Source of the DNA: a virus
Direction: 5' to 3' (one strand)
DNA: 15,792 nucleotides
UHGV virus genome: UHGV-1805464
The first letter of the stretch is position 1. The number at the start of each line of letters is the position of its first letter. Positions 1 to 15,792 of the stretch are shown here, piece by piece. The notes under the pieces are model-generated. The model made no database searches, was not told the DNA's origin, and was given only the letters and a program-made list of their open reading frames with translations. Made by a program: the position numbers and the translations under genes.

Positions 1-309
1 GTTCGCCCGATGTACAGCCTGACGAAAGATGGCTGGATCATGGTTGTGATGGGGTTCACCGGGAAAGCTGCTGCGGCAATCAAGGAGAGCTATATCGCAG
101 CATTCAACTGGATGGCAGAGCAACTGAGCCGCCGCATGGCAATTGGCGAAGAAATGCAGCACCGCTACGCCATCAAAGAAACACGCTCAAAGCTGAAAGG
201 TACGATCGGCAGTCGGTTAATGAACGAACGGAAGAAAGAGAAGCGTGTCCTGGCTGTCGAGCATGAATACATCTTGCAGGTGACACAGCCTGAACTGCTG
301 ATTAATTGA
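1..309 (+). CDS. phage regulatory protein, Rha/antirepressor-like C-terminal region (5'-partial, runs off the window start)
   Basis: Frame is open from nt 1 (no stop in 1-9) to TGA at 307-309. The motif GFTGKAAAAIKESYIAAFNWMAEQ resembles the C-terminal segment of Rha/Ant-type phage regulatory proteins (recalled, not searched). It lies upstream of the terminase genes, as in P22-like phages. Confidence 0.4.
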   Translation, partial: VRPMYSLTKDGWIMVVMGFTGKAAAAIKESYIAAFNWMAEQLSRRMAIGEEMQHRYAIKETRSKLKGTIGSRLMNERKKEKRVLAVEHEYILQVTQPELLIN

Positions 310-609
310 AGATGTCATTACAAAGCCCATCTACGGGTGGGCTTGATAATGAAACCGGAGTTAATTTCTGGTCACTAATTAACGGCAGTACAGCGAAACA
401 ACCCAAGCCAGTAAGTGGGGAAATAACACTGGCAGCCACTGAAAGATGAACCTCCAGCCTTATGGCAAAAAAGATTCTTTGTGGTGGCGGACTGATGGAA
501 AGACATCGGTTATTGCAGAGACCATTCAATGAGTGGTCTCGACAATGGCTTATACCCTACACGGGATAACTTAACTGATATCCCTTTTAACGGATAAACG
601 GAGCCAACA

Positions 610-852
610 ATGGCAGAGATTATTCCCATGACTGAAGAACAGAAATTCCAGTTAGAGATATATAAACTGGTCATGAACCAGAACGCAGCCGCAGAAGAAG
701 CATTTCAGTTCATTGGTACTGACGAGTTGAAGCTTGAGCTATTCAAAATTCACTTCCAGTCAGGTGGCGCTAATTCAGATATCACGACCCGAACTATCGA
801 AGCGGTGCGTAAATCGAAGGAAGCGTTAGACCTGTTCACTACCGGAGCATAA
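610..852 (+). CDS. hypothetical small protein (80 aa) upstream of terS
   Basis: ATG at 610 is preceded by GGAG (600-603) with 6-nt spacing; stop TAA at 850-852 lies 2 nt before the terS start. No recognisable domain. It occupies the slot of the small ORF that precedes the small terminase gene in P22-like genomes. Confidence 0.55.
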   Translation: MAEIIPMTEEQKFQLEIYKLVMNQNAAAEEAFQFIGTDELKLELFKIHFQSGGANSDITTRTIEAVRKSKEALDLFTTGA

Positions 853-854
853 AC

Positions 855-1292
855 ATGGCGCGCCCAACGAAGTATCAAGAGGCGTATGCCGAACAGGCAC
901 GCAAACTGTGCTTGCTGGGCTATACAGACGCCGAACTCGCGGACTTCTTTGAAGTTAGCGAGGCAACAATCAACAATTGGAAATTGGAATATCCGGAGTT
1001 TTTAGAGTCCATAAAAAAGGGTAAGGCCGTCGCTGATGCAGAAGTTAGTGATCGTCTTTATCAACGCGCTATGGGCTTCGTGGCTCCAGACATCGATATT
1101 CGTGTTATTGAAAACAGAATTGTCGAAACTCCGCTTGAGAAGTATTACCCGCCTGATACAACCGCTGCCATCTTCTGGCTTAAGAACCGACAGAAGGATA
1201 AATGGCGCGATAAGCAAGAAGTTGAACACACCGGAGAGGTTAACCTGATTCAGCGCATTCAGGAGGCCAGAAAACGCGCGAGAGGTGAGTAA
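855..1292 (+). CDS. terS: terminase small subunit (TerS) with N-terminal helix-turn-helix
   Basis: 145 aa starting MARPTKYQEAYAEQARKLCLLGYTDAELADFFEVSEATINNWK, the typical HTH DNA-binding N-terminus of small terminases, with a basic C-terminal tail. GGAG at 844-847 precedes the ATG at 855. The stop overlaps the terL start (TAATG at 1290-1294). Confidence 0.85.
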   Translation: MARPTKYQEAYAEQARKLCLLGYTDAELADFFEVSEATINNWKLEYPEFLESIKKGKAVADAEVSDRLYQRAMGFVAPDIDIRVIENRIVETPLEKYYPPDTTAAIFWLKNRQKDKWRDKQEVEHTGEVNLIQRIQEARKRARGE

Positions 1293-2752
1293 TGTCGTCA
1301 GAATTCGAGGCAATGCTTGCCGATGATATGGGGCGATTCTTTTACGATCCGCTTGGCTTCGTTATGTATGCGTTTGATTGGGGAACTGGTGAGCTTGAGG
1401 GCTTTGACGGACCCGATGAATGGCAGAAAGAGTTTCTGACAGATTGGGGAGACGCAATCAGGACTAATAACTTCGACGGTGTTAAACCTGTTGAAGCCTA
1501 TCGTTGCGCTACCAGCTCTGGTCACGGTATCGGTAAAAGTGCTCTAACTGCCTGGGTCATTCTGTACATCCTCAGCACTCGTCCTTTCTGCAAGGGCGTC
1601 GTGACAGCCAATACCTCTGAACAGCTTCGCACCAAAACATGGGGCGAGCTGGGCAAGTGGAAGAAGCGGTGCATCACTGGTCACTGGTTTGAGTACAACA
1701 ACGGCAAAGGCAACATGAACATCTACCATGTGGATCACATGGAATCATGGCGCTGTGACGGCCAGACGTGTCGGGAAGAGAACAGCGAGTCATTTGCTGG
1801 CCTGCATGCAGCTAACTCAAGCCCGTTCTACATCTTCGATGAAGCCTCAGCGGTTCCTGACAAAATTTGGGAAGTAGCAGAGGGCGGCCTTACTGACGGC
1901 GAGCCTTTCTGGTTTGCATTTGGGAACCCGACCCGTAACACCGGTCGATTCCGAGAGTGCTTCCGCAAGTTCAAACACCGATGGCGTCGACGTCAAATTG
2001 ATAGCCGCCTGGCAAAGATGACCAACAAAGAGCTCATCGAAGAGTGGCGCAAGGATTACGGTGAAGACAGCGACTTCTTTAAAGTACGTGTTCGCGGTCT
2101 ATTCCCATCGACATCAGAAGTCCAGTTCATACCTCAGGCATATGTGGATGAGGCCATGTCTCGCACGCTTGAGCCCGGGTCTTACACATTCGCATCCAAA
2201 ATAATCGGCGTTGACCCTGCTTACACAGGTAGTGATGAGGCATCAATTTACCTTCGCCAGGGTCTTCATGCGCGCCTGCTTGGCACCTACCCGAAAACAG
2301 ATGACGACGTTAAGTTCGCGCAAATCGTCGCAGGATTTGAGGATGAGCATAAGGCAGATGCAGTGTTCATAGACTTCGGGTATGGCACCGGAATTCACTC
2401 AATAGGTAGGTCGTGGGGAAGGAAGTGGCAGCTGGTTAACTTTGGGGGTGAATCCAAAGACCCCGGCATGCTGAACAAGCGCGGTGAGATGTGGAACTCA
2501 ATGAAGTCATGGCTCAAAGAAGGGGGAAGTATCGATGATCAGCAAACAGCTGACGAAATCGTTGCTCCTGAGTACAGGGTTAAGCTCGATGGGCGCATCG
2601 TCCTTGAGGCCAAAGAGGACATGAAGCGCCGTGGGGTTCCTTCACCAAACCGCGCTGATGCGTTAGCCCTGACGTTTGCATTCCCGGTAGTCAAAAACAA
2701 ACCAACTAAGCCATTACCGGCTCCAATTCGTCCAATTTCCAGAGGTAGATAA
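1292..2752 (+). CDS. terL: terminase large subunit (TerL), ATPase plus nuclease
   Basis: 486 aa. Walker A-like SGHGIGKSA, Walker B-like FYIFDEAS, and a C-terminal acidic nuclease-type motif [21 protein letters not shown] Shine-Dalgarno upstream. The start overlaps the terS stop and the stop overlaps the portal start (TAATG at 2750-2754). Confidence 0.9.
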
Positions 2753-4920
2753 TGGCCGACCAAGACGACAAATTGCGAACCATTCTCCTTCGGTTTGACG
2801 CGGACTGGATGGCGAGCGATGAAGCCAGAACCGAGGCGACAAATGACCTGTATTTTAGCCGAGTGTCGCAATGGGATGACTGGCTATCAAACTACACGAC
2901 CCTGCAATATCGCGGCCAATTCGATGTTGTTCGCCCGGTGGTCAGGAAGCTGGTCGCAGAGATGCGCCGGAACCCTATCGACGTTCTCTTCAGACCAAAA
3001 GACGGCGCTAATCCTGATGCTGCCGATGTGCTGATGGGGATGTATCGTACTGATATGCGCCATAACACGGCAAAAATTGCCGTTAACGTTGGCGTTCGTG
3101 AGCAGATAGAGTCTGGCGTTGGCGCATGGCGTCTGGTCACGCAGTACGAAGACAACGACCCAACAAGCAACAATCAGGTAATCCGACGCCTTCCAATCCA
3201 TGAAGCCTGCTCACACGTCATATGGGACGCCAATAGCAAGCAGATGGATAAGAGCGACGCTAAGCACTGCACGGTGATTAACGCTTTGTCACGCAATGGC
3301 TGGAAAGAGTTCGCAGAGGATTACGGTATTGATCCGGACACCCTGCCATCTTTCCAGAATCCGAACGACACATGGCTGTTTCCGTGGGTATCGAATGATG
3401 TCGTCTACGTCGCTGAGTATTACGAGGTCGAAGAGAAGAAAGAGAAAGTCTTCATCTACCGCGACCCGCTGACAGGTGAGCCGGTCAGCTATTACCAGCA
3501 GGATATCAAAGACGTCATCGACGACCTGGCTAATCGTGGATTCATTAAGGTAGCAGAGCGTAAGGTCAAGCGTCGGCGTGTGTATAAGTCGATCATCACC
3601 TGCACGCAGATACTGAAAGACCGCGAGAAGATAGCCGGAGAGCATATCCCAATCGTTCCTGTGTACGGCGAATGGTCATTCGCTGGTGACAAGGAGTGCT
3701 ACGAGGGCGTGGTAAGGCTGACGAAAGACGGTCAACGCCTTCGTAACATGATCATGTCATTCAACGCCGATATTGTTGCTCGCTCACCGAAGAAGAAACC
3801 GACCTTCTTCCCTGAGCAAATCGAAGGCTACGAATACATGTACGGTGGAAATGATGACTATCCGTACTATCTGCAGAACAGGACCGATGAAAACGGTAGC
3901 GACCTGCCGATTGGTCCAATCTCCTACATGGAAAACCCTGAAGTGCCGCAAGCCAACGCTTACATGCTTGAGGCTGCCACCAACGCAGTGAAAGAAGTGG
4001 CTAGTCTTGGCGTGGATGCGCAGGCGGCAAATGGTCAGGTCGCTTTTGATACCGTCAATCAACTGAACATGCGGGCAGACCTTGAGACATACGTGTTTCA
4101 GGATAACCTGGCTACCGCAATGCGACGTGATGGCGAGATTTATGCCTCAATGGTCAACGATATTTATGACGTTCCTCGTCATGTAACGCTGACACTTGAA
4201 GATGGAAGCGAGAAAGACGTTCAACTCTATGCGCAAGTTGTCGATTACCAGTCCGGCAATGTGGTCACACTCAACGACATTCGCGGTCGCTATGAGTGCT
4301 ATACAGACGTCGGACCATCCTTCCAGAGTATGAAGGAACAGAACCGCGCAGAGATTCAGGAGTTGCTCACCAAGGTTCCGCAAGGTACTCCAGAGTTCCA
4401 GATGCTGATGCTGCAATACTTCACGCTGCTTGACGGTAAAGGAGTCGAGATGATGCGAGAGTACGCGAACAAGCAACTGGTGATGATGGGGCTGAAGAAA
4501 CCAGAAACACCTGAAGAGATGGAGATGGTACAGCAGGCACAACAACAGCCGCAGCAGCCATCAGCAGAGCAAATTCAGGCGCAGGGTATCCTTCTGCAAG
4601 GTCAGGCTGAATTGCTCAAGGCAGAGAACCAACAGGCGCAGATTCAGGTTGAAGCCGCCAAGGTTGAAGCCCAAAACCAACTCAATGCCGCGAAGATTGC
4701 AGAAATCTTCAACAATATGGACCTCGACAAGCAGGCAGAACTGCGTGAGTACCTCAAGCTCGTAGGTCAATTCCAGCAACAGCGCAGCAAAGATGCTCGT
4801 GCTAACGCTGAGCTGCTTCTTAAAGATGCAGACCAGACTCATTCACAACGCATGGATTTCGCGAATCTTATGCGTCAAGTTCAAATCCCCTCCGGCGGAG
4901 TAGCCGAGACACCTCAATAA
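2752..4920 (+). CDS. portal protein (P22 gp1-like)
   Basis: 722 aa (P22 portal is about 725 aa). Long stretches match my recollection of P22 gp1 ([55 protein letters not shown]), plus the Gln-rich C-terminal coiled-coil barrel region. Position is directly after terL. Confidence 0.95.
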
Positions 4921-4933
4921 GAGAGAGTTAATC

Positions 4934-5845
4934 ATGGACCAAACCACCGACATTCAGGCTTCTGAAGAATTAACCCTGCCCGGCAATCATGCAGCGGCAT
5001 CTGCTGATGGCTTAGTTGTCGATAATGCCAACGACAACGCAGGTCAGGAAGAAGGCTTCGAGATTGTCCTGAAAGACGATGAGAAACCAAAACAAGACCC
5101 GGCAACTAATGCTGAATTTGCCCGTCGCCGCATCGAACGCAAACGCCAGCGCGAGCTTGAGCAGCAGATGGAAGCGGTTAAGCGTGGAGAGTTGCCGGAG
5201 CACCTGCGGGTGAACCCTGAGTTACCAAAACAACCAGACCCTAACGATTATCTTTCCGAAGACGCACTGGCTAAGTACGACTATGACCAGAGCCGCGCAC
5301 TGGCTGCCTTCCAGCATGCAAACAGTGAATGGCAGATCAAGGCTATGGACGCACGAAGCCAGGCTGTAGCCGAGCAGGGCCGCAAAACTCAGGAGTTCAC
5401 CCAGCAATCAGCGCAATACGTCGAGGCAGCCCGTAAGCACTACGACGCAGCGGAAAAGCTCAATATCCCTGACTATCAGGAGAAAGAGGATGCATTCATG
5501 CAACTGGTGCCGCCAGCAGTCGGTGCCGACATCATGCGCCTCTTCCCGGAGAAATCCGCTGCTCTCATGTATCACCTTGGTGCTAATCCTGAGAAGACAC
5601 GCCAGTTGCTGGCGATGGACGGGCAATCCGCGTTGATTGAACTCACTCGACTGTCAGAACGTTTAACTCTCAAGCCTCGAGCCAAACCTGTTTCAGAAGC
5701 CCCGCTACCTGATGAACCCATTCAGGGACACGCTGTTGCTGCAAATATCTCTGCGATTGAAAAGCAGATGGAAGCGGCAGCAAACAAAGGGGATGTAGAG
5801 ACGTACCGCAAGCTTAAGGCGCAACTGAATAAAGGAATTCGATAA
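4934..5845 (+). CDS. scaffolding protein (P22 gp8-like)
   Basis: 303 aa, the same length as P22 gp8. The N-terminus ([39 protein letters not shown]) and C-terminal coat-binding region ([13 protein letters not shown]) match recalled gp8. Stop overlaps the coat start (TAATG at 5843-5847). Confidence 0.93.
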
Positions 5846-7140
5846 TGGCATTAAATGAAGGTCAACTGGTCACGTATGCTCTGGATGAAATCATCGAAAC
5901 CGTCCAGAATCTGACGCCAATGGCGTCCAAAGTGACAAAATACACCCCTCCGGCAGAGTCCATGCAACGTTCAAGCAACACCGTGTGGATGCCTGTTGAG
6001 CAGGAAGCGCCAACTCAGACTGGCTGGGATTTAACTGGCAACGCAACCGGGATTCTGGAACTCTCCGTGAAATGCAACATGGGCGATCCGGATAACGATT
6101 TCTTCGAGCTTCGTGCAGATGACCTGCGTGATGAGCGTTCTTACCGTCGTCGCATCCAGGCATCCGCCAAAAAACTGGCGAATAACATTGAGTCAGCAAT
6201 TGCCAAACAGGCAACTGAAATGGGCTCGCTTGTTGTTCACGATACCCGCGCAATTGGTCCATCTACTGGCCTGTCTGGCTGGGATTTTGTGTCTGATGCA
6301 GAGCGCCTGATGTTCTCCCGTGAGCTAAACCGCGATATGGGCATCAGTTACTTCCTGAACCCTGACGATTACCGCAAAGCAGGCCGCAACCTGGTAGATG
6401 GTGACATCTTCGGGCGCGTTACTGAAGACGCGTATCACAACGGTACTATTCAGCGTCAGATTGCTGGCTTTGATGAAATTCTTCGCTCACCGAAACTTCC
6501 CGCAGTTACCAAGTCAACCGCTACTGGTGTAACTGTTTCTGGTGCGCAGAAGTTTAAGCCGCAGGCATACACCCTTGATACCGATGGTAACAAAGAGAAC
6601 GTCGATAACCGTGTTGCAACGGTGACCGTATCCTCCACCACCGGATTTAAGCGCGGCGACAAAATCAGCTTCACTGGTGTGAAATTCCTGTCTCAGATGG
6701 CGAAGAACGTGCTGACTGATGATGCGACTTTCTCAATCACCCGTGTGATCGATGGTACTCACATCGAAATCACGCCGAAGCCGATTGCGCTGGATGACGC
6801 GTCACTGACAAAAGAAGAGAAGGCTTACGCTAACGTAAACACCCATCTTGCTGATGCCACTCCGGTAAACGTTCTGAACGTGGCAACAACCACCGCTAAC
6901 GTGTTCTGGGCTGATGACTCAATCCGTCTGCTGTCTCAGCCGATCCCGGTAACCCATGAACTGTTTGCTGGCATGAAAACTTCTTCCTTCAGCATTCCTG
7001 GTATTGGTGTTAACGGCATCTTCGCAACGCAGGGTGATATCAATACTCTGTCTGGTAAGTGCCGTATTGCTGTGTGGTATTCAGCATGTGCTGTACGACC
7101 AGAGGCAATTGGTGTTGGTCTGCCTAACCAGACCGCGTGA
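5845..7140 (+). CDS. major capsid (coat) protein (P22 gp5-like, HK97 fold with insertion domain)
   Basis: 431 aa (P22 gp5 is 430 aa). MALNEGQ N-terminus, [24 protein letters not shown] and GIFATQGDI segments match recalled P22 coat. AAGGA Shine-Dalgarno upstream. Confidence 0.95.
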
Positions 7141-7148
7141 TAACCAGA

Positions 7149-7170
7149 GGGAGCTTCGGCTCCCTTTTTT
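7149..7170 (+). terminator. intrinsic terminator immediately after the coat gene
   Basis: Perfect 6-bp GC-rich stem GGGAGC (7149-7154) / GCTCCC (7159-7164) with a stable TTCG tetraloop, followed by a T6 run (7165-7170). It starts 9 nt after the coat stop. Confidence 0.75.
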
Positions 7171-7184
7171 ATCTGGAGACAAGC

Positions 7185-7445
7185 ATGACACACATGATCT
7201 TTCGTCATGGAGACATGAAGAAGTGGAAAGGCGTTGGATACGACTTTGAAATCGTGAAAGCCGAAGAGCTTCAGGAATATCTGGATGCTGGCTGGTTTGC
7301 ACATCCCGATGACCTTCTGAAGGATGTTGCAGAGTCAGAGTCAGAGCCAGAGCCAGAGCCAGAGCCAGAGCCAGAAGAAAAACAGCGTAAAAAGCCTGGT
7401 CGAAAACCTAAGGCGGCAGCAGATGAACCTGACAACGAAGGGTGA
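7185..7445 (+). CDS. hypothetical small protein (86 aa) with acidic SE/PE repeat linker and basic AT-hook-like tail
   Basis: ATG at 7185 is preceded by GGAG (7175-7178) with 6-nt spacing, just downstream of the coat terminator. The protein ends ...[37 protein letters not shown]. The ORF track starts this frame at GTG 7137, but that codon overlaps the coat stop and the terminator, so ATG 7185 is preferred. The 3' end overlaps the gp4 start by 23 nt. Confidence 0.55.
7332..7373 (+). repeat. in-frame tandem hexanucleotide repeat, (GAGTCA)2(GAGCCA)5
   Basis: Direct reading: two GAGTCA units (7332-7343) followed by five perfect GAGCCA units (7344-7373). It encodes the [14 protein letters not shown] tract of the 7185-7445 ORF. 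Confidence 0.9.
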
Positions 7446-7923
7446 TTTAGTCCTTGCAGCATTACGTAAGCTCGGTGTTGCATCAAATGCCACGTTAACC
7501 GATGTCGAACCGCAGTCTATGGAAGACGGCGTCAACGACCTTGAAATGATGATGGCTGAATGGCTTGGCGGTGATGCGTCACCTGGTATCAACGTTGGCT
7601 ACATTTTTGCTGATGCAGATGTTGCTCCGGATCCTGGCGATGAGCACGGATTATCAAATAACGCTATAAATGCCGTCATTTTCAACCTTGCCTGCCGCAT
7701 TGCTCCAGATTATGCGCTGGAAGCGCCAGCAAAACTTATAACCACTGCCAGATACGGGAAAGAGCGACTCGTCAAACTGTCTGCAATGGACAGAGCAAAA
7801 GCCGCTAAATGTAAGTCCGGTTATCCAAACCGTATGCCTGTTGGTAGCGGTAACCAGTTGGCGAAGTGGAATGGTTGGAATTACTTCCACCGGAAGGAAC
7901 CTTGCGATAACGGGGGCGAATAA
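7423..7923 (+). CDS. head-completion / tail accessory factor (P22 gp4-like)
   Basis: 166 aa from ATG 7423 ([33 protein letters not shown]...), the same length as P22 gp4 and with a closely similar recalled sequence ([14 protein letters not shown]). The longer ORF from 7324 (MLQSQSQSQ...) is just this frame read through the hexanucleotide repeat. Confidence 0.9.
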
Positions 7924-9342
7924 ATGCCGATTCAGCAACTTCCGCTTATGAAAGGTGTCGGCAAAGACTTTCGAAACGCCGACTATATCGACTATCTCCC
8001 AGTGAATATGCTGGCTACACCCAAAGAAATCCTGAACAGCAGCGGATATCTTCGCTCATTCCCGGGCATTGCCAAACGTTCTGATGTGAACGGTATATCT
8101 CGAGGCGTCGAGTACAACATGGCGCAGAGTGCTGTTTATCGCGTGTGTGGTGGCAAACTGTACAAAGGAGAAAGTGAAGTCGGTGATGTTGCCGGAAGTG
8201 GTCGCGTATCAATGGCGCATGGTCGGACATCACAGGCGGTAGGCGTTAATGGTCAACTGATCGAGTATCGTTATGATGGCACGGTTAAAACCGTCTCAAA
8301 CTGGCCTACGGACAGCGGATTCACGCAGTATGAGTTAGGTTCGGTTCGTGACATTACGCGCTTGCGTGGGCGTTATGCGTGGTCAAAAGACGGCACTGAT
8401 TCATGGTTTATCACTGACCTTGAAGACGAATCGCATCCTGACCGTTACAGCGCACAATATCGCGCAGAATCGCAGCCGGACGGCATCATCGGTATCGGCA
8501 CATGGCGAGACTTCATCGTCTGCTTTGGTTCATCAACGATTGAATATTTCTCCCTGACTGGTGCAACCACTGTTGGTGCCGCGTTGTATGTCGCACAGCC
8601 ATCGCTGATGGTGCAGAAAGGCATTGCCGGAACTTACTGCAAAACGCCGTTTGCTGATTCCTATGCGTTCATCAGCAATCCGGCAACGGGTGCGCCGTCT
8701 GTATACATCATCGGCTCCGGTCAGGTGTCACCAATCGCCAGCGCGAGCATTGAGAAAATCCTCCGCTCCTACACTGCTGATGAACTGGCTGATGGTGTGA
8801 TGGAATCGCTGCGATTTGATGCTCATGAGTTGCTGATTATCCACCTTCCGCGCCATGTTCTCGTGTACGACGCATCTTCAAGCGCCAATGGTCCGCAATG
8901 GTGTGTGCTGAAAACAGGTCTGTATGACGATGTGTACCGCGCTATCGACTTCATTTACGAAGGCAATCAGATAACGTGCGGCGATAAACTGGAGTCCGTG
9001 ACCGGGAAATTGCAATTCGACATCAGCAGCCAGTACGACAAGCAACAGGAACACCTGCTGTTTACTCCACTGTTCAAAGCGGATAACGCCAGAGTTTTCG
9101 ACCTTGAAGTTGAATCGTCAACTGGAGTTGCGCAGTACGCTGACCGCCTGTTCCTCTCTGCAACCACTGACGGCATCAATTACGGACGTGAGCAGATGAT
9201 TGAGCAGAATGAACCGTTCGTTTACGACAAACGTGTTTTGTGGAAGCGAGTCGGGCGCATCAGGAAAAATGTCGGCTTCAAATTGCGCGTTATCACGAAG
9301 TCACCTGTCACTCTGTCTGGCGCTCAGATAAGGATTGAGTAA
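7924..9342 (+). CDS. tail accessory factor / tail hub protein (P22 gp10-like)
   Basis: 472 aa, the same length as P22 gp10, with a near-identical recalled N-terminus ([46 protein letters not shown]). ATG directly follows the gp4 stop (TAAATG). Confidence 0.93.
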
Positions 9343-10043
9343 TGGCGGATTCGAATCTCAATGTGCCGGTAATCATTCAGGCTACACGGCTCGACACATC
9401 AGTCCTTCCACGCAATATCTTCTCGCAGTCGTATCTGCTTTACGTTATCGCACAGGGCACTGACGTTGGTAACGTGGCTAACAAGGCCAACGAGGCCGGA
9501 CAGGGCGCTTATGATGCACAGGTCAGGAATGATGAGCAGGATGTTATTCTGGTCGATCACGAAGAAAGAATTCGTCAGCTCCGCATCGACGTAGACGACC
9601 ATGAAATCCGTATTACTGCAAATACCAATGCAATCGCGTCGCTGGATGTCAGACTAACCACGGCTGAAGGTGAAATAGTCACCTTGCAGGCTGATGTCAG
9701 TGCTCTTGATGGTAGAGTGACGGAGGCTGAAGGAAATATTTCTGCATTGCAGAACGATTACGTATCGAAAACAGCAACAGCAACACAATCGCTGGCATCC
9801 CCCCTCAACGTAACAACATCCTATTCAGTCGGCGGCACCAAGGTTATCGGTGCTCGTCAGACAGGATGGACAGCGGCAACCGGAACGGCACTCCTCGGCG
9901 CATTCAACGCTAACCAGTCATACACTGTCGGCACTACGTACACGCAATCCGAAGTCGCAGCACTCGCTACAGGTTTGCAGCAGGCGCGGCAGCGTATTCT
10001 GGCGCTTGAAACGGCACTTAGATTACATGGGCTGATTGACTGA
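9342..10043 (+). CDS. tail needle / plug protein (P22 gp26-like trimeric coiled coil)
   Basis: 233 aa, the same length as P22 gp26. The N-terminus ([21 protein letters not shown]) and the heptad-repeat coiled-coil region match recalled gp26. Start overlaps the gp10 stop (TAATG); stop overlaps the next start (TGATG). Confidence 0.93.
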
Positions 10044-10498
10044 TGATTACATTCAAACCAACGCGAAACATCGACCTGATCGAAGCAGTAGGAAATCACC
10101 CTGACATCATCGCCGGGAGCAACAACGGTGATGGATACGACTACAAACCTGATTGCCGTTACTTTGAGGTGAACGTGCACGGTCAGTTTGGCGGCATTGT
10201 TTACTATCAGGAGATTCAGCCGCTGACATTCGATTGCCACGCCATGTACCTGCCAGAGATTCGCGGATTCAGCAAGGAAATCGGGCTGGCGTTCTGGCGA
10301 TACATTCTGACTAACACCACCGTTCAGTGCGTCACATCGTTCGCCGCACGCAAATTCCGCCACGGGCAGATTTACTGCGCAATGATTGGCCTTAAGCGTG
10401 TCGGAACCATCAAGAAATACTTCAAAGGCGTGGATGACGTGACTTTTTACAGCGCCACACGCGAAGAACTAATCGACTTCCTGAATCACGGGAGATAG
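10043..10498 (+). CDS. gene 14-position protein (putative DNA-ejection/assembly accessory protein)
   Basis: 151-aa ORF translationally coupled to gp26 (TGATG overlap) and ending 2 nt before gp7. It sits where gene 14 lies in P22-like phages. I could not confirm sequence similarity from memory, so the call rests on position. Confidence 0.6.
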   Translation: MITFKPTRNIDLIEAVGNHPDIIAGSNNGDGYDYKPDCRYFEVNVHGQFGGIVYYQEIQPLTFDCHAMYLPEIRGFSKEIGLAFWRYILTNTTVQCVTSFAARKFRHGQIYCAMIGLKRVGTIKKYFKGVDDVTFYSATREELIDFLNHGR

Positions 10499-10500
10499 CC

Positions 10501-11193
10501 ATGTTATATGCATTTAAGCTGGGCAGAAAACTGCGCGGCGAGGAACCTTATTGCCCTGAAAAAGGCGGGAAAGGTGGCAGCTCTGATAAAAGCGCAAAGT
10601 ATGCAGCAGAAGCTCAGAAGTATGCCGCAGACCTGCAAAATCAGCAGTGGCAGACGATCATGAAAAACCTTGCTCCGTTCACGCCGCTTGCGGAGCAGTA
10701 TGTTAACCAGCTTCAGAATCTTTCCAGTTTAGAAGGTCAGGGGCAGGCACTTAATCAGTATTACAATTCTCAGCAGTATAAAGACCTTGCAGGTCAGGCG
10801 CGTTACCAGAGTCTTGCTGCTGCGGAGGCGACGGGTGGACTTGGTTCGACAGCCACAAGCAATCAACTGGCTACGATCGCGCCGACTCTCGGTCAGTCTT
10901 GGTTATCAAACCAGATGAGCAATTACAACAATCTGGCAAACGTTGGGCTTGGTGCGCTGCAAGGTCAGGCAAACGCTGGGCAGACATACGCCAACAACAT
11001 GAGCAGCATTGCACAGCAAAGCGCAGCACTTGCCGCTGCTAATGCCAATAAACCATCAAGTCTTCAGACTGCAATTGGCGGTGGCACGTCTGGTGCGATT
11101 GCCGGTGCAGGTCTTGCCAGCCTTTTGGGAACATCAACGCCTTGGGGCGCTGGCATTGGTGCTGGTATCGGATTGCTTGGCTCGTTGTTTTAA
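10501..11193 (+). CDS. ejection (internal virion / DNA-transfer) protein, P22 gp7-like
   Basis: 230 aa (P22 gp7 is 229 aa). MLYAF.LGRKLRGEEP N-terminus and a Gly/Ala-rich hydrophobic C-terminal segment (GAIAGAGLASLLG...GIGAGIGLLGSLF). GGGAG Shine-Dalgarno with 7-nt spacing. Position matches P22 synteny. Confidence 0.8.
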   Translation: MLYAFKLGRKLRGEEPYCPEKGGKGGSSDKSAKYAAEAQKYAADLQNQQWQTIMKNLAPFTPLAEQYVNQLQNLSSLEGQGQALNQYYNSQQYKDLAGQARYQSLAAAEATGGLGSTATSNQLATIAPTLGQSWLSNQMSNYNNLANVGLGALQGQANAGQTYANNMSSIAQQSAALAAANANKPSSLQTAIGGGTSGAIAGAGLASLLGTSTPWGAGIGAGIGLLGSLF

Positions 11194-11202
11194 GGGGTAA
11201 TC

Positions 11203-12558
11203 ATGGCTACTTGGCAAGGAACAAACGGCGGATTGTTGGCTGGTATCGGCGGCGTAAACTCAAACGCTCCGAGCGTAAATGACATCGGCAATACGCTTCA
11301 GCTTATCAGGCAGAACAATGATATTGAGCGTTCAGGCGCTAACAATGTTGGGCTGACTGCTTTGCAAGGTCTTTCAGGTATTGCGGGTGTTTTTCAGCAG
11401 GAAAAGCAGGCTCAGCGGCAGAAAGAATTTCAGCAGGCGTACGCTAATGCTTATGCGTCTGGTGATCGCGGTGCTTTGCGTCAGTTGGCTACTCAATATC
11501 CAGACCAGATTGAATCCGTTCGTAAAGGCATGGGATTCATTGATGAAGAGCAGCGTAATTCTATCGGCACCTTAGCGGCTGGCGCACGCCTTGCGTCATC
11601 GTCTCCAGAAGCAATGCAATCATGGCTGCAAAACAACGCCAAGGAACTGACTCGCGTCGGTGTTGACCCTAATAACGTTGCTCAGATGTATCAGCAGAAC
11701 CCTTCAGGGTTTGGTGAGTTTGTTGATCACCTTGGGATGGCTGCTCTCGGTCCGATTGACTACTTCAATGTTCAGGACAAGATGGCTGGTCGTGAGATTG
11801 ACCGAGGCAGGCTGGCAGAGACAATCCGCAGCAATCAGGCCGGAGAGGCGCTAACAGCACGAGGTCAGAACATCACGATGCGCGGGCAGGATTTGGCAAT
11901 GCAGCGAGCGTCAACAAGAGGAACTGCTGGGAATGATGAGCGTACAGTTCAGTTATCAGATGGCAGAACTGTAACTGTCGGCGGGAAGCTTCATGGCGCT
12001 GGGGCTAATGCGTTCTACGAAGGCATCGACAACGAGGGGAATATGGTTCGCGTTCCTGCCAGTTCAATCGCAGCGCCTGCAACATCGTCTGCATCAGCAC
12101 AAAACTATGCCATGAAGAAGGATATCGACGCGATCGCAAATGCAGACGCTTCTGCTCTCGATTTCATGACAGGAATGACAGGCGGTGCAGGTAATCCAGC
12201 AATTGGTGCTGATGTTCGCAGCCGATTAACAGGAAAAGAGCAGCGCCAGTTATATAACTCAGCACAACGGATTCAGGGCAGAATGCAGAATCAGGGTGTG
12301 GCGGCAGCAAGGGACATGGGTGCCAGTGGTATTAACACTGTTGCAGAAGCGAAGATGTATTTTCAGGGGATGCCGCAGGTTGACTATTCAAGCCCGGAGG
12401 CTATGCAGCAGTCGATTCGTGAGATTCAGGAATACACCAACAATTACAACCAACAATATAACGTTAATGTTGGTAAATCTCAGCGGCATCAATCTCAACC
12501 TGCACAGGTATCACAGCCAGCAGCCAGCAGTAACTTTTCTTCACTATGGGGTGATTAA
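11203..12558 (+). CDS. ejection protein, P22 gp20-like
   Basis: 451 aa (P22 gp20 is about 471 aa). AAGGGG Shine-Dalgarno 5 nt upstream of the ATG. It sits between the gp7-like and gp16-like genes; stop overlaps the gp16 start (TAATG). Confidence 0.75.
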
Positions 12559-14555
12559 TGGCTAAAGCATGGAAAGATGTTATCGCCTCTCCACAGTATC
12601 AGGCGTTAGCACCAGAACAAAAAGCGCAGGCTCAGGAGCAATACTTCAATGAAGTCGTGGCCCCGCAAGCCGGAGAAAATGCAGAGCAGGCTAAGCAAGC
12701 TTTCTATGCTACCTATCCATTGCCATCTGTGCAGCCAGTGGAGACACAACAACCAGAAGCACAGCAACAACCACAGCAAAGTGGGTTTATGTCTGATCTT
12801 GGTGAAGCAGTAAAAGAGACTGGTCGTGGACTGGTGCAGGCTGGCGTGAACGTGGCAAACATACCTGCATCAGTTGCCGATGCTGTAACAAGCGCGGCGG
12901 CATGGGCTGGCGGTAAACTCGGCATTGGCGATGGTACATATCAACCAGCGCCACGAGTAACAACGCAGGGGTTAGAGCAGGACTTTGGTCTTCAGCAAGG
13001 CGCGCTCACTCCACAAACGACAGAGGGAAGGGTATTTGCTGAAGCATTGCCTTACCTCACTCCTGCTGGCGTTGAGAGAGCGGCAGCACAGGCACCAACA
13101 CTTGCTGGTCGAATTGCTCAGGGGGCAACACGACTTCTCGCAGAAAACGCAGTTGGATCACTTGCTGCAAATAGTGCGAAAGATGATGCGGAAGCACTCG
13201 CCACCGATTTAGGCGTTGGTGTGCTGGCTGGCGGTGCTATTAACGCTGCCGGACGTGGATTAGGTGCTGCTTATCGTGGCGTTCGTGGTGCTATTGCGCC
13301 AGAAGCGCAGCAGGCTATCAGATTTGCAGAGCGTGAAGGAGTTCCTCTGCACACCACAGACCTGTTACAGCCTACTTCCCGCGTCGGGAAAATGGCGCAG
13401 ACTACAGCAGAAAATATCCCCCTGGCTGGCACAAGCGGAATGAGAGCAACGCAACAGGAAGCGAGAAGCCAGTTGGTGCAGAGATTTGCTGATAAATTCG
13501 GTGAGTATGATCCAGCTGTTGTTATTGACAGCCTTAAAGCGAAAACATCAGGAATTCGTCGTGCTGCAGGGAACCGTCTTGAGCAGGTTCAGAATGCTAT
13601 GGCTGGAGTAAACATTCAGCCTGCGCGAGCAATTCAGCAGATTGATACAGAAATATCTAACCTGCAGAAGCTTGGTAAGGTTGCTGATAACGAGACTATT
13701 TCAAAACTTCAGTCATATCGTGATGAGCTTGTTCGCAATGCTGGTCCTGATGGTCCGGTAAATCTGGATCTGAAGCAATTAAGCGACCTGCGCAGCCAGT
13801 TCAGAATGGACGTGAAGGGTGAGCGACCAGTGTTACCAAACCGTTCCGATGCCGCCATTCAGCGCGTTTACAAGGCGATGACAGACGATATCAATGGTGC
13901 CATTGGTCAGAATCTTGGCAACGATACTCTCCGTAAATATCAGCAGGCCAATGCCGTCTACGCTGACGAAGCGGCGAAACTAAAGAATACCAGGCTGAAG
14001 AATGTTCTCATGAAAGGCGACCTGACGCCGGAAGTTGTCAACAACATACTATTCAGCAAGAACAAATCTGAAATTAAGGCTCTGTATAACTCAGTTGGTC
14101 GTGTTGGTAGGGTGCAAATGCGCAATGGCATCATTGGAAAGGCGATGGAGAAATCAGGTGGTTCCCCTGACCAGTTCCTTCGGCAGCTTAACATCATGCA
14201 AAACCAGACTGGAATAATATTTAAGGGGCAGGATGCTGCTTATCTGAAAGGATTGAAAAACTACCTGCAATCCACGCAGCAGGCTGCAAAATCGGCAGTA
14301 ACAACACCAACAGGGCAGCAAACCATCCCGTTCATTATCGGATATGGGACGGCAATGAACCCGGCGACAACTGGCGCAGCGGTAAGCTACGGACTTCTTA
14401 CTCGCGCCTATGAGAGCGAGCCATTCAGAAATGCAATGCTCCGAATGGCAAACACCCCACGCGGATCAACAGCGTTTGAGAAAGCCATGCAGCAGGCGCA
14501 AAAGGCCATTAACGCCCTGACTCAAGGTGCCAAGTCTGATGCGTTGTCAGAATAG
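12558..14555 (+). CDS. ejection protein, P22 gp16-like
   Basis: 665 aa, the last large gene of the structural block before the immI-like region (P22 gp16 is about 609 aa). GGGGTGA Shine-Dalgarno upstream. The call rests on synteny and size; ejection proteins are known to be variable. Confidence 0.75.
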   Translation: MAKAWKDVIASPQYQALAPEQKAQAQEQYFNEVVAPQAGENAEQAKQAFYATYPLPSVQPVETQQPEAQQQPQQSGFMSDLGEAVKETGRGLVQAGVNVANIPASVADAVTSAAAWAGGKLGIGDGTYQPAPRVTTQGLEQDFGLQQGALTPQTTEGRVFAEALPYLTPAGVERAAAQAPTLAGRIAQGATRLLAENAVGSLAANSAKDDAEALATDLGVGVLAGGAINAAGRGLGAAYRGVRGAIAPEAQQAIRFAEREGVPLHTTDLLQPTSRVGKMAQTTAENIPLAGTSGMRATQQEARSQLVQRFADKFGEYDPAVVIDSLKAKTSGIRRAAGNRLEQVQNAMAGVNIQPARAIQQIDTEISNLQKLGKVADNETISKLQSYRDELVRNAGPDGPVNLDLKQLSDLRSQFRMDVKGERPVLPNRSDAAIQRVYKAMTDDINGAIGQNLGNDTLRKYQQANAVYADEAAKLKNTRLKNVLMKGDLTPEVVNNILFSKNKSEIKALYNSVGRVGRVQMRNGIIGKAMEKSGGSPDQFLRQLNIMQNQTGIIFKGQDAAYLKGLKNYLQSTQQAAKSAVTTPTGQQTIPFIIGYGTAMNPATTGAAVSYGLLTRAYESEPFRNAMLRMANTPRGSTAFEKAMQQAQKAINALTQGAKSDALSE

Positions 14556-14624
14556 CTTCGCAAACACCAGGAACGTGCAAAAACCAAATATGTAGAACGC
14601 AATATTCAGCATATCTCTTTGCAT
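14547..14624 (-). CDS. possible 25-aa hydrophobic membrane peptide (MQRDMLNIAFYIFGFCTFLVFAKLF)
   Basis: Minus-strand ATG at 14624-14622 is preceded by a strong GGAGGA Shine-Dalgarno (14633-14628); stop TGA is at 14549-14547. It lies 20 nt downstream of mnt on the same strand, and its last 9 nt overlap the gp16 3' end convergently. It is too short for the ORF track, so it is predicted only from a manual read. Confidence 0.25.
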   Translation of the reverse strand: MQRDMLNIAFYIFGFCTFLVFAKLF

Positions 14625-14644
14625 AAATCCTCCGTAACTGATAG

Positions 14645-14905
14645 TTAGCTGCTGTCTTTTTTATATAGCTCCTTGAGCGTATCAAAGACAATTTTCTTAA
14701 CCATCTCAGATTGTTGTTCTGCCATACGCTCTGCATCGTCAATGTAAACAGATGCAGAGCTTTGTTTAGCCAATGATTCTTCAATCGCTGCAATTATCTC
14801 TGAGTTCAGCGACCTGTTATTCATCTTCGCACGCTGTTTAATTTTCGCGTGAAGTTCATGCGGAAGTCTCAAGTGAAACTGCGCCTCGTCGTATTTGCTG
14901 TACAT
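14645..14905 (-). CDS. mnt: Mnt-like ribbon-helix-helix repressor (Arc/MetJ family)
   Basis: 86 aa from the minus-strand ATG at 14905-14903: MYSKYDEAQFHLRLPHELHAKIKQRAKMNNRSLNSEIIAAIEESL...DAERMAEQQSEMVKKIVFDTLKELYKKDSS. The C-terminal half closely matches recalled P22 Mnt (DAERLADEQSELVKKMVFDTLKDLYKK) and the N-terminal RHH segment is related. The 219-aa ORF-track call is an artefactual upstream extension. Confidence 0.85.
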   Translation of the reverse strand: MYSKYDEAQFHLRLPHELHAKIKQRAKMNNRSLNSEIIAAIEESLAKQSSASVYIDDAERMAEQQSEMVKKIVFDTLKELYKKDSS

Positions 14906-15040
14906 CCTTGATGCCTCACCAGTTGGGTGGAATGGCATCGTAAAACCTACTGTACAAATCAACAATCGCACCGTTTCGGTATGTAACAAATTCCAACCGT
15001 AGCCATGCTGCGGCGATTCCTTGTATCTGGAGCAAATTAA
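14906..15040. promoter_or_regulatory. divergent control region between mnt and the tailspike gene (candidate promoters and Mnt operator)
   Basis: 135-bp AT-richer intergenic spacer between the divergent mnt (-) and tailspike (+) starts. It contains an imperfect inverted repeat, CACCAGTTGGGTG, at about 14917-14929 next to the mnt start. GGAG (15025-15028) lies about 12 nt upstream of the tailspike ATG. No promoter hexamers could be assigned confidently. Confidence 0.35.
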
Positions 15041-15679
15041 ATGACAGACATTACAGCCAATGTGATTGTATCTATGCCTTCGCAACTCTTCACTATGGCT
15101 CGTTCTTTTAAAGCCGTAGCCAATGGAAAAATTTATATCGGTAAAATTGACACTGACCCGGTAAATCCTGAAAACCAGATTCGGGTTTATGTGGAAAACG
15201 AAGACGGTTCTCACGTTCCTGTTTCGCAACCAATTATCATTAACGCTGCTGGTTATCCTGTATATAACGGGCAGATTGCCAAGTTCGTAACTGTGCAAGG
15301 CCATTCTATGGCTGTTTATGATGCATACGGTGCTCAGCAGTTTTATTTTCCGAATGTTCTGAAGTACGATCCTGACAGATTGCGACAGGATTTAGCGCTT
15401 CCAACAGGCGCTGAGCTTGTAGGCGTGCAACCACAAGGAAATCTTTCGCAAGTCATTCAGTTTGTATCTCCAGAGCAGTTTGGCGCCATCGGAGATGGTA
15501 CGGTTCATCCATTATCTGAGCGTTATGCGACTCTTGCAGCAGCGCAGGCTGTATACCCATTCGTAACATCTCTGACCCAGACAATTGACTGGGCTGCATG
15601 CCAGTTGGCAGAAAACCTTAACAGGAAGGTTAGGCCCATTCATGTTGCCAAGTTTAAAAAATATCACCTTGGTGACTAA
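15041..15679 (+). CDS. tailspike protein, truncated: P22 gp9-type head-binding N-terminal domain plus the start of a receptor-binding domain (212 aa)
   Basis: [11 protein letters not shown]...[27 protein letters not shown]...VENEDGSHV...IINAAG...[13 protein letters not shown]...NVLKYDPD matches the recalled P22 tailspike N-terminal domain. Residues around 150-195 ([29 protein letters not shown]...IDWAACQ) look like the beginning of a beta-helix receptor-binding domain, but the frame stops at TAA 15677-15679. Confidence 0.8.
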
Positions 15680-15681
15680 TG

Positions 15682-15713
15682 CCAGTCAGTTAAGCAACTG
15701 ACTGGCTCTTTTT
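15682..15713 (+). terminator. strong intrinsic terminator 2 nt after the tailspike stop
   Basis: Perfect 10-bp stem CCAGTCAGTT (15682-15691) / AACTGACTGG (15696-15705) with a 4-nt loop AAGC, followed by CTC and a T5 run (15709-15713). Confidence 0.8.
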
Positions 15714-15792
15714 CGGGGCTGTGGGGTATTTCCAGGGCCTCTCCTTTACCACTCTCGGGAAGGCCCTTTCCCTTCTTGTCGGTAATTTCACA

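Follow-up and report, generated by a model that had tools for sequence, protein, structure and literature searches.

The window, a stretch of 15,792 nucleotides from the virus genome UHGV-1805464, carries a gp16 DNA-ejection protein gene of the Sf6 gene 13 type on the plus strand (12558..14555, 665 aa) and an mnt-like repressor gene on the minus strand (14645..14905, 86 aa; Pfam Repressor_Mnt 2e-15, Arc 6.5e-15), whose homologue is named Arc family DNA-binding protein in RefSeq. Between them we located a minus-strand mini-ORF at 14547..14624, identified by translation and conservation as the gene of the 25-aa peptide MQRDMLNIAFYIFGFCTFLVFAKLF. Its ATG (14624-14622) is preceded by a TTT spacer and the Shine-Dalgarno sequence GGAGGA (14628..14633, minus strand), so that the site stands 3 nt before the start codon, as the sequence-only reading of this DNA had described. 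The stop codon of mnt is TAA at 14647-14645, and these coordinates bear out the 20-nt gap reported between mnt and the mini-ORF. The 3' end of the mini-ORF meets gp16 tail to tail with a 9-nt overlap (14547..14555), in which the TCA codon of gp16 Ser664 is the reverse complement of the TGA stop of the peptide.

The polar N-terminus of the peptide (MQRD) leads into a predicted hydrophobic helix of about 17-19 residues. Over the 17 residues from 5 to 21, the mean Kyte-Doolittle hydropathy is 2.06 and the summed Hessa dG is about -0.3 kcal/mol. Both values agree with the earlier suggestion of one transmembrane helix, and by this calculation the peptide is sufficiently hydrophobic to form it. The start signal taken from the single window sequence is not beyond chance: GGAGG-N4-ATG was observed once against 0.47 expected, and at least one match occurred in 69/200 shuffles. 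The mini-ORF stands above chance because of the comparative evidence.

To assess conservation, we gathered loci via gp16 and not via the mini-ORF, obtaining 88 Sf6-type and 86 L/BTP1-type loci. The mini-ORF was intact, with ATG, stop and zero indels, in 88/88 and 86/86 of these (174/174 in total), in 36 distinct nucleotide versions for the Sf6 type and 47 for the L type. The amino-acid motif was also kept at all 174 loci. The family consensus reads M-x-R-D-L-L-N-x-A-F-x-I-F-G and then runs into a hydrophobic tail. The sequence-only reading had named frameshifts or stops in relatives as the outcome that would count against a gene. The only such case was one lost stop (L284) among about 120 further loci found by pattern scan, or 1 in about 290 overall.

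The variation within the mini-ORF follows a coding pattern. Diversity at codon positions 1, 2 and 3 was 0.081, 0.064 and 0.155, and position 3 accounted for 45/73 of the site-allele variants. In the L type, pS was 0.69 and pN 0.158 (pN/pS 0.23), and the excess of synonymous changes was significant (binomial p=2e-7). Purifying selection appears to be weaker in the Sf6 type (pN/pS 0.35, p=0.012), where residues 2-9 are variable and the third positions of the hydrophobic core are also well conserved. The remaining frames across the mini-ORF contain stops or show pN/pS above 1.3, save one antisense frame at 0.39. This frame, plus-strand frame 1 of the L type, was considered as a candidate and rejected: it is open as a wobble-sharing mirror of the true frame, lacks both a start and a Shine-Dalgarno sequence, and in the Sf6 type it is closed.

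A Shine-Dalgarno core of at least 4 nt at a spacing of 4-8 was found at 125/174 loci, 80 of which have GGAGG at spacing 4, and a recognisable site is absent from the other 49/174, which belong to the Gally and Sf6 classes. The site is retained in BTP1, MG40 and HF4s, phages that have no gene upstream of the mini-ORF. DNA homology of the window to Sf6, Gally, VSe13, 720R6 and 683R2 stops at the mini-ORF ATG, and three unrelated modules lie upstream of it.

The overlap with gp16 revealed a further constraint. Among Sf6-type gp16 tails, the codon opposite the peptide stop is TCA in 63/63 distinct tails, compared with 20% TCA among the other Ser codons of the gene. The matching codon of L-type tails encodes Leu and reads TTA or CTA in 58/58, compared with 20% elsewhere. 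The gp16 codons neighbouring the stop-supplying codon vary freely. This pattern indicates that the stop codon of the peptide is under selection via the overlapping gp16 codon. It was suggested earlier that the two mRNAs would be antisense to each other over the overlap; the 9-nt overlap is real, but its main visible effect is a different one, namely the single gp16 codon constrained to supply the stop. Taken together, the comparative data indicate that the mini-ORF is a genuine, conserved, unannotated gene for a predicted membrane peptide of 23-25 residues. It was annotated in no record, and three members of the peptide family gave zero matches in Pfam, NCBIfam and PHROGs at E<=10. The finding would add a gene to the model phages Sf6, L, ST64T, BTP1 and MG40, whose interval between gene 16 and gene 9 was called empty or without exclusion genes.

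The slot of the mini-gene lies between the homologues of genes 16 and 9, and its strand is opposite to that of the late operon. The sequence-only reading had placed it where P22 carries sieA. This holds in that the slot is the exclusion-gene slot of P22-like phages, but P22 itself differs: sieA and orf59a lie between gene 16 and mnt, the gp16 C-terminus is of a different type, and there is no room for the mini-ORF. In phages with other gp16 types, a membrane-protein gene stands in the equivalent abutting position (sieA in P22; hkcB in HK620 and epsilon34). The hkcB gene of HK620 and its epsilon34 counterpart, gene 14, resemble the mini-gene in lying on the minus strand and abutting the stop of a gp16 of different type, and they encode predicted single-pass membrane proteins of unknown function. 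However, these proteins run to 108-109 aa, include a long soluble part that is coiled-coil-like, and are not homologous to the mini-gene product. In Gally, VSe13 and 720R6, we also considered the upstream gene as a sieA homologue and rejected the idea: it belongs to phrog_6067 (unknown function) and gave no BLASTP alignment to SieA.

We then examined how the mini-gene could be transcribed. A terminator scan found nothing between mnt and the mini-ORF, nor after gp16. Since the mini-ORF lies directly downstream of mnt with no intervening terminator, the proposed co-transcription with mnt is plausible, and mnt is the probable transcription source for the mini-gene in this prophage. Our scan upstream of the mini-ORF in BTP1, L and Sf6 found no canonical two-hexamer promoter, and no promoter-like site was found on the plus strand near the mini-ORF. 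A conserved TATAAT box 28-33 nt ahead of the ATG is a candidate promoter element. Fold z-scores for the two strands of 14530-14660 were -0.36 and -0.59, giving no structure signal and no structured leader, and Rfam returned no relevant family. A weak terminator-like hairpin with a T-run (14255..14279, minus strand) lies within gp16, about 270 nt downstream from the stop of the mini-gene; it is also present in Sf6 and tentatively marks where the leftward transcript may end. An equivalent hairpin was not detected in BTP1, where a related transcript, STnc6030, ends by homology about 20 nt beyond the position of the hairpin in the window.

The STnc6030 transcript of the Salmonella phage BTP1 runs, like the window locus, on the minus strand across the gp16 stop and contains an orthologous ORF. 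It was cloned on a plasmid as a 786-nt transcript and published as a non-coding antisense RNA whose sequence is the complement of 320 nt of gp16 as well as of the tailspike gene start (Owen 2020, PMC7067206). It was called non-coding as only ORFs of more than 60 aa were considered (PMC7067206). We mapped the cloning primers to positions 1431..2216 of the BTP1 locus (L091), and found that nt 407-478 of STnc6030 hold a 23-aa ORF, MERDLLNFVFLIFGLVVGKLLFA, with a GGAGGG site. This is the sole ATG ORF with a Shine-Dalgarno sequence in the fragment. The 25-aa window peptide and the 23-aa BTP1 peptide share about 55% identity. While the 5' 400 nt of STnc6030 are antisense to the tailspike gene, the window mini-ORF instead follows mnt. 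The 5' two-thirds of STnc6030 are not conserved as a unit, being replaced by mnt in the window and by another gene in Gally, and the mini-ORF alone is constant. This is a further case of annotation length cut-offs hiding functional phage genes, if the peptide acts as proposed below.

The phenotype of STnc6030 is informative for the function of the mini-gene. The plasmid, carrying the 786-nt fragment tested as a whole, gave complete exclusion of BTP1 and none of P22, and phage release from a resident prophage was not reduced (PMC7067206). Constitutive STnc6030 from the plasmid was tolerated, with healthy lawns on which P22 plaques normally (PMC7067206), and BTP1 lysogens contain large amounts of the transcript (mean TPM about 90). 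STnc6030 is a lysogen-expressed locus with an experimentally shown, phage-type-specific exclusion phenotype. The earlier guess that the peptide belongs to an exclusion class fits this published phenotype.

Four SNPs that escape STnc6030 were reported, all of them non-synonymous and located in BTP1 gp16 residues 583-595 (PMC7067206). They lie where gp16 is complementary to the transcript, a location that the antisense model of the authors predicts as well. In P22, escape from SieA was mapped to gp16 G532W and P546S, plus gp20 (PMC10883804). By alignment, BTP1 gp16 583-595 corresponds to P22 gp16 540-552, which includes P546 and starts 8 residues past G532. The same alignment points to residues 593-605 of the window gp16 (IIGYGTAMNPATT; 14334..14372, plus strand) as the proposed target. 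Associations are present between peptide variants and this gp16 segment, although they are equally explained by linkage because the sites are only 200 nt apart.

P22 SieA (PHROG 7745) is a prophage-expressed inner-membrane protein that blocks DNA injection, and like the mini-gene, its gene is convergent with and adjoins gene 16. The two differ in that SieA has 164 aa and several membrane helices, compared with 23-25 aa and one predicted helix, and in that SieA excludes phages of several gp16 types while STnc6030 spares P22. We found no homology of the peptide to SieA types A-C: there was no PHROG, Pfam or NCBIfam match, and the motif FxRYPxEAxxFNK is absent. We also considered that the peptide may be a remnant or mimic of the last SieA helix: the window peptide has a weak local match to this helix (0/500 shuffles scored as high), and the BTP1 peptide has no such match.

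Our best reading, which we regard as modestly probable, is that the mini-gene product is a membrane peptide, expressed from the prophage, which stops DNA entry that depends on gp16. Most likely, the mini-gene would share its transcription with mnt, a repressor gene that lysogens express, and the peptide would be translated from its own GGAGGA site. In the lysogen, it would insert into the inner membrane and interfere with the glycine-rich C-terminal segment of an incoming gp16 of the same type (window residues ~593-605). Formation or opening of the DNA conduit would thereby be blocked, leading to superinfection exclusion at DNA entry, as with P22 SieA. Since the block would be limited to entry, the resident prophage would still be inducible and still make phage. 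For the window peptide, this function is extrapolated from BTP1 at about 55% identity.

A broader proposal follows for the family, and we consider the case for it evenly balanced. The exclusion credited to STnc6030 would actually be performed by the encoded 23-aa peptide, and its relatives, including the 25-aa E. coli version, would form a widespread family of tiny exclusion proteins, each tied to the gp16 allele that it targets, at the same C-terminal segment as SieA. STnc6030 would then be, at least partly, the mRNA of the orthologous peptide, and a published phage regulatory RNA would be reclassified as an mRNA. This would also resolve the paradox raised by its authors, namely that the antisense exclusion factor spares the very prophage that makes it. 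The short C-terminal segment of gp16 would represent a shared weak point of the podovirus DNA-entry machinery, struck by two unrelated exclusion proteins. Against the proposed function, phage L was described by classical genetics as having no known exclusion genes (PMC8022706), although a P22-based test would miss a block specific to the gp16 type.

Alternatively, the peptide gene may be real while BTP1 is excluded by antisense RNA pairing as published, with the peptide having another membrane role or making a minor contribution. Many bacterial small membrane proteins are modulators of larger membrane proteins, and modulating a host membrane protein could be such a role. The complementarity of STnc6030 to 320 nt of gp16 and the tailspike start, with the escape SNPs inside the complementary part, speaks for pairing. 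However, one mismatch in about 320 nt of perfect complementarity should barely weaken it, and all four SNPs alter the protein, in the segment matching the P22 site of a mutation that escapes the SieA protein. Antisense RNA against the late mRNA should also lower phage yield after induction, yet the yield was not lowered, and the 5' two-thirds of STnc6030 are replaced elsewhere (by mnt, or by the Gally gene) while only the mini-ORF is constant. We therefore consider pairing unlikely as the cause of BTP1 exclusion, though it is the strongest of the alternatives.

The sequence-only reading had also raised the type I toxin class, that is, a hydrophobic killer peptide restrained by antisense RNA, a role that would fall here to the convergent gp16/late transcript. 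Toxins of the Ibs, ShoB and TisB type are similar in size, in hydrophobicity and in their convergent overlap with another transcript, and the hydropathy of our peptide, together with a GRAVY comparison, places it among hydrophobic small membrane peptides. Ibs, ShoB, TisB, KdpF and YohP likewise have 19-30 aa and one hydrophobic helix, and they too are routinely overlooked by annotation. In contrast to these, the peptide family shows neither sequence similarity to them nor an antitoxin RNA nor signs of toxicity; its members are carried by phages, in strict linkage to a single gp16 type. The searches described above found no dedicated antitoxin RNA gene, plus-strand promoter or Rfam match. The overlap with gp16 spans just 9-12 nt, and lysogens do not express the late operon. 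In place of a structured leader, there is a strong Shine-Dalgarno sequence right after a lysogen-expressed gene. The transcript bearing the orthologue is abundant in BTP1 lysogens, and its constitutive plasmid copy permits lawns and normal P22 plaques (PMC7067206). These observations make the toxin class very improbable.

Least probable of all is that the roughly 70 nt after gp16 are conserved as a non-coding element (a late-message 3' end, a recombination boundary or an RNA structure) with an incidental ORF: the conserved third positions of the Sf6-type core, the conserved boundary sequences at module junctions of P22-like phages (bsq1 and bsq2 are annotated in CUS-3) and the non-significant start signal of the single sequence would suit it, but the DNA has diverged heavily between subfamilies and within the L type while frame, start, stop and motif were kept throughout, variation is periodic in the mini-ORF frame only, a constrained synonymous gp16 codon preserves the stop, and the searches for an RNA structure signal, a terminator and an Rfam family were negative.

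The peptide family is widely distributed. Pattern scans found the peptide almost exclusively in gp16 context, and the mini-gene is confined to the 3' end of Sf6/L-type gp16. The hosts are E. coli, Shigella, Salmonella, Klebsiella, Citrobacter, Kluyvera, Atlantibacter, Pseudescherichia and Ca. Erwinia. The Sf6-type mini-gene is carried by 285/5426 complete E. coli genomes (~5%), a frequency relevant to the choice of therapeutic phages and to prophage-mediated resistance. E. coli strains G3/10 and W are examples of carriers of the prophage type seen in the window. In the prophage of the window, IS4 disrupts the tailspike gene, and given this insertion the locus may be decaying here.

Translation of the window placed the short ORF proposed downstream of mnt by the sequence-only reading at 14547..14624 on the minus strand, as described there, and the ORF encodes MQRDMLNIAFYIFGFCTFLVFAKLF. 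The near-consensus Shine-Dalgarno sequence noted in that reading was also found (GGAGGA, 14633-14628, minus strand, followed by TTT and then ATG). The mini-gene starts 20 nt from the TAA of an 86-aa gene with Pfam Repressor_Mnt and Arc matches, in agreement with the proposed position behind mnt, and it shares its last 9 nt with the end of the opposite-strand gp16 gene (12558..14555, 665 aa), which encodes the DNA-ejection protein. Residues 5-21 of the peptide are hydrophobic enough for the one membrane helix that had been suggested, as judged by simple hydropathy scales. The chance expectation of GGAGG-N4-ATG is 0.47 per window, and the signal in the window alone is statistically unremarkable. 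The mini-gene is unannotated in the Sf6, IME10, Gally, VSe13, 720R6, 683R2, L, BTP1, MG40, HF4s, S9-5, phiKp_30 and RefSeq E. coli (PGAP) records examined.

To assess conservation, relatives were gathered via the C-terminal 149 aa of gp16, and because of this anchor the sample is not biased towards the mini-gene. The sample with Sf6-type gp16 comprised the window, phage records and the 80 closest viral contigs; here the mini-gene was intact and free of indels in 88/88, in 36 DNA versions that encode 29 different peptides. The diversity at codon positions 1, 2 and 3 was 0.081, 0.064 and 0.155, respectively, and the third-position value is similar to that of gp16 (0.116). We also found a homologous 23-codon ORF at the same place in phages that share only 71-76% identity in the gp16 C-terminus, namely L, ST64T-like phages, BTP1, MG40, S9-5, HF4s and Klebsiella phiKp_30 (products include MNRDLLNFAFLIFGIVVGRLLFA and MERDLLNFVFLIFGLVVGKLLFA). 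In this L-type group, collected as a second gp16-anchored set, the mini-gene was intact in 86/86. One locus (L121, ~1948..1980) is an exception in appearance only, because its gp16 stop has mutated to AAG, extending gp16 by 10 codons across the 3' end of an intact mini-gene.

Synonymous sites are near saturation in the L-type set (pS 0.69, pN 0.158, ratio 0.23), and 45 of the 73 site-allele variants fall at codon position 3. Apart from one wobble-sharing antisense frame, itself closed in the Sf6-type set, the alternative frames are closed or have ratios above 1.3. The synonymous excess gave p=2e-7 (L-type) and p=0.012 (Sf6-type), values that are indicative since the sequence sets include related genomes. 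The reading frame proposed from sequence alone is therefore conserved in both sets, while conservation of its Shine-Dalgarno sequence was upheld in part, with the core present in 125/174 loci and missing from the remainder.

In 63/63 distinct Sf6-type sequences, TCA is the gp16 codon that is reverse-complementary to the peptide stop, and the corresponding L-type codon is TTA or CTA in 58/58. Of all Leu codons, just these two give a stop when read on the opposite strand. In the rest of this gp16 stretch, about 20% of the Ser or Leu codons are of the stop-forming kind, and the adjacent gp16 Ala, Ser and stop codons vary freely. Loss of the mini-gene stop was found at a single locus (L284, ~225..383): TGA became AGA, which in gp16 is the synonymous change TCA to TCT, and the mini-gene is lengthened to 52 codons, antisense into gp16. 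Folding revealed no RNA-structure signal at the mini-gene, a scan found no terminator behind mnt or gp16, and no Rfam family was found for the region. Taken together, these results show that the mini-gene is conserved and codes for a hydrophobic peptide, and we hold with high confidence that it is a real gene; its protein family is new and unannotated.

The BTP1 locus is known from STnc6030, a 786-nt prophage RNA that is strongly expressed in lysogens, runs antisense to the tailspike gene start and the gp16 3' end, and was called non-coding because it has no ORF >60 aa (Owen et al. 2020, PMC7067206). A plasmid-expressed fragment conferred total immunity to BTP1, did not exclude P22, and left the resident prophage's phage release undiminished, which the authors themselves remarked on as a paradox (PMC7067206). 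From the published supplementary coordinates and primers, we mapped the cloned fragment to 1431..2216 of the BTP1 locus (L091). This exclusion-conferring fragment contains the mini-gene with its ribosome-binding site: the 23-aa ORF with its GGAGGG site is at RNA nt 407-478, and no other ATG ORF of the fragment has such a site. By homology, the peptide is the predicted coding content of the STnc6030 locus, and its function may be transferred from the BTP1 orthologue to the window peptide, which is 55% identical. A 2025 review still has STnc6030 as an antisense RNA (PMC12197685), STnc6030 is absent from the SieA paper (PMC10883804), and our literature search found no paper proposing a peptide for it.

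Four STnc6030-escape SNPs lie at D23580 404041-404078, which are gp16 codons 583-595; all four alter the gp16 protein and none is inside the mini-ORF (PMC7067206). In an alignment of the gp16 C-termini, identity to P22 is 36%, with invariant TxTGQ and YGL..R.YES.P.RN flanking this escape segment, which aligns to P22 gp16 540-552. Escape from SieA, the P22 inner-membrane superinfection-exclusion protein, required changes in gp20 and, in gp16, P546S, sometimes accompanied by G532W (Leavitt et al. 2024, PMC10883804). P546 is within the aligned segment and G532 is 8 residues before it.

We propose that the peptide would insert into the lysogen inner membrane and interfere with incoming gp16 at its glycine-rich C-terminal segment (residues 593-605 in the window, IIGYGTAMNPATT, nt 14334..14372), so that DNA entry would fail. 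Since it would block entry only, induction of the resident prophage would be unaffected; P22 would not be excluded because its gp16 type differs; and every escape mutation would change the gp16 protein because that protein is the proposed target. The model would also explain why the mini-gene stays with one gp16 type. We favor this full model, a membrane peptide blocking gp16-dependent DNA entry, by a modest degree, and it does not prove the RNA part of STnc6030 dispensable. Exclusion by RNA pairing alongside a real peptide, in line with the published antisense RNA, is rather unlikely, since a 320-nt duplex is expected to be insensitive to a single mismatch, prophage induction is unaffected, and the remainder of the transcript is not conserved. 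The type I toxin class raised by the sequence-only reading resembles the peptide, as do bacterial small membrane proteins, only in size and hydrophobicity, and is very improbable given the lack of an antitoxin RNA or structured leader, the constitutive expression in lysogens and the tolerated plasmid expression. Least probable of all is a non-coding conserved element, given the periodicity specific to the mini-gene frame, the conservation despite saturated synonymous divergence, and the frozen stop-forming gp16 codon.

If the membrane-peptide model holds, for which the chances are slightly better than even, the peptide joins the prophage membrane proteins that block DNA entry. SieA is nearest in proposed mode of action but has no homology to the peptide, which is ~1/7 its size and outside the SieA family. 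The window peptide aligned to the last SieA hydrophobic helix (LLSIAIFIFSVFIKIVFGR, residues 128-147; 1337..1831 in the P22 locus, L009) with a score of 35, reached by 0/500 shuffles, and the BTP1 peptide gave no such alignment; the match reflects either chance hydrophobic-helix similarity or a distant relationship.

In pattern scans, nearly all occurrences of the peptide were in the Sf6/L-type gp16 context. Species-representative genomes carrying it belong to Escherichia species, Pseudescherichia, Citrobacter, Kluyvera, Atlantibacter and Ca. Erwinia dacicola, and 285/5426 complete E. coli genomes have an Sf6-type copy. Other gp16 types are without the peptide, but another membrane-protein gene abuts gp16, so that such a gene is found at the gp16 3' end in every type examined (P22 sieA, HK620-type, mini-gene). 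In HK620 (L315, 1314..1643) and epsilon34 (gene 14; L317, 659..982), this is minus-strand hkcB, abutting the gp16 stop, and the HK620-type product is ~108 aa long, with a hydrophobic helix at its N-terminus and a long, charged tail that resembles a coiled coil. In Proteus phage Brookers (gp16 60% identical), inspection by eye showed a terminator-like hairpin, and one gene carries a putative lipoprotein annotation.

Homology to Sf6, Gally, VSe13, 720R6 and 683R2 DNA ends at the ATG (window 14625), and that to the Sf101-like mnt module begins at 14637. Three mutually unrelated modules lie upstream: mnt (the window, IME10, many E. coli prophages), a ~161-codon gene of unknown function (171 in the Gally annotation), and a plain divergent intergenic region before the tailspike gene (Sf6, BTP1, MG40, HF4s). 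The modules thus meet at the start codon, which is what a gene would show. The ~161-codon gene was considered as SieA and rejected, as it belongs to phrog_6067. All phages without a co-oriented upstream gene have a -10-like hexamer 28-33 nt before the ATG (TATAAT, TATGAT, TATAGT, TAAAAT or TAATAT, with T1, A2 and T6 kept; 1833..1864 in BTP1, L091, with equivalents in related clusters), preceded by a direct repeat, TTGCGC-N4-TTGCRT, in otherwise diverged flanking sequence. The box is a candidate promoter only, because scans of BTP1, L and Sf6 found no -35 at standard spacing; box and repeat could form a promoter with a regulator-binding site. Phage L has a perfect palindrome, AGATCAAAGAATGATCT (L090, 1833..1849), in the divergent stretch that separates orf62 from the mini-gene; it lies ~20 nt before the mini-gene ATG and resembles an operator. 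A weak terminator-like hairpin with a T-run inside gp16 (window 14255..14279, minus strand; Sf6, L001, 1416..1430) is conserved between both and lies near the homology-mapped 3' end of BTP1 STnc6030.

The window represents the end of the late operon in a P22-like E. coli prophage, and the 106 bases around the mini-gene match strain G3/10 at 100% identity and strain W at 99.1%. The mini-gene adjoins mnt, a lysogen-type gene, and a scan found no terminator between them. As in phage L, mnt is present without arc or ant (region 14645..15040), and one possibility is that the main remaining role of this orphan is driving or regulating the mini-gene. In the region 15041..15792, the tailspike gene is truncated after 212 codons, and the end of an IS4-family element common in E. 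coli genomes was matched from ~15653, so this prophage is probably defective in producing infectious particles. A hairpin with a T-run was seen by eye just past the truncated-tailspike stop (~15682..15713).

Follow-up and report, generated by a model that had tools for sequence, protein, structure and literature searches.

An orphan mnt gene between gene 16 and the tailspike gene

The window, that is the whole 15,792-nucleotide stretch of the virus genome UHGV-1805464 analysed here, carries a P22-like gene 16-tailspike interval with the following features:

12558..14555, plus strand: gene 16-type DNA ejection protein, a 665-aa ORF (PHROG 770 'DNA transfer protein', E=1e-237)
14556..14625, no strand: gene 16 module trailer; at its end the mnt cassette has its left mosaic boundary
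14645..14905, minus strand: mnt homologue, 86 aa (stop codon 14645-14647)
14910..14939, no strand: extended inverted repeat GATGCC-TCACC-AGTT-GGGTGG-AAT-GGCATC, from the predicted Pmnt -10 through the mnt Shine-Dalgarno
14914..14917, minus strand: Shine-Dalgarno GAGG of mnt, 8 nt upstream of the ATG, read from the sequence
14937..14942, minus strand: TACGAT, predicted -10 hexamer of Pmnt, coinciding in position with the -10 annotated for Pmnt in P22
14960..14965, minus strand: TTGTTG, predicted -35 hexamer of Pmnt, separated from the -10 by 17 bp
14968..14982, no strand: GCACCGTTTCGGTAT, predicted operator dyad of Mnt, homologous in position to the operator annotated for P22 mnt
14986..15040, plus strand: P22-type tailspike leader ('boundary sequence'), near-identical to the P22 gene 9 leader
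15041..15676, plus strand: first 212 codons of the tailspike gene (head-binding domain and start of the receptor-binding domain)
15677..15792, no strand: IS4 end, placed by junction alignment; its first bases, TAA, give the tailspike stop codon

The gene 16-type protein, annotated in relatives as a P22-gp16 family protein, is encoded by the final late-operon gene ahead of the mnt cassette, and only 89 bp of ORF-free DNA separate its stop (14555) from that of mnt. The mnt and tailspike genes are divergent across a spacer of exactly 135 bp (14906-15040), and both ORFs and homology agree with a previous sequence-only reading of the locus as an orphan mnt in the gene 16-gene 9 interval, oriented away from the tailspike gene. 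The mnt start was set at 14905 because homology and the GAGG Shine-Dalgarno both indicate it, and the extension of the frame to 15304 in a program-made ORF list was rejected on the same grounds. This Shine-Dalgarno was unchanged in 60 haplotypes, except for one variant at 14914.

The mnt cassette measures about 360 bp (roughly 14626-14987). To its left, the trailer of about 70 nt also occurs in prophages without mnt (for example locus L374), with 95-96% identity. To its right, the tailspike leader, which holds a hairpin (CCGTAGCCATGCTGCGG, 14997-15013) and the ribosome-binding site GGAG, is part of the tailspike module and not of the mnt module. Relatives with a 121-bp spacer have an unrelated tailspike leader and an unchanged mnt-proximal segment of about 78 bp. 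Because two unrelated leaders are joined to the same segment, the module boundary lies directly after the dyad, and mnt moves as one mosaic piece together with the 80 bp or so that precede it; how far the operator stands from the tailspike start changes with the leader type. The tailspike ORF of the window contains a Head_binding domain (E=2e-67) and has only 212 codons because IS4 starts at 15677; E. coli EC2 has an intact 659-aa tailspike allele. The cassette of the window thus sits in a defective prophage copy, with its tailspike gene cut by IS4 and a change in its operator, described below.

A full Mnt-type repressor of a separate specificity class

Residues 7-49 of the mnt product matched the N-terminal ribbon-helix-helix domain of Pfam Arc (PF03869, E=6.5e-15) and residues 57-82 the C-terminal tetramerisation helix of Repressor_Mnt (PF11423, E=2e-15), and the protein also matched the solved Mnt structures 1MNT (E=1.3e-19) and 1QEY (E=6.5e-9). 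These matches establish the product as a complete Mnt-type repressor that has both the ribbon-helix-helix domain and the tetramerisation helix. Weak Pfam matches to HicB and FitA-like ribbon-helix-helix proteins (E ~1e-6) arise from the shared fold, and a role as the antitoxin of a toxin-antitoxin pair was rejected, as no ORF adjoins mnt on the mnt strand.

The DNA-contact residues of P22 Mnt, which we take from the Sauer/Susskind literature to be Arg2, His6, Asn8 and Arg10, align with Tyr, Gln, His and Arg in the window protein, so that three of the four are changed. Since, in addition, the P22 operator dyad is not present at the locus, the window Mnt was placed in a separate specificity class within the Mnt family. 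The divergence in operator specificity that had been proposed from the N-terminal residues was therefore borne out, with both the beta-strand and the dyad differing from those of P22.

Three classes could be compared. The P22 class pairs the beta-strand PHFNFRM with the dyad GGTCCAC-N-GTGGACC; the ST160 class pairs PQFNLRL with AGACCAC-N-GTGGTCT, the arms of which are nearly invariant around a centre base that may be A, T, G or C; and the window class pairs AQFHLRL with GTACC-N5-GGTA, found in relatives as GTACC-A/G-TTT-C/T/A-GGTA-T/C. The changes between the dyads of these three classes are symmetric at positions 2/14 and 3/13. In the window, the dyad adjoins the -35 hexamer of the leftward promoter, as O-mnt does in P22, with its centre at about -45 relative to the predicted mnt transcription start, and it lies 59-73 bp upstream of the tailspike start. 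Its TACC/GGTA cores were almost invariant in 161 haplotypes; the window copy carries a T-to-C change at 14969, in the left half-site, that was found in no other haplotype. The dyad occurs once per complete genome in the phages Sf101 and IME10, with no second operator in either. The exact operator 16-mer had at least 119 matches in IMG/VR and, among those listed, 105 fell in the mnt cassette (104 beside mnt and one at a contig edge). The 14 remaining matches listed fell on environmental contigs of unrelated sequence, which had no homologue of Mnt, Arc or Ant, and were taken as chance occurrences. Two observations count against the operator model or weaken it: three loci with a P22-type beta-strand had no P22-type dyad within 400 bp, and the window-class dyad is only weakly palindromic, with symmetry at no more than 4-5 of its 7 arm positions. 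Judged on sequence, the dyad at 14968-14982 is likely to be the Mnt operator, bound by the tetramer.

The sequence-only reading had instead taken a repeat at 14917-14929 (CACC-AGTTG-GGTG) as the only candidate operator. That repeat exists but, taken alone, its 4-bp arms are at chance level, and it is nested in the larger repeat at 14910-14939 (outer arms GATGCC, 14910-14915, and GGCATC, 14934-14939), which is conserved in relatives. The mean diversity of the larger repeat was about 0.016 versus 0.088 at synonymous sites, and counterparts with partly compensatory inner arms were found in other Mnt classes. As RNA, the hairpin had a calculated energy of -12.7 kcal/mol when read from the mnt strand and of -14.9 kcal/mol from the late strand. 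A hairpin in the mnt leader is partially supported by compensatory changes in locus L010, ST160 and P22, but this interpretation is weakened by the Gally type, which breaks two pairs, and by the position of the outer arms upstream of the predicted start. As an operator, the dyad at 14968-14982 is the better candidate by its correspondence in position to P22 O-mnt, its adjacency to the -35 hexamer and its symmetric co-variation with the beta-strand.

A predicted leftward promoter and no Pant-type promoter detected

A consensus promoter and terminator scan of 14400-15300 gave no match in the spacer on either strand, and for this reason a weighted sigma-70 scorer was made. Based on a simple sigma-70 matrix and blind to other sigma factors and to activator-dependent promoters, it returned 15.5 for Pant and 13.1 for Pmnt when applied to the annotated P22 promoters as a control. 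The top leftward score in the spacer was 8.0, with a chance expectation of about 0.08 per 130 nt, and the predicted mnt transcription start lies near 14930. The predicted -35 hexamer is homologous to TTGAGA in P22, TTGTGG in ST160 and TTGAGG in Gally. Leftward promoters of orphan loci had a median score of 8.0 in the window class and scores of 9.3-10.5 in the ST160 class. A point against such a promoter is that just 15 bp separate the two predicted hexamers where the spacer is of the common 121-bp type.

In P22, Mnt represses the strong rightward promoter Pant. No rightward sigma-70-like promoter was found in the window spacer, where the best score was 4.0 against 15.5 for Pant, and the positions of the Pant hexamers (TTGACA and TATATT) read ATGGCA and CAAATC. 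Rightward scores were likewise at background in 102 orphan upstream haplotypes, with maxima of 5.7 (n=72) and 6.1 (n=30). On these scores, a strong rightward Pant overlapped by the Mnt operator appears to be missing from the window, which speaks against the earlier proposal that Mnt gates a promoter feeding the tailspike gene.

Missing immI genes, distribution and conservation of the cassette

Searches of the window with P22 Ant, Arc and SieA (tblastn) gave only E values above 3, in agreement with the reported lack of arc, ant and sieA. The list of missing parts extends to sar: an Rfam search of 14300-15300 found neither it nor any other RNA, and the same search recovered sar in P22. A spacer of 135 bp is also too short for a 53-codon gene such as arc. 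Both arc and ant were beside mnt in all 20 P22-class loci, versus ant in none of about 155 orphan-class loci, and neither gene was found beside mnt in ST160/Gally-class or window-class loci. Spacers of 414-728 bp, considered as possible hiding places of arc or ant, owe their length to HNH homing-endonuclease genes lodged immediately within the 5' end of the tailspike gene. Neither Sf101 nor IME10 had an Ant, Arc or SieA homologue anywhere in its complete genome.

Besides Sf101 and IME10, over 200 viral contigs and no fewer than 127 complete E. coli genomes contain the cassette, which occurs in viable phages (Sf101, IME10, VSe13, ST160 and Gally). The distance from mnt to the tailspike start was 121-148 bp in 63 of 63 ST160/Gally-class loci and in essentially all window-class loci. 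The minimal layout is therefore not exceptional but the norm in two large Mnt classes, and is already published (PMC2629481, PMC8022706).

The pN/pS of mnt was 0.16 (55 unique alleles), and nearly all of the approximately 250 copies were intact, with few broken (L012, L054). Spacer diversity was about 0.02-0.03 versus 0.088 at synonymous sites; promoter, Shine-Dalgarno and operator were all less variable than synonymous sites. These data demonstrate that mnt is under purifying selection and is not a relic; together with the invariant operator arms, they speak against the earlier suggestion of a relic regulator with no target.

Relation to known systems

The window resembles P22 immI in having mnt directed leftward in the same gene 16-tailspike locus, a two-domain Mnt of 50% identity with an almost identical C-terminal helix, and a predicted leftward promoter at the same place with a 15-bp dyad abutting its -35 hexamer. 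It differs in having no Pant, O-arc, arc, sar, ant, sieA or orf59a, in its dyad (GTACC-N5-GGTA versus GGTCCAC-N-GTGGACC) and in three of the four beta-strand contacts. Further parallels are the phages L, ST64T, ST104, SE1 and ST160, in which an orphan mnt is divergent from the tailspike gene across a 135-bp spacer, with no arc or ant (PMC2629481, PMC8022706), and a Pmnt-like promoter is retained and Pant lost; these phages have, however, one extra gene between gene 16 and mnt, where the window has none, and belong to the ST160 specificity class (PQFNLRL with AGACCAC-N-GTGGTCT). The mnt-only "ant morons" of L, ST64T and ST104 have been published, and an orphan mnt in the gene 16-tailspike interval has been on record since 2008, its function given as unknown (PMC2629481, PMC8022706). 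The insert that follows gene 16 in the window is likewise non-morphogenetic and contains mnt and neither arc nor ant. It departs from the published mnt-only type of the variable "ant moron" in one respect, the missing extra gene, and is thereby the most reduced version of this moron in P22-like phages.

Shigella phage Sf101 and E. coli phage IME10 carry the same cassette, with Mnt proteins 96.5-97.7% identical, the same operator and mnt as the sole gene between gene 16 and the tailspike gene, but with a 121-bp spacer, the other tailspike leader and intact tailspike genes. In IME10 mnt is unannotated, and in Sf101 it is called a "partition protein ATPase" with an over-long ORF.

The prophage Gally of E. 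coli LF82 (Misson 2023, PMC9928086) also has an orphan mnt divergent from the tailspike gene, at 146 bp, but its Mnt belongs to a sister specificity class and its gene 16 is separated from mnt by two moron genes. Among orphan Mnt proteins, that of Gally alone has been followed by expression and by knockout (PMC9928086). In LB, mnt was at background level; in macrophages it rose 40-fold and the tailspike gene about 20-fold (log2FC 4.42), with gene 16 at background, and deletion of mnt left host survival in macrophages unchanged (PMC9928086). The joint rise of mnt and tailspike with gene 16 at background shows that tailspike transcription can occur without that of the late genes upstream, and counts against the late-operon read-through favoured below.

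Discussion

The explanation that we favour, and hold to be somewhat more probable than all others combined, is a self-contained cassette of Pmnt, operator and mnt, with the tailspike gene fed by read-through of the late operon. In this model, mnt would be transcribed leftward from a homologue of P22 Pmnt (-35 at 14965-14960, -10 at 14942-14937, start near 14930), and a Mnt tetramer would bind the dyad at 14968-14982, abutting the -35 hexamer. Pant would have gone together with arc, sar and ant, and Mnt would autoregulate mnt, since without Pant only its own promoter is open to it in cis. The sign of this autoregulation is not fixed, because in the work of Vershon et al. of 1987 P22 Mnt at the same position is said to favour Pmnt and not to repress it. 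The tailspike gene would have no promoter of its own, late transcription reading through the antisense mnt and across the Mnt-bound operator. This picture lacks some output, because self-regulation alone is not obviously selectable, yet gene and operator are conserved.

The conserved operator, 59-73 bp upstream of the tailspike gene, calls for such an output in cis, and the sequence-only reading had supplied one, a Mnt-gated promoter feeding the tailspike gene. In this model, loss of arc and ant would have fused a Pant-derived promoter to the tailspike gene, and spacer-bound Mnt would directly switch that promoter. The co-induction of tailspike and mnt in Gally with gene 16 at background fits this model (PMC9928086), as does the suggestion that Mnt and Arc affect P22 tailspike dosage (PMC2629481). 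We nevertheless consider it rather improbable, given that no rightward promoter-like site scored above 6.1 in the 102 orphan haplotypes, against 15.5 for Pant, that the consensus scan gave no rightward promoter in the spacer, where the Pant hexamers have been replaced, and that a module boundary separates the operator from the tailspike leader at a varying distance from the tailspike start. Read-through from GALLYPH_14, a highly expressed moron on the tailspike strand upstream, could also account for the Gally data, and the window has no such gene. An output in trans, to which we likewise assign a low probability, would make Mnt a guard silencing promoters with the same operator elsewhere, for example the ant promoter of superinfecting or co-resident P22-like phages, or a host gene. 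The prophage's own repressor would thereby be protected, and the cis operator would only set the Mnt level. P22 Mnt does act in trans, keeping ant off in lysogens (PMC2629481), Gally mnt responds to conditions, and here gene and operator are both under selection with no evident cis target; but none of about 330 Mnt loci and at least 119 operator matches combined an arc-ant cassette with a Mnt or an operator of the window or ST160 class, and in VSe13/JEP4-type relatives, where Arc-like, Rha or KilA genes lie some 2 kb away from mnt, no second operator copy was near those genes.

That the cassette is a decaying, functionless remnant of a former immI region is very unlikely and already disfavoured for the mnt family as a whole. 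The unaltered phenotype of the Gally deletion in the assay used, the lack of mnt expression in Kapi1 (PMC12922286), the few broken copies and the mutated operator of a defective prophage in the window would all agree with decay. Opposed to them are the pN/pS of 0.16 over 55 alleles, the conservation of promoter, Shine-Dalgarno and operator beyond that of synonymous sites, the retention of a matching dyad in each of two independent specificity classes, and the presence of the cassette in viable phages and at least 127 complete E. coli genomes. A broader but unlikely possibility is that orphan Mnt and its operator form a selected, condition-responsive regulator unrelated to antirepressor control, which may set the tailspike gene apart from the late operon through a non-canonical promoter or an operator block, or may act in trans on phages or host genes.

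The window itself is ordinary, holding a common and already described cassette in a P22-like E. coli prophage with an IS4-destroyed tailspike gene. The gene 16-tailspike interval is the single hypervariable "moron" site of the P22-like late operon, and selection maintains the cassette in hundreds of E. coli, Shigella and Salmonella prophages. The role of orphan Mnt becomes a testable question, with a specific 15-bp operator named, a leftward promoter predicted and no Pant-type promoter predicted to face the tailspike gene. Natural co-variation of the Mnt beta-strand with its operator was shown across classes and, if orphan Mnt is indeed a selected regulator, the P22, ST160 and window protein-operator pairs would offer a ready-made recognition code for ribbon-helix-helix repressors.

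An mnt-only moron beside the tailspike gene

The window covers the late operon of a Lederbergvirus prophage resembling P22. Prophages of E. coli (95-97% identity) and the phages IME10 and Sf101 are its nearest relatives. The window's relevant features are:

Whole window, late operon order: cut Rha-like gene, terminase, portal, scaffold, coat, tail accessory, gp7/gp20/gp16, tailspike
14555: end of gene 16
14645-14905, minus strand: mnt, 86-aa product
14968-14982: predicted Mnt operator dyad, GCACCGTTTCGGTAT
15041, plus strand: start of the tailspike gene, Head_binding domain (E=2e-67)

In Pfam the mnt product matched Arc (E=6.5e-15) and Repressor_Mnt (E=2e-15); among solved structures it matched the Mnt entries 1MNT (E=1.3e-19) and 1QEY (E=6.5e-9). 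It is thus a complete two-domain Mnt (ribbon-helix-helix plus tetramerisation helix). The tailspike start leaves a divergent spacer of 135 bp. No homologues of P22 Ant, Arc or SieA were detected in the window by homology search, nor sar RNA by an Rfam search that recovered sar in P22 as positive control. These searches bear out the layout proposed by the sequence-only reading, namely an Mnt homologue 135 bp from the tailspike gene, oppositely oriented and lacking arc, ant and sieA; its interpretation of that layout held in part. The truncated Rha-like regulator gene at the window start (10-309; Pfam Phage_pRha, PHROG 518) belongs to a family in which some members are termed anti-repressors, and no Mnt-type dyad was found near its Sf101 homologue.

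The interval between gene 16 and the tailspike gene has been termed the "ant moron" (Villafane et al. 2008, PMC2629481), and an mnt-only moron was reported in phage L (Zaworski et al. 2020, PMC8022706). The arrangement in the window is of this known kind, the smallest, mnt-only ant moron. The published Sf101 and IME10 genomes have the identical arrangement, unannotated or mislabelled: the Sf101 mnt ORF call is 11 codons over-long, mnt in IME10 lacks annotation, and RefSeq Mnt homologues carry the name "partition protein ATPase" from phrog_795 (NC_002371 P22, NC_027398 Sf101, NC_014900 ST160 and others).

Other genomes with mnt directly divergent from the tailspike gene
VSe13: spacer 135 bp, annotated record
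ST160: spacer 135 bp, annotated record
Gally: spacer 146 bp, annotated record
E. coli 81EVA: spacer 135 bp, annotated record
Sf101: spacer 121 bp, by homology

About 330 Mnt loci were collected and classed by N-terminal beta-strand. Both arc and ant were present in all 20 loci of the P22 class (PHFNFRM), and neither was found in any of the 63 loci of the ST160/Gally class (PQFNLRL; spacer 135-148 bp, or ~420 bp where an insert is present) or adjoining mnt in the window class (AQFHLRL; far more than 150 loci, spacer 121 bp in most loci, 129-137 bp in some). The cassette occurred in 127 complete E. coli genomes with 80% or more of the 485-bp query covered, and its 121-bp variant in further genomes; mnt beside the tailspike gene without arc or ant is not unusual. 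Spacers of 414-728 bp, considered as possible arc/ant carriers, were rejected as such, their content being HNH homing-endonuclease genes a few codons inside the tailspike gene. These AP2-type genes lie on the opposite strand within the tailspike 5' codons, with a new tailspike start downstream (loci L009, L053, L057, L090 and L374, in the interval from mnt or gene 16 to the tailspike gene); the insertion was seen in ~13 relatives and in prophages without mnt. The loci L375 (E. coli rl0044) and L158 represent another immI type, which encodes Arc, Ant and an Mnt-like protein (NPQVNLRLP strand). Its rightward TTGACT-17-TACTAT promoter is strong, and direct repeats ATGCGTACC stand where a dyad would be. 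In the window-class loci L005 (JEP4) and L303-L312, the stretch from gene 16 to mnt includes a further, distinct module, ~2 kb from mnt and convergent with it, that carries C2-like repressor, Arc-like, Rha and KilA genes without an Mnt dyad.

A predicted operator that co-varies with the Mnt beta-strand

The P22 record places the mnt operator just past the Pmnt -35, with core GGTCCACGGTGGACC. The site aligned with this operator reads AGACCAC-N-GTGGTCT in the ST160/Gally class, with near-invariant 7-bp arms and a variable centre (A 21, T 14, G 16, C 8; 63 loci), and GTACC-(A/G)TTT(C/T/A)-GGTA(T/C) in the window class, of which L010 carries the perfect form, GTACCATTTTGGTAC. The CC...GG core is constant in all three classes. 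The P22 dyad has T/A at positions 3/13, where the ST160 and window classes have A/T; at positions 2/14 the window class has T/A, and the P22 and ST160 classes share G/C. These symmetric changes follow those of the beta-strand, where His6 is replaced by Gln from P22 to ST160 and the window class additionally has Asn8 to His and Arg2 to Tyr. Such tracking is consistent with Mnt recognition through its N-terminal strand, as reportedly described by Knight & Sauer and by Youderian et al. The alignments point to three natural co-varying protein-operator classes, in keeping with the earlier expectation that operator specificity had diverged from P22.

The dyad occurs once per genome in Sf101 and in IME10. 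Among 119 listed exact 16-mer matches in IMG/VR, 105 were inside the cassette (104 adjoining mnt, one at a contig edge) and 14 on unrelated contigs. In three loci whose operon layout differs, a P22-type strand was present with no P22 dyad within 400 bp.

The sequence-only reading had named the repeat CACC-AGTTG-GGTG (14917-14929) as the only candidate operator. That repeat is real, but it lies off the P22 operator position, and we re-assign the predicted operator to 14968-14982. The repeat is nested in a larger one, GATGCC...GGCATC (14910-14939), which reaches over the predicted -10 and start of mnt transcription and the Shine-Dalgarno sequence and is near invariant within the window class. 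Counterparts exist in all Mnt classes including P22, with partly compensatory inner arms (GTCC/GGAC in L010, CACTT/AAGTG in ST160, CACT/AGTG in P22), and two pairs are broken in the Gally type. Possible identities of the larger repeat are a stem-loop at the 5' end of the mnt mRNA, a late-transcript structure and a second protein-binding site.

Promoters in the spacer

A consensus scan found no promoters in the spacer, after which a weighted sigma-70 scorer was written, with hexamer frequencies modelled on published compilations and hence approximate scores. It correctly placed the annotated P22 Pant (TTGACA-17-TATATT, 15.5) and Pmnt (TTGAGA-17-TATCAT, 13.1); by chance, scores of at least 8 arise ~0.08 times and of at least 4 ~1.2 times per 130 nt. 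A leftward promoter was predicted at the Pmnt position in every orphan class.

Predicted leftward promoters
Window: TTGTTG-17-TACGAT, score 8.0
ST160: TTGTGG-17-TATGAT, score 9.3
Gally: TTGAGG-17-TAAGAT, score 10.5

The predicted mnt start near 14930 puts the dyad centre at about -45, the geometry seen in P22. A weak point is the 121-bp spacer type, in which a 2-bp deletion leaves the predicted Pmnt hexamers just 15 bp apart. Rightward scores stayed at background (best 4.0 in the window, up to 5.7 in 72 window-class and 6.1 in 30 ST160-class haplotypes), and E. coli loci keeping arc and ant have an obvious rightward TTGACT-17-TACTAT. Pmnt is predicted to be retained and Pant lost.

Selection and borders of the module

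Across 55 distinct window-class alleles, mnt had a pN/pS of 0.16 (pS 0.088, pN 0.014), and only two visibly broken copies were seen (L012 and L054). The mnt-proximal spacer (14906-14983) is conserved above synonymous sites, with diversity of ~0.016 over 14906-14941 and ~0.026 over 14968-14982. The cassette is not decaying but under purifying selection, contrary to the suggestion of a relic regulator.

In an alignment of 38 distinct spacers, the mnt-proximal ~78 bp were followed, directly after 14983, by either of two tailspike leaders that are unrelated to each other: in the window the P22-type leader with the "boundary sequence", and in the 121-bp type a different one. These ~78 bp belong to the mnt module. 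The segment 14556-14625 is also present in prophages entirely without mnt. Borders on both sides thus delimit a mobile unit of ~360 bp, comprising mnt and its upstream control region. The boundary sequence (14997-15013, with a possible 7-bp hairpin CCGTAGC-CAT-GCTGCGG) marks the mosaic joint, perhaps serving as an element for recombination or in RNA; P22 has two copies, at 4541-4568 and 4650-4683 of its locus (L003), one on either side of the region that follows the ant terminator.

In this prophage copy, IS4 begins at 15677 (junction 15676/15677) and the window ends inside it; a TAA from the first bases of its terminal repeat stops the tailspike ORF after codon 212, so the prophage cannot produce a functional tailspike. 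E. coli EC2 (L294, 2662-4641) carries this tailspike allele intact, at 659 aa. At 14969 the predicted operator has C for T in its left half-site, a change unique among 161 haplotypes, the sole other half-site variant being L012 with its broken mnt. The insertion and this change suggest that decay of the copy has begun, with the mnt ORF intact.

Possible roles of the orphan Mnt

The unit is most likely a self-contained Pmnt-operator-mnt cassette, in which Mnt would bind the 14968-14982 dyad and, in cis, could regulate nothing but its own promoter; late-operon read-through across antisense mnt would supply the tailspike gene. The proposal that Mnt in the spacer directly gates a tailspike promoter finds no rightward score above background in the 102 orphan haplotypes. 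What keeps it alive is the co-induction in the sole experimental data set for an orphan Mnt (Gally prophage, E. coli LF82; Misson et al. 2023, PMC9928086): mnt, at background in LB, rose 40-fold in macrophages together with the tailspike gene (~20-fold, log2FC 4.42), with gene 16 at background. Deletion of mnt left host survival in macrophages unchanged. In Gally, however, read-through could come from a highly expressed moron gene lying upstream on the tailspike strand, for which the window has no counterpart. For the self-contained cassette, the selectable output may lie in a cis influence on transcription reading into the tailspike gene, in a tailspike promoter of non-canonical type, or in trans targets on other phages or the host.

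For this known moron type, the new elements, all computational, are a predicted operator at 14968-14982, a predicted Pmnt kept where Pant is lost, purifying selection on the cassette and three apparently co-varying Mnt-operator classes.

Follow-up and report, generated by a model that had tools for sequence, protein, structure and literature searches.

A P22-like prophage tailspike gene apparently interrupted by IS4 in Escherichia coli

The tailspike frame and its surroundings

The stretch of DNA analysed here, referred to as the window, comprises 15,792 nucleotides of the virus genome UHGV-1805464. Close to its right-hand end, an open reading frame on the plus strand (15041-15679) opens with ATG, runs for 212 codons to the residues ...KFKKYHLGD and closes with a TAA at 15677-15679. 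It lies where the tailspike gene lies in P22-like phages, after gp7, gp20, gp16 and a gene of the Arc/Mnt family. The last of these sits on the minus strand between gp16 and the tailspike frame (14645-14905), matches PF03869 (Arc) and PF11423 (Repressor_Mnt), was also called at 9605-9865 in a second contig, L003 (window positions are higher by 5040), and is annotated in E. coli genomes as 'Arc family DNA-binding protein'. Such a gene is the usual neighbour of the tailspike in P22-like phages. A 219-aa reading frame on the same strand (14645-15304), which overlaps the tailspike start, was set aside as an over-extension of the Arc/Mnt gene, the real gene making up only its 3' third (14645-14905 or 14645-14938, giving 86 or 97 aa depending on the gene caller).

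P22-like tailspikes, such as P22 gp9, Sf6 gp14 and HK620 gp9, combine an N-terminal head-binding domain with a trimeric beta-helix receptor-binding domain. The window frame shares the first of these: residues 1-113 (15041-15379) match PF09008 (Head_binding) over profile positions 1-113 of 113 with E = 2.3e-67 in Pfam, and the same residues match the solved N-termini of the Sf6 and P22 tailspikes (PDB matches 7sg7, 2xc1 and 1lkt). A preliminary description of this DNA had recognised a P22-type head-binding domain in the first 115 or so residues, in good agreement with these matches. It had also placed the opening of a beta-helix at about residues 150-195. Here, residues 141-203 (15461-15649), which contain the motif FGAIGDG, aligned in phmmer searches to the N-terminal start of 4ru4 gp49 (residues 14-73, E = 7.7e-15) and to 4ru5 gp27 (E = 4.4e-13). 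From the aligned chain positions we ourselves read this segment as the first turns or cap, that is, the probable opening, of the receptor-binding beta-helix domain.

Unlike P22-like tailspikes, the window gene is broken after codon 212, and its product is without nearly all of the receptor-binding domain. The C-terminal trimeric domain that brings these proteins to about 600-700 aa is missing, and intact homologues of the present frame are 659 aa long, so that the earlier impression of a truncated gene is borne out. The coding part (15041-15676, plus strand) aligns, free of indels, along the first 636 nt of intact tailspike genes, which are 1980 nt long, and thus corresponds to codons 1-212 of 659. 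On sequence grounds, the frame at 15041-15679 reads as a fragment of a tailspike gene and not as a functional member of the tailspike family.

Beyond the stop codon lies a hairpin with a T-run, TCTTTTTC (15681-15714, plus strand). A terminator scan found a perfect hairpin at 15681-15706, with an 11-bp stem (GCCAGTCAGTT/AACTGACTGGC) and the loop AAGC, followed by TCTTTTT. Its predicted minimum free energy is -18.7 kcal/mol (z = -2.05 against shuffled sequences), and with six GC pairs among its 11 bp and the T-run that follows, it has the form of an intrinsic terminator, i.e. a GC-rich hairpin and a run of T. Both a tailspike frame of about 212 codons and a terminator-like hairpin after it, as first described, are therefore present; the stem is 11 bp and begins 1 nt past the stop, where 10 bp and 2 nt had been given, a trivial difference.

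The end of an IS4 element at the stop codon

From 15677 to the end of the window, all 116 nt are 100% identical to the IS4 copy of phage PhiR70_1 (L002 2502-2617), annotated there as 'transposase InsG for IS4'. A search of the phage collection aligned the final 117 nt of the window with this copy at 100%. This stretch is the right-hand end of the element, with the transposase gene on the minus strand, and the contig ends inside it. When 15380-15792 was compared by BLAST with complete E. coli genomes, the query split into two unrelated parts: up to 15676 it matched genes for 'phage head-binding domain-containing protein' (98.7% in strain EC2, for example), and from about 15677 its matches were 'IS4-like element IS4 family transposase' genes in their thousands, found in up to 32 places per genome. 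A multiple alignment put the switch from tailspike to IS4 between 15676 and 15677.

The reference copy in PhiR70_1 (L002 2502-3927) is 1426 bp long. It starts with TAATGCCAGTCAGTTAAG and ends with CTTAACTGATCGGCATTA, the reverse complement of which matches the former at 16 of 18 positions; it is flanked by a 12-bp duplication, CCCCGAAGGGCC, and the gene for its 442-aa InsG stops 14 nt short of the end to which the window corresponds. The same 18-bp terminal inverted repeat, TAATGCCAGTCAGTTAAG, which begins with TAATGCC, occupies 15677-15694 of the window, and the TAA with which it opens (15677-15679) serves the tailspike frame as its stop codon. The opposite end, CTTAACTGATCGGCATTA, lies at 96-113 of contig L013, to which we return below. 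On the minus strand, 15690-15792 holds the 3' end of insG, namely the last 33 codons and the stop, which are all that the window contains of the gene; in IS4 as known, InsG is a DDE-type transposase of 442 aa encoded in a single long ORF without a frameshift. The translation of 15690-15791, ...VKLPTRRERAFPRVVKERPWKYPTAPKKSQSVA followed by the stop, is identical to the C-terminus of the annotated InsG.

In these 116 identical nucleotides, in the terminal repeat and in the InsG C-terminus, the element is the same as E. coli IS4 (IS4 family, IS4 subgroup). Over the two ends seen (116 nt in the window and 113 nt in L013) no difference from annotated IS4 was detectable, the left end in L013 departing from the PhiR70_1 copy at 3 of 114 positions. 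As far as these ends tell, the element is IS4, a known element in known behaviour, and nothing about it is new.

The hairpin next to the stop codon is part of this element. It coincides with IS4 nt 5-30 (nt 5-38 with the T-run): the left arm belongs to the terminal repeat, and loop and right arm overlie the insG stop and last codons. The exact hairpin 33-mer recurs in L002 and L015-L018, each time at the right end of IS4, as well as in the junction contigs L003-L005; in L001 and L007-L011, where the tailspike is intact, it was not found. In the full-length gene, as seen in L007, the native frame ends ...KPTL-TAA after codon 659 and has a different hairpin behind it, AGGCCCttacGGGCCT, with TATTT. 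Since the window hairpin is present at IS4 ends, including unrelated IS4 sites, is absent from intact loci and differs from the native one, it is not the native tailspike terminator. The stop codon and 'perfect terminator', taken at first for the gene's own 3' end, are instead IS4 nt 1-3 and nt 5-30. When the literature was searched for a terminator role of this IS4 end, nothing specific came up. As for the native hairpin, AGGCCCttacGGGCCT is a short GC hairpin at L007 11978-12000, between the tailspike stop and the convergent gtrC, and is likely to act as a terminator in both directions.

The intact allele and the far side of IS4

Contigs of prophages with an intact tailspike gene, among them L007 (Logan SRR7693645) and L008 (ENA ERZ27246820), match window positions 5041-15676 at 100%: over 10,636 nt there are 0 mismatches and 0 gaps, and the identity stops exactly at 15676. 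Alignment to related prophages, suggested earlier as a check, thus sets the breakpoint where tailspike identity ends (15676) and IS4 begins (15677). These contigs encode the 659-aa tailspike P0041, and the 212-aa window product is identical to its residues 1-212. P0041 is one member of a 53-member 90% cluster of 659-aa proteins, retrieved with the C-terminal 447 aa of the EC2 tailspike as the protein query. In L007, the 659-codon tailspike gene is followed by the AGGCCCttacGGGCCT hairpin, convergent gtrC-gtrB-gtrA, the integrase and host genes; with its 659 aa and the gtrCBA and integrase genes after it, the intact allele resembles other P22-like tailspike loci. Unlike those of P22-like tailspikes, its receptor-binding domain has no Pfam match and no close solved structure past the first ~60 residues.

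That domain has a wider distribution of its own. Residues 213-659 recur at 33-91% identity behind a different N-terminal module, PF18668, in proteins P0002-P0037 from Enterobacter, Obesumbacterium, Cronobacter, Hafnia and Mixta, a pattern that we read as receptor-binding domain modules swapping between phage types. In E. coli EC2 (NZ_CP058571; L001 2170-3526), an intact tailspike gene and gtr genes are kept, and directly upstream of the Arc gene, in place of the ejection genes gp16, gp20 and gp7, stands an IS1 transposase with fragments of a P63C-domain gene and of a recombinase gene on its flanks; judging from this gene content, the EC2 locus is a prophage remnant that has retained its tailspike.

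An insertion of IS4 makes a specific prediction about the other side of the element, and we set it out in advance: the IS4 left end, a duplication of 11-13 bp, and then the tailspike from codon 213 on, with the first in-frame start at a TTG, codon 217. Eight candidate C-terminal proteins were built from P0041, and one of them, the 443-aa product starting at TTG-217, exists in the protein collection as P0057, encoded on contig L013. This contig reads ...CTTAACTGATCGGCATTA, then CACCTTGGTGAC, then AACTATCTCAAG..., that is, the IS4 left end (nt 1-113), the duplication, and the tailspike from codon 213 onward, followed by gtrCBA. The left copy of the 12-bp repeat CACCTTGGTGAC lies at 15665-15676 in the window and the other at 114-125 in L013; in the intact allele the sequence occurs once only (L008 10625-10636). 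L013 114-4419 is 100% identical to L008 10625-14930. Moreover, L013 comes from the same ENA assembly, ERZ27261212, as L003, which is 100% identical to window positions 5041-15792. Both are metagenome assembly contigs, and the IS4 interior lies past their ends. What lies to the right of the window, for which the preliminary description had proposed a search, is accordingly the remaining tailspike and gtrCBA, past IS4.

Because the 12 bp are doubled at the junctions and single in the intact allele, the event was a simple transposition without deletion. We hold it to be nearly certain that IS4 inserted in this way into the tailspike gene of an E. coli P22-like prophage, after codon 212, and the matching 12-bp duplication points to a single, full-length IS4 between the two junctions. 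The element (1426 bp in the reference copy, with insG as its sole gene and 18-bp terminal repeats) would have transposed between nt 636 and 637 of the 1980-nt gene, duplicating the 12-bp target CACCTTGGTGAC. With insG antiparallel to the tailspike, the IS4 right end, TAATGCC..., abuts codon 212, its nt 1-3 (TAA) closing the frame and its nt 5-38, hairpin and T-run, mimicking an intrinsic terminator, and the other 447 tailspike codons and the convergent gtrC-gtrB-gtrA genes (O-antigen modification) are intact past IS4. The insertion would also be evolutionarily very recent, since the 10.6-kb flank shows zero differences from the intact prophages.

The reading first proposed was that an internal deletion had brought the front portion of the tailspike gene up against the gene's native 3' end and terminator, and a frame about one third of the normal length, followed by a terminator-like hairpin, is what such a deletion would leave. 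Its probability now seems negligible. The sequence past 15676 is IS4 and not tailspike, the native 3' end (KPTL-TAA and AGGCCCttacGGGCCT) is unrelated to the window hairpin, that hairpin is absent from all intact loci, and codons 213-659 are found beyond IS4, behind the 12-bp duplication, with nothing deleted.

The other explanation offered at the outset was a genuine short adaptor, consisting of a head-binding domain only and recruiting a separately encoded receptor-binding protein. Head-binding domains are indeed modular, and the same receptor-binding domain stands behind PF18668 N-termini in other genera. The test named for it was the existence of conserved full-length homologues of about 212 aa, and when this was run, no independent one appeared: the protein's 90% cluster has three members, all truncations, namely the protein itself, a fragment of 81 aa from a contig edge and a 226-aa product that IS1 cuts short. 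In addition, the frame ends within a domain that runs on unbroken in the DNA-identical intact allele, and its stop codon comes from IS4; all contigs encoding the 212-aa protein break off inside this element. We therefore give a short adaptor practically no credence.

The left junction, from tailspike into the IS4 right end, is present base for base in ENA assemblies ERZ27261212, ERZ27260740 and ERZ28658727 and in Logan ERR1137174, although some of these assemblies may come from overlapping samples. A sequencing error at the stop codon, which had been named as a way for the truncation to be spurious, is not the explanation, with the junction identical in at least 4 other public contigs. These contigs end 26-116 nt inside IS4, and they break there because short-read assemblers stop at multi-copy repeats. 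Among 5,426 complete E. coli RefSeq genomes, none has a place covering at least 80% of 15380-15792, so the source strain is not among them; exact-pattern searches gave 0 hits for the left junction in genome_contigs and 0 hits for the predicted right junction in JGI metagenome_contigs. Other candidates for the two halves of the IS4 allele were rejected. P0052 (471 aa) and P0055 (81 aa), which a single E. coli isolate supplied, are contig-edge fragments, since P0052 runs uninterrupted across the insertion site; P0043 (350 aa), considered as a C-terminal partner, differs from the window allele at 4 residues.

These data bear on whether the junction could be an assembly artefact, a chimeric contig that joined the tailspike to an IS4 copy from elsewhere in the community or genome. 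The window does end inside a multi-copy repeat, where metagenome assemblers can make chimeras, and no isolate genome with the junction was found. Against this, the join shows no sequence common to tailspike and IS4 from which a chimera could arise, the junction recurs unchanged in at least 4 contigs from different assemblies and assemblers (k119, 'METAG-scaffold' and Logan), the reciprocal junction carries a precise 12-bp duplication, which is a signature of transposition, and the target fits the IS4 site pattern described below. An artefact of this kind is most improbable, and a one-off chimera as the source of the junction can, on these sequences, be considered excluded.

A rearrangement associated with IS4, in which the junctions stem from different IS4 copies or from a flanking inversion or deletion, must also be weighed: the IS4 interior lies beyond the contig ends, and IS elements are known to mediate such events (PMC5009759). 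However, opposite ends of IS4 stand at the two junctions, each next to one and the same 12-bp duplication in its correct orientation, the flanks match the intact allele at 100% and adjoin exactly in it, and no IS4 event was recorded among 98 IS recombinations in E. coli mutation-accumulation lines (PMC5009759). We regard a rearrangement as highly unlikely and retain the simple insertion.

Target site, other insertion sequences and consequences for the prophage

The insertion site itself has the properties of an IS4 target. IS4 duplicates about one helical turn of its target (12 bp in L002), the duplication given for the IS4 family is ~10 bp (PMC2266710), and CACCTTGGTGAC is 12 bp. At the window site, as in 5 further IS4 insertions, the duplication has an A-rich tract, AAAAT(G/A)(T/G), directly on its 5' side, so that all six right-end flanks show an A-rich tract and then a quasi-palindromic, duplicated core of ~12 bp. 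A target preference of IS4 is seen directly in this small sample of six sites, and the window insertion, which has the 12-bp duplication, A-rich arm and quasi-palindromic core of other IS4 copies, agrees with the strong target-arm specificity described for IS4-subgroup elements (PMC2266710). BLAST alignments of IS4 copies (L002, L015-L018) ran 18-27 nt past the IS end into the window tailspike (15649-15676), an overrun due to the A-rich tract and quasi-palindromic core that IS4 sites have in common. IS4 moves only seldom in E. coli, accounting for 8 of the 758 new insertions recorded in mutation-accumulation lines (PMC5009759).

Other insertion sequences were observed at and near this locus. 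In a related tailspike gene with ~95% nucleotide identity (L012 5001-5705, Logan ERR1334287), the frame is cut after nt 676 by an IS1 end, GGTGATGCTGCCAACTTACTGATTTAGTG, which agrees at 28 of 29 positions with the inverted repeat that adjoins the annotated IS1 transposase of L001. This cut lies 40 nt downstream of the IS4 site and yields the 226-aa product P0056; we read it as an IS insertion that struck this short part of the gene independently. The tailspike of L014 (ENA ERZ28661777), split into 296 and 356 aa (P0058), was considered as a third inactivation, by frameshift, and dismissed, there being a run of 15 N in the scaffold (9951-9965). The IS1 end seen in L012 also occurs between the integrase and gtrA, ~108 nt upstream from where gtrA starts (L013 4302-4419, L008 14813, L014 13904). 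It is thus present in the window's own assembly and in L008, with its intact tailspike, and is absent from L007 (compare 14812/14813). This distribution suggests a stepwise gain of insertion sequences, first IS1 near gtrA and then IS4 in the tailspike. The IS1 near gtrA may affect the gtr promoter.

P22 heads without tailspikes are stable and cannot adsorb. On induction, the prophage described here would be expected to make only the 212-aa fragment, i.e. the head-binding domain and ~100 further residues, without the receptor-binding beta-helix, and its particles, having no functional tailspikes, would likely be unable to adsorb. The lysogen would then release non-infectious particles, and would stay immune and retain the O-antigen modification that gtr provides. 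It might be that the fragment can still fill the tailspike sites of the tail and act as a dominant negative. The IS4 hairpin and T-run (plus strand) would probably terminate transcripts entering the element from the late operon; polarity on other genes is no issue, because the tailspike is last in the late operon and the gtr genes are convergent.

One could imagine that the truncation is kept by selection, with the fragment poisoning the tail assembly of resident or superinfecting P22-like phages by filling tailspike sites and bringing no receptor-binding domain to them. If this were true, the nearby IS1 hit in L012 would reflect selection for the same truncation and not IS target preference, but we consider such selection very unlikely. 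The simple insertion of IS4 corresponds to what is seen in the IS-mediated inactivation of prophage genes during decay or domestication, where an IS lies in a structural gene of an otherwise intact-looking prophage; as in prophage decay generally, a second IS (IS1, upstream of gtrA) is found in the same lineage and an independent IS1 hit in a tailspike from another sample. It differs from such decay not in kind, but in that IS4 is one of the rarely transposing IS of E. coli. A literature search for a described case of IS4 in a tailspike gene returned nothing specific.

What lies at this locus is routine prophage decay and not a new kind of protein. In annotation, the frame should be called a tailspike pseudogene that IS4 interrupts, and the hairpin should be assigned to the element and not to the phage as a terminator; the locus offers a clean example of how a contig ending in an IS can mimic a neat 'gene plus terminator'. 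With its zero-mismatch flanks and intact sister allele, it represents a datable, very recent inactivation of a prophage in gut E. coli, which may be of some minor use in studies of IS dynamics in microbiomes.
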